From an uncultured bacterium (GTDB lineage: Bacteria > Chloroflexota > UBA5177 > JANWHV01), in NCBI GenBank assembly GCA_963729625.1, contig CAVSOU010000010.1, forward strand, positions 864,001 to 928,000: a stretch of 64,000 nucleotides of DNA, in the 5' to 3' direction. This document shows positions 1-64,000 of the stretch, piece by piece (within the stretch, counting starts at the first letter, position 1; the number at the start of each line of letters is the position of its first letter). A program made the position numbers and the translations under genes. The notes under the pieces were generated by a model. It made no database searches and was not told the DNA's origin. It saw only the letters and a list, made by a program, of their open reading frames with translations.

Positions 1-707
1 CCTTCGACAAAGACAACACGCGCGAGCTTGTCTATCGCCTGCCATTTGCCGACTTCGGAGCGCTGCTCGACCCGCCGACTGAAGACGTCACCGCGCACGT
101 GCTCGAGATGCTTGCCCACGTCAACACACCAGAAAGAGATGCGATCGTGCGGAGCGCGCTGACGTACCTCCATCAGACCCAGCGCGCCGACGGCTCATGG
201 TTCGGGCGCTGGGGCGTCAACTACATTTACGGCACCTGGTGTGTGATGACTGCTCTCGCGGCGTTGCAGAATTCAGGCAGCCGATCGGCAGCCGGGCCAG
301 CGGAGGTGCGTCGTGGACACGCCGTCCCTGCTGCCGGGCGCGTGACCGGCGCCGGCGTACAGCGCATGATCGACCGTGGAGCCGCCTGGATGTTGTCGCA
401 TCAGAACGACGACGGCGGTTGGGGCGAATCATGCTACTCGTACGCCGACCCGTCGTTTGCGGGCATCGGCACAAGTACTCCGTCACAGACTGCTTGGGCC
501 GTTCTCGCCCTGCAGGCAGCCGGACTTGGTGAGCACCCGGCGTGCACGCGCGGGCTGCAGTTTCTTAGGGACCGCCAGGTCGGCGGAACCTGGGACGAGC
601 CGCACTTCACCGGTACTGGCTTTCCCGGCGATTTCTACATCAACTATCACCTGTATCGTCACGTGTTCCCGCTCATGGCGCTCGCGAGCTGCACGTCCAG
701 CCGGTAG
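1..707 (+). CDS. shc: Squalene-hopene cyclase, C-terminal part (5' end outside window)
   Basis: The frame is open from the window start (FDKDNT..LPFADFGALLDPPTEDVTAHVLE). QW repeats (QRADGSWFGRWGVNYIYGT, QNDDGGWGE), STPSQTAWA and the C-terminal FTGTGFPGDFYINYHLYRHVFP are present. Confidence 0.95.
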   Translation, partial: FDKDNTRELVYRLPFADFGALLDPPTEDVTAHVLEMLAHVNTPERDAIVRSALTYLHQTQRADGSWFGRWGVNYIYGTWCVMTALAALQNSGSRSAAGPAEVRRGHAVPAAGRVTGAGVQRMIDRGAAWMLSHQNDDGGWGESCYSYADPSFAGIGTSTPSQTAWAVLALQAAGLGEHPACTRGLQFLRDRQVGGTWDEPHFTGTGFPGDFYINYHLYRHVFPLMALASCTSSR

Positions 708-1330
708 CTGTTCGGGTTCCTGCCCGAGTCAGGTGAATTGTCCCTTTCACGATGTCCAGCGCCTCGGCCATAGCCGTTTCCAGCGGCATAGCGCGCCCCG
801 CGGCCCATGCCGACTGTGAACCCGCCGTACCCGATTCAGCGCGCGCAGCGCCCGTATGTGCGCTACTGAGGATGGTGCCGTGGTCGCCCACGGCCAGGCA
901 GGTGCAGCCCTCCGGCAGGCAGGTCACGCCATGCAGAGTCCAGGTCGTGACCGAGGAGCCAAGCCGCCATGTGGCGCTGCAGTCCGCGCTCACGCCGATG
1001 GTGCCTTGCTGGCCCACTTTCACGCACGTCTGCGCATCTGGACATACGTGCCGTCGCGTGCGGCGGACGTGCCCGAGTGCTCAGCACTCCAGGACGTGCC
1101 TCGGTTGGCAGTGTGGAGGGCCATGCCGTCGCCGCCCACCGCCACGCACTGTCCGCCGGCTGGGCAGGCGATGCTCATCAGAGCGTGACACAACTCGGAG
1201 TATACGGCGTGCCGCCCTGCTCCGCTGAGAATCTGAACACCCTGGCTCACCAGCATGCGGCCGGTGCTGGGGCTGCCGGGCGGGCAGGCTGCGCCCCACA
1301 GCGTCGTGGACTTGCCCGTGCTGCCGGCCG
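673..1330 (-). pseudogene. Degraded YCF48/BNR-like beta-propeller repeat protein fragment
   Basis: Repeat units of the type L.gv.C....C.AVG..G.il.t..gg.tW occur in two frames (ALMSIACPAGGQCVAVGGDG..; VCPDAQTCVKVGQQGTI..; TLHGVTCLPEGCTCLAVGDHGTIL). The frames are joined by a frameshift near 1045, and there is no clear start. Confidence 0.6.
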
Positions 1331-1636
1331 TCCAGGACCGGCGCCGCTCGCGGGACCTGTGTCCCTCCCGTTCCGGACATCGCCGTGCTTCTATGCGCAA
1401 CGGCCAAGTTCGCGGGAAGCAGCGGCCTGCGGGAGCCCTCCCACAGGCCGCTGCATGGGATCTGGGCCGGCTGCGAGGCTACTGGCTACGCAGCTGGCGC
1501 GGCGACATCTCGTTCGCGGTTTGGTGGCGGGCTCCGTTCGTGAAAAGTGGCAGGTCCGCTGCACACATCACGCGGAACGCGGTCCGGATGTTGTCACGAT
1601 GCGGCCAGTCTGGCAGCTGTCACCACGCCATTGGTC

Positions 1637-2749
1637 TCAGCGTGGATCCGGATACGGCAGATCGAGGTGCAAGCGTTCCGCGAGGCCGGCAAGGACCATG
1701 GCGACTTCAAAGTCGAGGTTGACGCCGGCTGCAGTTGAGCGGACGGCGGCTCGATGCTCCTTCTCGCCCGCGACAAGAATCTCGACGCTCGGGTCTGCGT
1801 GCGGCGATGACTTGATGCGCTGCAGAAGGTCCGCCAGTCGCCGCTTGAAAGCGGAGGGCTCGTCGAAGGCACCGATGTTAATCGCCATGAAGAAGTGTCC
1901 AAGGTCGCTCGGTTCAGCGACCCACACGCCGTGTATAAGCGGCCCGTAGAGGGAACCGGGCAGAATCGCCGACAAGATCTCCACTACCGCGCCCAGCCCG
2001 TACCCCTTATAGCCCGACGTTATACTGGGTCCGCCAAGCGGCAGAAGCCCGCCCTCCAGTCCCTCCTCCGGGGAGATTGTCGGTCGCCCGTGCTTGTCGA
2101 GTGCCCAACTCTCGGCCAGCTTCTGGCGCCTCCGCTTGGCGACTTCGAGTCGTCCTCGAGGCACGACGGAGGTAGCCATATCCAGCACAAATGCGGGCAT
2201 GCCCTCAACGGGCGCCGCGAACGCTATCGGGTTCGTGCCAAGCTGCGCCGCCTTGCCGCCGGTGGGCACCACGAGCGGGTGGCTGTTCGTGAGCGAGATT
2301 CCGATCTGGTCGTGTTCCAGGGCCATCATCGCATAGTAGCCCGCTATCCCGTAGTGGTTGGAATGGCGAACGGTGACCATGCCGAGGTCGTGCACCGCGG
2401 CCTTCTTGATCGCCATCTCCATGGCCCTGACACCTGCGGGATGGCCCATGCCATTGCGTGCATCGATTACCGCCGTGCTCGCGGTCTCTCGCACTACCGC
2501 GCACCTTGCCCGGGGATCGATGCCGCCTTCGTCTATCATAGTGACGTACCAGCCAATCCGCGCAACACCATGCGACGCGATGCCGCGCGCATCGGCCGCG
2601 ACCAGGACACTGGCCGTGGTTTCCGCGTCGGCTGCGTCGAGACCGACTGCCGTCAGGATAGCTGCTGCCAGCGCCCGCAGAGCCGGAACTTCCACCCGGA
2701 TATTGGCACTGCCGTTGCTATCCATTGCCACATCGTCCGACGTTGCCAC
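1637..2749 (-). CDS. Ldh_2 family oxidoreductase (malate/L-sulfolactate/ureidoglycolate dehydrogenase-like)
   Basis: Motifs ADARGIASHG, HSNHYG, LGTNPIAF, LDMATS, GYKGYGL. Confidence 0.9.
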   Translation of the reverse strand: MATSDDVAMDSNGSANIRVEVPALRALAAAILTAVGLDAADAETTASVLVAADARGIASHGVARIGWYVTMIDEGGIDPRARCAVVRETASTAVIDARNGMGHPAGVRAMEMAIKKAAVHDLGMVTVRHSNHYGIAGYYAMMALEHDQIGISLTNSHPLVVPTGGKAAQLGTNPIAFAAPVEGMPAFVLDMATSVVPRGRLEVAKRRRQKLAESWALDKHGRPTISPEEGLEGGLLPLGGPSITSGYKGYGLGAVVEILSAILPGSLYGPLIHGVWVAEPSDLGHFFMAINIGAFDEPSAFKRRLADLLQRIKSSPHADPSVEILVAGEKEHRAAVRSTAAGVNLDFEVAMVLAGLAERLHLDLPYPDPR

Positions 2750-3003
2750 AAGGCCTCACTGTCTCACTTGCGGCCCGCGAATCCTGGGGCCGGCGCATTC
2801 AACACGATTTGGGCGTGAACGCCAGGGAATCTTCTGGACACGCTCAGGATACAGGCGCGTGGCACGGGCGTGCTGGCCCGTTGCCTCCAAAGTACCCGAC
2901 TAATGGCAGTTCTCGGCGATAGTCAGCGACCTTGGGCCCTCGGACTTCCGCGCAACCGGGCATCGCGGGTAGAATCTGGTGCAGGGGGCTGGTAGCAAAG
3001 CGG

Positions 3004-5061
3004 ATGGTCAAACCGTTCTTCTCACTGTATTCGCATGGATTCGTCCGCGTGGCGGTGTGTATTCCACGCGTACGGGCGGGCGATCCGGCCGTCAATGCAG
3101 AGCGCACGATCGCGCTTGCGGGCCGCGCTTCAGCTGCCTCTTCGGCACTCGCGGTGTTTCCAGAGCTCGGCATCTCGGCCTATGCCATAGACGATTTGCT
3201 GCAGCAGGATGCGCTGCTCGATGGTGTTGAACACGGCTTGCGGAGCATCGTGGAAGCAAGTTCAAGCTTGACGCCCATGCTGCTGGTCGGCGCTCCCCTG
3301 CGCTTCGAGCACAAGTTGTTTGATTGCGCCGTCGCCATCTATCGTGGAGACATCCTCGGCGTGGTGCCGAAGACGTACCTGCCAAACTATCGCGAGTTCT
3401 ACGAGAAACGGCAGTTTTCCGCAAGCCGTAATGCGCTCGGCACCGAGATCTCGCTGCTTGGCCGGCGAGCCCCGTTTGGCAACGACCTCATCTTTACGGC
3501 CGGCACGGTTCCTGGTTTCGCAGTGCATGCGGAGATATGCGAGGACGTCTGGACACCGATTCCGCCCAGCACGTATGCCGCGCTCGCGGGCGCAACGGTG
3601 CTTGCCAACCTGTCAGCCAGCAATGTCACGATTGGCAAGTCGGGCTATCGCCACACCCTGTGCGCATCGCAGTCCGGTCGCTGTGTCGCCGCATATCTGT
3701 ATGCTGCCGCCGGTCTGGGAGAATCGACCACCGATCTGGCGTGGGATGGGCAGGCGTTGATCTACGAGAACGGCGAGCTGCTGGCCGAGGCTCCCCGTTT
3801 TTCCGAGCAGGATCAGGTGATCGTGTCGGATGTAGATCTCGATCGCCTGCGCCAGGAGAGAATGCGTCTCACCAGCTACGCCGACACGACAGCCGACCAT
3901 CGGGGCCGTCTCCGCCAGATGCGCACGGTCGAGTTTCCGTTCGAAGTGCCGTCAGGCGAGATCGGCCTTATCCGTCCTGTCGAGCGCTTCCCCTATGTGC
4001 CGTCGGGCGCGGCGGCGCGTGACGAGCGCGCGTACGAAGCCTACAATATACAGGTTCACGGCCTCATGACCCGCCTCCAGAGCACGGGAATCAAGACTGT
4101 AGTGATCGGCGTTTCCGGCGGCCTCGACTCGACCCAAGCGCTGCTCGTCGCCACGCAGACAATGGATCGGCTGAGACTGCCGCGCACGAACGTGCTGGCC
4201 TTTTCGATGCCCGGCTTTGCCACGAGTACCCTCACCCGGAGTAATTCGCTTGCGCTGATGTCCGCGCTTGGTGTAAGTGCGTCCGAAATCGACATCCGCC
4301 CGTCGTGCATGCAGATGCTGCGCGACCTCGGCCATGCATTCGCTGACGGCAGGCCGCTTTATGACATAACGTTTGAGAACGTGCAGGCTGGCGAACGGAC
4401 GAGCCACCTGTTCCGCCTCGCGAACCAGCACGGCGCGCTGGTTGTGGGCACCGGCGACCTGAGTGAGCTGGGGCTGGGTTGGGCGACCTACGGTGTAGGC
4501 GATCAAATGTCGCACTACAACGTCAATGTCTCCGTGCCCAAGACGCTCATCCAGTATCTCATACGCTGGGTGATCGCCAGCGGCCAATTCAATGCCGACA
4601 CTAACGCCATTCTCGAAGCAATTCTCGGCACCGAGATCTCACCCGAGCTCGTGCCGCACGCGGATGGCGACCGCGACAGGCCCGCGCAAAGCACGGAGGA
4701 AACGATCGGTCCATACGAGCTTCAGGATTTCAGCCTCTATTACATCACGCGCTTTGGCTTCCGCCCGTCGAAGGTGGCCTTCCTGGCGCGCACCGCCTGG
4801 AGCGACGTCACATGCGGCCACTGGCCGGAGGGATATCCGGCGGATCAGCGGCGAGAGTACGACCTGAAGGCAATCGTCCACTGGCTGGAAGTGTTTCTGT
4901 ACCGGTTCTTCGCGATCAGCCAGTTCAAGCGCTCCGCCATTCCAAATGGCCCGAAAGTTGGATCCGGCGGCTCGCTTTCACCTCGAGGCGACTGGCGCGC
5001 GCCGAGCGACGGCGATGCCGCGGCGTGGCTGGCTGAGCTTCGGAACAACGTGCCGGTGTAG
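3004..5061 (+). CDS. nadE: Glutamine-dependent NAD+ synthetase
   Basis: N-terminal nitrilase domain ([25 protein letters not shown]) and synthetase domain ([33 protein letters not shown]). Start placed at the ATG of MVKPFFSLY. Confidence 0.95.
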
Positions 5062-5125
5062 ACGTCGTGCCGTCGGGACGACCGCGCCACCAGATCTACC
5101 GGCTCTCCGCCGAAGTTCGGCGACT

Positions 5126-6421
5126 ATGAAACGCACGCGTTACTCGGCCGACCAAGCAACACCAGAACGCAACGCTCCGGCAAGGGAGCGCGACCTGTGG
5201 CAGATCTGGGAGGAGCGGCGTCTGCCTGTGGCGCTTCGCACGCGGGACGGGCAGGACTTGCGCGTGCTGTTTCCCGGTGTCGCCAACACAGATGCGGGGC
5301 CGGACTTCGTCGGAGCATTTCTCGCCCTTGACAACGCCTCCCCCCAACGGGGCGATGTTGAGCTGCACCTGCGGGCCGTGTCGTGGGAGCGCCATGGGCA
5401 TCATCAGGACACCCGGTACGATCGCGTGATCCTGCATGTGGTGCTGCTGGACGATGGAGGACCCGCGCGTACGAGCGCCGGTGTACCCATCCCGCTTCTG
5501 ACGCTCGGCCCGATTCTGGCCCAAGGGTGGGAGGCCGGCGCACAGTCGGTCCAACCGGGTTCATGCCACCGTCTCGCTGCGGATCGCGCGTCCGTGCCAG
5601 GACTGGCGACCACCCTGTTGCTGGCCGGGATGGAGCGATTCGATCATCGCGTTACTTCCTGGCAAACCGCGCTGCAGACCAGGAGCCTTGAAGACTGCGT
5701 GTTGCTTGCCCTGTTGCGCAGTGCCGGCCTTGGCAGAAACGAGGCGCCGTGCGCGGCACTTGCCGCGGCTCTGGACGGTGTGACCTTGGAGGCGATACTG
5801 GTAACGGGCGGGCAGCGTGCCACGGCCACCGCCGCAGCCGTATTGCTGGGAATGGCTGGGTTGCTCGAGCTCGCCCATGCGGACCAGGAGACCCGCGATC
5901 TTTGGCTTGCACACCAGGAATTCTGGCCCGGCCGCCCTCTCTCCGCTCGAGCCTGGCGGCGGTTCCGCGTCAGACCCGCAAACTTCCCGGAGTCCCGCCT
6001 CCGGCTTGTCGCCGCGCTTGCCGGCCGGGCCGGTCTACAGCAGTTCCTTGCAGATGTCGTGGACATGATTCGCGCCGTGCCGGCGCCGTCGTGCGGGGAC
6101 TGGATGGCGATGTTCAACACGGAGAATCAGACGGCCGGGCGGTCGTGGACCCTCGAGGCACTGGCCAGCGTCTGGCTTCCGCTGGCTACTGCTTATGCCC
6201 GAGATCGGCAACTGGGCGAGCTGGCTGAGCGAGCCGTTCTCACTTATGTAAACTTCGCGGGAGGCGGCGACAACGCGGTGCTGGATCGCATGGCGCGCAT
6301 CGCCGGTTTACACGCTGTGCCACGCCGCGCAGTCGAACAACAGGGACTGCTCCACCTGTGGAGCACACATTGCAGCAGACAGCAGTGTGAAACGTGTCCG
6401 CTTGCCGCCGATCGGCTGTGA
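5126..6421 (+). CDS. DUF2851 family protein
   Basis: PG.N.DAGPDF, GDVELH, W..HGH..D..Y..VILHVV, RPANFPE.RL, QGLLH and a C-terminal C-x4-CxxC. Confidence 0.8.
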   Translation: MKRTRYSADQATPERNAPARERDLWQIWEERRLPVALRTRDGQDLRVLFPGVANTDAGPDFVGAFLALDNASPQRGDVELHLRAVSWERHGHHQDTRYDRVILHVVLLDDGGPARTSAGVPIPLLTLGPILAQGWEAGAQSVQPGSCHRLAADRASVPGLATTLLLAGMERFDHRVTSWQTALQTRSLEDCVLLALLRSAGLGRNEAPCAALAAALDGVTLEAILVTGGQRATATAAAVLLGMAGLLELAHADQETRDLWLAHQEFWPGRPLSARAWRRFRVRPANFPESRLRLVAALAGRAGLQQFLADVVDMIRAVPAPSCGDWMAMFNTENQTAGRSWTLEALASVWLPLATAYARDRQLGELAERAVLTYVNFAGGGDNAVLDRMARIAGLHAVPRRAVEQQGLLHLWSTHCSRQQCETCPLAADRL

Positions 6422-6424
6422 AGC

Positions 6425-6679
6425 TCAGATGCCGCCACGATCGCGGAAGAACTCCACGACTTGCGCGCGTTCTTCTTCGCTGGCCATCACCTCTATGAAC
6501 TGCACGCGGTGCATGGGGTAGATCATGCTGGACATCCCCTGGCTGGCGTAACGCAACGGCCTGCCCTCACGCGTCCGGGGATTGAAGACTTCCACGAATG
6601 TATCCGAAGACTTCGGAAGTTCGATCATCTCGGCGAGGAACGGATCTTCTCCCGACATGTGGGCAACAATGGTTCTCAT
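6425..6679 (-). CDS. Small hypothetical protein (84 aa)
   Basis: Normal globular composition. GAGG RBS upstream, and it follows the kinase gene on the same strand. Confidence 0.7.
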   Translation of the reverse strand: MRTIVAHMSGEDPFLAEMIELPKSSDTFVEVFNPRTREGRPLRYASQGMSSMIYPMHRVQFIEVMASEEERAQVVEFFRDRGGI

Positions 6680-6707
6680 CGTATCCTCTCAAACAGTATG
6701 GGGCCGC

Positions 6708-8621
6708 TCAGTCTACGGAGACCGCGTAGAGCCACGAATCGGTTGCGCCAAAATAGATAGTGCGCTCATGCAGAATAGGCGAGCCGGGGATCATGCCGCC
6801 AGCGCGGTACCGCCAGGCAAGACGTCCAGAGCGCGCGTTGAGGCAGTACAGGTTCTGGTCGATACTGGTGAAGAAGAGCAGGTCTCCTGAGATCAGCGGC
6901 GTTGAGCTGATCTGCCCGCCGGCTTGAAATTTCCAGGCAAGCTTTCCCGTCTTCAGGTCAATCGCGTAGAGATTCTGGTCGGTTGACCCGATGTACACGA
7001 GGCCGTGCTGGCTCTTGGGACCGCCGAGGATGTAGTGCGCAGTCTTGTACCGCCAGATCTGCCAGCCCAACTCCGCATCGAAGCAGTACACGTGACCGTC
7101 CATACTGCCAATCAGCACGCACTTGTCGACAACGACGGGAGAGCTTGTAATCTCTCTGAGCGTCTGAAACTTCCACTTCATCACGCCCGAAACAGCTTCG
7201 ACGCCATAGACCGAGCAGTCCTCGGAGCCGATGTAGATCATTTGCTCGTATACGCTTGGAGTGCAGCGCAACGGCTTCCACGTTCGATAACGCCATAGCT
7301 CGTACCCGGTCTGCAGGTCGAGTGCGTACAAATGGCCGTCGTCGGAGCCTATGTAGCACGTGGTATCCGTCAAGCGCGGCGAAGAGCGCACCCTCGACTT
7401 CGTCTGGAACAGCCACTGCACAGCATGCTGTGCCACGTTGAGCGCGTACACGTTGTTGTCCTCGGAACCGAACACGACCAGGTCGCCCGCGCCGGCAGGC
7501 GTCGAACAAATGCCGCCCTCTGTGGCGAACTTCCAGCGCAACGCTCCCGTGGCCGGATCGAGAGCGTAGAGGTTCTGGTCATATGTGCCCACATAGAGCA
7601 TGTTGTCATGAACGAGAGGCGTAGATCTGATCTCATCCTCTGCCATGAACTTCCAGCGCAGCCGCGGTTGCCCATCTCCGGTAGCGCCACTGCCTCCCGG
7701 GCCCCCTACCGTCCCGGTCATCAGGTGGGTGCCGATCCGCTGCCTGGTCATACACGTCTCTATAGCCGAGCGCATTTCCTCGGCAGTAGCAAACCGATCT
7801 TCAGGTAGATAAGCAAGCGCGCGCAGAATCAGCGCTTCCACGTGCCTTGAGACGGTCGGATTGATCTTGGTCGGGGGCCGCTCCGCGAACGTAAATGGCG
7901 CCTCCAGCCTCGGATCGATGCGCGTGAGCATATGGTGCATCAGAGCTCCAAGAGAATAGAGGTCGCCGCGGGGTTCCGACATGCCGCGATACTGCTCAGG
8001 CGGGCAGTACCCTTCGGTACCGATCATTGTGCCCTTGCTCTTCGACTGAAAAGCTTTGGCAATGCCGAAGTCGATCAATACGATGCGATTGTCGTCGGTC
8101 AGCATGACGTTGGACGGCTTCAGGTCTCGGAACACGATCGGCAACGGCTTGTGGTTGTGCAGGTAAGCGAGTACGTCGACGATCTGCAGCGCATATTCAA
8201 GTACCGTCTCTTGTGGAATCAGATCCTCGCTCGCGTTCAGCACAGTTTCGAGGTCGTTGCCCTTAATGAATTCGAGGACCAGGTAGACTTGACTTCCCTG
8301 AGTGAAGTAGTCGTACACCTTGGGGATAGCCGGGTGACTCAGGCCCGCCAGGAGATTGGCTTCGCGCTCAAATGTCTGCAGGAGTTGCGCGCGATCCGCT
8401 TTTCCCTGCGACGTGTCGCTCATCTCCTTGACGGCGCAAGGTTTGAATGTGTTCGCGAAACGCATGTCGCGCGCCGCATACACAGTGCTCATGCCGCCAA
8501 GACCGACAACTTGCGTTATCTGATACCTCTTGGCAAGCACCGTACCTTTCGGCAGGGTCGTGCGGCCGCTACCGGATCCGACACGGGCCTCTGAAGCGCT
8601 CTCAGGCTGCTCCGTCTGCAC
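6708..8621 (-). CDS. Hanks-type Ser/Thr protein kinase with C-terminal PQQ/BamB-like beta-propeller repeats (AfsK-like)
   Basis: GLGGMSTVY, AVKE, FRDLKPSN, DFG, GTEGYCPPEQ, followed by about 8 W[KR]F..G...SSP......Y.GS.D..LYA repeats. Confidence 0.93.
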   Translation of the reverse strand: MQTEQPESASEARVGSGSGRTTLPKGTVLAKRYQITQVVGLGGMSTVYAARDMRFANTFKPCAVKEMSDTSQGKADRAQLLQTFEREANLLAGLSHPAIPKVYDYFTQGSQVYLVLEFIKGNDLETVLNASEDLIPQETVLEYALQIVDVLAYLHNHKPLPIVFRDLKPSNVMLTDDNRIVLIDFGIAKAFQSKSKGTMIGTEGYCPPEQYRGMSEPRGDLYSLGALMHHMLTRIDPRLEAPFTFAERPPTKINPTVSRHVEALILRALAYLPEDRFATAEEMRSAIETCMTRQRIGTHLMTGTVGGPGGSGATGDGQPRLRWKFMAEDEIRSTPLVHDNMLYVGTYDQNLYALDPATGALRWKFATEGGICSTPAGAGDLVVFGSEDNNVYALNVAQHAVQWLFQTKSRVRSSPRLTDTTCYIGSDDGHLYALDLQTGYELWRYRTWKPLRCTPSVYEQMIYIGSEDCSVYGVEAVSGVMKWKFQTLREITSSPVVVDKCVLIGSMDGHVYCFDAELGWQIWRYKTAHYILGGPKSQHGLVYIGSTDQNLYAIDLKTGKLAWKFQAGGQISSTPLISGDLLFFTSIDQNLYCLNARSGRLAWRYRAGGMIPGSPILHERTIYFGATDSWLYAVSVD

Positions 8622-8950
8622 CTACGATATCCTCAACCACTCAGCCGCCTTCACGAGAGCCGTTGCACCCGTCCGCGCGCACCGTCGCCGGGCGTGGGAG
8701 TGAAGCGCGACAGCGTGTTTGAAAACCCGCGGTGACCACCTCATTGCCGTGCTCCCTTGCGGACCCAGTTCAGTATCCCAGCTAAAGCGAGATCTGTCAT
8801 TGGCCAGTCTGGTTTCGGGCAATGCGCGCGCGTCAGGCGGTCGGGATACCGGCACGTCGACCAGGATGGATGGTAAACGCCACCACGCCCGAGTCGCCGC
8901 CATGAGATCTTGAGCGCGACAGGCACCAGAACGCGCTTCATCCACAAGTG

Positions 8951-9024
8951 TGGGCGAAACAGGGCTCGAACCTGTGACCTTCCGGGTGTAAACCGGACGC
9001 TCTAACCAACTGAGCTATTCGCCC
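8951..9024 (-). tRNA. tRNA-Val(TAC), CCA not encoded
   Basis: The reverse complement GGGCGAATAGCTCAGTTGGTTAGAGCGTCCGGTTTACACCCGGAAGGTCACAGGTTCGAGCCCTGTTTCGCCCA folds as a cloverleaf with a TAC anticodon and a GTTCGA T-loop. Confidence 0.97.
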
Positions 9025-9102
9025 GATCACGCTCAAGCAACGCCGTGGATGGCCGGCAAGCTCTTGCACGACTACCATTGCACACCTCGCCGGTACTAGC
9101 GG

Positions 9103-9131
9103 AGTATAGCATGGGCATTGCGCACCAGCAA
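9103..9131 (-). promoter_or_regulatory. Sigma70-type promoter of tRNA-Val
   Basis: Minus strand TTGCTG-17 bp-TATACT with extended -10 (TGc). Confidence 0.6.
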
Positions 9132-9375
9132 CACGATGTGGCGCCGCTACAACCGCCGTCCTCGCTGCAGAGAAGGGCCGCAGGGAGAGCAAGATGACGA
9201 CCAGACATCGCCCTTGGCGGCGCCGGCCTGCGCCCCGGCACGGTAGGTCTACGCGGCGCGCGGGGCGCATGTACAATGGTCGTGCGGCGCATTGACGCCG
9301 GGTGCTGCCGATGAGCGATGCACGACGCGCAAGCGCGGCAGGATCGGTCGGGTCGACTGGCGAGGAGGGCAGGCA

Positions 9376-10224
9376 ATGAAGTACGCAATCAACGTGCCTA
9401 TCTTCGGCGAGTACGGCGATGCGCGGCTTTTATGCAGTCTGGCGCGGGATGCGGAAAGCGCTGGGTGGGACGGCTTTTTTGTCTGGGATCATCTGCAGTT
9501 TTCCGACCCTCCGACGCGAATACCGTTCACCGACGCATGGGTCGCGCTTTCTGCTATCGCCGTGTCCACGCAGCGGCTGCGTATTGGGCCACTGATCACG
9601 CCCGTGGCGCGCCGTCGTCCCTGGAAGCTTGCTCGAGAAGCGGTGGCCCTTGACCACCTGTCCGGCGGTCGCCTGGTGTTGGGTGTCGGGCTCGGTGAGC
9701 CCCCGGTGGCGGATTTTGCCGCATTCGGCGAGGATCCCACCCCGAGCGTACGAGCAGGCAAGCTCGACGAAGGTCTTGATGTTCTAACAGGACTATGGTC
9801 CACTCAACCGTTCAGTCATGATGGCCGGTATTTTACGGTCCGTGATGCCATCTTTCTGCCCCCACCCCTGCAGCAGCCGCGAATCCCCATCTGGGTCGCA
9901 GGAACCTGGCCCAATCGCAAACCAATGCGGCGAGCCGCACGGTGGGACGGCGTTTTCCCCTTCATGGCCGGCGATTTCGCTCTACCGACGCCGGGCCAGC
10001 TGCACGACATCGTCGGCTATGTGATGGAACAGCGCACCGCCGAGGGTCCTTTCGACATCGTCTTGGCGGGCGACACCCCAGGAGACGACCCGGACGCGGC
10101 AGCCGATTTTGTGGCCTCCTACGCGGCGGAAGGACTCACATGGTGGCAAGAGGGGCTGAGCTCCCAGCGCGGACCGCTTTCCGCTATGCGCGCCCGAATT
10201 CTACAGGGTCCGCCACGATTCTAG
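9376..10224 (+). CDS. LLM-class flavin-dependent oxidoreductase
   Basis: AESAGWDGFFVWDH, RRRPWKLARE, LDHLSGGRLVLGVGLG, P.P.QQPRIPIWV; GGAGG RBS. Confidence 0.9.
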   Translation: MKYAINVPIFGEYGDARLLCSLARDAESAGWDGFFVWDHLQFSDPPTRIPFTDAWVALSAIAVSTQRLRIGPLITPVARRRPWKLAREAVALDHLSGGRLVLGVGLGEPPVADFAAFGEDPTPSVRAGKLDEGLDVLTGLWSTQPFSHDGRYFTVRDAIFLPPPLQQPRIPIWVAGTWPNRKPMRRAARWDGVFPFMAGDFALPTPGQLHDIVGYVMEQRTAEGPFDIVLAGDTPGDDPDAAADFVASYAAEGLTWWQEGLSSQRGPLSAMRARILQGPPRF

Positions 10225-10257
10225 ACCGGCAGTCCGCGACGTTGGCGTCGACTACGC

Positions 10258-11356
10258 CTACGGCCACCACAGGAACACCGCGCTGCAGGCCCATGCCGCG
10301 ATGAGCGGGCGTCGCACCCAGCATGAGCCGAAGCTGGGATGGACGAGCGACGCCAGCACCATACCGTCAGCGGTCCTCGCGGACGCCCAAAGATCGGCGT
10401 ACGTCTGGCTCGGCAGCGTCCAGACAAACACGATGTTGGCGGCGAGCGCAAGGGAGCGCCAACTCGTGGCGGCGAGCAAGACAGCCGTGCCGACCTGTGC
10501 CGCGCTGAGACCAGATGCCGCACGCGAGCAAGGCCACGCACAACACACTCGGACCGGCAACCGCCAGGAGATCGCCCACGACCGCCCCGGTGCCACGAGC
10601 CCCGCGCAGGCCCACTAACAACAGGCGTGGTGCAGCATGCGCTTCCGATAAGCCTGTGTGGCCGAACATGTGGACCAGCGCCAGCTGCCAGGCAAGATAG
10701 GGCGCGGCGACCAAAACGGTGAAGACGGCGAAGGAGTTGGCGCGGCCGCGAAACGCGTAAGACGCCGCAACTGCTGCCGCGAACAGCAGCGCGGTCTCCT
10801 TGGTCAGCACGGCTGCCGCTAGCAGCACACCGGCCAGCGGAACACGGTCAACGCGGACCGCCATCAGCGCGCACGCGACGAGCAGCATGGCAAACGGCTC
10901 GGCGAGATCGCGCCAGAATGCTGCCACCTGGCCCGCATAGAGCGCCCATGCCAGCGCGTAGGCAGGGTGAAATCCGTTCGCCCGCAGGAACCGGGCGCAG
11001 ACCAACGTGCCGATGGCAACGGCGACGATGTTGATCAGGACGAGCGCCCCCGGCACAAGCGCATTGCGGCCAACACTGAGCGCGCGAGCCAGCATCGGAT
11101 AGCCGATGCGCTGGTAACGGTACGCGACGTTATCCAATCCGCGGGACGTGCCCAGAGGAGCAATGGCGATCCGGTAATAGAACTGACCATCGTAACCATG
11201 ATTGCCGGGAGTATTGGATGTGCCCATCACCACGAACGGCAGGGCACTGCCATCCGCGCGAACACGCACCGCGAACACACACGCGTATACGGTGAGCACG
11301 AGCAATGCGATCAGGTATGCCGGTCCGAATTGACGGGTACGCGCGCGGAGATCCAC
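10258..11356 (-). pseudogene. GT-C-like membrane protein (AZOBR_p60025-like surface glycopolymer protein), frameshifted near 10470-10510
   Basis: GYDGQFYYRIA, YRYQRIGYPMLA, DLAEP, AVLTKE and several TM segments. The hydrophobic C-terminus continues in another frame (ORF 10258..10596). Confidence 0.7.
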
Positions 11357-11374
11357 TTAGGCTCCCCCCGCCGG

Positions 11375-12556
11375 TCAGCGTGGACAGCCCGCAAGCGCCT
11401 GATCGAGGTCCGCCAGCACGTCTACCGTCGCCTCGATGCCCGCCGAGACACGGATCATGCCAGGCCCGACTCCCAGGGCTTGCAACGCGTCTTCGGGTAG
11501 ACCGTAGTGGCTTGTCGCATACGGATACGAGACGGTCGTGGCAACGTCGGCAAGGCTGGGAGCAAACGCGATCGTCTTCAGATCATTCAGGAAGCGCCGA
11601 GCCGCGTCACCCCCGCCCTGAAGCACGAAGCTCAACATCCCTCCGCAGCCACCCGGATATAGTCGTTGATAGAGTGCATGATGCACGTGGCTGGGCAGCC
11701 CCGGATGAAGCACGCGCGCTACCGCCGGGTGCGCCTCGAGATGGCGGGCAACGTCCAGTCCGAGCCGGGAGTGCACGGGCATGCGCAGAGGCAACGTCGG
11801 CAATCCGAGCAAGGCGAGCCACGCGTCCATCACGCCCAGGCACGACCCAATGTGAACGATCTTCTCGCGCATTGCCTGAACGAGTCCACGCTCACCTGAG
11901 GCGACGCCGCCGCACGCAGCGCTGTGGCCGCCCAGATACTTAGCGGTAGAGTGCCATGATAGCGACGCGCCGTGCTCGATCGGGCGCAACAGAGCTGGAG
12001 AGGTGAAGGTCGCGTCCACCATGACAGGCACGCCGAAAGCGCGTCCCAAAGTGCAGAGTGCCGGGATATCAGCCACGCGCATCGTCGGATTGGACAGCGC
12101 CTCAACCATGAGAGCTTTTGGACGCCGCCGCAGAGCGTGCTCGACCGCATCGAGATCGACCGCATCGATCAGCGACACGTCGATGCCAAGCCTGGGCAAA
12201 TCCTGCCTCAGCAGGTTATATGTGCCGCCGTACGCGTGGCGATCGGCGACGATCAGGTCGCCCGAGCCTGCCAGGCTCAGAACGGCAGCGGTTGCGATTG
12301 CCATTCCCGAGGCCGCGGCGACCGCAGCTTCGGCGCCCTCCAGCCCGGCGATGGCGTGCTCGAGCGTGTCGTGCGTCGGCGTGCCGTTTCGGTAATATAT
12401 GTGACCCGCCGCGCCGTCGCGCATCGCTTCGAGATCCTCGAGGCGATCAAACTCGTACACTGTGCTCTGGTAGATCGGCGAGATAAGCGGCCGAGAGACA
12501 GTTGCTCCGGGGAGCGGGCGCGCGGCGTGCGCGGCGAGCGTTGCGAATTCAGTCAT
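11375..12556 (-). CDS. PLP-dependent Cys/Met metabolism enzyme (cystathionine gamma-synthase / methionine gamma-lyase family)
   Basis: PIYQST, Y.R.G.PT, ASGMA, YGGT, SNPT, DATF, HSTAKYLGGHS (PLP Lys), SLAD; GGAGG RBS. Confidence 0.9.
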   Translation of the reverse strand: MTEFATLAAHAARPLPGATVSRPLISPIYQSTVYEFDRLEDLEAMRDGAAGHIYYRNGTPTHDTLEHAIAGLEGAEAAVAAASGMAIATAAVLSLAGSGDLIVADRHAYGGTYNLLRQDLPRLGIDVSLIDAVDLDAVEHALRRRPKALMVEALSNPTMRVADIPALCTLGRAFGVPVMVDATFTSPALLRPIEHGASLSWHSTAKYLGGHSAACGGVASGERGLVQAMREKIVHIGSCLGVMDAWLALLGLPTLPLRMPVHSRLGLDVARHLEAHPAVARVLHPGLPSHVHHALYQRLYPGGCGGMLSFVLQGGGDAARRFLNDLKTIAFAPSLADVATTVSYPYATSHYGLPEDALQALGVGPGMIRVSAGIEATVDVLADLDQALAGCPR

Positions 12557-12749
12557 CCTACCTCCCACGGCAGACGAGTATCAGCCTGCCGCGCCTGCCT
12601 GGAATAGTACAGCCTCGAAGCGAACGACTGCGCGGAATGCGCGGATACCTGCGTGGACAGTCTTGGGTTATCCTTAAGGTCGGACTATCGCACTTGTTGT
12701 TGCTACATGGCAGCAAAGCGAAGAAGTAAGTCGAAACGGAGCAATCGCC

Positions 12750-14595
12750 ATGCGTTGCGGACGCATCTTCCTCGCGTCAATCGCCATTCTCGCCGTCATG
12801 CCCAGCTTGGTCGGCGCGCCGGCGCCGGTACGCGCAGGCGGATTCCAGGGCGCCGCGCTGACCGACTTCACGCAGGTAACCCCGGCAACCGCCATCTACT
12901 ATAGCGTGGCCCAGAACACGAATGACAACCAAAACACGAATCTCAGGGCACTCGGAGGCGATCTTTCTGCGCATGTCGATGTGCAGAGCCTTCTGAAGCA
13001 AGCGCTCGGATCGAGCGCGAGTGACCTGCCGGGCGCCGAGCTTGTGATCAATCAGGTCCTGGCGAGCCTTCAGAAGATCTTCAATGGCGAGTTTGGCGTG
13101 GCCGTGCTCCCCATCTCAATCTCGGCGACGAGTCGTGCTGTACCGGATGTCACTGTGCATCTTCTTCTCGACGCGGGCCTGCAATCCGGCATCTCCGCCG
13201 ATCAGCTGGGCGCCGAGCTTTCATTGCTTGGTCCCAGTATCGTCAAGCAGGCACCGCACTACCGGAACCTCCCGGTTGCGGAGCTTGACCTCCGAAGCTT
13301 GATCAAGAATGCCGCGAGGTCCGCGACAGGCCATGATCGACTTGGAGGACCAGGTATGGCCGCGCCGATCATCTCGGGTGATTTCTTTGGCGCGGTCGCC
13401 GGTAATGATGCCGTCCTGGCGAGCGATCTCCCCACCTTGAAGCAGGCGCTCGATACGTACTTCGGCATGGCTCCTTCGATCGCCGGCGTATACGACTTCC
13501 GCCAAACCGTGGGCGCGCTTCCGACCGGACCGCCTCCTGACGAGCTACGTGCATATCGACACTGAGCAGTGGCGTCCGCTTGTGCATGCGCTTGCGAGCA
13601 AGCAATCACGCAAGGCGCTGGCAAGAGCCTTTCCGGCGACGCCCGGCACGATCAGCGATGCCTATGCGATCACCGCGGAGCCGGATGGCATTCTGACAAC
13701 GATAAGTCCCCGAGTCAGTGCCGGCTCGCTCTCAACCAGCCTGGGCCTGACGGCCACGGGCCTCAGGGAGCCAGGCATTCTTCCCGCGGGCACGTTGGCG
13801 TATGCCGGCATAAATGACCCAGGAAAGATCGTCCGCCAGCTGATCATCGGCGGCTATTCCGCGTTTGAAGCCGTGCAGGGGACTACGAAGCTGCTGCCCG
13901 ATGGGCTGAACATTCCCCAGATCATGGCGCACGGCGACGACATCATTCAGCAGATCGACAAACAGATCGGCATCAATCTGGACGATCAGGTGTTCTCGTG
14001 GATGCACGGCGATGCATCCGTTGCGATTCTGCCCGTCGGTTCCAAGGACTTCGGGACAGGAAGCCCGACCACAACCCTGTCACTGGTTGCAACGCTTCAG
14101 GTGACGGACCAGGCCACCTTGGTGGCCGATCTCGCTGCTATCCAGTCAGCGCTGCAAGCCATACCCGGCAGCGGACTCGAGAGTCTGCGGTTCACACAGG
14201 TTCCCACGTCTGCCGGCAACCCGTTGCAGATGCTCATGGCTACGCCGACTGGAATCGGCTACACGTTCTATCACGGGTACCTGATCGTCGCCACGGCGCT
14301 GCCGGCGGACTTCGCCGGGATCGTGCAGGCCTCGACAGGCAACAGCCTTGCTTCCGACCCAAAGTACAGGACGGCGTTTTCCTATTTCCCGAGGGTGCCA
14401 TATGGCGCGGCGATGTACGCGAACCTCACCGGAGTGCGTGAGATGGCGGAGAAGCTCGCGCAGGCTTCGGGCGCCGACATGCGCGACTATGACAGACAGG
14501 TGCGGCCAATCTTGAAGAGCTTCACGAGTCTGGCCACGGTAAGCTTCGCCGGCCCGAACGGAGGCAGTGCGCGGTTCATCGGAATAGGCAGCTAG
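12750..14595 (+). pseudogene. Secreted DUF3352-like protein split by a single-base frameshift near 13525
   Basis: Signal peptide present. Two similar halves, each ending in a F..t...LP....l..Y.n-type motif. Removing one base near 13525 joins LPT to DRLLTSYVHID and fuses ORFs 12750..13565 and 13549..14595. Confidence 0.65.
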
Positions 14596-14942
14596 AGCCT
14601 GTCGAGCGCGCAGAACCCTGTGTCATCGAGTTCTTCTCATCGGCGCCCAAAGTGCTCGCATCGTACAGGCCATAGGAGCCTTTGGGCAGGCGATGCCGTC
14701 GTGGTAGAGGGCTGCGCTCTGTGCCGTTGCGTATTATCAACACACGGAGGAGATGGACCTGCCTACAACGTGCAGCTCACCAGCGTCGACGTGCGCATTC
14801 CAGTAGCGACGCTCTACCAGCGCACTGGCGTGCCCGAGACAGCACCCGCCGCGGGCGCGCCAGGCGCCCGCGGCGGGTTGAGGATCTCACTGCAACGCGG
14901 ACCTTCTCGGCACGCGGCCCGATCAAGGGCGACCAAGCTCGC

Positions 14943-15347
14943 TCAGTGGCAGCTGCAGCCGCGCGCCGCGCCGCTCTCATCCGCGGTGCGGAATGAGTGG
15001 CCACAGCCGCAAGAAGATACGGCATTCGGGTTGTTTACGGTGAACCCCGCACCCATCAGGCCGTCGACATAGTCGATCTCAGCACCGTTGACGAAGGCCA
15101 CACTATCCGCGTCAATCACGACGCGGATCCCGTCGTAGGCGACGATAGTGTCATCCTCCATCGGCTCGTCCAGCGCCATGCCGTATTGCAGCCCAGAGCA
15201 ACCGCCGCCACTCACGTAGACGCGCAGCGCCAGATTTTCGTTTTCGTCCGAAGCCTTCGCCAGAATTCCGCGAACCATCTCCGACGCCTTGGCCGTGAGG
15301 GTCACGACCTGCTCCTGTGCAGTGCTGACTTCGTCAATCGTTACCAC
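14943..15347 (-). CDS. A-type Fe-S cluster carrier (IscA/ErpA/HesB family)
   Basis: LRVYVSGGGCSGLQYGM, IDYVDGLMGAGF.VNNPNA.SSCGCGHSF. Confidence 0.95.
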   Translation of the reverse strand: MVTIDEVSTAQEQVVTLTAKASEMVRGILAKASDENENLALRVYVSGGGCSGLQYGMALDEPMEDDTIVAYDGIRVVIDADSVAFVNGAEIDYVDGLMGAGFTVNNPNAVSSCGCGHSFRTADESGAARGCSCH

Positions 15348-15437
15348 GCTGTTTACCCTTCTGTCCCGTCAAACACCGTACCACTGGCTATCAGTGCGCA
15401 AGTCGCCCATCCAGTTCTATTGTGGACGTCTGGTTTC

Positions 15438-15466
15438 AACATAGCTGAGGGGTCCAGAACAGTCAA
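15438..15466 (-). promoter_or_regulatory. Sigma70-type promoter for the Fe-S carrier gene
   Basis: Minus strand TTGACT-17 bp-TATGTT. Confidence 0.55.
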
Positions 15467-15484
15467 TTCGGCGATTCTACACCG

Positions 15485-16519
15485 TCAGGCCGTCACGACC
15501 TTCAATTCCAGCATGAAATGCCTGGCTTCGCCTGGCTCCAACGATGGCATGGCGTTAGCCGCCCGCGCGCTCGCGCGACCTGTCATCACGCGGGAATTGG
15601 TCGGCTCGAGGCCAACCACGTACGCTCCCTGGCCAAGCTGGCGCCAGACCACCATCCACGGTAGCGTGGTCAGATCCCAGCGAACCTTCAGTCCCAGGCC
15701 GCCATCCAGCGCCGGATTCCAGAGCTCAGCCTCGCCCCAAGAGTCCGGTCCAGGCTCCGGTGTGGCCAGGAACACCTGCTCCTTGAAATGCGGCCGTGGG
15801 CCGTGCATAAGCTGCCAGCCGGCGGCATTTCTGGTCGCCTCCGCGTCACGCGGTTCCACGGAGACGAAGGATCCACGTACCTGCGCGCCGTCGTCGAGAA
15901 GCGGGAAACCCGCATTGATGTGATAGGTCAGAAGATATGGTTCCAGTTCCCAACCCTCGTTCTTCACCACATCGTGAAGTCTGATCGTATCGCCTCCCAG
16001 TTCCATCTCGACCGTGCGAGCCAAAGTCAGGTTCTCGCCAAAAAGCCTGCGCTGCCCCATCGTTCCGGTGGCAAACAGCGTGCACGTGTCTCCTTCCCAG
16101 CGCTCGCCCCAACTCGGTCTCGACGCAGGTATGTTGTGGATGCGCCCGTGCTGGTAATAACGCACGCCTTCGTCGACGCCACCCGGTCCGAAATTGTCCA
16201 GCCCACACGTCGTCAGCATGCCGCCGAAGAAGCTGCGCAGAAAGCCGGTGTCTTCCATCTGGAACAAGGTTGGAGCGACGCGGCCGGTACCACTGTGCCA
16301 GCAAAGCGAGCGTCCACGCCAGGTCAGGTTTGAGATGTCCATACTGCGGTCGGGCAACACTGTGCAGTCGAGATCACCGCCGCAGAGACGCAGCGCCTTC
16401 ACTCCCCGCTCTGGTCCATCGTCGAGCGCGACAGCCTCCACCCCGCCGACCTGGCTCAGCCCACCAACACGCTGCAACAGATCAGCTCGCGAGTATTCTT
16501 TCCCCCATAGGCGTGCCAT
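15485..16519 (-). CDS. DUF4432 / aldose 1-epimerase-like protein
   Basis: LPDRSMDI, FLRSFFGGMLTTCGL, HGRIHNIPA, YHINAGFPLLD, YVVGLEP; AAGGAG RBS. Confidence 0.85.
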   Translation of the reverse strand: MARLWGKEYSRADLLQRVGGLSQVGGVEAVALDDGPERGVKALRLCGGDLDCTVLPDRSMDISNLTWRGRSLCWHSGTGRVAPTLFQMEDTGFLRSFFGGMLTTCGLDNFGPGGVDEGVRYYQHGRIHNIPASRPSWGERWEGDTCTLFATGTMGQRRLFGENLTLARTVEMELGGDTIRLHDVVKNEGWELEPYLLTYHINAGFPLLDDGAQVRGSFVSVEPRDAEATRNAAGWQLMHGPRPHFKEQVFLATPEPGPDSWGEAELWNPALDGGLGLKVRWDLTTLPWMVVWRQLGQGAYVVGLEPTNSRVMTGRASARAANAMPSLEPGEARHFMLELKVVTA

Positions 16520-16619
16520 TGCCTTCTCCTTTCACTGTCGAGTTACCGGGCCCTTCAAGCATAGCGTCGCCGTGACGCGATGCACACTCCTTGCCGCCAC
16601 CGTTCGCGCTATCTCTCTC

Positions 16620-17807
16620 TTAGGGTTCGCGTTCGGCAATTCTCGCGATGAGCTCACCGAGCAGCGCCACGCGCGGGACGATCGAGTCGAGCAACAGCCA
16701 CTCCCGAGGGCTATGATCATCGCCTCCTACCGGTCCTAGGCCGTCGAGAACGGGCGTTCCCACGCTGGCCACCTGGCAGGCGTCGGACGCCCCGCCCGTG
16801 GCGACGGCCTCAATCTCGAAGCCGAGATCCCGGGCCGTCTGCTTCGCGAGTGTCGCAAGCCGTTCGATCGCAGGCGTACGCGCCATGGGAGGAAAGCCTC
16901 GGTGCGCCGTGAGCTTCGTCGTCGTGTCCGGCACAGAGGTGGCGGCGACAACCTCACGTATTGCCGCGTCTATACGGTCCAATCCTTCAGGGTCCAGCGC
17001 GCGCGCCTCGAACTTCGCGAAGGCCGTCTCGGGCACCACATTCAGCGCAGTGCCCCCTCCCGCCAATCCCACGTTCACCGTGGCGCCTGGAACTGTGCCG
17101 TTTAGAGCCTGCAGCGCAATGACCTTGTGCGCCACCTCCAGGATCGCGCTGCGGCCTTTCTCAGGTTCCACTCCAGCGTGTGCTGAGCGACCCTGCACAT
17201 CGATCCGGTAGTCGATGATACCCTTTCGCGCGGCGACAATCGCGCCCGACGCCCGCGCCGCCTCCAACACCAGCGCGGCGTGGCACGTTCTGGCAATCTC
17301 GGTAGTCAGCGCGCTGCTTTCCGGCGAACCGATCTCTTCGTCGCCGGTGAAGAGAAGCACGACTTCCGCGAACGGCGTGTGGCCCGACCATTGCAATGCC
17401 TCCACCGCGTAGATGCCGGCAAGAAGCCCTCCTTTCATGTCGGACGTGCCGGGCCCGACGATCTTGCTTCCCTCGGTTCGCATGGGTCGCTCAGCGGCAG
17501 TTCCGTCCGGATAAACCGTGTCCATGTGCGCCAGCAGCAGAATGCGGACCGTTCCCGAACCAGGCACGCGCGCCTCGACGACGTCCGCCCGGCGGGCGCC
17601 AGCGTGAACCCGCGTCGCCCAACCGTTCCGCGCACACCGCGCCCGCACCCAGGCGCCAACCTGATTGACGCCCTCCGTATTCGCCGTACCGCAATCGATA
17701 CCGCTGAGCAGATGAAGATCTTGAAGAAATGTCTCGAGCCTCTCCGCGGCACGCGCTCGCAAGACTTCGCACCGATTCTCAGGCGCCACGCTTGTCTCCT
17801 TGCTCAA
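16620..17807 (-). CDS. M20 family metallopeptidase (glutamate carboxypeptidase-like)
   Basis: LLAHMDTV, GPGTSDMKGG, DEEIGS, GRSAHAG, GGASDA, DGLGPVG..DHS. Confidence 0.9.
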   Translation of the reverse strand: MSKETSVAPENRCEVLRARAAERLETFLQDLHLLSGIDCGTANTEGVNQVGAWVRARCARNGWATRVHAGARRADVVEARVPGSGTVRILLLAHMDTVYPDGTAAERPMRTEGSKIVGPGTSDMKGGLLAGIYAVEALQWSGHTPFAEVVLLFTGDEEIGSPESSALTTEIARTCHAALVLEAARASGAIVAARKGIIDYRIDVQGRSAHAGVEPEKGRSAILEVAHKVIALQALNGTVPGATVNVGLAGGGTALNVVPETAFAKFEARALDPEGLDRIDAAIREVVAATSVPDTTTKLTAHRGFPPMARTPAIERLATLAKQTARDLGFEIEAVATGGASDACQVASVGTPVLDGLGPVGGDDHSPREWLLLDSIVPRVALLGELIARIAEREP

Positions 17808-18013
17808 TACTCATGCCGTCGGCTTCAGCTACGCGGCCAGGTCAATGCGCACTGCGCCCCGGCGCGCGCACCCAGTAGCAGCTCAGTCCATGGAAATCTA
17901 CCACGGCTTGGCCGCTCGCAGACACGAGGACGCCCCACTTGGGGCGCCCTCGCGCTGCTATCCTGGCCCGCCAGCCCTGCCCGTCGTACCGGACGACAGG
18001 CAGGGTCTGCTGA

Positions 18014-19156
18014 TCAACGGCTTTGCGGTCGATTGCGAAGGAACGTGGGTAGGTCGTATGGATCGACCGAAGGCTGCATCTGGGGATTGATTCCCGGTTG
18101 GCGAGTCTGAATTGGCTGCTGGGGCTGCTCGACACGAGGCAAGGGCGCCTCCATCGGCTGGCTCAGCGGTCGCCCCGACTGCTGCCGGATGATTGGCTGT
18201 TGCGACTGCGGGCGGCCGTCGAAGCCGGTGGCAATCACCGTTATCTGGATCTCACCCTCCATGCTTTCGTCGATCACCGCGCCGAAGATAATGTTGGCGT
18301 CCGGATCGGCGGCCTCCTGGATAATAGCCGCAGCCTCGTGCACTTCGAACAGCGTGTAATCACTGCCGGTAATATTGAGCAGCACGCCGCGAGCACCCTC
18401 GATCGACACATCCAGGAGCGGGCTGGCGATTGCCTGATGTGCGGCATCGGTCGCGCGGCTGTCGCCCGAAGCGCGTCCGATGGCCATTAAGGCGCTGCCC
18501 GCCTGGGACATAACGCTCTTCACGTCGGCGAAGTCGAGATTGATCAGCCCCGGAACCGTAATCGTGTCCGAGATACCCTGGATGCCGGCTCGCAGCACGT
18601 CGTCGGCAAGCGCGAAGGCCATGTTCATGGTCATCTTCTTGTCCGCCAGGTGCAGGAGGCGGTCGTTGGGAACCGTAATCAGCGTGTCGACTCGTTCTTT
18701 AAACGCGTTCGCACCTTCGTCAGCCACGCGCCGGCGCCTGTTTCCTTCGAACGTGAAGGGCTTGGTAATCACGCCGACGGTCAATGCGCCGAGATCCTGA
18801 GCGATCTGCGCAATGACAGGGGCTGCCCCGGTTCCCGTGCCGCCACCCATGCCCGCCGCGATGAAGATCATGTCCGCGCCCTGCAAGGCGTCGCGCAGCT
18901 CTTCATAGGACTCCTCGGCCGCACGCTGGCCAACCGTTGGATCGCCCCCGGCCCCCAGGCCCTTCGTGAGCTTGTCGCCGATGCGCACTTTGACGGCGGC
19001 CTGTGAATGCAGCAGTGCCTGGTTATCCGTATTGACGGCGATAAACTCGACTTCCTGCATGCGAGCTTGGATCATGCGGTTGATCGCGTTACAGCCACCG
19101 CCACCTACGCCGATGACTTTGATTATCGCGTGGTCTGCGATTGATGGAACGTTCAT
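18014..19156 (-). CDS. ftsZ: Cell division protein FtsZ
   Basis: [33 protein letters not shown] and C-terminal DLPTFLR. Start at MNVPS, after AGGAGG. Confidence 0.98.
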
Positions 19157-19327
19157 ACCGGGCGCGCCTCCTATTCCCGAACCCTGTCTCATTCCAGGCC
19201 CGCACCGGGACCAAGCCCGCAAGCCCATGTACCGGTGTTGTCACTCATGAAGTGGCCGATTACGTCCAAGTTGACCAATAACGTGTCGTGAGTATAGCAC
19301 AGTCACTTTTGCGAAATAACCAGGATG

Positions 19328-20587
19328 TCAGGCAGATGCCCAGAAATGCTTCAACCAGCCAACGAACCGGCCGAAGACTTCGCCCCACGACGGGCCTCCT
19401 CCGCCCTCATCCGGCGCCTGGCCACGCGGATTCTGGAACTCACCCGCCTTCAGCCCCCACGTGAGCAGCCCGACCGAGGTGGAAAAGGCGGGGCTGCTGA
19501 TGCTATCCACCAGGCCGGTGAGCTGTGCCGGCCCCCCAACCCGCGCAGGCATCGCCAGGACGTCGCGAGCAAGATCGACGATATCGGCTAGCTGCGCCGA
19601 CCCGCCCGTGATCACCACACCTGCGGGCAGCACGCCATGGTACCCGGCATTTCGTATCTCCTCGTGCACGAGCGACAACATCTCGCGCACGCGCGCCTCC
19701 ACGATCTCGCAGAGAAAGCGCCGTGACACCGGCTCTCCCGCCGAGTTGTCAAACGTCGGGACTTTAATCATCTCGTTGACGTCGATGCGCTCCGCCACCG
19801 CGGACCCATGCTTCTTCTTCAGCTCTTCCGCTACGTCAAAGGGCGTGCGCAGACCGACCGCTATGTCATTGGTGAGATGATTGCCGCCGATACCAATCAC
19901 GCCGGTGTGCCAGATGCTTCCATTGATAAATATCGCCAGATCCGTGGTGCCGCCGCCGATATCGATCATGGCCACGCCCAGGTCGCGTTCGGCGCTCGTG
20001 AGTACAGCTTCACTCGATGCCAGCGGCTCGGGCACTATGTCGCTGATCTCGATGCCGGTCTTCTCCACGCACTTATACAGGTTATGAATCGACGTGGTCG
20101 CTCCGGTGATGATGTGACACTCGACCTCGAGCCTGTTGCCGGACATGCCCAGAGGGTCATGGATACCGGCCTCGCCGTCGACTACGTATTCTCGGGGGAT
20201 GACGTGCAGGACTTCCCGATTATGCGGGAGCGGCTGCGCTCGTGCCGCGTCGATCGCGCGATCGATGTCCGGGCGCGTTATCTCATGCAGATTGGGAGAA
20301 ACAGCGACAATGCCGCGACTGTTCTGGCTTGTGATATGGCTCCCGGCGATACCGACGAGCGCCGTGCCAATCTTGTAGCCTGAGATTCGCTCAGTCTTAT
20401 CCAGTGCCTCGCGAATCGCGGCGGCTGCCTCGTCTATGTTGACCACCATTCCCCTGCGAAGACCTTGCGATGGCGCCTGGCCAACTCCAACTATGTTCAG
20501 CCGGTTGTCCTGGTCAACCTCGCCAATCAAGGCGCAGATCTTTGTCGTGCCGACGTCCACGCCGACCATGACCCGCTCCTTGGTCAT
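19328..20587 (-). CDS. ftsA: Cell division protein FtsA
   Basis: DVGTTKI, GLRRGMVVNI, DIGGGTTD, GVVITGG and an amphipathic C-terminal helix. Confidence 0.97.
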   Translation of the reverse strand: MTKERVMVGVDVGTTKICALIGEVDQDNRLNIVGVGQAPSQGLRRGMVVNIDEAAAAIREALDKTERISGYKIGTALVGIAGSHITSQNSRGIVAVSPNLHEITRPDIDRAIDAARAQPLPHNREVLHVIPREYVVDGEAGIHDPLGMSGNRLEVECHIITGATTSIHNLYKCVEKTGIEISDIVPEPLASSEAVLTSAERDLGVAMIDIGGGTTDLAIFINGSIWHTGVIGIGGNHLTNDIAVGLRTPFDVAEELKKKHGSAVAERIDVNEMIKVPTFDNSAGEPVSRRFLCEIVEARVREMLSLVHEEIRNAGYHGVLPAGVVITGGSAQLADIVDLARDVLAMPARVGGPAQLTGLVDSISSPAFSTSVGLLTWGLKAGEFQNPRGQAPDEGGGGPSWGEVFGRFVGWLKHFWASA

Positions 20588-20787
20588 CAGGCCTCCCCCC
20601 AGTGGGCGATCTCCTCTATATGAGTCCTGACGATGATACCACCCGTCCTATAGGCAGTAAAGCAACACAGTGGGTACTCGATCGGAGAAACTGTTGACTT
20701 CGCGACGGTTCCGGAACTCACCTGCCACCGTGCACGTCTGCCCGGGTTCCGGGCCGTCGGTCCATCTCAGTGATGCCCCGCCCCAGG

Positions 20788-21642
20788 TTACCCGCAGTTA
20801 TGGTTGGGGTGGATGTAGCTGGGCGGGGAACCCTGGAGATTTGCTTCTCGAAGATCGATGCACTGGCCGGGTGCGAGAAACGGCGGCCTGTGGGACAACG
20901 CACCAAGGAGCGCTGCCATGCGGAAATCCAGATTGTTCGATCTGTCCATGCCGAAAAGCGCCCACCAGTTCGTCTTGCCGACCACGATCTCACCCGTAAA
21001 CGGCTTGTACGTATACCCCTTCACTAGCGGTCTCAGATCGGGCGGCGTTCGGCTCTTAAGGCTGCGGGCCATTTGCAAGGCCTCCACTCCGACATGCTCT
21101 CCGACCAACAGTCGGTGGCCCTTGCGTATCACCGTGTCGTAGCCCTCGTCGAAGACTGGGAGTGACTTCCATGCAGACTTGGGAAACGGCTTCTTCCAGA
21201 CCTGGAGGACCTGTCCGTCGGAAGACACGGCATACGCCGCTTCGGGCGTCCGCCAGATAGCCACGCGCACTTTGTAGTGCGCGATCACGCGCACGTGGTT
21301 CGGGAGACTTGTCTCAACTCTGTCGACGATCAGGGCTGGAATACCCGAGAGCCGTCGCTTGATTACGTCGGCCTGCAAGGTGAAGATGCTCTTATCAATA
21401 CATTCGCAGCGCGCAAGAACCTCGGCAGTCTCTTTCTTGCCCAGTCGCGGCGTGTCTACCGCCCGCACGGTGAAGGTGCCTGAGAGCAGGACGTAGTACA
21501 ACACAACGATGCTGCACGCGATCGCCACAATCCAGGGCACCGGAAGTTGCCTGATCGCACCCCAGCCGAAACGTCGGCGTGTGCGGAAGAAGCGGCGTCT
21601 GGGCTGGCGCGATGCACCCGTGGCGGGGCGCGCCATGGCCAT
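20788..21642 (-). CDS. ftsQ: FtsQ/DivIB-like POTRA-domain membrane protein (start uncertain)
   Basis: Lies between murB and ftsA. Basic N-terminus, single TM, POTRA-like segment (V.TSLPNHVRV) and C-terminal IDLR. Confidence 0.75.
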   Translation of the reverse strand: MAMARPATGASRQPRRRFFRTRRRFGWGAIRQLPVPWIVAIACSIVVLYYVLLSGTFTVRAVDTPRLGKKETAEVLARCECIDKSIFTLQADVIKRRLSGIPALIVDRVETSLPNHVRVIAHYKVRVAIWRTPEAAYAVSSDGQVLQVWKKPFPKSAWKSLPVFDEGYDTVIRKGHRLLVGEHVGVEALQMARSLKSRTPPDLRPLVKGYTYKPFTGEIVVGKTNWWALFGMDRSNNLDFRMAALLGALSHRPPFLAPGQCIDLREANLQGSPPSYIHPNHNCG

Positions 21643-21652
21643 CTGCCGGGGT

Positions 21653-22618
21653 CTATGTGGCGTCTGGCGCTTCACGGCCAATCGGCTGTACCTCCAGAAC
21701 CAACTCAACGCCAAACTGCTCGCGTACCCGCGTGCGGACTAACTCGATCAGGGTGGCTATGTCAGCGGCAAGCGCGCCCGAGCGCGTCACCACGAAGTTG
21801 GCGTGCCGGTGAGAGACTGTGGCCCCACCGACGCATACGCCTTTCAACCCCGCCTGATCGATCAACCTGGCGGCACTCTCTCCCGGCGGATTCTTGAATA
21901 CCGAGCCCGCGCTCGCGCTTGCTAGAGGCTGCGTGGACTGCCTCTGGCGCTTATACGCGTGCATCTGCAAGCGAATCGCGGTCGGATCGGCAGCGCGAAG
22001 GTTGAACACCGCGCGCAATACGACCTCGTGGGAGACGCCGTGCTCGCGCAACCGGCTGTGCCGATAGGCGAGGCGCATCGCTCCGACCGGAATCCAGCGT
22101 GCGCCGTCGGCAGGAGAGAAGAGCTCGGCCTCGCGCAGCGTGTCGGCGATGCAGCCGCCATGCGCGCCGGCATTGCTCACGACCGCCCCTCCAACGGTGC
22201 CCGGGATGCCCGCGCTCCATTCCAGACCAGCCAACCCTGAGCGCGCCGCGCGGTTTGCCAGCGCGCTGAGGAGGACGCCCCCGTCCGCGCACAGCCGTGT
22301 TCCGTCAAAGGTGATGCATTGGGTGCGATTGAGGATCACCAGTCCCTCAACACCCAGGTCGCTGACCAATACATTGGATCCCCGACCGAGTACACACCAG
22401 GGTACGCCGTGGGCTTCCGACAGTTGCAGCGCACCGATCAGTCCGGCGATGGTCGTAGCGGTACAAAGCAGATCAGCTGACCCTCCTGCGCGCCAGGTCG
22501 TATGCGGCGCCAGGGCTCCGAGTACCGCCACGTCTGTGAGGCCGGCTCGGCTCTTGAGTTCGCCGGCGAGTTCAGCCAGAACGGCGGGGTGAGAGGTGTA
22601 AGGCTCGGATACCATCAC
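21653..22618 (-). CDS. murB: UDP-N-acetylenolpyruvoylglucosamine reductase
   Basis: LGRGSNVLVSD, GIPGTVGGA, NAGAHG, SAGSVFKNP, HANF. Confidence 0.96.
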   Translation of the reverse strand: MMVSEPYTSHPAVLAELAGELKSRAGLTDVAVLGALAPHTTWRAGGSADLLCTATTIAGLIGALQLSEAHGVPWCVLGRGSNVLVSDLGVEGLVILNRTQCITFDGTRLCADGGVLLSALANRAARSGLAGLEWSAGIPGTVGGAVVSNAGAHGGCIADTLREAELFSPADGARWIPVGAMRLAYRHSRLREHGVSHEVVLRAVFNLRAADPTAIRLQMHAYKRQRQSTQPLASASAGSVFKNPPGESAARLIDQAGLKGVCVGGATVSHRHANFVVTRSGALAADIATLIELVRTRVREQFGVELVLEVQPIGREAPDAT

Positions 22619-24048
22619 CGGCCACCAGGCTCTCGCGAGCGCAACGCATCCACAATCCGTGGCCCGCTCTCCGTGATACTGCCTGCGCCCATGGTCAGCA
22701 CAACGTCGCCTGCCACCGCCACGGCAAGCACAGCAGACGGCACATCTTGCAGATCTTCAACCAGTCGTATTCGCCGCGCGCCTAGCCGGGCCTCGAGCGC
22801 CTCGGCAAGCACCGCAGCGCGCATACCAAGCGTGTCGGTCTCTCGCGACGCGTAGATCTCGGTCAGGATTACCTGGTCTGCCAGATCGAAGGCCAGGACG
22901 AAATCGTCGAACAGGAGCTTGGTACGAGAGTACGTGTGCGGTTGAAAGAGCGCCACGATTCGCCGGCCCGTAAATCGGGCACGCGCCGCCGACAGCGTTG
23001 CACGTATTTCCGTGGGATGGTGCGCGTAATCGTCGAACACCACGATGCCCGCAGCCTCACCAACCATCTGAAACCGCCGGCTCGTGCCATGGAACTCAGC
23101 CAGCGCCTCGATTGCCTGATGAGCGTCTACTCCCGCGCTCACGCACGAGGCGACCGCCTGCAGGGCATTCAGGACATTGTGTCGCCCGGAAATCGCGAGC
23201 CGGCTGGGCATCGCGCCGAACGGAGATCGTATCGTAAATGAGGTGCCCGCGGCGCCCTCCACGACGCGGTCGACTTGCCAATCGGCGACGCATGGCGCGG
23301 GAGCGCAGGTCACGGTCGACACGTGATCCGGAGAGGCTAGCCGCGATAAATACGGATCCGCGTGGTTGACCACCAGGATGCCGCCCGGCCGCACGCGCCT
23401 GAAAAACTGCTCATACGCCTCATGCATGGCCTCGATATCGCCGTAGTACTCGAGGTGATCCGGCTCGACATTGGTGATCGTAGCGATGGAAGGGCTAAGC
23501 TGCAGGAAACTGCGATCGTACTCGTCAGCTTCGACCACTGCCCATGCCCCGTGGCCGAACGCCGCGCTCGCCCCGAGATCCAGCACCTCGCTGCCGACGA
23601 CATACGACGGGTCGAAACCCGCCCGAGCGAGGATGAGCGCCACCATTGCCGACGTCGTGGTCTTCCCATGCGTGCCGGCCACGGCAATGGTCTTGTGCGG
23701 TTCCAGCAGCCAGCCAAGCGCCGCCGCTCGTTTCACTACTGGAATGGCCGCGGAACGTGCGGCCGCAACCTCCACATTGCTCTCGCGAACAGCCGCCGAG
23801 ATAATGACGAGATCCGCGCCTTCGACATGAGCCGCGTTATGCCCCAAGTGGAACACCAGCCCTTGCGCGGCAAGCCGGCCCATCTGTGCAGTGCTTTGCG
23901 AATCCGATCCGCTCAAGGAGTACCCTCGCGCAAGCAGCACTGCGGCGAGAGCGTTCATACCGGCGCCCGCGACGCCGATCATGTGGATTCGAGCGCCCGA
24001 GTGCAGCGCCCTTAGCGGCGCTTGCGCCTGGTCAAGAGTCATGTGCAC
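22615..24048 (-). CDS. murC: UDP-N-acetylmuramate--L-alanine ligase
   Basis: IGVAGAGM, AGTHGKTTTS, EADEYDRSF, DDYAHHPTE, FQPHTYSRT. Confidence 0.97.
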   Translation of the reverse strand: MHMTLDQAQAPLRALHSGARIHMIGVAGAGMNALAAVLLARGYSLSGSDSQSTAQMGRLAAQGLVFHLGHNAAHVEGADLVIISAAVRESNVEVAAARSAAIPVVKRAAALGWLLEPHKTIAVAGTHGKTTTSAMVALILARAGFDPSYVVGSEVLDLGASAAFGHGAWAVVEADEYDRSFLQLSPSIATITNVEPDHLEYYGDIEAMHEAYEQFFRRVRPGGILVVNHADPYLSRLASPDHVSTVTCAPAPCVADWQVDRVVEGAAGTSFTIRSPFGAMPSRLAISGRHNVLNALQAVASCVSAGVDAHQAIEALAEFHGTSRRFQMVGEAAGIVVFDDYAHHPTEIRATLSAARARFTGRRIVALFQPHTYSRTKLLFDDFVLAFDLADQVILTEIYASRETDTLGMRAAVLAEALEARLGARRIRLVEDLQDVPSAVLAVAVAGDVVLTMGAGSITESGPRIVDALRSREPGGR

Positions 24049-24057
24049 GACCTCGCA

Positions 24058-25194
24058 TCAGAGCCTTCCCACGCCCGCCACGCGGCGGACAATAGTCGCG
24101 ATGGCGTCCGCGGCGTCCGGCCGCGCCAACGCTCGCATCTTCTCCGACATAGCGTCAAGCCGTGGATGGTCCCGGAGCAACGCAAGCACACGCTCGCGCA
24201 GAGACTCGGGCGAGAGAGCGGAGTCGAGCAGTACAACAGCCGCGCCTTGTTCCTCGAGATAGCGCGCATTGGTTATCTGGCTCGAGAATGGACCGGGAAC
24301 CATGATCGCCGGCACGCCGGCCAGTGGGAGCTCGGCGAGCGGCGCGGCGCCGGCACGGCAGACAACCAGGCTAGCAGCGGCAATTACATCTGCCATTTCA
24401 GAGGCGGGCAAGTAGCTGAACAGACGGTATCGTCCCCGCAGTACCTGCGGCAGAGCTGACTGCCGAGCCTGCTGCTCCGCGAGGTCGGCATCGCCGCAGA
24501 CGTGCAACACCTGAGTGGCCAGCAAGATATCCGGCAGTGTGCCAGAAATCGCCTCGTTGATAGTGTGCGCGCCTTGACTTCCGCCAATCACGGCCAGCAC
24601 GGGGAGCGAGGGATCGAGATAGAGACTGGATCGAGCCTTCTCGCGATCCATATGCAGGAACTCTGGTCGCACCGGGTAGCCGGTCAACGTCGCGCGATCG
24701 GGCGGCAACTTCGCCATAGCAGGCGGGAATGCGGCGGCAATCGCCGTCGCGACCCGAGCGGCGGCATCGCTCACCCACCCCTGATCGATCTCCACGGCGA
24801 GCACTACCAGGGGCACGCGGTGCGCGAGACTCGCGGCCACCACCGGTGCGCAGACGTAACCGCCCGACACAAGCGCCACGTTTGGCCGAAACCGCTTGAC
24901 AACGCGCGCCGCCTGCACGAAGCCACCGGCGAGGCGTGCAACATTTGGAATGGCGCGGATACCCATGCCACGCAGTCCGCCCGCCTCGATCTGTGCAAAT
25001 GGGAGCCCCGCCTCTTCGACCAGGCGGCGATCGATAGGCCTTGGTCCGCCGACATAGAGAAACTCAACGGTTCCGGGCGTGGTTCCGCTCGCGCCAGCTG
25101 CCACGCGCTCCCTGGACAGGGACTTGGCGGTCGTGAGGCACGGGTAGATGTGGCCGCCTGTTCCCCCACCAGAAATGAGTACCCGTAAGGTCAC
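24058..25194 (-). CDS. murG: Lipid I N-acetylglucosaminyltransferase
   Basis: GGGTGGHIYP, GGYV, GGSQGA, RAGA, Q..NA; GTG start after GGAGG. Confidence 0.95.
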   Translation of the reverse strand: MTLRVLISGGGTGGHIYPCLTTAKSLSRERVAAGASGTTPGTVEFLYVGGPRPIDRRLVEEAGLPFAQIEAGGLRGMGIRAIPNVARLAGGFVQAARVVKRFRPNVALVSGGYVCAPVVAASLAHRVPLVVLAVEIDQGWVSDAAARVATAIAAAFPPAMAKLPPDRATLTGYPVRPEFLHMDREKARSSLYLDPSLPVLAVIGGSQGAHTINEAISGTLPDILLATQVLHVCGDADLAEQQARQSALPQVLRGRYRLFSYLPASEMADVIAAASLVVCRAGAAPLAELPLAGVPAIMVPGPFSSQITNARYLEEQGAAVVLLDSALSPESLRERVLALLRDHPRLDAMSEKMRALARPDAADAIATIVRRVAGVGRL

Positions 25195-26764
25195 TGCGAT
25201 CCTCCGGCAACGGCTCGACATGCCGCGATACGTTGAGCAAAATGCCAACGGCCAGTAAGTTTACCACGAGAGAATTGCCACCGTAACTGATGAACGGCAA
25301 CGGCACACCGGTGAACGGGATAGTGTTGGTCACCGACATCATGTTCAGAAGCGCCTGTACGACGAGATAGCTGGTGATGCCCGCCGCGAGCAGCTTGCCG
25401 AACGGTTCCGCGGTCAAGAGGCTGACGCGGATGCCACGATAGGCGAAATAGGCGAACAGCCCGACTACCACGAGACAGCCGACCAGCCCCGTCTCCTCGC
25501 CGATGGTCGCGAAAATCGAATCGGAATTTGCGGCAGGAATGAAATCCTTCATCTGGCCGTTGCCGAGTCCAACACCGGTCAGACCACCGTGCCAGAACGC
25601 GAGCAAAGCGTGAGATATCTGGTAGCCCAAGCCCAATTGATCGTCCCACGGATGCTGCCAGGCCTGGATGCGCGCGCTCCAGTAGTTGCCTTTGTGCGAC
25701 ACGAAGTATGCAATAGGGAGGAACAACGCCGCCAGCATGACGAGGTGCGGCAGTCGCGCCCCCGACACAAAGAACATGATCACCATGGCGCCGCTCACCA
25801 CCGCGGCAGTTCCCAGATCCGGCTGCTGAAAAATAAGCAGTGTCGTGAAACCAAGCACAAGCAAGAACGCGAGAAGGCCCATGAACGATTGTTTGACCTC
25901 TTCGGGCTTTCCGGCGAGCCACGTAGCTGCGTATATCGTCAGCGCGAGCTTCCCGAGTTCGCTTGGCTGTATCGACTGACCTTTAAAGTAGAGCCAACGC
26001 GAGGAGCCACCGGACGAATGGCCAAGCCCTGGAACGTGCACCGCGATCAAGGCCAGAGCGGTGAGAATCAAGAACGGCATAGTCCAGCGCCGGATCGACA
26101 TGTAGTTTATCCGCTGCCCGAAATACATCGCGATCAGACCGAGCGCCACGGATACGAGCTCTTTTTTCATGTAGTAATTCACGTCGCCGTTGACCTGATA
26201 GTCCTGGACCATGCTCGCGCTATAGACAAACACAGTGCCAAGGACCAGCAGGCAGATGATGGTCGCGAGCAGGCGCACGTCGACCTGCGGTCTCAACACG
26301 TCGGCCTCAGCCGAGAGCCTCTCCTCAGATGCGCTTGACTCGGCTTGGGCGCCTTCAACAGGCGCTGTACCGGCCACCATGCGCGTGGCCATCATCTCGG
26401 TCGCAGCAACAAGTGGCGGGCGCGGCCGGCTCATGGGCTGGGTCTTCCGTGCCGCCGACGGCCCAACGTCTACGCCCTGCACCGGAGGTCGCACGAAGGC
26501 GCTAGCCTTCGCCACGCAGCGCCCAAGTAACGCTGCCGACGCTCGCAGCGGCATGACGGAGGCCACCGCGCGAAGCGCAGGACCTAAACGAGGACTCGGG
26601 GGAGGCACGGAGTCGGACTGAAGGTTGCGCGAAGCGTAGGTCCCAGGGACGCGCGCAGAATACCCCACCCGGCGTGTTCCGCGGTCGGCATCATGATGCG
26701 GCGTGGGATCTTGCCTTCGCGCGTGCTGCGCCGCACCTCCGCCCTGTTTCCGGTTAGCTGCCAC
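25064..26764 (-). CDS. ftsW: SEDS family peptidoglycan glycosyltransferase FtsW with long N-terminal extension
   Basis: VYSAS, RWL, IQPSELGK, QPDLGT, GYQ, DSIF..IGEE.G, GVPLPFISYGG. The 3' end overlaps murG. Confidence 0.93.
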   Translation of the reverse strand: MAANRKQGGGAAQHARRQDPTPHHDADRGTRRVGYSARVPGTYASRNLQSDSVPPPSPRLGPALRAVASVMPLRASAALLGRCVAKASAFVRPPVQGVDVGPSAARKTQPMSRPRPPLVAATEMMATRMVAGTAPVEGAQAESSASEERLSAEADVLRPQVDVRLLATIICLLVLGTVFVYSASMVQDYQVNGDVNYYMKKELVSVALGLIAMYFGQRINYMSIRRWTMPFLILTALALIAVHVPGLGHSSGGSSRWLYFKGQSIQPSELGKLALTIYAATWLAGKPEEVKQSFMGLLAFLLVLGFTTLLIFQQPDLGTAAVVSGAMVIMFFVSGARLPHLVMLAALFLPIAYFVSHKGNYWSARIQAWQHPWDDQLGLGYQISHALLAFWHGGLTGVGLGNGQMKDFIPAANSDSIFATIGEETGLVGCLVVVGLFAYFAYRGIRVSLLTAEPFGKLLAAGITSYLVVQALLNMMSVTNTIPFTGVPLPFISYGGNSLVVNLLAVGILLNVSRHVEPLPEDRSDLTGTHFWWGNRRPHLPVPHDRQVPVQGARGSWRERNHARNR

Positions 26765-28124
26765 CTAGTGCCCCCACGAGCTCTCGGAACCGTGCGCCGC
26801 GCGCCTCGAAATTGGAAAACTGGTCGTAGCTGGCGCAGCCAGGCGAGAGAAGGACCACGTCGCCGGGCTGCGCGAACGCCGACGCGTCCGCCACGGCATG
26901 CTCGAGATCGACGCTTCTACGCACGTTGTCCGCCGTAAGCACGTGTTTTCCTGGCTGGGCCAGCGCTTCCTCAAGTTGTGCAGCGATGAGCTCCTGCGCC
27001 TCGCCGATCAGCAGCACCGCGCGAGCTCGCTTTGCCACGTTTCGGCAGAACGCTTGCCACGGGAGGTCCTTGTCATGACCGCCCAAAATCAGTACCACTG
27101 GCCCATCGACTCCGTCGAGCGCGGCTTGCGCGCGATCGGGCGTGGTGGCGATCGAATCGTTATAGTAGCGCACGCCGTCGAGGATACGAACGAGCTCAAG
27201 GCGATGTGATACGCCGGAAAAGTCGTGCAGCACATCCCGCATGGCTTCGACCTCGACGCCCATCTCATCCGCCGCCGTGATCGCCGCGAGCGCGTTCGCC
27301 ACGTTATGGAGACCGGGCACGCGCAGAACACGGCGGGTGCACACCGGTATGCTGAACCCGCCGCGACGGACGCACAGCATGTCACCCTCCAGAACCGCGC
27401 CATCGGACTGTGCGGACTCCAGGCTGAAGTATAGCACGCGACCGCCGGCAGACCGGGCAAAGAGTGGAGCATACGCGTCCTGTGCATTGAGCACCGCGAG
27501 ATCGCTCTGGTGCTGATTCTGGACTATGTGGAGCTTCGCGGCTGCATACTCGTTCATTGTCTTGTGCCGATCGAGGTGATTAGGCGTGACGTTTGTCACT
27601 ACGGCGATCCGCGGGCTCGCCGCCAGCCATTCGAGCTGAAAACTGCTCATCTCCAGAATCACCCAATCAGTCGGGCGCATGTCTCTCGCCTCGTTCAGAA
27701 GTGGCCTCCCAATGTTGCCTCCGACGTGAGCCACCAAACCACCCGCCTCCGCCATGAGGCCCAACATTGTCGTGGTCGTCGTCTTTCCGTTGCTTCCAGT
27801 GATGCCCGCGATGGGTGCTGGACAGATGTCAAAGAAGACATCCGTTAGCGCCGAGACGCGGATGCCACGAGCCAACGCAACCTGAACGACCCGAGCCTCC
27901 TTGGGCACGGCCGGATTCACATAGACGGTGTCAAACGGCTCCAGGTCCGGGCAGTCGTTGCCGGCGACAAGCACGGCACCGAGCATTGCAGCGGTTTCGG
28001 CAGCCGCCCCAAGCTCAGAGGCGGGTCGGCCGTCACAGACCGTCACATCCGCTCCCGAATCGCGCAGAAAGCGTGTCAAAGCCAGCCCTTCGCGACCAAG
28101 CCCCACGATCAGCGATCTGGCCAA
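26754..28124 (-). CDS. murD: UDP-MurNAc-L-Ala--D-glutamate ligase
   Basis: ITGSNGKTTT, GGNIG, EMSSFQL, NHLDRH, YNDSIAT, LLSPGCASYDQF. Confidence 0.97.
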   Translation of the reverse strand: MARSLIVGLGREGLALTRFLRDSGADVTVCDGRPASELGAAAETAAMLGAVLVAGNDCPDLEPFDTVYVNPAVPKEARVVQVALARGIRVSALTDVFFDICPAPIAGITGSNGKTTTTTMLGLMAEAGGLVAHVGGNIGRPLLNEARDMRPTDWVILEMSSFQLEWLAASPRIAVVTNVTPNHLDRHKTMNEYAAAKLHIVQNQHQSDLAVLNAQDAYAPLFARSAGGRVLYFSLESAQSDGAVLEGDMLCVRRGGFSIPVCTRRVLRVPGLHNVANALAAITAADEMGVEVEAMRDVLHDFSGVSHRLELVRILDGVRYYNDSIATTPDRAQAALDGVDGPVVLILGGHDKDLPWQAFCRNVAKRARAVLLIGEAQELIAAQLEEALAQPGKHVLTADNVRRSVDLEHAVADASAFAQPGDVVLLSPGCASYDQFSNFEARGARFRELVGALGGS

Positions 28125-28276
28125 ACCTTGTCCTTTCCTTCAATCCAGGCGCCGACCGTGCAAAGATCTCTCTTTCCGTAGGTCAACGGCGGGCCTGCCC
28201 GGCTCCCGATCAGCATGCGGCGAGAGAAGATCGCACTGGGAAGTGTACCCCACTGGGGACCTACCCTCGCGCCGCC

Positions 28277-30697
28277 TCAGCGGAGCGTGACTTCAATCGT
28301 GTGTTCCCCGAAGCCGAAGATCGGCGCGACATTGCCTGCCACGACCTCCCCGTCGACGAGCAGCGATCCTGTTCCCTTGCAGATGTGGTGGGGATTCTTG
28401 ACCGCAATAAAGTACCTAGCGTTGCGCCACCTGCGAACCATTTCGAAGCCGTTCCAGGCGCTGGGTATGCACGGGTCGACAACCAGGCCATCGAATGATG
28501 CTCGCACACCGAGAATCCACTGGATGGCAGCAACGTAACACCAGGAGCTCGTCCCCGACAGCCATGCGTTTCGCGCCAGACCAAATTGCGGGTGCTCATC
28601 GCCCAGTATGTTCTGCGGATAGCAGTACGGCTCAGACTCAAACTCGTCGAGATTGTCGTTCTTGGCGACGGGATTCATCTGGCTGTAATACTGAAACGCA
28701 CGATCGCCGCGGCCCAGCAGGCACTCGGCAATGATGGCCCAGGGATTCGCGTGGAGGAAGATGCCACCGTTCTCCTTCGCGCCGGGAGGGTATGTCGTTA
28801 CGCCGCCGAGTTGCGGATCGAAACCACGATAGCTCGGCCACGACAACTTGATCCCGTTTCGCGTATTGACGATCTGATGGAGGCTGTCCATTGCCCGTAC
28901 TGCCCGTTCGCCGCCGGCAAACCCCGATAACACAGGCCACGTCTGTCCGTTCGTGAAGAACCTGCCGTAACGGTTCGTGCGCGATCCGACCGGTTTTCCC
29001 GCGTCGTCGAAATAGCGTACCCACCAGTCGCCATCCCAGGCCGCGTCGTTGACTATGCGCTTCATCTCGTTGTAATAGCCTTGGAATTCGGCCTCCTCGT
29101 CGCGGCGGCCAGTGACGCTGGCCACTTCCAGCGCTTCGCGCAACGCCGTGCCGAAGAGATTCGCGTTAAACAGCGACTCGGACCCTGCGGGCAGGTTTAC
29201 CGTATCGTTCCAGTCGGCGTAACCGAGGTGAGGCAAGCCGTGCCGTCCACGATCGTTCCAGGTGAAGCGGAGCGAGCGGCAAACGTGCTCCCAAACGGTT
29301 CCGGTTTCAAGGGACAGTCCGGCGCGCCCGTCTTTGTCGTAGTACGGAATGAACTTGTCGAGAAAACCCAGGTTGCCCGTCTCTTTCAGGTAGGCAGCCA
29401 CAGTAAGCACGATCCACAGATGATCGTCGCCGTAGTAGCTTCGCCAGTGTTCATTCGCCGGCGCCTCGCCCGAAGTTGCTTCCATTGTCGAAGGAAAATA
29501 CTGATGCATCGCAGACCCGTCGCGCCGCTGCACGGACAGCAGATTCTCGGCCAACTCGCGTGCCTCCTCGGGCATGTGGCTCGTCACGCCGAGCAAATCC
29601 TGCGACGAGTCACGGAAGCCGATACCGCGGTCGGATCCGTAGCCAAGCTGGTAAAGGGAGAGATAGCGCGACCAGTTCTTCGTCGTGTAACACTGGCGCG
29701 GATTGTGCAGATTTACCAGGGAATTGAAACAGTCGTCGGGTGTCCGAACCTGTATTGCCTTGAGGTACTCGTCCCAGAACGCCGCCAGGCCGCGGAAGGC
29801 CGTATCGACGGATTCCAGGTTCCGGAACCTCTCGATCTCGGCACGGGCGGCGCCCAGATCGTGTGCCTGGCCGAGCTGCGTACACGCGCGGAACGTTGCC
29901 CCAGGCGCCAGCGCGCCGACGATAATGAGCAACGCCGCGATATTGTCGCCTCGCGAGCACTCTGAATTCGAGAGGAGCGGTGCATCGAGCGAGAGAGGGT
30001 GTGCCCAGGAACCCATCTCGTTGTTGCCAAGGAACCTGCGGCGGTCTCCCTCAAACGAAGCGACAGGCTTGTCCGCGGTCACGTAGTTGATGCAAGAGTC
30101 CCGCCGCATAAACGCGTATTGCTCCAGGACCACGTGTCCTGTAGGCTCGTAGTGCGATTTGAGTGTCATTGTTTGCGGAACCCAGTCCGCGTTCGTCAGC
30201 TGCTTGAGTGCGTCAAAGTGGCTGAATTCGTAAACCGGGCAAATGTCAAGTTCCTGCGGCGCGTCGCTCATGTTTGTGAGGCGGATGTCCTGGAGTAAAG
30301 TCGACGCGCCGGCCGGGACGAATATCGTAATCTCAATGCGCAGGCCCCGATGCTCGACAAGCCACCGCATGTATGACAGTCCGACGTGGCATTCCCATCT
30401 ATCCGGCCATTCCAGCGTCGGAGTGACGAAAGGGCTGAACAACGCATAGGAGCCGTCCAGCCGCTTGATACGAACATACACTGTGGAGCCCTTGAAGTCG
30501 GAGTTTGGCAGCCACGCAAGGTACTTGGTGATGCGGTTGAGCGCCGGATCGCCTTTGCAGATGAGACTGCCTCCGGTAGTGTCGACGATGCCGCCGAACT
30601 CGAGCGTACCGACATAGTTGCACCACTTGATTGGAGTCGCGGGCGTGGTCAGGACATATTCTCGTGTGGTGTCATCGAAGTACCCATATTTACCCAT
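28277..30697 (-). CDS. GH94 glycoside phosphorylase (cellobiose/chitobiose phosphorylase family)
   Basis: MGKYGYFDD..REYV, GIGFRDSSQD, ADWND, GAKENGGIFLH, WLSGT; GAAGGAG RBS. Confidence 0.92.
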   Translation of the reverse strand: MGKYGYFDDTTREYVLTTPATPIKWCNYVGTLEFGGIVDTTGGSLICKGDPALNRITKYLAWLPNSDFKGSTVYVRIKRLDGSYALFSPFVTPTLEWPDRWECHVGLSYMRWLVEHRGLRIEITIFVPAGASTLLQDIRLTNMSDAPQELDICPVYEFSHFDALKQLTNADWVPQTMTLKSHYEPTGHVVLEQYAFMRRDSCINYVTADKPVASFEGDRRRFLGNNEMGSWAHPLSLDAPLLSNSECSRGDNIAALLIIVGALAPGATFRACTQLGQAHDLGAARAEIERFRNLESVDTAFRGLAAFWDEYLKAIQVRTPDDCFNSLVNLHNPRQCYTTKNWSRYLSLYQLGYGSDRGIGFRDSSQDLLGVTSHMPEEARELAENLLSVQRRDGSAMHQYFPSTMEATSGEAPANEHWRSYYGDDHLWIVLTVAAYLKETGNLGFLDKFIPYYDKDGRAGLSLETGTVWEHVCRSLRFTWNDRGRHGLPHLGYADWNDTVNLPAGSESLFNANLFGTALREALEVASVTGRRDEEAEFQGYYNEMKRIVNDAAWDGDWWVRYFDDAGKPVGSRTNRYGRFFTNGQTWPVLSGFAGGERAVRAMDSLHQIVNTRNGIKLSWPSYRGFDPQLGGVTTYPPGAKENGGIFLHANPWAIIAECLLGRGDRAFQYYSQMNPVAKNDNLDEFESEPYCYPQNILGDEHPQFGLARNAWLSGTSSWCYVAAIQWILGVRASFDGLVVDPCIPSAWNGFEMVRRWRNARYFIAVKNPHHICKGTGSLLVDGEVVAGNVAPIFGFGEHTIEVTLR

Positions 30698-31194
30698 GGG
30701 CTGTATCACTCTCCTTCTCTGGTGCGTATCCAGGAACCAGGGCTCCAGTAGCTGAGGAAGGTCACCCATCCCAGCGCCGTTCGAGCCATGAGTCGGACCA
30801 AGCAGACTGTCGTGACAACATCCCAGCTGTAGCGGAATCGGCGCGGTTCCTGTGCCACCCTGGAGCGCCCGATGCCGATCATGCTGCTCACGGCGAAGCC
30901 GACCACTGCCATTGACCGTTTGCGGAGGCCATGTGCTCGAGCGTCAGTATACTAGACTATCCCCCAGGCAGGTCCACGGTATTCGGCGACACTATGCCGC
31001 GAGAGCGTCACGATTCTAGCCGCGCAAGCCCAGTCTCACACTAATCCGATCGCCGTCGCAGCGTGAAGAAACCGCAAGAAGTCATGGCCGAGCTACAATG
31101 CAGCAGGGGCCGGGTCAACTGCCCGGGGCGCCGGCTTCTGCATCAGTCATCGCAGCCCCAGTGCGACGTACACGAGCAGTGAGGGGAGCGTCTT

Positions 31195-31944
31195 TTGCCC
31201 GCACTACGCGCGGTGCTCTTCGATCTTGGCGGAACTCTCTGGGAATGGTATCCCGGCCTGACGCCGGAAGGGATCCTTGCCACGGTTGCCCCGAAAGCAG
31301 TGGAGCTGCTCACTCCGGACCAGGCGGCATCGGTGACACCGGAGCGTCTCGCTGCTGTAATACGCCAGACCTACCTCGAGCTAGAGGACGCTGCGCGCCG
31401 CGGCGACACGTCGCCGATGCCCAACGAGTTGATTGCGCGGCGCGGGCTGGCGAAACTGGGGGTGTCAATTGATCCCGCGACTGCCAGCGCGATCGTCGAC
31501 GCACTCTACGTATCGGAACGCCAAACTACCAGGCTGCTGCCTCATGTCGTGGAGATGCTCGGCGCGCTCAGCAGGTCCGGCCTCCGGATCGGTATCGTCT
31601 CCAACCGCATGTATGGCGGCGACCGGCTGCGGAACGACCTTGCGTACTTCGGCGTCGACCGGTACTTCAGCTGCATCGTGACCTCGGCAGAGGTCGGCCA
31701 GATGAAGCCGCATCCATCCCTGTTCCAACAGGCGCTGTCGGAGCTGGACCTGGCGCCGAGCGCCGCGATGATGGTTGGTGATGATCTGTGCTGTGATGTC
31801 CGCGGCGCGCTCGACGCCGGTCTTCACGCGGTCTGGGTGAGGCGCCCGCCTGAGCGTCGCGACGGTCCGCCCAAGGGCGTCCCATCGATCAAGGGCATGG
31901 ACGAGTTGATCGCGGCAATCGACAGGCTACGCGGTTCCTCGTAG
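31195..31944 (+). CDS. HAD-superfamily hydrolase
   Basis: VLFDLGGTL, IVSN, KPHP.LF, MVGDDL..DV.GA. Confidence 0.88.
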   Translation: MPALRAVLFDLGGTLWEWYPGLTPEGILATVAPKAVELLTPDQAASVTPERLAAVIRQTYLELEDAARRGDTSPMPNELIARRGLAKLGVSIDPATASAIVDALYVSERQTTRLLPHVVEMLGALSRSGLRIGIVSNRMYGGDRLRNDLAYFGVDRYFSCIVTSAEVGQMKPHPSLFQQALSELDLAPSAAMMVGDDLCCDVRGALDAGLHAVWVRRPPERRDGPPKGVPSIKGMDELIAAIDRLRGSS

Positions 31945-32117
31945 CCACGTGCCGCTCCGTCGCGCTGGAATTCGATGAGGCCGCGGAGTAGGTGCGTCGG
32001 ACCCGGAGGACCCCTGCCATCGCGGCATGCCGTACCATGAAGCTCCGGGGCCGCGCGACCAGTCCGGGCCGAGCACCGCAAGGACCCGGACCCTTCAATC
32101 GGGCCGCATCCGGAGGG

Positions 32118-32621
32118 CTACGTGGGTGACTTTCGCTCGCGCCGCGTTGCTTCCTGCTGCTTTCGCAAACGCGTCTTCATCTCTTCGATCTGCCGTTCTA
32201 TCTCGTCCGCCTTGCGCAATGCGTCGTCGAACGATTGCTGGGCATCGGCGGCAGCTTTGTGGGCTCGGTCGGAATCTTCCTGCCAGGCGCGTCCGTCGGT
32301 CGGTGTGCCGGGCGGATGGGCTCCGCTCGTGCGCTGGCGGTCCACATATGCTTGTCGCCCGTCGGCGGGCGCCGGACAGTGGACACACAGACTTCCCTGC
32401 TTCGATCGCTCGTAGCAATCCGGGCACAAATGGGACCGGCAGCGGACGCAACGATCGGCGCAGTGAGAGCATACGGCCTTGCCGCAGTTTGGCAGTCCAT
32501 CGTCGTGCGCGCCGCCACACACGAGTGTTGTAGACGTGGATCGCGAACAGTTATTGCAGCGCCACAAACCCTCGGTCGTGATAGTCACGCCTCCGATCTT
32601 TGGCTTCGCTACGCCTGCCAT
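32118..32621 (-). CDS. Cys-rich (12 Cys) zinc-finger-like protein with C-terminal coiled coil
   Basis: AGGAGG RBS, five CxxC pairs plus two single Cys, and a heptad-like charged C-terminus. Confidence 0.7.
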   Translation of the reverse strand: MAGVAKPKIGGVTITTEGLWRCNNCSRSTSTTLVCGGAHDDGLPNCGKAVCSHCADRCVRCRSHLCPDCYERSKQGSLCVHCPAPADGRQAYVDRQRTSGAHPPGTPTDGRAWQEDSDRAHKAAADAQQSFDDALRKADEIERQIEEMKTRLRKQQEATRRERKSPT

Positions 32622-32847
32622 CCGCGCGCCCTCCTGTCGTCAACCAGCGGTCCTACCGGAATTATGCCCCAGCCTGAGTCACAATGAAAGGCCGACGTGC
32701 GGTAAGCCGGCGAACGGCCTGTAATCGGTCATCTGTCCCTGAGGGGCCATGCCCTCGCCACTGCGACTCGTCTGCAACGGTCTGCTCTGCTCCCCTGTCA
32801 CTGTCGGCTCCGCCTGCGTCAGGCGCGGAGCGCGAGTGCCACACCTC

Positions 32848-32876
32848 TTGCAAGAGATGAAGCCACGTGCTAGAAT
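32848..32876 (+). promoter_or_regulatory. Sigma70 promoter of the sugar ABC operon
   Basis: TTGCAA-17 bp-TAGAAT with extended -10 (TGc). Confidence 0.75.
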
Positions 32877-32894
32877 AGCAGACGCGCTGGGACT

Positions 32895-32906
32895 TACACC
32901 GGTGTA
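32895..32906. promoter_or_regulatory. LacI-family-type operator TACACCGGTGTA
   Basis: Perfect 12-bp palindrome with central CG, just downstream of the promoter. Confidence 0.65.
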
Positions 32907-33202
32907 TTGAACGGGAGAGGCGGCTTCGCGGCCGGTCCTACGGTAGCACGGGTTCGCTCTCGGCCTCGATCGCGATTCCTCACCGGTTTACCTCAGTACG
33001 GGTCTCATTCGTTCTAGGCACGCACACCTGAATGGAAGGAGGGTGACAGCCTTTCGCCTGACCGGCATCCACAAACCAACCCCGAAGCGACCAGAGGGAG
33101 CGATGGCGCGTCTCATGCCGTTTCCGGACCGCGACTGGCAGGTACTGCGCGTTTCGGCCGATGAAGTCCATTGCTCGCTACGTAAGGCATAAGGAGAAAA
33201 AG

Positions 33203-34555
33203 TTGAAGTCCAGAACTCTTCTCATATCAGCGCTCCTGACCACTGCCACGGTGCTCTCGATGACCCCAGCCCTGCCGACCAGCGTGCATGCCGCCACCAG
33301 GGTCGCGGACGCTACCCTGAATGCCCCGCCTGTGCCCAACGCGGCCGCACTGAAAGCCAAGTATGGCGGCCAGAGCATCACGTACGTCGGCGGCTCGGTT
33401 GGCAGCGACCACAACCGCGACCTCATCCTCGCCGCGGAATTCACCAAGGATACGGGCATCGGCGTCAACATCGTCGAGGGCGCTGCTTCCTCCACCGATC
33501 ACTACTCTCAACTCGTGCGCGACTTCCAGGGTCACTCCAGCGCCTTTGACGTGATGGTGATCGACGTGATCTGGCCGGGCGCCTTCGCCCCCTATCTGGT
33601 CGACCTCAAGCCCTATTTCAGCAGTGCGGAGATCGCACGACAGGCGCCGGGTATCGTCGCCAACGATACGGTCGGCGGCCACCTGGTAGCCATGCCATGG
33701 TTCGGCGATTTCGGCATCCTCTACTATCGCACCGACCTGCTCAAGAAGTACGGCTTCAGCGCGCCGCCCACGACCTGGGACCAGCTCACGAGCATGGCCA
33801 CGACGATCGCGGCGGGCGAGCGCAAGTCCAACGCGAACTTCTCCGGTTTCGTCTTCCAGGGTGATTCGTACGAGGGCCTGACCTGTGACGCCCTCGAATG
33901 GCTGGCCTCCAGCGGCACGCCCGGCTTCATCGTGAACGGCAAGGCGGATCTGAACAACCCCTCCTTCATCAAGATGCTCAGCCTGGTCAAGAGCTGGGTG
34001 GGCACGATCAGCCCGCGCGGCGTCACCAGCATGGAGGAGGAAGGGGCTCGCAATATCTTCGACTCCGGAAACGCGGCGTTCATGCGCAACTGGCCGTATG
34101 CGTACGCCCTGTCCGCGGCCAAGGGCAGCAAGATCGCCGGCAAGTTCGACGTCACCACGCTGCCTGCCGAAACGGGGAGCAAGCCGGTGGGCACCGTCGG
34201 CGGCTGGCAGCTGGCCGTGTCCAAGTACTCCAAGAACATCCCCGCATCCGTGGAGTTCGTGCGCTACATGACCAGCCCGGCAGTGGAAAAGTTCGATGCC
34301 CTCTTCGCCAGCTACGTGCCAACCATCGCCTCCGTAGCCAGCGATCCCGTGGTTCGGGCAGCCAACCCATACCTCAAGCCGCAGATCGCCAACGTGATGC
34401 GCGTGGCGCGACCTGCCGGTCTGCTGGGCATCAACTACCAGCAGGCTTCCACGGACATCTACCAGGGCATCAATTCGGTCCTCAACGGGTCGAATCCTGC
34501 TTCAGTCTTGCCGGGGGTCGACAGCAAGCTGAACGCCTTGATGGCGAAACATTAG
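33203..34555 (+). CDS. Sugar ABC transporter substrate-binding protein (trehalose/maltose-like)
   Basis: Signal peptide, DVIWPG, LYYRTDLL.KYG, YEGLTC, FMRNWPYAY, GGWQLAVS; TTG start after AAGGAG. Confidence 0.92.
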   Translation: MKSRTLLISALLTTATVLSMTPALPTSVHAATRVADATLNAPPVPNAAALKAKYGGQSITYVGGSVGSDHNRDLILAAEFTKDTGIGVNIVEGAASSTDHYSQLVRDFQGHSSAFDVMVIDVIWPGAFAPYLVDLKPYFSSAEIARQAPGIVANDTVGGHLVAMPWFGDFGILYYRTDLLKKYGFSAPPTTWDQLTSMATTIAAGERKSNANFSGFVFQGDSYEGLTCDALEWLASSGTPGFIVNGKADLNNPSFIKMLSLVKSWVGTISPRGVTSMEEEGARNIFDSGNAAFMRNWPYAYALSAAKGSKIAGKFDVTTLPAETGSKPVGTVGGWQLAVSKYSKNIPASVEFVRYMTSPAVEKFDALFASYVPTIASVASDPVVRAANPYLKPQIANVMRVARPAGLLGINYQQASTDIYQGINSVLNGSNPASVLPGVDSKLNALMAKH

Positions 34556-34593
34556 TCCGAAGGCTCTGAGTATCTAGCGGTCCAGGTTGAATC

Positions 34594-34625
34594 GCCGGGG
34601 CTGGAAGGCACCTTCCAGTCCCGGC
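34594..34625 (+). terminator. Strong intercistronic hairpin after the binding-protein gene (mRNA-stabilising or partial terminator)
   Basis: GCCGGGGCTGGAAGG-CA-CCTTCCAGTCCCGGC, with no U-tract. Confidence 0.6.
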
Positions 34626-34642
34626 CAGTGGTCGGAGGGGAG

Positions 34643-35587
34643 ATGAACGAGCAGATCGGCCTGCCGGCCGGCATGAAGAAGCGCCGCGGCGGGTTCACCC
34701 TTCAGCAGCGACAGGTACGGCTGGCCTGGCTGATGCTTGTCCCGGCCCTATTGGTCCTGGTGTGTGTGGCCCTGTACCCGCTGATCCGCACCATCTACAG
34801 CAGCTTCACCAACGAGCAGTTCCTTGGCAGCGGCACCAAGTTCGTGGGATTCGAGAACTACTACAACATCTTCACGAACAACGTCAACGGCGGTTTTCCC
34901 GATTTCTTCTCCGCTATCGGCTTGACGCTCAAGTTTGCCGTCTGGTCCGTGGTTCTGGAGTTCTTCATCGGGCTCGGCATCGCCCTGGTGCTCAACTCTC
35001 GCTTCCAGGGCCGGGGCGCTATGCGCGCCGCCATGTTGGTGCCGTGGGCGATCCCCACAGTTGTATCTTCCCAGATGTGGAAGTGGATGCTCGACGACAC
35101 GTTCGGCGTGGTGAACGATTTTCTGGCCAAAATCCACGTGCTCAAGGCGCCCGGCCAAGCCTGGCTCGAAGACCCCAGTACGGCGCTGGCCTCCACCATA
35201 GCCGTGGACGTCTGGAAGACCACGCCGTTCGTGGCCCTGCTGCTGCTGGCCGGCCTGCAGGTCATCCCTACCGACATTTACGAGGCCGCCGCGGTCGACG
35301 GTGCCACCGGGTTCCAGAAGCTCTGGCGGATCACACTGCCGTTGCTGCGGCCGGCAATCGCCGTGACGCTCATCTTCCGCACGCTGGACGCAATTCGCGT
35401 GTTCGACATCTTCAACGTATTCTTCGGCAACCGCGCAGACACGCAGACCATGGCCACGACCATTCAGAATGAGATCGTGACCAGCAACCAGGTTGGTTAT
35501 GGCGCCGCCTTGAGCGTCGTCATGTTCGTGATCATCGCGGTCTTCGTCGTGCTTTATACGAGTGTATTCAAGGTGGAGCAGCAATGA
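34643..35587 (+). CDS. Carbohydrate ABC transporter permease (MalF-like)
   Basis: FVGFENY, PWAIP, DVWKTTPF, EAA.VDGA. Confidence 0.93.
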   Translation: MNEQIGLPAGMKKRRGGFTLQQRQVRLAWLMLVPALLVLVCVALYPLIRTIYSSFTNEQFLGSGTKFVGFENYYNIFTNNVNGGFPDFFSAIGLTLKFAVWSVVLEFFIGLGIALVLNSRFQGRGAMRAAMLVPWAIPTVVSSQMWKWMLDDTFGVVNDFLAKIHVLKAPGQAWLEDPSTALASTIAVDVWKTTPFVALLLLAGLQVIPTDIYEAAAVDGATGFQKLWRITLPLLRPAIAVTLIFRTLDAIRVFDIFNVFFGNRADTQTMATTIQNEIVTSNQVGYGAALSVVMFVIIAVFVVLYTSVFKVEQQ

Positions 35588-36483
35588 GCGTCAATGCAAT
35601 CCCGCGGTCTGCCCGCGCCGCTACGCCGCTCTTGAAAGGCGGCGCCCCGCGCCAAAACCTCGTATTGCGGGGCCTGTTCTACCTGGTGATCGTCGTGATC
35701 GCCTTCTACATGCTGTTCCCGTTCTACTGGGCAATTCGCTCTGCGCTGACCAAGGAGACCGACCTCTTCCTCACTCCCGTGCAGTACTTCCCCAGCAGCC
35801 CCACGTTGGACAACTTCAATAGCGCCTTGACCGGCGGCGTGCTGAAGCCCGCACTGGTCAATTCTGCCATCGTCGCCTGCTCGGTGACCCTGCTGTCGCT
35901 GGCGGTCGGCTCCTCCGCTGCCTACGCCCTGGGGCGTCTGAAGTTCCGCGGCCGCACCGTGATGATGTACGTCATCCTCTCCATGACCATCTTCCCCCAG
36001 ATTGCCATCCTGGGCGCGCTGTATACCGCGTTCAGCAACTTCGGCATGATCAACACGTCGTGGTCGCTGATCATCTCGTACCTGATTTTCACGCTGCCCT
36101 TTACCGTGTGGGTGCTGCAGAGCTTCTTCCGCACCATGCCGAAGGAGCTCGAGGAGTCAGCCTATGTGGATGGCGCGTCTCCGTTCCGGACGTTCTGGTC
36201 GATCATGCTGCCACTGGCGGCGCCCGGACTGGTCACCACCGGGTTGCTGGCCTTCATCAATGCCTGGAACGAGTACCTCTACGCGGTGTCGTTCCTGCAG
36301 ACATCCGACCACTATACGGTTCCCGTGACCATTGCCGCCTGGCCGGGCAATAGCCAGTACGCGCGCCCCTGGGGAGACATCATGGCGGCCACCGTGGTCG
36401 TGACGGTACCGCTGATCATCCTGGTCCTGATATTCCAGCGCCGCCTGGTGGCCGGTCTGACCGCCGGCGCGGTCAAGGGATAG
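35584..36483 (+). CDS. Carbohydrate ABC transporter permease (MalG-like)
   Basis: PFYW, ELEESAYVDGA, AWNEYL, GLTAGAVKG; ATGA coupling to the previous gene. Confidence 0.93.
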   Translation: MSVNAIPRSARAATPLLKGGAPRQNLVLRGLFYLVIVVIAFYMLFPFYWAIRSALTKETDLFLTPVQYFPSSPTLDNFNSALTGGVLKPALVNSAIVACSVTLLSLAVGSSAAYALGRLKFRGRTVMMYVILSMTIFPQIAILGALYTAFSNFGMINTSWSLIISYLIFTLPFTVWVLQSFFRTMPKELEESAYVDGASPFRTFWSIMLPLAAPGLVTTGLLAFINAWNEYLYAVSFLQTSDHYTVPVTIAAWPGNSQYARPWGDIMAATVVVTVPLIILVLIFQRRLVAGLTAGAVKG

Positions 36484-36537
36484 GCGCCTGGCGAATGACC
36501 TGATTCACTGCGCACCGCATCTTGTAGGTAGAGAATA

Positions 36538-38958
36538 ATGAGCAGCGATGCCCAGGAAGGCAGGGAGTATCTGCACCCTGTCGAGCCCTGGAGGTTGACT
36601 GAACGCGCGTTCGATGCCGGCGCCAGCGTGCTCAACGAGACCCTGTTCGCGCTGGGCAACGGGTACGTTGGGCTGCGCGGCGCGCACGAAGAAGCATTCG
36701 CCGGCCACGGGTATCGTTCGTTGGACGGGACGTACCTCAACGGTTTCTACGAGTCGGACGACATTCAGTATCCTGAACCGGCCTTCGGCCTGGCGCGGCA
36801 TCACCAGTTCATGCTCAACGTGCCAAACGCCAAGGGCATTCGGCTGTACGTGGACGGCGAGCTCTTTAGCCTGCTGCGCGGCACGATCGAGCGGTACGAG
36901 CGGTGGATCGACTTCCGGGAAGGAGTACTGCACCGCTCGATCGTCTGGAAGTCTCCCAGCGGCAGGCGAGTGACGATCGCCAGCAGGCGGCTCGTCTGCT
37001 TCACGCACAAACATCTCTTCGCACTCGACTATGAGGTGCGCCCACTCGATGGGTCCGCCAGCGTTCGACTGGTATCCGTGCTCGACGGCCAGGTCAGCAA
37101 CCTGGAGACAGCAGACGACCCCAGGGTTGGCACCGCCGTGTCCGGGCCTAGGCTCCAGCTCGAAGACGTGCACCTCACCGCTGATCTCATGACCCTTACC
37201 CATCGCACCCAACACAGCGGGTTCGTACTGGTGAGCGGGGTTCACACCGATTTTGTGCACGATAGCTCCGGCACGCCGGCACGAGACGTTGAACGCAGCG
37301 ACCAGCGGCTGGAACAGCGCTTCACCGTCGACCTTCGGGCCGGCCAAGCCGCGCGGCTGACCAAGCTCGGCGTCTATTGCACCTCCCGTGACTTCGCCGA
37401 GGATCGGGTCATGGAGGAGGCTCAGTTGGCCCTGCTGGTAGGTCACCGCACCGGTTTTGATGTCCTCTGCGAGGAGCAAAGAAGCTTTCTGGCGGAGTTC
37501 TGGCGCTGCGCGGAGGTCGAGATCGCCGGGGATGATTCCCTCCAGCAGGGCATCCACTTCAATCAGTTTCACCTTCTCCAGTCTGTCGGACGGGACGGCA
37601 AGACGAACATCGCGGCCAAGGGCGTGACCGGCGAGGGCTACGCGGGTCACTATTTCTGGGATTCGGAGACGTACGTCTTCCCGTTTTTCCTGTTCACGAA
37701 GCCGGAGATCGCGCGCTGCCTTCTGCAGTTCCGCTACGAGGGACTTGGGCAGGCTCGCGACCGTGCCTGCGAGCTCTCCCGCGCCTGCAGACCCGCGGCC
37801 GGTGCGGGTGGTCCGGATCCGGCGACGGGAGCGCTTTACCCCTGGCGCACTATCGGCGGTGAGGAGTGCTCGGCATACTTCCCCGCAGGAACCGCCCAGT
37901 ACCACATCAACGCCGACATCGCCTACTCGATCAAGTTGTATGAGGAGGCCACGGGCGACACGGATCTTGTCTATTCCCGTGGCGCCGAGGTCGTCCTGCA
38001 GACCGCCAGAATCTGGATGGAAATTGGCTGCTACGTCGAGCGGCGCGGCGGCCACTTTTGCATCCACGAAGTGACCGGCCCCGACGAGTACAAGGCGCTG
38101 GTCAACAACAATTACTACACGAACGCGATGGCGAAGATGCACCTGCAGTACGCCGCGGACCTGGCGACCCGGATGGTCGGGGCAGAGCCACGAGCGTTCC
38201 AGGACCTGGCCGAGCGAATCCGGCTCCGTCCCGACGAGCCCGGCGAGTGGCGCCGCGCAGCCGAGCTGATGTATCTGCCGTATGACGACAAGTTGCGCAT
38301 CCACCCGCAGGACGATAGCTTCCTCTTCAAGGAGAAATGGGACTTTGCTAAAGCCCATCAGGGTTCAGGTCCTCTGCTCATGCACTTCCACCCGCTCGTC
38401 ATCTACCGTTACCAGATATGCAAGCAGGCAGACGTCGTACTGGCGCTCCTCCTCCTCGGGCATTGGTTCGATCCCGACGACAAACGGCGAGATTTCGACT
38501 ACTATGAAGCCGTAACGACGCACGATTCGTCTCTTTCCGGCTGCATATTCGGCATTATCGCCGCCGAAGTCGGCTACCGCGAGAAAGCCTACAAATACTT
38601 CATGGAGACGGCGCGCCTGGACCTTGACGACACGCACGGCAACACCGAGACCGGAGTGCACACCGCGGCGATGGCCGGGACGTGGATGGGCGTGGTATAC
38701 GGATTCGCCGGCATGCGCTTACAGGACGGCCGGCTGCGATTCGCGCCCTACCTTCCCGGCAAGTGGACGCGGTACCAGTTCAAGATTCGCTTCCTCGGAA
38801 GGCTCTTGCAGGTGCGTGTCGACGAGCACCATGCGACGTACTCACTGCTCGAGGGCAATGCGATCGAATTTCAGCATCGCGACCGGGCGATACGACTCTC
38901 CTCCGGCGACTCGGCCGAAGTGGCGGTCGACGCGCAGGTTTTGCATGAACGTGCATAG
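36538..38958 (+). CDS. GH65 alpha-glucoside (maltose/trehalose/kojibiose) phosphorylase
   Basis: ETLFALGNGYVGLRG, KGVTGEGYAGHYFWDSE, VTGPDEY, KQADVVL, HDSSLS. Confidence 0.93.
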   Translation: MSSDAQEGREYLHPVEPWRLTERAFDAGASVLNETLFALGNGYVGLRGAHEEAFAGHGYRSLDGTYLNGFYESDDIQYPEPAFGLARHHQFMLNVPNAKGIRLYVDGELFSLLRGTIERYERWIDFREGVLHRSIVWKSPSGRRVTIASRRLVCFTHKHLFALDYEVRPLDGSASVRLVSVLDGQVSNLETADDPRVGTAVSGPRLQLEDVHLTADLMTLTHRTQHSGFVLVSGVHTDFVHDSSGTPARDVERSDQRLEQRFTVDLRAGQAARLTKLGVYCTSRDFAEDRVMEEAQLALLVGHRTGFDVLCEEQRSFLAEFWRCAEVEIAGDDSLQQGIHFNQFHLLQSVGRDGKTNIAAKGVTGEGYAGHYFWDSETYVFPFFLFTKPEIARCLLQFRYEGLGQARDRACELSRACRPAAGAGGPDPATGALYPWRTIGGEECSAYFPAGTAQYHINADIAYSIKLYEEATGDTDLVYSRGAEVVLQTARIWMEIGCYVERRGGHFCIHEVTGPDEYKALVNNNYYTNAMAKMHLQYAADLATRMVGAEPRAFQDLAERIRLRPDEPGEWRRAAELMYLPYDDKLRIHPQDDSFLFKEKWDFAKAHQGSGPLLMHFHPLVIYRYQICKQADVVLALLLLGHWFDPDDKRRDFDYYEAVTTHDSSLSGCIFGIIAAEVGYREKAYKYFMETARLDLDDTHGNTETGVHTAAMAGTWMGVVYGFAGMRLQDGRLRFAPYLPGKWTRYQFKIRFLGRLLQVRVDEHHATYSLLEGNAIEFQHRDRAIRLSSGDSAEVAVDAQVLHERA

Positions 38959-39016
38959 GGAGCGACGAGGGCAACGACTGGCCGCAAGCACCACGCTCGT
39001 GCGTGCAACGAGAGGG

Positions 39017-39709
39017 ATGACGGTGCCTAAGCAACGGGACTATCGAGCGGTCATCTTTGACCTCGATGGCGTGATCACCGATACAGCACGCTACCATTTC
39101 CTTGGCTGGAAGAGGCTGGCAGAGCGTGAGGGGATCCCGTTCGATGAGCAGTTCAACGAACGATTGAAGGGCGTGGACCGTATGGGCTCGCTCGACCTGA
39201 TACTCGCCCAGTCCGCCAAACAGTATTCCGCGACCGAAAGACTCGCGTTGGCGGACGAGAAGAACGAGTACTACAGACAATTGATCGCCTCCATGACACC
39301 GGTCGATCTTCTTCCGGGCGCGCTGAATGCGCTGACATCGGTCCATGCCGCCGGCCTCAAGGTCGGCCTGGCCTCCGTGAGCAAGAACGCTCCCACGGTG
39401 CTCGATCGACTGGGAATTGCCACACTCTTCGATTACGTCGTGGACGCCCGAACCGTGGCCAAGGGCAAGCCCGACCCGGAGATCTTCTTGCAGGCCGCAG
39501 ACCGCCTGGGTGTGCCGCCTGCTCTGAGCATCGGCGTGGAGGATGCCATCGCAGGCGTGCAGGCGATCAAGGCGGCCGGAATGTACGCCGTCGGCATTGG
39601 CGACCCGGCAGTGCTCCGGCAGGCCGACTTCGTCCTTCCCGGTCTCCAGGACTTCCGCATCGCCGACGTTCTGGACAAAGCAGAGCGTCGGGCCATTGAG
39701 CGCAAGTGA
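39017..39709 (+). CDS. pgmB: Beta-phosphoglucomutase
   Basis: IFDLDGVITDTA.YH..GW, LKGVDR, GKPDPEIF, EDAIAGVQAI; directly follows GH65. Confidence 0.92.
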   Translation: MTVPKQRDYRAVIFDLDGVITDTARYHFLGWKRLAEREGIPFDEQFNERLKGVDRMGSLDLILAQSAKQYSATERLALADEKNEYYRQLIASMTPVDLLPGALNALTSVHAAGLKVGLASVSKNAPTVLDRLGIATLFDYVVDARTVAKGKPDPEIFLQAADRLGVPPALSIGVEDAIAGVQAIKAAGMYAVGIGDPAVLRQADFVLPGLQDFRIADVLDKAERRAIERK

Positions 39710-39764
39710 CGATGCTCCTCGAGCGCCCTAACCATGCCGTGAACTGCGCCGAGCCGCCGGACAA

Positions 39765-40382
39765 TCAACCGTCGCTTGTATGCGCGGGCCCTGAATCGCG
39801 CCCGACATTGCCTGGGGCACTGCGACGGCTCACCTCCCACTCGACGGCAAGCATGGCATAGACGTACTCGTCGCCCCAAGCGCCCTTGAAGCATTCGTTT
39901 TGGCGAAAATACGCCTCGCGCCGCATTCCCAGGCGCTCCATCAACCGCGCTGATGCTGCATTTCGCGCGTCGCAGCGCCCGACAATCCGGTGCAGCCCCA
40001 GCTCTGAGAACCCCAACCGCAATACCTCAGCAGCCGCCTCGCGCCCGTACCCACGTCCGTGATGCTCTGGATCGAGGACGAAGCCAATCTCCCCCTGCTG
40101 ATGTTGCGCGCTGAGCCACAGGAGGCTTACATCCCCTATCATGGCGCCGGAGTCGCGCCGGTCAATCGCCAGAAACAACCGGTCGCCTTCTCTCTCCAGC
40201 GTCGGATGCTGTGCTCTTCCCGCGAGAATGTCGCGGACCTCGGCACGGGTGCGCGGCTCTCCATAGAGATACCTCATCACCTCCGGCCGGCATTGGATCG
40301 CGTAGAGCGCGTCCAGGTCGTCGAGTGTGAACGGGCGAAGACGCAGTCGTGCAGTCTCAATAGGATATTCCGGTCGCAGCAT
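39765..40382 (-). CDS. RimJ/RimL-type GNAT N-acetyltransferase
   Basis: ETARLRLRPF, GRGYGREA, N.ASARLMERLGM.REA. Confidence 0.88.
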   Translation of the reverse strand: MLRPEYPIETARLRLRPFTLDDLDALYAIQCRPEVMRYLYGEPRTRAEVRDILAGRAQHPTLEREGDRLFLAIDRRDSGAMIGDVSLLWLSAQHQQGEIGFVLDPEHHGRGYGREAAAEVLRLGFSELGLHRIVGRCDARNAASARLMERLGMRREAYFRQNECFKGAWGDEYVYAMLAVEWEVSRRSAPGNVGRDSGPAHTSDG

Positions 40383-40398
40383 GATGAACGCCTTCGGG

Positions 40399-41889
40399 CT
40401 ATATCTGGGGCAGTTCGAGCACCACTCCGCTCCGAGCCGGTACCTGCAGCCTGAGCCGGAGACCGCTCGAGGTCAGAATGTCGGCAGTGCCGAAGCTCAC
40501 GCGCGGAGCCCCGGACGATCCGGGCAGGGCCGCCACGGGAACGTCGACGATCTGTGCCGCGTCGCCCACGTTCAGCGCCACGACCATGGCGGGCTTTCCA
40601 CGACCGGTGTCTTGGCCAGGCAAGCGGGCAAACGCGTAGGTTGTGTCGCCAGCGGCCAGCGGAAGATACTTGCCCGTACGCAGCGCTTCGTGCTCGTGGC
40701 GTAGTTTGATGACATCCCTTGTAGCCTGTAACAGTGACCTATCCCAGGTTTGCGGCTGATCCCATGGAAAGGCCCGTCGCGCCAAAGCATCGCTCGGTCC
40801 TCCGGTCAGCCCTATCTCATCGCCATAGTATATCGAGGGCGCGCCGGGGTAGGTGCACAGCAAGAGCAGCGCGAGCTTCAGGCTCTGCACGTCGCCATTC
40901 GCCAGAGTCATGAACCGAGACGTGTCGTGACTGCCGAGCAGATTGTACTGCACGAGCTGGGTCGGCCACGGATAGGTGGCAAGCAGCGTATCGATCCTGC
41001 TTGCATACTCGACACCGGTCAGAGGCGGATACGGGCGATAGCCCCGCTCACCAACCATTTCCGGGCGTACTCGCGAGCCAGCAGTGAAAGCAATGACTGC
41101 CTCGGTAAACGGATAGTTCATGGTCGCGTCGAAAGTGTCCCCTCGGAGATGTTCCGGTACCATGTGCCAGATCTCCGCCACGATGTATGCTTCGGGGTTG
41201 ATCCGCCTGATCCTTTGCCGAAACTCCTGCCAGAAACCCGATGCGGAGATCTCGAGCGGCACGTCCAGCCGCCAGCCGTCGATGCCTCTGCGCATCCAAT
41301 ATTCGCCTACCTGCATCAGGTATTCCCGCACTCTTGGGTTGTCAGTATTCAGCTTGGGAAGGGCATGCAGCCCGTACCACGCCACATAGCCGGGAGGCCG
41401 GCTCGGGTCATACGCGTTGGGAGGATAGCCTTCAAACGTGAACCAATCCAACCACGGGGACGCCGCACCGTTCTCGAGCACGTCGTTGAATCGGAAGAAA
41501 CCCCGGCTGGCATGGTTGAAAACGCCGTCGAGCACGATCCTCAGGCCCCGCCGTTTGCATGCGCGCACAAGCGCCTCGAATGCCTCGTCGCCGCCCAGCA
41601 GCGGATCGATCCGATAGTAGTCGTGGGTGTGATAGCGGTGATTTGACGCCGACTGGAAAACAGGGTTGAAGTAGAGCGCGGTAACGCCGAGATCGAGCAG
41701 GTAGTCGAGCTTCTCGATCACGCCATACAGGTCGCCGCCCTTGTAGCCGTGTGTGCTGGGCTCGCTCTCCCAGGATTCGAGACTGGTCGGTTTCTCCAGC
41801 AGTGCGCTCTTGGCGAAGCGATCTGGGAAGATCTGATAGAAGACGGCGTGCTTGACCCAATCGAGCGTTTCATCGTCCTTCATGTTCAC
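40399..41889 (-). CDS. GH13 neopullulanase/cyclomaltodextrinase-like alpha-amylase (no N-domain)
   Basis: FYQIFPDRF, DGVFNH, DGWRLDV, AEIW, LLGSHD. Confidence 0.92.
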   Translation of the reverse strand: MNMKDDETLDWVKHAVFYQIFPDRFAKSALLEKPTSLESWESEPSTHGYKGGDLYGVIEKLDYLLDLGVTALYFNPVFQSASNHRYHTHDYYRIDPLLGGDEAFEALVRACKRRGLRIVLDGVFNHASRGFFRFNDVLENGAASPWLDWFTFEGYPPNAYDPSRPPGYVAWYGLHALPKLNTDNPRVREYLMQVGEYWMRRGIDGWRLDVPLEISASGFWQEFRQRIRRINPEAYIVAEIWHMVPEHLRGDTFDATMNYPFTEAVIAFTAGSRVRPEMVGERGYRPYPPLTGVEYASRIDTLLATYPWPTQLVQYNLLGSHDTSRFMTLANGDVQSLKLALLLLCTYPGAPSIYYGDEIGLTGGPSDALARRAFPWDQPQTWDRSLLQATRDVIKLRHEHEALRTGKYLPLAAGDTTYAFARLPGQDTGRGKPAMVVALNVGDAAQIVDVPVAALPGSSGAPRVSFGTADILTSSGLRLRLQVPARSGVVLELPQI

Positions 41890-43662
41890 TCAATCTACAG
41901 TGAGAACGGCGCTCTGCAAAGGCGCCAGGTCGAGATGAAGAGCGCCGGCTGACATGCGATGTCGCGTGCCGGACAGTACATCGCGCCACACTGGTGCATG
42001 TGGCAGGCCGCCCGCTGGCAGCCTCACCGTCGCCCCTCGACTGGATGCATTGACAGCCACGACCACCGCGTCGTCATTCCACTGGCGAAGGTACACGAAC
42101 TGCCTCCGGCCACGCTCTGCCAACAACGGCAGGCAACTTCCGCGCAACAGCGCCGGATGCTGGAGGCGAAGGCAGGCCAGCCGCCGTACGTGCCCGTACA
42201 GGTCGTGATCCTGCTTGGCGGGATCCCATTCCATGCAGCCTCGGCACCCGGGATCCGGTCCGCCGGCAAGGCCCACCTCATCGCCGTAGTAGATGTGCGG
42301 AACTCCGGCGTACGTCAGTTGCAGCGTAAGGGCCAGATGCATCTTGCGCTTGTTGTTGCCGCATTCCGTGAGAAAGCGCGTGGTATCGTGGGTGCCAAGC
42401 ACGTTCCAGAGGACTGCCTGCTCCTGATAGGGAACCCGAGCCCTGGTCAGACGGTTCACGAACTCTGCCGCGTCGATCGATTGTTTGGCGATGAAGCGGC
42501 TCACGGCTCCCATGAAGGGAAAATGCGTCAGGCCGTCTAGCTCACCGGGCCGCACGAACTGCGCAGCCTGGTACCAGATCTCGGCCACCAGGAGTGCGTC
42601 GGGATTAACCGCACGCACCGTGCCGCGAAGGTCGCGCCAAAACGCGTGATCCACCTCGTTCGCGGCGTCCAGCCTCCAACCGTCGACGCCAAAACGGGTC
42701 CAGCGCTCTGCGACACCGAGCAAGTAGCGCCGGACCTCCGGATTCAGCGTGTTCAGCTTCGGCAGTTTCGTATGGTTGCCGAAGAACAGGAATGTCGCAT
42801 CAGCTTCCGTCGCCCGCGGATCGACCGGGAACGAGGTGATCCAGAACCAGTCCTTGTAGCGCGACCGCTCCTGATTCCGAGCTACGTCGAGCCAAGGTCC
42901 GAATCTCATGCCAGCGTGGTTAAACACCGCGTCAAGTACCACATGCATCGAGCGTGCGTGCGCACCGTCAAGCAGCCGCCGCAGGGCTGTCTCGTCGCCA
43001 ACGGACGGATCTATTCTTGTGTAGTCCACGGTGTCGTACTTATGGTTTGTGTTGGCCAGAAATATCGGCGTCAGATACAGAGTCGAAACACCAAGATCGG
43101 CAAGATAATCCAGGCTGTCAATCACGCCCTGCAGGTCGCCGCCCGCAATCATCTTTCCCGTTGCTAGAGTGCCCCAGGGTACTGTACTTTTGGGATCGTT
43201 GCTAGAATCGCCGTTCCGGAAGCGATCGACAAACACCTGGTAGACCAGTCCCTCGCGCGCCCATTGTGGCGTATCGAAGACCTCGGTCGCGTGGATGAAT
43301 GCGTGATGGAAGTACCCGGCGGTCATCAAAGTACCGGGTTCGTCCAGGCTCAATCCCTCGTCGCCGTACCAGTACCTGTGCTCGCCGTCGTCCACGCGAA
43401 AGAGATACTGGACGCGATGCGTTGGTTGCGGCAGAGCTGCCTGCCAGTAATCGTAGTCCGCGTCTCGCGCCCACAGATCCATCGGCTGCTGCAGATCGTT
43501 CTCGCGCGGCATGTAGCGATCGCCCCACTGCACGATGCACTGCTTGACGACACCCAGCCTGGAGCGCAGCCGGACGCGCAACGTCGTAGCATCCAGTGGA
43601 TATGAGTCACCGGCGTGGGGAAGGTGCACCAGGCTCTCCGGATCGAACTGAAGTCGTGCCAC
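41890..43662 (-). CDS. GH13_20-type cyclomaltodextrinase/neopullulanase with N-terminal domain
   Basis: N-domain (GDRY..), YQVFVDRF, DAVFNH, DGWRLDAANE, AEIW, LGTHD. Confidence 0.92.
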   Translation of the reverse strand: MARLQFDPESLVHLPHAGDSYPLDATTLRVRLRSRLGVVKQCIVQWGDRYMPRENDLQQPMDLWARDADYDYWQAALPQPTHRVQYLFRVDDGEHRYWYGDEGLSLDEPGTLMTAGYFHHAFIHATEVFDTPQWAREGLVYQVFVDRFRNGDSSNDPKSTVPWGTLATGKMIAGGDLQGVIDSLDYLADLGVSTLYLTPIFLANTNHKYDTVDYTRIDPSVGDETALRRLLDGAHARSMHVVLDAVFNHAGMRFGPWLDVARNQERSRYKDWFWITSFPVDPRATEADATFLFFGNHTKLPKLNTLNPEVRRYLLGVAERWTRFGVDGWRLDAANEVDHAFWRDLRGTVRAVNPDALLVAEIWYQAAQFVRPGELDGLTHFPFMGAVSRFIAKQSIDAAEFVNRLTRARVPYQEQAVLWNVLGTHDTTRFLTECGNNKRKMHLALTLQLTYAGVPHIYYGDEVGLAGGPDPGCRGCMEWDPAKQDHDLYGHVRRLACLRLQHPALLRGSCLPLLAERGRRQFVYLRQWNDDAVVVAVNASSRGATVRLPAGGLPHAPVWRDVLSGTRHRMSAGALHLDLAPLQSAVLTVD

Positions 43663-43732
43663 CGGCTGCTCCCACGGGTAGACTCACCCCATGCCACGCT
43701 GTTCCGGCCTTGTCGCCGCACGCAGCGCTCAA

Positions 43733-43752
43733 TTGCTAAATCGAATTAGCAA
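43733..43752. promoter_or_regulatory. LacI-type operator TTGCTAAATCGAATTAGCAA
   Basis: 18/20 palindrome with central CG, in an AT-rich patch upstream of the GH13 genes. Confidence 0.65.
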
Positions 43753-43784
43753 ATCAATTAACTAACTCGATTAACTGCGTTAGT

Positions 43785-43813
43785 ATGGTAGGACGCCCGT
43801 GCTTGGCTGTCAA
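43785..43813 (-). promoter_or_regulatory. Sigma70 promoter of the GH13 operon
   Basis: Minus strand TTGACA-17 bp-TACCAT. Confidence 0.65.
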
Positions 43814-43993
43814 GCAGCCGGACAGGCCTTTTGGGTCCCTTCGCATCGCGTTGGGATCGAACGGTCAGTCGGCGAGACGGTGGCCTGCAAAGTGGTTGCG
43901 CGCTCCAGATGCGGTGGATATTGCCGCGAGGGGCCGTTGCGATGCCGCTATACTTGTTCCACATGCCAGCGGTCGAGCGCGAGGGTGGTGAAT

Positions 43994-45334
43994 ATGCCGC
44001 AGAGTCTCGACGACGAGTGGCAAGACATCGCGCTCCGCAGGGACGCCCGATATTGCCAGTCCGCAAGCCAGAGACGTGCCACGGCGATTGTGATCGAGCA
44101 TCAGCGCTCCAACACGACAGATAGCGGTCTCGATAAGGCTGTCCGGCGCGGCCAGTTTGCGATCAGCCGTACGGCGGTCAACTGCCGCGTGCTGGGGACA
44201 CTCATGCTTGCTATCGCGCTTCTCGCCTCGAGCGTCCCGGCTTCAGTGGCCGTGCATGGCTCACCTGCCACACTGATCGGCGCGCTAGATCTCGGCGGCG
44301 TGCGGATCATTTCTCGCGATCAGTGGGGCGCCGGCGACGGGGAGGGAAGTCCCCGATGGGTGCCGATGTTCCAGCGGCCGTTTCACATCGTCATTCACCA
44401 TACGGCAGCTGAGACCGGTCCGAATGGGTCGATAGGCGACATCACCACCATTTGGGCGTACCACACGTTCACTCTCGGCTGGGGCGACATCGGCTACAAC
44501 TACCTTATCGATCCGGAAGGCAACGTCTACGAAGGCCGCGCCGGGGGGGACAGCGTGGTGGGGGCGCACACCCAGCACTTCAACTTCGGGTCGATCGGCA
44601 TCTCGCTGATGGGCGACTACTCTGTCTCCAAGCCTGCCAAGGCGATGATGGCCTCGCTGCGAGAGCTCGTTACGATGCTGTCCAACAGGTACGGCATCGA
44701 CGCGCGCGCCACGTTCTCAGAGGATGGCGCCAGCTACCCCGAAGTCGGCGGACACCGAGATTTCAACTACACGGAATGTCCAGGAATCAACGTATATGAC
44801 CTGCTGCCGGTACTGCGGCAGCAGGTCGCGTCCGGCGTGAGGAGCGACGCGGCTCCGGGCGAAGGAGAGACCGTTTTCGTGCACTCAGGTGCGCCCGCAA
44901 TGGCGCAGCTCGTGGTGCGAAACACCGGCACGACAACGTGGAATGGCCGCTTCACCTTGCGCCTCACGGCAGGCGACGAGTATCGTGCTCTCATGCTCCC
45001 TATAGCCTATAGCGTCCCCGATGTCGGGCCCGGCGGAACGATCACCATTCCGCTGTTCCTGCCCGCGCTCAGGGCTGGCCAGGTCATCAACACCGACTGG
45101 CAGCTCTCAGACATGACGGGAAACTCCGTGGGCCAGACGTTTCCGTTTTCGATCGTCGCTCTCGCTCCCGGCTCGGTGCTTCCCACTCCGTTCCCGGCGC
45201 CTACGCTCACGTTCACGCCCATCCCTACCACCACGCCGACGAACACCATTACGAGCACGCCGACACCGTCGAACACTGTGACGCGTACGCCCCGCCCAAC
45301 CGGAACACGGCCCACGGCCACGCGACGCCGATGA
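43994..45334 (+). CDS. N-acetylmuramoyl-L-alanine amidase (Amidase_2/PGRP-like) with Ig-like domain and Pro/Thr-rich tail; the true start may lie about 150-200 nt downstream
   Basis: IISRDQWGA, IVIHHTA, GWGDIGYNYLI, YEGRAG, GAH, GHRD...TECPG; VRNTGTTTW Ig-like motif; TPTP repeats. Confidence 0.85.
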   Translation: MPQSLDDEWQDIALRRDARYCQSASQRRATAIVIEHQRSNTTDSGLDKAVRRGQFAISRTAVNCRVLGTLMLAIALLASSVPASVAVHGSPATLIGALDLGGVRIISRDQWGAGDGEGSPRWVPMFQRPFHIVIHHTAAETGPNGSIGDITTIWAYHTFTLGWGDIGYNYLIDPEGNVYEGRAGGDSVVGAHTQHFNFGSIGISLMGDYSVSKPAKAMMASLRELVTMLSNRYGIDARATFSEDGASYPEVGGHRDFNYTECPGINVYDLLPVLRQQVASGVRSDAAPGEGETVFVHSGAPAMAQLVVRNTGTTTWNGRFTLRLTAGDEYRALMLPIAYSVPDVGPGGTITIPLFLPALRAGQVINTDWQLSDMTGNSVGQTFPFSIVALAPGSVLPTPFPAPTLTFTPIPTTTPTNTITSTPTPSNTVTRTPRPTGTRPTATRRR

Positions 45335-45364
45335 AGCGGCAGTAGCAGTCCTGCATTTGGGGGC

Positions 45365-45403
45365 TTGACGCAAGAGAACTCTAGGCATATCATAGATATA
45401 TCG
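45365..45403 (+). promoter_or_regulatory. Promoter and putative autoregulatory PadR operator
   Basis: TTGACG-17 bp-TATCAT immediately followed by the palindrome GATATATC (45395-45402). Confidence 0.6.
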
Positions 45404-45439
45404 AGATAATTATAGAGTGCTCGATGAAAGGTTTACACG

Positions 45440-46114
45440 ATGGAAGGTAGCGACACGATGCACGCAAGCGTACACAGGCACTTCAGGCAGCGGTTGCATC
45501 ATTTTGACCGACACGAACATGGGCCGAGGGATGCACGGCCCTTTCCACCGGATGAGGCGCCCGATGAAGCGCCACCGCACGTTATGGGAATGCGCTTTGG
45601 CGGGCCGGAAGGCTTCGGCAGGCATCGTCACTTCGGCGGCAGGGGTGGCCCCCGGGTCGGCCGGGGCGACGTCCGCGCCGCTACGCTGCTCCTGCTGGTG
45701 GACAAGCCCATGCACGGGTATCAGGTCATTCAGGAAATCGCCGCAAGCAGTGGTGGAGTATGGCGGCCAAGTGCGGGCTCCGTGTACCCGGCACTGCAGC
45801 AGTTGGAGGACGAAGGCCTGGTGCGAGCAGAACAGACGGACGGGCGCAGGGTGTTCTACCTGACCGACACCGGTCGCACCTATGTCGAGGACCGGCGCGC
45901 AGAACTCATTGCCGCGCGCGACGCCGTCACCGATAACGTCGATGGCGGCGTCGTCGCGCTGCACGACCTGTTCATGCAAGTTGGCGTCGCGATCAAGCAG
46001 GTGGCGCACGCCGGCACCCCCACGCAGATGGCCACGGCGCGGGAGCTCCTCAAGGCCACTCGCAGGCAGCTCTATCGCATTCTTGCAGGTGACGACTCGG
46101 CATCCGAGCCCTAA
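45440..46114 (+). CDS. PadR family transcriptional regulator with His/Gly-rich N-terminus
   Basis: RGDVRAA.LLLL..KPMHGYQVIQEI, WRPSAGSVYPALQQLEDEGLV, RRQLYRILA. Confidence 0.92.
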   Translation: MEGSDTMHASVHRHFRQRLHHFDRHEHGPRDARPFPPDEAPDEAPPHVMGMRFGGPEGFGRHRHFGGRGGPRVGRGDVRAATLLLLVDKPMHGYQVIQEIAASSGGVWRPSAGSVYPALQQLEDEGLVRAEQTDGRRVFYLTDTGRTYVEDRRAELIAARDAVTDNVDGGVVALHDLFMQVGVAIKQVAHAGTPTQMATARELLKATRRQLYRILAGDDSASEP

Positions 46115-46447
46115 CATGCACGATTTGAATGCCTGCTGGACGCGCTCGATGCCCTGCTCGATACGCGAACGGCCCCCGCCTTGGCAACCGTATGGCGTAC
46201 TCGTCGGGGGTCCGGCCGCCTCCGCGCCGATTGCCCAAACAGGAAAGCTCTTTTGTCGCATCCACTCCGCGCAGTAGACTGTGCGACGAAGCGAGCGGGC
46301 CCGGAGCCGCCGGGTAATGCTGGCTTGAGAAGCGATGCGATGAACGTTATCTCGGAATCGTGTGCCGAGTGGCACAAGGAGCTCCTTGCCGAGTGATGAG
46401 AAGCGTGAGATACTTCAGGTTGTTTCTGAAAGGCCGGTAAGCTCGCA

Positions 46448-47209
46448 ATGACCGCAGCGACAGGTTCACGACGCGTAGCCCTGGTGACAGGCGGCTCGCG
46501 CGGTATTGGGCGCGCCACGGCAATTGCGCTGGCTGCAGCCGGCAATGCCATTTGCGTCAACTATCGGGATCCCACTCAGGCCGAGCTGGCGGATTCGGTT
46601 GTGGCAGCGATCGCCGAGGCCGGCGGGTACGCTGTCGCCATCGAGGGCGATATCTCGAAACGCGAGGATGTCGACGCACTGTTTCGTGCGGCGCAGGAAA
46701 AGCTTGGGCCAGTAGAGATTCTGGTCAACAACGCGGGCATAACGCGCGACACCCTGCTGTTGCGCCTGTCGGATGACGAGTGGGACGTGGTGCTGAACAC
46801 GAACTTGCGCGGTGCATTCATGTGTACAAGGGCGGCCATGCGGTCCATGGTACGAGCGCGCTGGGGCCGCGTCATCAACATCTCATCGGTCGTGGGCATC
46901 ATGGGTAATCCCGGTCAGGCCAACTACGCGGCTGCCAAAGCCGGCATGATCGGCTTCACGCGCGCGGTTGCGCGCGAAGTGGCGAATCGCGGCATCACGG
47001 TGAATGCCGTTGCGCCCGGCTTCATCACGACCAACATCACGGAGGATCTGCCGCCAGAGCTCAAGGCGCGCATGCTCGACGCCATACCGGCCGGCCGTTT
47101 CGGCACGCCGGAAGACGTCGCAGAGGTCATCGCGTTCCTTGCGTCGGACGCATCGCGCTACGTAACCGGTCAGGTGCTGAACATAGATGGAGGTTTTCTG
47201 ACCGCATGA
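46448..47209 (+). CDS. fabG: 3-oxoacyl-ACP reductase
   Basis: TGGSRGIG, NNAGITRD, GNPGQANYAAAK, NAVAPGFI. Confidence 0.93.
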   Translation: MTAATGSRRVALVTGGSRGIGRATAIALAAAGNAICVNYRDPTQAELADSVVAAIAEAGGYAVAIEGDISKREDVDALFRAAQEKLGPVEILVNNAGITRDTLLLRLSDDEWDVVLNTNLRGAFMCTRAAMRSMVRARWGRVINISSVVGIMGNPGQANYAAAKAGMIGFTRAVAREVANRGITVNAVAPGFITTNITEDLPPELKARMLDAIPAGRFGTPEDVAEVIAFLASDASRYVTGQVLNIDGGFLTA

Positions 47210-48192
47210 TCACGAACAGACTCCGCCAAAGCGGCTCGCGTCGAGATGACAATCGTGCCGTGTTCGTGTTTCCCGGGCAGGGCTCCCAGTTCGTTGGCAT
47301 GGGCAGCGATCTGTATGAGGAGTCGGCGGCAGCACGCGCGGTCTTCGACCAGGCAGATGACGTACTGGATACGTCGATTAGCAAGCTCTGCTTCGAAGGA
47401 CCGGAGGACGATCTCGAACGCACATACAACCAGCAACCAGGTGTGCTGACCGTTAGCATCGCATACCTTGCGGCGCTCCGCGAGCGCGCCGCGGGCGTCG
47501 GGCGCAGACTCAACCCGGTGTTTGTCGCCGGCCATAGCATGGGCGAGTACTCGGCGCTCGTCGCCGCGGATGTGATGGATTTCGCCGACGCACTGCAGCT
47601 TGTCCGCGAGCGCGGACGACTGATGGAAGAGTCCAGTGTGAAATCGCCGGGCGGAATGGCTGCGGTCATTGGCCTGGACATGCCTACACTGGAGTCCGTC
47701 GTACATCGAGCGCGAGAGCTGGGTGAGATCGTACTCGCGAACATGAACAGCCCCCTGCAAACGGTCATTTCTGGTGAGGTCGGCGCTCTCGTTCGCGCCA
47801 TGGAGCTTGCGCGCCAGGCGGGCGCCCGCCGCGTCGCACGGCTCAAGATCAGCATCGCCTCGCATTCGCCGCTCATGCAGCAGGCGGCCGCTCAGCTCTC
47901 TGAGAGACTGGCGTCCATCACCTTGCGCGAGCCATACATACCTGTCGTCGCGAATATCACCGGTCAGGTACTGCAGTCGGCCGCGGACATCAAGCGCGAG
48001 CTTGGCGAGCAACTCTGCAAGCCGGTGCAGTGGACGCGATCCGTGCTCGAGATGCGTAACCTCGGTGGCCGAATGTTCCTCGAGATCGGACCAGGCAATG
48101 TGCTGTCCGGCCTGATCAGGCGCATCGACGGCACGGTACAAGTTGTAACATGTCGAGACGTCGAAATAGACGCCATATCGACGCCCGTATGA
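47206..48192 (+). CDS. fabD: Malonyl-CoA:ACP transacylase (copy 1)
   Basis: FPGQGSQ, GHSMGEY, RGRLM, ASHSPLM, EIGPG. Confidence 0.92.
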   Translation: MITNRLRQSGSRRDDNRAVFVFPGQGSQFVGMGSDLYEESAAARAVFDQADDVLDTSISKLCFEGPEDDLERTYNQQPGVLTVSIAYLAALRERAAGVGRRLNPVFVAGHSMGEYSALVAADVMDFADALQLVRERGRLMEESSVKSPGGMAAVIGLDMPTLESVVHRARELGEIVLANMNSPLQTVISGEVGALVRAMELARQAGARRVARLKISIASHSPLMQQAAAQLSERLASITLREPYIPVVANITGQVLQSAADIKRELGEQLCKPVQWTRSVLEMRNLGGRMFLEIGPGNVLSGLIRRIDGTVQVVTCRDVEIDAISTPV

Positions 48193-49448
48193 TGGCAAAG
48201 CGATCGATGAACCCGGTTGTCATCACCGGGCTGGGTATGCTGTGCCCTGTAGGCATCGGCACGGAGGCGGCCTGGAAGGCGCTGCTGGCCGGCAAGTCAG
48301 GTGTTGCCCGCATCACGCACTTCGACCCAAGCCCTTACGCCGTGCAGATTGCCGGGGAAGTCAAGGGATTTGACCCTTCATGCATCGGCGATCCTAAAGA
48401 AGTGCGCAGGATGGACCGCTGCTCCCAACTCGCGCTCGCGGCGACGCTCGAGGCTGTGCAGGACGCCAAGCTGACTCCAGAATCTCTTGACCCCACGACG
48501 AGCGGTGTCGTGATTGGCTCGGCAGCCGGAGGCATCCAGACCGCACTCGAACAATACCGGGTGTTTCTCGAGCGGGGACCGCGCCGGCTGAGTCCCTTCT
48601 TTATCCAGAACATGCTTGTCGATTCCCCTGCCGGTCACGTGGCGATCAAGCTGGGCCTGCAGGGGCCCAACATGGCGGTGGTCTCGGCTTGCGCCACCGG
48701 CACTCAGGCAATCGGCGAGGCCGCTGAGCTTATTGCGCGCGGTGACGCCGAGGTTATGCTCGCCGGCGGCGCCGAAGCGCCGATTCACCCGCTGTTTTTG
48801 GCCGGCTTCGGTGTAATGGGCGCCCTTGCCCGGAATAACGAGGAACCATGGCGCGCGTCCTCACCTTTCACCAAGCGTCGCGACGGCTTCGTGCTCTCCG
48901 AAGGCGCTGCGGTCGTCGTGCTTGAGACGCTCGAACATGCCAGAGCGCGCGGCGCCCACGTTTATGCCGAGGTAGGCGGATATGGAGCCACGAACGATGC
49001 GTTCGACATGGCGGCCATGCCCGAAGACCCCGTGACGGCGGCTCGATGCATGCAACGTGCCCTTGACAAAGCAGGAATGCGGCCTGAGGACATCGACTAC
49101 ATCAACCCTCATGGCACCAGCACGCCGGTGAACGACCTTGCCGAGACGCGGGCGATCAAGTCCATCTTCGGTGACCACGCGTATCGATTGGCCGTAGGTT
49201 CTACCAAGAGTATGACCGGGCACATGATGGGAGGCTCAGGAGCCGTGGAGGCAGTTGTCTGTGCCCTGGCGATCCGTGACCAGGTCGTGCCGCCGACGAT
49301 CAATCTTGACGACCCCGATCCGGAGCTCGACCTCGACTATGTGCCGAACCAGGCGCGACGCATGCGCGTGCGCGCAGCACTCTCAAACTCATTCGGTCTC
49401 GGCGGTCACAACGCCACGATCGTCCTTCGCGAGGCGTACTCCACTTAG
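48189..49448 (+). CDS. fabF: Beta-ketoacyl-ACP synthase II
   Basis: VVITGLG, SACATG, PHGTST, KSMTGH, SNSFGLGGHN (Cys-His-His triad). Confidence 0.93.
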   Translation: MMAKRSMNPVVITGLGMLCPVGIGTEAAWKALLAGKSGVARITHFDPSPYAVQIAGEVKGFDPSCIGDPKEVRRMDRCSQLALAATLEAVQDAKLTPESLDPTTSGVVIGSAAGGIQTALEQYRVFLERGPRRLSPFFIQNMLVDSPAGHVAIKLGLQGPNMAVVSACATGTQAIGEAAELIARGDAEVMLAGGAEAPIHPLFLAGFGVMGALARNNEEPWRASSPFTKRRDGFVLSEGAAVVVLETLEHARARGAHVYAEVGGYGATNDAFDMAAMPEDPVTAARCMQRALDKAGMRPEDIDYINPHGTSTPVNDLAETRAIKSIFGDHAYRLAVGSTKSMTGHMMGGSGAVEAVVCALAIRDQVVPPTINLDDPDPELDLDYVPNQARRMRVRAALSNSFGLGGHNATIVLREAYST

Positions 49449-49505
49449 GCCAGGGCCATGCCGGGGTCATGCCACAATGTACCCCGAATGCGCGGCGCCG
49501 GGCGC

Positions 49506-50528
49506 TTAGCGGAAGCGCGGCATCACCTCTTCTGAAAAGAGACGAATCGAAGCGAGAGAGCGGGCCGGATCGAGATTTCCGAACTGGCTCATGAAGCAAA
49601 AGTCGGTGACACCAAATCTCATCCAGGCACGGATCTTGCTTTCGATGACGTCCGGCGTGCCAAACATGACCCTCCCAGGGAACATCGCGTCAAAGGACGG
49701 GGATGGCAGGTCGGCGCGCCCCGAATCGCCCCCCTTGAGGAACGCTCTGTCCACCGCGCTCAAGTACTGGAGCAGAGCCTCGCGCGGCTCTTCGCGCACC
49801 GCGCGGTCGTCTCGAGCCACGTACAGATGGTAGTTCACCATGATCCGCGTGCTGCCGGCCTCATGGCCGGTGGACGCGAGAGCCTCGCGGTACCAGTCGA
49901 GCCCGCGACGCACCTCATCAACCTCGCGGCTATATGGGTTGAGCATCAGGTTGAATCCGCAGCGTCCGGCGAGCTCGAAGCTCGATCGGTTGCTCGACGC
50001 GGCCATCCATATTGGCGGGTGCGGCCGCTGCACGGGCTTGGGAAACAGCTCCACGCCAGTCAGGTGGTAGAAGTCACCTTCGAACGAAAACTGGTCGTGT
50101 GTCCATGCGTCGATGAGCACGGATACGCCTTCCTCAAACCGGCGCTCTCGCGAATCCATCAAAATCCCAAGAGACCTGAACTCGTGGCGCGAGAAGCCGC
50201 GACCAATCCCCAGTTCGGCGCGCCCGCCGCTCAGGACGTCGAGCATTGCGTACTCCTCGGCCACGCGGACGGCGTGGTGGAGCGGCAGGACAGCCACCGC
50301 AGCACCTATCCTCACGCGCTGTGTGCGTGCCGCCACCGCGGTTGCCAATAGAGCCGGAGACGGCACGATGCCGCCAAACTCGTCGAAATGATGCTCGGCG
50401 AACCAGACATTGTCCCATCCCAGTTCGTCTGCCACGCATGCCTCACGAATGACCGTCTGGTAGACCTGGCCGGCTGTGAGCCCGCTGTGCACGGTAGGAA
50501 TGTAGAAAAGTCCGAAACCCATCTTCAA
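49506..50528 (-). CDS. LLM-class (luciferase-like) flavin monooxygenase
   Basis: ADELGWDNVWFAEHHF, RVAEEYAMLDVLSGGR.ELGIGRG, PKPVQRPHPPIW. Confidence 0.9.
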   Translation of the reverse strand: MKMGFGLFYIPTVHSGLTAGQVYQTVIREACVADELGWDNVWFAEHHFDEFGGIVPSPALLATAVAARTQRVRIGAAVAVLPLHHAVRVAEEYAMLDVLSGGRAELGIGRGFSRHEFRSLGILMDSRERRFEEGVSVLIDAWTHDQFSFEGDFYHLTGVELFPKPVQRPHPPIWMAASSNRSSFELAGRCGFNLMLNPYSREVDEVRRGLDWYREALASTGHEAGSTRIMVNYHLYVARDDRAVREEPREALLQYLSAVDRAFLKGGDSGRADLPSPSFDAMFPGRVMFGTPDVIESKIRAWMRFGVTDFCFMSQFGNLDPARSLASIRLFSEEVMPRFR

Positions 50529-50877
50529 CGCGCCCTTCTGTGATCAGCCCTGGCGGTGCTGGCCGCGGTTGAGGCTGTCGCTGCTACTACTGCTGTATCA
50601 CGTGCAGGCTTGGACAGACAACTCCGCTTCGGCTGGTGCTCACTCCAGAGGAACAAGCGATAAAGAGCGCCCGCGCCCGGCCTGACCCGCGGGTCTGGTG
50701 ACGGCTGTATGCTACACTCGATGGCGATCCAGGTCATCTGCGCTCGCGTGGATGCACGGCTCCCTTCCTTGCAGGTCATCGGATGAATGGCCGCCGCTCA
50801 GACGGAACGACTTTTGACAAGATGTCGTAGCGAGATTCCTGTCCTCTAGCGAATCAGCATACGAAGGAGTGTATTCA

Positions 50878-51960
50878 GTGGCACGAGTATACAACTTTAG
50901 CCCGGGCCCATCGATGCTTCCCGAGTCTGTGCTCGCGCAAGCCGCGGAAGAGATGCTTGATTATCGCGGCACCGGGCAATCGGTGATGGAGATGAGCCAC
51001 CGATCACCGGAGTTCGAGGGCATTCTCCATGATGCCGAGGCGCGTCTGCGCGATCTCATGTCCGTCCCAGCTACGTACCGCGTGCTCTTTCTGCAAGGCG
51101 GCGCGTCGACCCAGTTCGCCATGGTTCCGCTCAACCTGTACAACGAGAGGCGGAAAGCCGACTATGTCGTGACCGGCATGTGGGCAAAGAAGGCTCTTTC
51201 AGAGGCCAAGCGCTTCGGAATTCCCCGGGTGGTCGCCTCGTCCGACGACAAGAACTTCACGTACATTCCGGACTTGACCCCCGAGATGTTCGACCAAACC
51301 GCGTCGTACGCGCACATAACCACAAACAACACGATTTTCGGTACGCGATATCGGCAGATCCCAGACACTGGTTTATTACCGCTCGTCACCGACATGTCGT
51401 CGAGCATCTTGTCGGAAGTCTACGACGTGTCCAAGTTCGCACTTATCTATGCCGGGGCGCAGAAGAATATAGGGCCGGCCGGACTCACCATCGTGATCAT
51501 CCGCGAGGATTTGATCGGAAGGGCGCTCGATATAACTCCCACCATGCTCAACTATCAGACGCATGCTGAGAGTGATTCACTCTACAATACGCCGCCATGT
51601 TTTGCCGTGTACGTCGCCAAGCTCGTATTCGAGTGGGTCATAGCGCAGGGCGGGGTAGAGGCGTTACAACGCGTAAACGAAGAACGAGCTGACATACTCT
51701 ACTCGTTCCTCGACAAATCCGGGCAATTCAAGGGCACTGCGGTGCCGGAGTTCCGGTCGCTTATGAACGCACCATTCGTGTTGCCTACCGATGAGCTAAA
51801 CAAGAAGTTCATCAAAGAAGCGACGGCGCAGGGCTTCATCAATCTCAAGGGGCACCGGTCGGTCGGTGGCATGCGAGCCAGCATGTACAACGCCATGCCG
51901 ATCGAGGGCGTCAGGCAGTTGGTGGAGTTCATGAGCAACTTTGAACATCAGAATAGCTGA
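50878..51960 (+). CDS. serC: Phosphoserine aminotransferase
   Basis: YNFSPGPS, EMSHRS, LQGGA, DMSS, GAQKNIGPAG, YNTPP, GHRSVGGMRAS; GTG start after AAGGAG. Confidence 0.96.
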   Translation: MARVYNFSPGPSMLPESVLAQAAEEMLDYRGTGQSVMEMSHRSPEFEGILHDAEARLRDLMSVPATYRVLFLQGGASTQFAMVPLNLYNERRKADYVVTGMWAKKALSEAKRFGIPRVVASSDDKNFTYIPDLTPEMFDQTASYAHITTNNTIFGTRYRQIPDTGLLPLVTDMSSSILSEVYDVSKFALIYAGAQKNIGPAGLTIVIIREDLIGRALDITPTMLNYQTHAESDSLYNTPPCFAVYVAKLVFEWVIAQGGVEALQRVNEERADILYSFLDKSGQFKGTAVPEFRSLMNAPFVLPTDELNKKFIKEATAQGFINLKGHRSVGGMRASMYNAMPIEGVRQLVEFMSNFEHQNS

Positions 51961-51979
51961 GGTCGGGCCTGGAGTGCAA

Positions 51980-53179
51980 GTGTACAGAATACAGACGCTC
52001 AATAAGGTATCGAACGTTGGGATCGAGCAGTTCTCGCGCGACTCCTATGAGGTTGCCTCGGAGATCATCAATCCGGACGCCATTCTCGTGCGCAGCGCGA
52101 ACATGCTGGAAATGCAGATTCCCGAGTCCGTCAAGGCTGTTGCCCGAGCGGGCGCGGGCGTCAACAACATTCCGATCGAAGCTTGCTCAGCTCGCGGTAT
52201 CGTCGTGTTCAATACGCCGGGGGCTAACGCCAACGGTGTGAAGGAGCTGGTGTTCGCCGGCCTCCTGCTCTCCTCGCGCAAGATCCTCTCCGGCGTCCAA
52301 TGGGCCAAGAGTCTGGCTGGGCACGGAGAATCGGTGCCCAGCCTGGTCGAAAAAGGGAAGAGCCAGTTTGTCGGACCCGAGATCAAGGGCAAGAGTCTCG
52401 GCGTCGTCGGCCTCGGCGCTATCGGAGTCATGGTTGCGAACGATGCGATCGGGCTCGGGATGCAAGTAACCGGGTACGATCCGTTCATCTCCGTTGAAGC
52501 AGCTTGGGGCCTTTCTCGAAGCGTGAAGCGCGCTCGCTCGCTCGAAAGCTTGCTTGCGGATTCCGACTATATTACGCTTCACGTGCCGTTGAACGGCGAC
52601 ACGAAACGGCTGATCAATCGCGATCGCTTGGCGCTGATGAAGAAAGGCACTAGGCTTCTCAATCTCGCGCGCGGCCCACTTGTGGACAATGAGGCACTAG
52701 GCGCCGCGATATCCGCAGGCATCGTGTCCACGTACGTGACTGATTTTCCTGACGAGGAACTGCTGAAACTCGACAATGTGATCTGTTTCCCTCACCTTGG
52801 CGCATCAACTCCTGAGGCTGAAGACAATTGCGCGGTCATGGCGGTGAACCAGTTGAGGGGATTCCTCGAGTTGGGCAATATCAAGAACTCGGTTAACTTC
52901 CCAGACTGCGAGCTGGACATGATCGGCGCGACGAAGCGCGTTGTCATCGCCAATCGCAATATTCCCAACATGGTTGGTCAAATCTCAACTATTCTGGCGA
53001 GCGAGAGCATGAATATAGCCGACATGATCAATCGCCATAAAGGTGACTACGCGTATAACATCATCGACGTCGAGGGCGACATGCAGCCGAACCTGACTGA
53101 CCGGATCCGCGGCATCGACGGCGTGGTCATGGTGCGAGCAATCGACCCGACCACTGAGGAGCAATCACAGGACTCGTAG
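51980..53179 (+). CDS. serA: D-3-phosphoglycerate dehydrogenase with C-terminal ACT domain
   Basis: RAGAGVNNIP, NTPGANAN, GLGAIG, PHLGASTPEAEDNCA, NSVNFP, ACT tail. Confidence 0.94.
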   Translation: MYRIQTLNKVSNVGIEQFSRDSYEVASEIINPDAILVRSANMLEMQIPESVKAVARAGAGVNNIPIEACSARGIVVFNTPGANANGVKELVFAGLLLSSRKILSGVQWAKSLAGHGESVPSLVEKGKSQFVGPEIKGKSLGVVGLGAIGVMVANDAIGLGMQVTGYDPFISVEAAWGLSRSVKRARSLESLLADSDYITLHVPLNGDTKRLINRDRLALMKKGTRLLNLARGPLVDNEALGAAISAGIVSTYVTDFPDEELLKLDNVICFPHLGASTPEAEDNCAVMAVNQLRGFLELGNIKNSVNFPDCELDMIGATKRVVIANRNIPNMVGQISTILASESMNIADMINRHKGDYAYNIIDVEGDMQPNLTDRIRGIDGVVMVRAIDPTTEEQSQDS

Positions 53180-53356
53180 CAATGCTATCGGTATCGCCAC
53201 GACGCCTGAGCACTGCGGGACATCTGCCTCCGGCGACGGAGTGCGGTGAGGCGCTGACTGCGCCACACAGGCGCGGTGCAAGCAGGCGCGGCAAAGTACC
53301 GCCCTGCTTGCATTGAGTGCCACTGAGAGCCAGCAGGTTGCGCGGAGATCTCAGCA

Positions 53357-53659
53357 ATGGACGAGCAGCATGAGAAGACCCAGGACGATGTCCGTGCGGC
53401 GGTCGCGCGCATCCTAACCGCAGCGCACGGGAGGACGTCGTCGATCACGGAGTGCGGCCGCGAGAACATGCGTACGGTCAACCGGCTTTCACGCATCATC
53501 GCACTTCGGCATGTCGCAAACGACAAGACGTTCCGACACAACCTCGCCCGTTACCGGTCAGAAGCGCTCGAAGAAGATATCGTGATCGGCGCGCGCCGCG
53601 AGGGAAACGGAGTGTGGTCGCTCGTGGCCGAGCTCGTACCCCGCCAAGAACCATACTGA
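53357..53659 (+). CDS. Hypothetical protein (100 aa)
   Basis: ATG after GGAG and a plausible composition; no recognised motif. Confidence 0.45.
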   Translation: MDEQHEKTQDDVRAAVARILTAAHGRTSSITECGRENMRTVNRLSRIIALRHVANDKTFRHNLARYRSEALEEDIVIGARREGNGVWSLVAELVPRQEPY

Positions 53660-53817
53660 GCACGAGCCTTCGGGCAGCCATCGACTCCGTTCGCGCCCCA
53701 AGGACGCAGCGAGCGTCGCCGCGGATTCGTGCCTTTCCAGTCCCAAATGCCATACGAGCCCGGTTGTGGGCACCGGGCTCGTATCGGGGCGGTCGCCAGG
53801 AATATGGACCTGTGCCC

Positions 53818-54876
53818 TCATGCGAGAGCGTCAAGGAGATTCTCCCGCACCGCGGATATGGCCTGAATGATTGACTCATCGTTTGAAGCTGTCGCGCCCT
53901 CAATTCGCTTGCACCCATGCAAGACAGTCGAATGATCGCGCTCGAGCTCGCGGCCGATACGTGCGACCGTGAGACCGGCATCCTCCCGAAGCAGGAACAT
54001 GCCAATCTGGCGCGCCTGAGAAATCGTTGCTTCACGTTTCTTGCTCAACAGATCCTCTTTGCTTACGCCAAATTCAGCACAGACCGCACGAAGAATAGTC
54101 TCCACGTCACCGCGCACGGGCGCGTTCTGAGCTTGGCGTAACAGGTCGCAAAGAACACTCTTCACAATGGTGGCGCCGACTACCGTTCCACGCGGGGCAA
54201 GGTGCGCGCAGCGGCGGACCGCGGTCTCAAGCTCGTTCACGCCGCCTGCGGTCCGGTGAGCCAGAAGGTGCAGGGACTCTTCCGTGAACCAGGTCTGAGT
54301 ATATGAGGCAAATGTGCGCGCAAGGACGAGACGCGTACGTAGGCTGGGCTTACCAATACGCACGACCTGCCCCGAAAGCAGGAACGACCGAAGTCGCTCA
54401 GACAGGTCCTTAATCATCGCTGGGTCGCCCTCGCCGCTGAGCACAACCTGGCGCCCGCTGTCGCGCAGAGTCTCGATAGTGTACGCAAGATCTTCGAGGA
54501 CCGCTGCTCGGCCGGCCAACACCGGGAAGTCGTCCACAAGCAGCGCGTCCACTGAACGGTAGCGGTCACGCACTGCTTCGGCGCGGCGTTGCCGGATTCC
54601 GCTCGTGAGCTCCTGGCTTACTGTCTCCGCAGGGATGTACAGCACGTTGTGCATACCGGGTATCAGGGAAATCTGCTGTGCCATTGCCTTCAGTAGGTGG
54701 GTTTTTCCCATCCCGGGTGAGCTCTGAAGATAGAGTGGGTTGTACGTCGTTCCCGGCGACTTTGCGACATTCCAGGCGGCACGATACGCCAGTAGACTCT
54801 CCGGTCCAAACACGAACGAGGCAAAAGAGTAACGCGGCGGTTGCCCTGTATTTAAGTGCCTGTGTGTCGCAAGCAT
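53818..54876 (-). CDS. DnaA paralog (AAA+ domain III plus DNA-binding domain IV, no domains I/II)
   Basis: YSFASFV, YNPLYL, PGMGKTHLL, LLVDD, RLRS, ARQIGM, RDHSTVLH. ATG at 54876 lies 7 nt after AGGAGG. Confidence 0.9.
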   Translation of the reverse strand: MLATHRHLNTGQPPRYSFASFVFGPESLLAYRAAWNVAKSPGTTYNPLYLQSSPGMGKTHLLKAMAQQISLIPGMHNVLYIPAETVSQELTSGIRQRRAEAVRDRYRSVDALLVDDFPVLAGRAAVLEDLAYTIETLRDSGRQVVLSGEGDPAMIKDLSERLRSFLLSGQVVRIGKPSLRTRLVLARTFASYTQTWFTEESLHLLAHRTAGGVNELETAVRRCAHLAPRGTVVGATIVKSVLCDLLRQAQNAPVRGDVETILRAVCAEFGVSKEDLLSKKREATISQARQIGMFLLREDAGLTVARIGRELERDHSTVLHGCKRIEGATASNDESIIQAISAVRENLLDALA

Positions 54877-54953
54877 TCTTGCCCTCCTACCTAATTCAGA
54901 ACCTTGCACACTCTAGCAGACAAGGCCGGGGTCCACAACCGCGCTTCCCCTGC

Positions 54954-55106
54954 TTATCCACAGCCACGAGACACACTGTCTCCACAACCGTTCATGGGTA
55001 GTGAGCACGCCTTATCCGCCTCCCAGGGGTGTTTATCCGCGTGCTATCCACTGTTATCCACATGGATCCACAACTTATCCACGAAATTGTGGCAAAGTTA
55101 TCCCCC
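54954..55106 (+). repeat. Cluster of DnaA boxes (TTATCCACA and variants)
   Basis: Perfect boxes at 54954 and 55054. Variants at 55012, 55033, 55044, 55064, 55075 and 55098, plus an inverted variant at 55088. Confidence 0.85.
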
Positions 55107-55258
55107 GGCTTGGGGAGCCTGCTCGGCCAGCGGACTGACGCACCCAACGGATCAATCGACAGATCCTTCGCCTCGCCGCACAGGAGACCGCTCTCCGGCA
55201 GCGACTGAGTCTGGCACGAAACGCGTCACGTTTGCGCTCTGGGTCGGTCCTCGATCGG

Positions 55259-55675
55259 CTAGAGTATGACGACTGCCGTGGCCGTTACGAGCGCCTGGCC
55301 TTCGCTATCGGCCACCTGCAGATTGCATTCAACGTGCGTCGACCCATCACGCATAGTGACTGACTTCACCACTCCGCCCACTCGCACACTCGAGCCAACC
55401 TTTGCAGGCACCCGGAACCTCGCGTCCAGAGTGCCGCCATGGATCCAGGCCGAGCCGAAGCGCCGCGTGAGGAGGCGCGACACATACGCCAGCAAGAGCA
55501 TGCCGTGCGCTATTGTGCCGCCGAAGGGCGTCGTAGCAGCAAACTCACTGTCGATGTGGATCGGATTGTGGTCCGAAGCTGCGTCGGCGTACGCGCGAAC
55601 ACACTCAGCCGTGATGTTCAATTCCAACTGATCCAGGACCTCGCCCTCGCTCGGGAAAGGTATCGGGCTAGCCAT
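55259..55675 (-). CDS. MaoC-like dehydratase (catalytic subunit)
   Basis: YADAASDHNPIH hydratase-2 motif, TIAHGML. Confidence 0.88.
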   Translation of the reverse strand: MASPIPFPSEGEVLDQLELNITAECVRAYADAASDHNPIHIDSEFAATTPFGGTIAHGMLLLAYVSRLLTRRFGSAWIHGGTLDARFRVPAKVGSSVRVGGVVKSVTMRDGSTHVECNLQVADSEGQALVTATAVVIL

Positions 55676-56090
55676 TATCTACCTCCCGAGCATGTAATGG
55701 GACCATGAGCAGGAGCCCGCCTTCCAGTACTGGCTTGCCTTCGGAAAGCACATGCGCGTCCAGGTTGAGCGCTGCATATCCCCGACGTTCAGATCTGGAG
55801 CGCACGACCAGAGTCGCGGTCACGGTGGAGCCTATGGGTATGGGCTTGTGTGACGTAAGTTGCAGGGTGAGGTGCAGAACTCCCGGAAAATGTACCAGCA
55901 CTTCGGTCAGGCAGCGCATCGCAAGAGCGAGCGCAGCCAGAGGCGGAACGACAGCGTGCTCTCCCATGTAGCCCTCAAACGAGTCCCCTACAGCCGACAC
56001 GTACGCCGACACTGTCTCGGCATCCAGCTCGATCGTTTGAACCGGAAACGCAAAGCCGGTCTCTACCGAGGGCAGGTCTAGCACGGACAT
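55668..56090 (-). CDS. MaoC-like hot-dog partner subunit (non-catalytic type)
   Basis: V.AY..AVGD, VPP, GVLH..Q pattern; overlaps the MaoC gene. Confidence 0.7.
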   Translation of the reverse strand: MSVLDLPSVETGFAFPVQTIELDAETVSAYVSAVGDSFEGYMGEHAVVPPLAALALAMRCLTEVLVHFPGVLHLTLQLTSHKPIPIGSTVTATLVVRSRSERRGYAALNLDAHVLSEGKPVLEGGLLLMVPLHAREVDNG

Positions 56091-56106
56091 CTCCTCACAG
56101 CGCTGA

Positions 56107-57330
56107 TCACGCGGGTGCGGACGCCAGAGCACCCGTCGTCGAATTATAGAACACTACTTTCTTGCCGTATCGCTGGACCTGCAAACTGCCAAGCGTCGTA
56201 GCCTGGCTTGTCGGCAGACCCAGGCCTGGGTGTTGCTGAAAGTATGACAGAAATGGGGGTCGGACGAAGTAGCCCGTCCCAATGTAGTAACGCCATGGCT
56301 TCCCCAGCCCATCCATTCCCGCCAGATACCGGTCAGGCGCATCCTGCCGGAAGTCGTCCGAGGGGTAGAGAAGGCGCTCTAGGCTCGCGCTCACGCTCGC
56401 CGGCGAGTGCCAGGTGAAATCGTGTAGGGCGAAGTTCAGCAGATCGCGCACGTCCGTGAATCGATCCACCATGCCCAAGATCACTGCGGCGACATGCCGG
56501 TCGCCCCGCACGGCATAGAGTGCATCGCAGAAGCCGGCCGCGGTCGTGTTTCCTGGTTTCGCGCCCTTGACGCCGGGATACCACCACAGTGGCTCGTGCA
56601 CGTTCGTCATTCGGTGCAAATAGTTATGTGCTGTTGCCGGGATCGTGAACGTACGAGTGCTGACGACGGCGCGGAACGTTGAGAACCGCAGGTCCGCCAG
56701 CAATATGAGCAGTAGATCGTGCGCCGTCGAGTAGCCGCCATATCCGTCAAGCCCGTGTGGAGTCGTGAAATGCGAGCCCGTGCAGCCAAGCTTGCGGCAA
56801 CGACGGTTCATCGCGGTCACGAAGGCGCTCTCAGTGCCGCTGACCGCTTCTGCGAGCGCGATCGCCGCATCGTTTCCCGATGGGAGAAGCAAACCATACA
56901 GGAGTTCCCGCAGGCTCAACCGCTCTCCCTCACGCAGATACATGGTCGACTCGCCGATGGTTGCGGCTGCGTAGCTCGCGGTAGTCGTACTGTCAAGATG
57001 GCCATGCTCGAGCACGAGGAGGGCTGTCATAAGCTTCGTGGTGCTCGCGATGGGTAGCTGTTCCTGAGAATGCGCAGCATACAGCGTTTGGCCAGAATCC
57101 ATGTCGTAGACGATCGCTGCCTTTCCCTCCAGGGGTGGAGCGGGATACAGCGTGTCGACAGCAATGCTGCCCGGATCTCCATGAGCCGGCGCCGGGAGCA
57201 GGCTCAGCAACAGCGCGACAAGCACGCCTGTGACGGCTGCCCTTCGGCAAAGTCCGCACACGTTCACCTGCGTCCATCTCCATGCCGCGCCAGGCACTGG
57301 AAGTCTCACCCTGCTCAATGCCGAACTCAT
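56107..57330 (-). CDS. D-alanyl-D-alanine carboxypeptidase (S11) with C-terminal surface-repeat domain; start uncertain
   Basis: IASTTKLMT (SxxK), LPSGNDAA (SxN), AKPG (KTG-like), PHGLD. Confidence 0.9.
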   Translation of the reverse strand: MSSALSRVRLPVPGAAWRWTQVNVCGLCRRAAVTGVLVALLLSLLPAPAHGDPGSIAVDTLYPAPPLEGKAAIVYDMDSGQTLYAAHSQEQLPIASTTKLMTALLVLEHGHLDSTTTASYAAATIGESTMYLREGERLSLRELLYGLLLPSGNDAAIALAEAVSGTESAFVTAMNRRCRKLGCTGSHFTTPHGLDGYGGYSTAHDLLLILLADLRFSTFRAVVSTRTFTIPATAHNYLHRMTNVHEPLWWYPGVKGAKPGNTTAAGFCDALYAVRGDRHVAAVILGMVDRFTDVRDLLNFALHDFTWHSPASVSASLERLLYPSDDFRQDAPDRYLAGMDGLGKPWRYYIGTGYFVRPPFLSYFQQHPGLGLPTSQATTLGSLQVQRYGKKVVFYNSTTGALASAPA

Positions 57331-57486
57331 GGATGGCCCACTCCACGCGGCACTGCCTTGCCATCGAAGGACTCGTCGCCGCACATCAAGCGCAATACGT
57401 GGGATAGAGTACACGACGCGGCTTTGCCATGAGAGGAAGAGAGCATCACTCGACCGATTGCCGCGATCAGAGGCGGTCGCCACGCG

Positions 57487-58542
57487 CTAGGCGGCTGGGT
57501 CCCCACCCGCGTAGCTGGGCGCGACAGCCGGGACAGGGGCATCATGATAGTCAACGAGGTACTTGCGAAGGAAACTCAAGACGGTTTCCTGATACGCCTG
57601 GGGTAGAGAATCAAGCGCGCCTGATTGACCACCTACTGGCGAGATCCAAAATGACTTGTGCTGCACATGAGCGACGTCTAGCAGTTGTCGGGCCGCTGCC
57701 TCGGACGTTGTCGAATTGGTATCGCCCTGGTCATGGATGATCAACAGCGACTGATTCGGCGACAGGTGCATCGCTCCCTCCAGTGCGCTGCGCACGTCAG
57801 GGTTGCCGCCAACTGTGGCATCCACTGCCCATCGCGCATCCGGCAGGAATTGAATATGGTGGCCAAAGAGCGTAAACGCGTGCGGAAGTGGGATGGAGAG
57901 TCCGGCCAACGGTAAACTGTTGAGCCGATCGATGGTGTCGTCTTCAGTCGCCCACGGATTGTCGGCGATGACTGCCACGACTTCGGGCGCACCGAGATAC
58001 TGGTCGCCATTACCTCCGGCCGTGGCGATCGCGACGCCAGCGCCGAATGACACACCGTACAAGGCATAGTGGTGGTTCGTCAGCTGACTGTTTGAATCGA
58101 GGTAGCTGATCGCGGCCTTCACATCCATGGGCTCGTTCAGCCCAAGACTGAATTCTCCCCCGCTGTGGCCCGAACCACGAAGGTCAATTGCCAGTATGTT
58201 CAGCCCGCCGGTAAGCAGCATCCTGGCGTAGCCGACCATCGCGCTACGGTCGGCCTTCCATCCTGGAAGTAGAATGACCGTCGGCGCGTGTGTGTTGACA
58301 ACGTACAGCCAGCCCGCGATCGGGATTGGATTGTCCTGCCCTACGATTCCGGACCCCGTTGTGTCATCACTCGTGTAGAAATGCGCATCGCTCGCCTCCA
58401 AGCCGTCGATCACGGGTGGGACCTCGACCGTGTGCTGGCTCTCTCGGAGCAACAGCATAGCGCGTGCCATTGGCGTGACAACCCACAGGCCCGCGACGAC
58501 GACGATGAGGCTTACCAGGAGCGTGGAAAAGCGTGGCATCAA
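57487..58542 (-). CDS. Membrane-anchored or secreted alpha/beta-hydrolase fold protein
   Basis: N-terminal hydrophobic segment, IDLRGSGHSGG, GVSFG, LIIHDQGD. Confidence 0.82.
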   Translation of the reverse strand: MMPRFSTLLVSLIVVVAGLWVVTPMARAMLLLRESQHTVEVPPVIDGLEASDAHFYTSDDTTGSGIVGQDNPIPIAGWLYVVNTHAPTVILLPGWKADRSAMVGYARMLLTGGLNILAIDLRGSGHSGGEFSLGLNEPMDVKAAISYLDSNSQLTNHHYALYGVSFGAGVAIATAGGNGDQYLGAPEVVAVIADNPWATEDDTIDRLNSLPLAGLSIPLPHAFTLFGHHIQFLPDARWAVDATVGGNPDVRSALEGAMHLSPNQSLLIIHDQGDTNSTTSEAAARQLLDVAHVQHKSFWISPVGGQSGALDSLPQAYQETVLSFLRKYLVDYHDAPVPAVAPSYAGGDPAA

Positions 58543-58639
58543 GCCGGCCTTGGAAGAAGTTTGGGCGGCTCGCGTGTTTCAGCTTGCATTGCTCGGATAG
58601 ACACGTCACCGTCCAGTCTCGCTGAACAATTAACAGACG

Positions 58640-58692
58640 AAAAAACCCGGCCGCACAGACCCGAGCGTCCGGCGAGGCTGGCCCGTGCGGCC
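58640..58692 (-). terminator. Intrinsic-terminator-like hairpin in the leader of the hydrolase gene
   Basis: On the minus strand GGCCGCACGGGCC pairs with GGTCTGTGCGGCC, followed by GGGTTTTTT. Confidence 0.5.
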
Positions 58693-58794
58693 CCAGCGCA
58701 AGACACCCAGCTACAGAGCGACCGGCCTTCTAGGCCCGATCCCACCGCGTTGTACACTCTGACTCGACAATGCGTCAAGGAGATCGAACGAAAC

Positions 58795-59355
58795 ATGCGA
58801 GTCATAGCAGGCTCAGCGCGCGGTGTTACGCTCAAGGGACCGCCCGATGCACAAACCAGGGCTACCGCAGACAAAGTCCGAGGCGCTATCTTTAACGTGC
58901 TTGCAGCGTTCGTTCCCGGGTCGCGCGTGCTCGATCTGTATGCCGGAACGGGCGCGCTCGGCGTGGAAGCCCTGAGCCGCGGGGCCGAACACTGCGATTT
59001 CGTCGAACGCCGGTACGCCCTGTGCGCGATCATTCGGGAGAATCTTGCCAAGACTCGCCTGTTGGAGCGGGCACTGGTGGTGCAGGCGGAGGCGTCTCGG
59101 GTGCTTTCCGAAATCCGGGGACCATATGACATCGTCCTGGCAGATCCGCCATATGGCGATAGCGAGAGTCTCGCGCTGGTCTCGATGCCCTCGTTGCATC
59201 ACCTGCTGGCAGCGGAAGCCGTCGTAATACTGGAGCATAGCCCCAGGGCGGAGGTAGTCGGAGACGTCGGGCCGTTGCGATTTGTGCGCACGCGACGGTA
59301 TGGTGACAGTGCTGTTAGCATATGGCAGCGCGAAGAAGTGGAGGTTACGCCCTGA
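58795..59355 (+). CDS. rsmD: 16S rRNA m2G966 methyltransferase
   Basis: MRVIAG.ARG..L, LDLYAGTGALGVEALSRGA, DPPY, RRYG. Confidence 0.93.
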   Translation: MRVIAGSARGVTLKGPPDAQTRATADKVRGAIFNVLAAFVPGSRVLDLYAGTGALGVEALSRGAEHCDFVERRYALCAIIRENLAKTRLLERALVVQAEASRVLSEIRGPYDIVLADPPYGDSESLALVSMPSLHHLLAAEAVVILEHSPRAEVVGDVGPLRFVRTRRYGDSAVSIWQREEVEVTP

Positions 59356-59876
59356 CACGCGCCTTTTTTCCCGCGAGCTTCGACCCGATGACCAATGGAC
59401 ACTTGGACATCGCCGCGCGCGCCTGTGCCGTGTTCGATGAGTTGGTAATCGGCGTTTACCGCACGCCCCCTAAGAACGTGCTGTTCACATGGGAAGAGCG
59501 AATCAGTATGGCGCGAGAATCTACCGCGCATTTGGTTAATGCGCGTGTAGAGGGATTCACCGGCCTAATGGTAAACTATGCAATGCATATCGACGCGGAT
59601 GTAATCGTGCGCGGCCTTCGACATGGACCGGATTTTGAAGGCGAGTACCAGATGGCGCTGGCCAACAGAATGCTCGCGCCGTCACTGGAGACAGTCTGCT
59701 TTATCGGTAGCCAGGAACTCGTTTTTATTAGCTCCAGCCGTATCAAGGAGATCGCGTTGCTGGGAGGCGATGTCTCAGGCCTGGTACCACCGCCGGTGGC
59801 TACGCGTTTCGCGCATCTCCGAGCGAGGACCAGTATCACCGATGACGCTGATGCCCACAAGGCGGAAGGAGGCTGA
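59352..59876 (+). CDS. coaD: Phosphopantetheine adenylyltransferase (probable CTG start)
   Basis: SFDPMTNGHLDI, IVRGLR, FISSSRIKEIA.LGGDV. Confidence 0.95.
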   Translation: MTRAFFPASFDPMTNGHLDIAARACAVFDELVIGVYRTPPKNVLFTWEERISMARESTAHLVNARVEGFTGLMVNYAMHIDADVIVRGLRHGPDFEGEYQMALANRMLAPSLETVCFIGSQELVFISSSRIKEIALLGGDVSGLVPPPVATRFAHLRARTSITDDADAHKAEGG

Positions 59877-59880
59877 TCCT

Positions 59881-60342
59881 ATCGACATTCTGCATTTGCT
59901 GGACCGGCTGGAGGAAACCATCCGTTCCGGCTGGCATATTCCTGGAATGTCTCGCTGTGCGATCGATGAGAACGAAGTGCAGGAGATCATCGAGAGCATC
60001 AGAGTGAGTATTCCGGAGCAGGTCCGCGAGGCTGATGAGGTCAAGCGCGGACGAGAGGGTATTCTTGCCGAAGGCAAAGCCGAAGCTGAACGCGTCATTG
60101 CTGATGCTCAGGCGCAGGCGATAGAGCTCGTGCACGAGCAGGTACTCTACAAGACGGCCGAACGCGAGGCGCGCCGAATCATCGAGGAAGCCAATCAACA
60201 GGCCTATGAAACCCGGATTCGTGCCGACGAGTACGTCGTCGGCACCCTCGAAGCGCTTGAGCGACAGCTCCTGACCACAGTCGGTACTGTTCGAAACGGA
60301 ATCGCCGCGCTTCGCACCGAGGTCGTGACCTCGGATCAGTGA
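59881..60342 (+). CDS. Conserved coiled-coil protein (DivIVA / ATP synthase b-like) between coaD and yceD; probable ATC start
   Basis: DILHLLDRLEE..., A..EA.RII, ADEY, VRNG pattern and the typical synteny. Confidence 0.8.
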   Translation: MDILHLLDRLEETIRSGWHIPGMSRCAIDENEVQEIIESIRVSIPEQVREADEVKRGREGILAEGKAEAERVIADAQAQAIELVHEQVLYKTAEREARRIIEEANQQAYETRIRADEYVVGTLEALERQLLTTVGTVRNGIAALRTEVVTSDQ

Positions 60343-60396
60343 GTCCTTGCCTGGTCGTCCGACCTTGTCCCTGGATCAACCAAGAGGCACCTTGAC

Positions 60397-60924
60397 ATGC
60401 AAATTAACGTTGCCCAACTCTTGAAATGGCCCGTCGGGACCACACGCAGCTATCCAATCGATCTCGATGAGCCACTTGTGCTGGATGACACGTCCATCGC
60501 CAACTTAACAGGCGGGAAGGTACGCCTTGATCGCATTGACGGCGGAATCCTGGCGCGCGGCGATGTCGAGTGTACGGTAGACATGGAGTGTGGCCGCTGC
60601 CTTGATGTATTTCCCGCAAGAATGCACGTGCACTTTGAGGAGGAGTTTGCACCGTCGATTGACGTCGGCACGGGCGCACCGCTTCCTGACCCCGAGGATG
60701 ATCTCGTGTTCAGGATTGACGCCGGTCACGTTCTCGATCTTGGTGAAGCCATTCGACAGAATGTCATCGCGATGTTTCCGATACAACCTATTTGCAGAAC
60801 GGAGTGTCGGGGGCTGTGCGCCGTATGCGGTGCCAACCGGAATCTGGTGCCTTGTCCTTGCCTTGCTGCAGCCGAGACAGAGGCGAATCGCCCTTTCGCA
60901 GCCTTGCAAGGTCTGCTACACTAA
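60397..60924 (+). CDS. yceD: DUF177/YceD family protein
   Basis: ECGRCL, C...CRGLC..CG.NRN...C.C; upstream of rpmF. Confidence 0.9.
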   Translation: MQINVAQLLKWPVGTTRSYPIDLDEPLVLDDTSIANLTGGKVRLDRIDGGILARGDVECTVDMECGRCLDVFPARMHVHFEEEFAPSIDVGTGAPLPDPEDDLVFRIDAGHVLDLGEAIRQNVIAMFPIQPICRTECRGLCAVCGANRNLVPCPCLAAAETEANRPFAALQGLLH

Positions 60925-61053
60925 CTCTTTGGTGCCGGAAACCGTCGAGCCTGGGAAAGACGCGCCCGGTCGCCAGCAGACGAATTATGTGGGGACGACC
61001 GGTAACGGGCCCCCAGTCAGTGTGCGCGGGTATGCGCGCTAACAGGAGGAATG

Positions 61054-61269
61054 ATGCCGGCCGTACCTAAGAAACGAACGTCGCGCGCCCGCCAGGGCGA
61101 TCGCAGACAGCACCTGCGCCTGAAGCTTGCCGAGCTCAACGTGTGTCGGCAATGCCGCCAGCCAAAGGTCCGGCATCACGTCTGCCCAACCTGTGGCACC
61201 TATAAGGGCCGGAGCTACATCGAATTCAAGGACAAGACGTCCAAGCCTCGTGGAGGCGCCGCATCGTGA
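61054..61269 (+). CDS. rpmF: 50S ribosomal protein L32 (zinc-ribbon form)
   Basis: AVPKKRTS, CRQC..., HHVCPTCGTYKGR; AGGAGG RBS. Confidence 0.96.
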   Translation: MPAVPKKRTSRARQGDRRQHLRLKLAELNVCRQCRQPKVRHHVCPTCGTYKGRSYIEFKDKTSKPRGGAAS

Positions 61270-61328
61270 CAGAGCGCTCGCTGGGCCAGAGGACAAGCCT
61301 TCCTGTTGCCGGCAAGATCACCCTCTAG

Positions 61329-62273
61329 ATGGTTCGACACGCAGCGATTCTGTTTCCGGGCCAAGCTTCCCAGCAGATCGGAATGGGGCGTGCTGCCTAC
61401 GCGCGGTTCGCCAAGGCTCGCGAAGTTTTCGATCGCATAGACACCGCTCTCGCTATGCCGGTTAGTCGCGCGTGCTTTGAAGGCCCGGCCGAGCGCCTTC
61501 TGGAGACTCGATGGCAGCAGCCAGCGGTGTTCGCTTGCAGCATGGCTCTGTACTGCGCCTGGAGTGCCACCACCCCCGATATCGTGATCATCGGGGCCGC
61601 AGGCCACAGCCTGGGCGAGTACGGAGCGCTCGTAGCAGCTGGCGCCCTTGCGCTCGAAGACGCCGCTAAGCTGGTGGCCTTGCGTGGCGGCGCGATGCAG
61701 GACGCGTCAGACGTGGTTAGCGGCGGTATGGCTGCCGTCATTGGCCTTGACAGGGCATCCGTGGAGACGATATGCGCGGGCGCCTCGCGGCCGGATGCAG
61801 GGGCCGGCGAAGTCGTGGTCCTCGCGAACGACAACGGGCCGGACCAGTTGGTCATCTCGGGTGGATTGACCGCGATCGAGCGCGCCGCAGTGGCGGCGAG
61901 ATCACTCGGCGCGCGACGCATCATACCCCTCAGGGTCGCGGGAGCGTTTCATTCGCCGCTGATGATGTCAGCTGTAACGCCGCTGGCCGAGGCGCTCGCC
62001 CGAGTCCCGATGGGCAGATGCAGTTTTCCCGTGATCGCGAACACCAGCGCCGAGCCCCTTGTCGAGGCCGAGTCCGTGCGCGCCGAGCTAATCCGCCAGG
62101 TGACGGCGCCGGTGCGCTGGGTTGAGTCGATGCATGCGCTTGCGACGTTGGCTCCGGAGGTGTGGGTCGACGTCGGGCCCGGTGCGGTCGTCGCCGGTCT
62201 GCTTTCGCGCGTTGTGCAGGGAGCGGACGTGGTTCGAGTGGCGGCACTTATGGACGTCTCGCCGCCGGCCTAG
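61329..62273 (+). CDS. fabD: Malonyl-CoA:ACP transacylase (copy 2)
   Basis: FPGQASQ, GHSLGEY, RGGAMQ, GAFHSPLM, PVRW. Confidence 0.9.
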   Translation: MVRHAAILFPGQASQQIGMGRAAYARFAKAREVFDRIDTALAMPVSRACFEGPAERLLETRWQQPAVFACSMALYCAWSATTPDIVIIGAAGHSLGEYGALVAAGALALEDAAKLVALRGGAMQDASDVVSGGMAAVIGLDRASVETICAGASRPDAGAGEVVVLANDNGPDQLVISGGLTAIERAAVAARSLGARRIIPLRVAGAFHSPLMMSAVTPLAEALARVPMGRCSFPVIANTSAEPLVEAESVRAELIRQVTAPVRWVESMHALATLAPEVWVDVGPGAVVAGLLSRVVQGADVVRVAALMDVSPPA

Positions 62274-62426
62274 TCAGCGCGACTGTGGCCCCATGCAGCT
62301 ATGTCTGCGTGCCCCATCTCGCGTACCATACACCGTGCAAAGCGTCCCCGAGTGGAAATGTGCCGCCGTCATCGGATTGGCCTCGGCTGTACACTCACTG
62401 CGCAAAATGCACGTCAAGGAGCAAGG

Positions 62427-63812
62427 GTGATTCAAAAGGTTCTGATCGCCAATCGAGGTGAGATAGCTCTCCGTATCATTCGAGCGTGCCGGGAGATGGG
62501 TATTCGCACCGTGCTCGCCCATTCGGACGTGGATCGGAACTCGCTTCCTGCGCGATATGCCGACGAGACGGTGTGCATCGGACCGGCGACGGCGGGCAAG
62601 AGCTACCTGAACATCCCGAATCTCGTCACGGCCGCGTTGATGAAAGAGTGCGATGCCGTACACCCTGGGACCGGATTCCTCGCCGAGAACCCATACTTCG
62701 CCGAGGTCTGCGAGAAATGCGACCTGATCTTCATCGGTCCGTCAGCCAGGGCGATAACCGACATGAGCGACAAGCCTACCGCGCGCGTGGCGATGCGGCG
62801 CGCCGGGCTGGAGGTGCTACCCGGGTGTGACGCGCCTCTGCGCAGTCTTGACGAGGCCCAGAGCATGGCTGCCGAGATTGGTTTTCCGGTGATCCTCAAG
62901 GCGGTTGCGGGAGGTGGTGGCCGCGGCATTCGTGTGGCAAACGATGAAGCCAGCCTGACTAACGAGTACATGACGGCCCAGGCAGAGGCACAGGCGGCCT
63001 TCGGCAACCGGCAGCTCTACTTGGAAAAGTATCTTGCCTACTGCCGGCACATCGAGGTGCAAGTCCTGGGCGATCACTTCGGCTCAGTCGTGCACTTTGG
63101 CGACAGGGAGTGCTCGCTGCAACGGCGCCATCAGAAGCTTGTCGAGGAAGGCCCGAGCATCCTGTCAGATCAGGAGCGCGCTGCCCTCGGGGCCGCGGCG
63201 GCGCGCGCGGCCAAGCTGTGCGGCTACACCAACGCCGGGACTCTGGAGTTCCTCTGGGCGGATGGACACGCCTATTTCAGCGAGATGAATACCCGCATCC
63301 AGGTCGAGCATGGCGTAACAGAGTTGCTCACGGGATTCGACCTCGTCAAGGAGCAGATACTGATAGCATCAGGGAGACCCTTGAGTATCCGCCAGCAGGA
63401 TGTTACGCTACGTGGGCACGCGATCGAGTGTCGAATCACCGCCGAAAGCGCCGACGACGATTTTCAGCCACGCTTTGGCACGGTTACCGCATATCTGCCA
63501 CCAGGGGGGACGGGCGTGCGCGTCGAGTCTCATCTGTACACGGGATACCCGGTGCCGATCCACTACGACTCTCTGTTAGCCAAGCTTCTCACGTGGGGCA
63601 GGGATCGCGAGGAAGCCATTGCCCGCATGGAGCGCGCTCTGTCGGAGTACATCATCGAGGGCGTAACGACGGTCATTCCATTCCAATTGCGAATCATGGC
63701 CGACGCGAATTTTCGCCAGCGCAACATACATACGCGATACCTGGAGGCGCTGATCGTCGCGGACCGCGAGCGCGCCGCGGCTGTGCCGGCAGGTGAGGTA
63801 GAGTCCGCATGA
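62427..63812 (+). CDS. accC: Acetyl-CoA carboxylase biotin carboxylase
   Basis: KVLIANRGEIA, GGGGRG, RECSLQRRHQK, EMNTRIQVEH, YDSL; GTG start after AAGGAG. Confidence 0.95.
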   Translation: MIQKVLIANRGEIALRIIRACREMGIRTVLAHSDVDRNSLPARYADETVCIGPATAGKSYLNIPNLVTAALMKECDAVHPGTGFLAENPYFAEVCEKCDLIFIGPSARAITDMSDKPTARVAMRRAGLEVLPGCDAPLRSLDEAQSMAAEIGFPVILKAVAGGGGRGIRVANDEASLTNEYMTAQAEAQAAFGNRQLYLEKYLAYCRHIEVQVLGDHFGSVVHFGDRECSLQRRHQKLVEEGPSILSDQERAALGAAAARAAKLCGYTNAGTLEFLWADGHAYFSEMNTRIQVEHGVTELLTGFDLVKEQILIASGRPLSIRQQDVTLRGHAIECRITAESADDDFQPRFGTVTAYLPPGGTGVRVESHLYTGYPVPIHYDSLLAKLLTWGRDREEAIARMERALSEYIIEGVTTVIPFQLRIMADANFRQRNIHTRYLEALIVADRERAAAVPAGEVESA

Positions 63813-64000
63813 CGGAAGCAGCATCGTCGATTCGCATCGCGCCCGAGGTACTGGCCACGATTGTCAATCTGACGACGATGTCCGTCCCCGGAATCGTTGC
63901 GATGGCGGATGTGCCGCGGGGCGGCATCTTCAGCCGGCGACAGCAGCCAGATGCCACGCGCGGCGTGCTCGTCGATGTACGCGACATGACCGTGCACGCC
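63809..64000 (+). CDS. Asp23/Gls24 family protein (runs off window end)
   Basis: ATGA-coupled to accC. MTEAASSIRIAPEVLATIV...VPGIV..GV.V, with typical accC-asp23 synteny. Confidence 0.82.
   Translation, partial: MTEAASSIRIAPEVLATIVNLTTMSVPGIVAMADVPRGGIFSRRQQPDATRGVLVDVRDMTVHA

Follow-up and report, generated by a model that had tools for sequence, protein, structure and literature searches.

A conserved DnaA paralog without domains I and II and its phased DnaA-box array in Chloroflexota: a candidate modulator of replication initiation

The known controls of the replication initiator DnaA come from a few model bacteria and comprise Hda/RIDA, datA, DARS, SeqA, YabA, Soj, and SirA. Hda (HdaA), the RIDA factor, is an AAA+ protein related to DnaA; it targets DnaA instead of initiating replication, and it has no domain IV. 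HdaB resembles domain IV alone. HdaB, found in Alphaproteobacteria, is a small DnaA-derived regulator of initiation (10.1101/712307). An engineered Escherichia coli DnaA reduced to domains III and IV binds and opens oriC in vitro, and N-truncated DnaA is described as not viable and as giving no support to replication (PMC5448010). A review (PMC5742627) assigns functions to individual residues of E. coli DnaA: ATPase activity, RIDA, and DDAH require Arg334, whereas initiation complexes form without it; head-to-tail oligomerisation in the presence of ATP depends on Arg285; contact with the single-stranded DUE is made by Val211 and Arg245; and Arg399 and T435 are required for box binding. No description of a family of DnaA paralogs without domain I was found among the titles and opening lines of abstracts listed in searches of literature outside subscription journals.

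The window analysed here, the whole stretch of 64,000 nucleotides from an uncultured Chloroflexota bacterium (assembly GCA_963729625.1, contig CAVSOU010000010.1, positions 864,001 to 928,000 of the forward strand), contains a gene for a short DnaA. The protein shares domains III and IV, the fold, Walker A and B motifs, and the box-reading residues with canonical DnaA. Unlike canonical DnaA, it lacks domains I and II, has an Asn at sensor II and SGE at sensor I, and carries an apparently diverged single-stranded-DNA-binding motif; in the window copy the Arg finger is a Phe, and the protein belongs to a long separate branch. Its domain content is that of the engineered E. coli truncation, but the short DnaA is natural, conserved, under selection, and has additional changes in its AAA+ domain. 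In contrast to Hda it possesses domain IV, and in contrast to HdaB it keeps the whole AAA+ domain, a domain-IV-only protein being encoded separately on contig C17. The assembly (G000) comprises 5.41 Mb in 21 contigs and is 87% complete with 5.2% contamination; G001–G004 denote four other genomes of the genus. The features of the locus, in window positions, are:

53818..54876, minus strand: coding sequence for the short paralog of DnaA, 352 aa and a stop codon
54127..54837, minus strand: AAA+ domain III, residues about 14–250, with Walker A K58/T59, Walker B D115/D116, sensor I S147-G148-E149, box VII R161...F165, and sensor II N214
53821..54105, minus strand: domain IV, the DnaA-box-binding helix-turn-helix, residues about 258–352, with conserved R289, D314, H315, T317, and H320
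54883..54888, minus strand: Shine-Dalgarno sequence AGGAGG, 6 nt ahead of the ATG
54910..54938, minus strand: inferred promoter, drawn from invariant columns of a four-genome alignment, with a putative -35 element TTGTGG (54933–54938), a 17-nt spacer, and a putative extended -10 element TGcTAGAGT (54910–54918)
54954..55106, plus strand: array of eight DnaA boxes, all on the plus strand, 153 bp, with starts at 54954, 55012, 55033, 55044, 55054, 55064, 55075, and 55098

The initial annotation described a 352-residue reading frame with its own AGGAGG and ATG that begins at domain III; it gave no strand, and the frame is on the minus strand. The translation, the Pfam assignments, and a HMMER alignment to DnaA of Bacillus subtilis (8btg, E-value 1.4e-49), which begins at B. 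subtilis residue 112, agree on this architecture. Only 13 residues precede domain III, and the ATG and GGAGG are invariant across four orthologs in the four-genome alignment. The Pfam models Bac_DnaA (PF00308, residues 14–171, 130.5 bits) and Bac_DnaA_C (PF08299, residues 258–325, 85 bits) both match above their cut-offs. The NCBIfam DnaA equivalog TIGR00362 scores 263.9 bits, below its cut-off of 343.9, with a match that spans only profile positions 102–436. The protein is not Hda, as had been argued from its domain IV: the Hda profile TIGR03420 reaches 51.2 bits against a cut-off of 194.8. Helicase-loader profiles are also below their cut-offs (IstB 17.2 versus 24.1 bits, DnaI 26.5 versus 228 bits). 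The AlphaFold2 model, computed from a 49-row family alignment, has a pLDDT of 86.4 and is disordered at residues 1–10 only. A structural search with this model returned DnaA for all of the best fold matches, 8btg, 3r8f, and 1l8q among them, and domain III of the model superimposes on 8bv3 with a TM-score of 0.91 on the target.

The 382-bp gap upstream of the gene is occupied by DnaA boxes, and no domain I can therefore be hidden there. A search of the genome with the DnaA_N profile matched the two full-length dnaA genes and one weak place on C17, and nothing near the short gene. A split gene or a lost N-terminus was rejected on these two grounds. Reading of the family sequences revealed no conserved N-terminal clamp-binding motif.

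Contigs from RNA libraries (two runs of one study) cover positions 53798–54066, the 3' part of the gene, at 95–99% identity and provide a weak hint of expression; stretches without such cover carry no meaning. Thirteen sequencing runs match the window, each with a small share of the sampled words (at most 0.15), and for this reason no habitat or strain is claimed.

Orthologs of the short DnaA, each of 352 residues, are present in G001, G004, and G003 with identities of 90, 78, and 77%, respectively; none was found in G002, which is 83% complete and divided into 720 contigs. Nei-Gojobori dN/dS ratios are 0.044, 0.068, 0.115, and 0.031 in the four ortholog pairs with unsaturated dS, two of the six pairs being saturated and given no ratio, and the orthologs align without indels. 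The short DnaA is under strong purifying selection. It is also better conserved within the genus than the canonical DnaA of the type encoded on contig C7, for which the identities are 86% in G001, 77% in G002, 66% in G003, and 64 and 74% for two fragments in G004.

Beyond the genus, a protein search retrieved a tight group of proteins of about 352 residues with 51–100% identity and a second group of 354–397 residues with 35–42% identity. Both groups lack domains I and II, and some of their members are named 'DnaA/Hda family protein [Chloroflexota bacterium]'; the sources are Chloroflexota-labelled and metagenomic. Maximum-likelihood trees unite both groups in a single clade (SH-aLRT 100) with a long stem of 0.93–1.13 substitutions per site, placed outside both the canonical DnaA clade of the host and the clade of a class-wide second paralog. 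Long branches meet in the first tree, and the outside position of the short clade is therefore provisional. When a clade-2 protein was compared with 301 genomes of the phylum, a sample that includes the unpublished G018 and G226, its best matches were the short genes of this genus; clade-2 members were absent from the sample, and a contig scan with the same protein gave only five weak, unrelated loci.

The motif states were compared across 23 sequences of clade 1, including the window copy, and 39 sequences of clade 2, with residue numbers of E. coli DnaA mapped onto the family by motif alignment. HMMER alignment to 8btg confirmed each state proposed for the window copy. Walker A (SSPGMGKT) and Walker B (LLVDD) are retained; sensor I reads SGE in place of SSD in B. 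subtilis; box VII reads RLRSFL in place of RLRSRF, so that the Arg finger is F165; and sensor II reads GVNELE in place of NIRELE, with the Arg replaced by N214. In clade 1 the Walker A Lys and Thr and the Walker B acids are kept in 23/23 sequences, sensor I is S-G-E in 22/23, and sensor II is Asn in all 23. The Arg finger is Arg in 22 of these 23 sequences, and the window copy alone has Phe, its codon being TTC where orthologs have CGG, CGC, or CGT. Arg-finger loss is thus private to this genome, and the Arg-to-Asn change at sensor II is a fixed trait of the clade. The description of the protein as catalytically degenerate therefore needs correction, as it combines two distinct changes: orthologs share the loss equivalent to R334 throughout the clade, but not that equivalent to R285. 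Capping of DnaA filaments through a missing Arg finger, which had been suggested, cannot be the conserved mechanism of the family, because the loss is confined to this genome.

Clade 2 has a different pattern. Its Walker A Lys is present in 39/39 sequences (62/62 over the two clades), sensor II is Arg in 38 with one gap, and the finger position is Arg in 35, His in three, and a gap in one. The second Walker B acid is Asp in 23 of the 39, Gly in 14, Asn in one, and Glu in one. Domain IV had been described as well conserved, and the residues aligned with R399, D433, H434, T435, and H439 are kept in the window copy and invariant in all 23 + 2 + 39 members. As judged from these residues, the family appears to keep box reading and ATP binding, with hydrolysis residues apparently lost by different routes in the two clades.

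Substitution of the single-stranded-DNA-binding positions V211 and R245 had also been proposed. The V211 equivalent (H position) is Thr in the window copy and in 23/23 clade-1 sequences, compared with Ile in the canonical DnaAs of the same genome, which bears out the first part. The R245 equivalent is Ala, but it is Ser in the canonical DnaAs of the genome and Gln in B. subtilis, and this position is consequently not diagnostic. The canonical motif GKExTQEEFFHTFN (alignment consensus) is replaced by GR(T/A)AVLEDL in the short DnaA, and the B-region has diverged. The short DnaA may lack the ability to hold single-stranded DNA.

Upstream of the putative -35 element, the eight boxes of the array read TGTGGATAA in the direction of the gene. 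Two are perfect TTATCCACA, and the remainder share an ATCC core but deviate around it by one or two mismatches. Consecutive boxes are spaced at 58, 21, 11, 10, 10, 11, and 23 bp. The array is the densest box cluster in the 5.4-Mb assembly, with eight boxes compared with five in the runner-up and a genome mean of 0.445 boxes per kb. It is kept in G001, G003, and G004, where the 21-bp positions of the boxes are unchanged. Five to six of these positions show no variation over the four genomes, and their surroundings have diverged to a mean column identity of 64%. Clustered, phased initiator sites beside a gene are also found in autoregulated dnaA promoters, datA-type clusters, and iteron/Rep modules. 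The array differs from these in that all eight boxes share one orientation at 10–11 or 21 bp, in that there is no unwinding element, and in its tie to a paralog without the helicase-recruiting domain. No AT-rich unwinding element was found, since the GC content is at least 0.50 in every 100-bp window of the intergenic region, and a scan for consensus sigma-70 promoters and terminators of the region returned none.

The phased and conserved array, which the initial annotation touched on only by naming adjacent boxes, is the strongest functional clue at the locus. Its position at the promoter of the gene suggests that the short DnaA regulates its own expression, that the canonical DnaAs control the gene, or that both are the case. 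Among 20 metagenomic clade-2 loci, several of which are near-duplicates, seven carry at least three boxes in the 500 bp ahead of the gene, most of them facing the same way; one carries two, and 12 carry no more than one. These 12 loci, together with a second short paralog in G001 that has no array, indicate that array and gene are not inseparable.

The genes within 5 kb of the short dnaA are metabolic. On one side these encode an aminotransferase and a serA-like 2-hydroxyacid dehydrogenase; the other side has a DD-carboxypeptidase gene and two MaoC-like genes. There are no replication, par, or rep genes nearby, in line with the absence of dnaN and similar genes remarked on in the initial annotation. 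A 100-aa reading frame (53357–53659, plus strand) without a Pfam match separates the serA-like gene from the end of the short dnaA, and G001 has a different 121-aa frame at this place. In G003 and G004 the short dnaA occupies a different chromosomal neighbourhood.

Searches with PF00712 and PF02768 found no dnaN in the 87%-complete assembly, which therefore probably lacks the dnaN region. With dnaN missing, this gene could not serve as a marker for oriC, and GC skew is weak. The dnaA gene on C11 is near a cumulative-skew minimum. The array locus was considered as the chromosomal oriC and disfavoured for want of an AT-rich stretch and of a skew extremum at C10:918 kb, a verdict that is not decisive because the skew is weak overall. 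A plasmid origin of the short DnaA was ruled out by the absence of close plasmid relatives among the matches listed: 59 records of a plasmid database match the protein, and none of the 25 listed exceeds 33.5% identity. The annotated matches among these 25 are canonical dnaA genes, mostly on very large records.

A second box cluster was observed on contig C8 (G000:C8:206882-206965), where trmD and a GDP-mannose dehydratase gene enclose five boxes in both orientations together with a patch of 35% GC. All four other genomes of the genus keep a cluster downstream of trmD, and an AT-rich patch accompanies it in G000, G001, and G002. In G003 and G004 it shares a contig with the short dnaA and is located about 5 kb upstream of that gene. 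This cluster may be oriC or a DnaA-regulated site.

Two full-length dnaA genes are present elsewhere in the assembly, at G000:C7:296180-297688 (502 aa, plus strand) and G000:C11:898395-899921 (508 aa, minus strand). The short DnaA is therefore a true paralog, as had been supposed. The two full-length proteins have canonical motifs (GLGKT, LLIDD, TSD, RLRSRF, NVRELEG, and RDHSTV), are 61% identical to each other, and form a genus-level pair with orthologs in G001. Few DnaA boxes are located near their genes. No Hda-type protein was found in the genome with the Pfam DnaA ATPase model.

Further DnaA-type genes were recorded in this genome and in the phylum. At least two DnaA-matching places occur in 15 of 16 genomes of the same class and in one of 20 from other classes, a tally that includes the unpublished G018; nothing beyond such counts depends on the unpublished genomes. 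The class-wide second full-length paralog is represented in G014, G019, and G008 by open frames of 529–570 aa whose N-terminal extension is rich in Cys and similar to a zinc ribbon; it has RNHSTV instead of the usual RDHSTV, canonical AAA+ motifs, and its own clade in the tree. The domain-IV-only protein of 205 aa (G000:C17:168264-168881, plus strand; PF08299, 41.3 bits) is encoded between a HAD hydrolase and an aldo-keto reductase, is syntenic in G001, and has matches in G002, G003, and G004. The second short DnaA of G001 (G001:C12:1629226-1630284, plus strand, 352 aa, 51% identical) is apparently of the P0025 type. The Arg finger and the residue that aligns with Arg281 are both lost in it, whereas the sensor II Arg is retained, and it has no upstream box array. 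DnaA-like frames in other families include one of 380 aa (G014:C1:7923-9062), which forms a very long branch and has a Glu aligned with Arg281, and one of 369 aa (G136:C55:175869-176975) with fully canonical motifs, which may be frameshifted or truly short. A 293-aa frame at G000:C10:150653-152141 on the plus strand has a weak match to the Bac_DnaA ATPase model and a GTGKTH P-loop, overlaps the preceding 244-aa frame on the same strand, and looks like a helicase loader of the DnaC/DnaI type.

The reading favoured here, to which we assign a probability of roughly 0.4, is that the short DnaA modulates DnaA-dependent initiation, probably as a brake, and that it is an autoregulated, ATP-locked box binder and not an initiator. 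Without domains I and II, the protein would bind canonical DnaA boxes through its intact domain IV. It would also bind ATP, because Walker A and B are kept, and probably would not hydrolyse it, as Asn takes the place of the sensor II Arg in the whole of clade 1. Most likely it would occupy the phased array in front of its own promoter, resulting in autoregulation, although the canonical DnaAs could be the main occupants. Since its box specificity is in common with that of the two canonical DnaAs, the short protein would vie with them for box sites, including the origin, or enter the complexes that they form there. The lack of the helicase-recruiting domain I and the apparently diverged single-stranded-DNA-binding motif suggest that the net effect would be a modulation of initiation, most likely a damping. 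The analysis establishes the architecture, the motif states, selection, the family, and the array with its conservation, and from these we infer that the protein binds DNA, stays locked with ATP, regulates its own gene, and influences initiation. The suggestions of the initial annotation that it cannot unwind an origin and that it inhibits initiation are predictions of the same kind.

The window copy, being without an Arg finger, would be confined to one end when DnaA oligomerises head to tail. In most members of the clade the Arg finger is retained, which would make full oligomers possible, and the protein might even act positively. A predicted complex of canonical domain III, short domain III, and ATP has a score of 0.32, compared with 0.00 for the best control; of 157 solved complexes 116 reach the mark for this score, as do 2 of 215 mismatched pairs, but at values of 0.60 or under only 18 of the 157 do so, along with both mismatched pairs. 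At least 85% of contacts are shared between runs, and the partner has a pLDDT of at least 83. The prediction gives weak support to such contacts and may reflect memory of solved DnaA filaments. It is an unlikely extension of the brake reading that the short DnaA and its array make up a self-contained, ATP-locked switch, in which a dominant-negative protein would co-assemble with the canonical initiators and block helicase loading.

It is possible, but rather less probable than a brake on initiation, that the short protein is a DnaA-derived transcription factor, which would act through domain IV and ATP-dependent oligomerisation on its own promoter and on a regulon of promoters with boxes and would have no direct role at the origin. 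DnaA itself is a transcription factor (PMC12112137). The intact domain IV, the promoter-proximal position of the array, the absence of replication genes nearby, and other small intergenic box clusters in the genome, for example downstream of trmD, are all consistent with such a regulator. However, it would read the same boxes as the canonical DnaAs, so that some interference with them is hard to avoid, and the gene is about 5 kb from the conserved trmD-linked cluster in G003 and G004. The array could also belong mainly to the canonical DnaAs, as a datA- or DARS-like site for DnaA handling, with the short gene controlled by DnaA or aiding the cycling of its nucleotide state. Clustered boxes of one orientation outside the origin do resemble datA-type loci, which depend on head-to-tail DnaA contacts (PMC5742627), and the canonical dnaA genes have few boxes nearby. 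Yet short genes and arrays are found together in both clades, although these are just 35–42% identical to each other, which speaks for a link of the array to the protein. A site of this kind is considered improbable.

Initiation at an origin of its own, in which the upstream phased repeats would act as iterons for a Rep-like short DnaA and define a secondary origin or replicon, is slightly more improbable again. The directly repeated boxes with their 21-bp phasing, immediately upstream of the gene and in the densest cluster of the assembly, fit such a module, and several DnaA-type genes are present on different large contigs. Domains III and IV are moreover able to open oriC in vitro (PMC5448010). 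Against this stand the GC content of at least 0.50 in all 100-bp windows, the missing domain I, the apparently diverged single-stranded-DNA-binding motif, and the lost sensor II Arg, to which the loss of the Arg finger is added in the window copy. The locus has no par or rep neighbours and no GC-skew extremum, its plasmid matches are distant among the 25 of 59 records listed, and its chromosomal neighbourhood differs in G003 and G004. The score below the equivalog cut-off (263.9 versus 343.9 bits) and the two catalytic arginines lost in the window copy would fit a duplicate that is decaying or has no function, or a sole dnaA distorted by the assembly. It is, however, extremely improbable, given dN/dS ratios of 0.03–0.12 without indels in four orthologs, which are far from a value near 1, the contact residues of domain IV that are invariant in 62 members (23 + 39), the conserved start codon and Shine-Dalgarno sequence, and the two full-length dnaA genes elsewhere.

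The name 'DnaA' or 'DnaA/Hda family' in Chloroflexota annotations hides at least four architectures: the ordinary full-length protein, the full-length protein with a Cys-rich N-terminal extension, the short protein, and the domain-IV-only protein. If the switch formed by the short DnaA and its array is real, it would be a protein-based brake on initiation in a Chloroflexota lineage without a detected Hda-type protein, and ATP hydrolysis would have been lost independently, by different routes, in two clades. A conserved natural DnaA that still reads boxes and binds ATP, but is without the helicase-recruiting domain and a hydrolysis residue, would differ from the known controls and represent regulation of initiation by a defective copy of the initiator.
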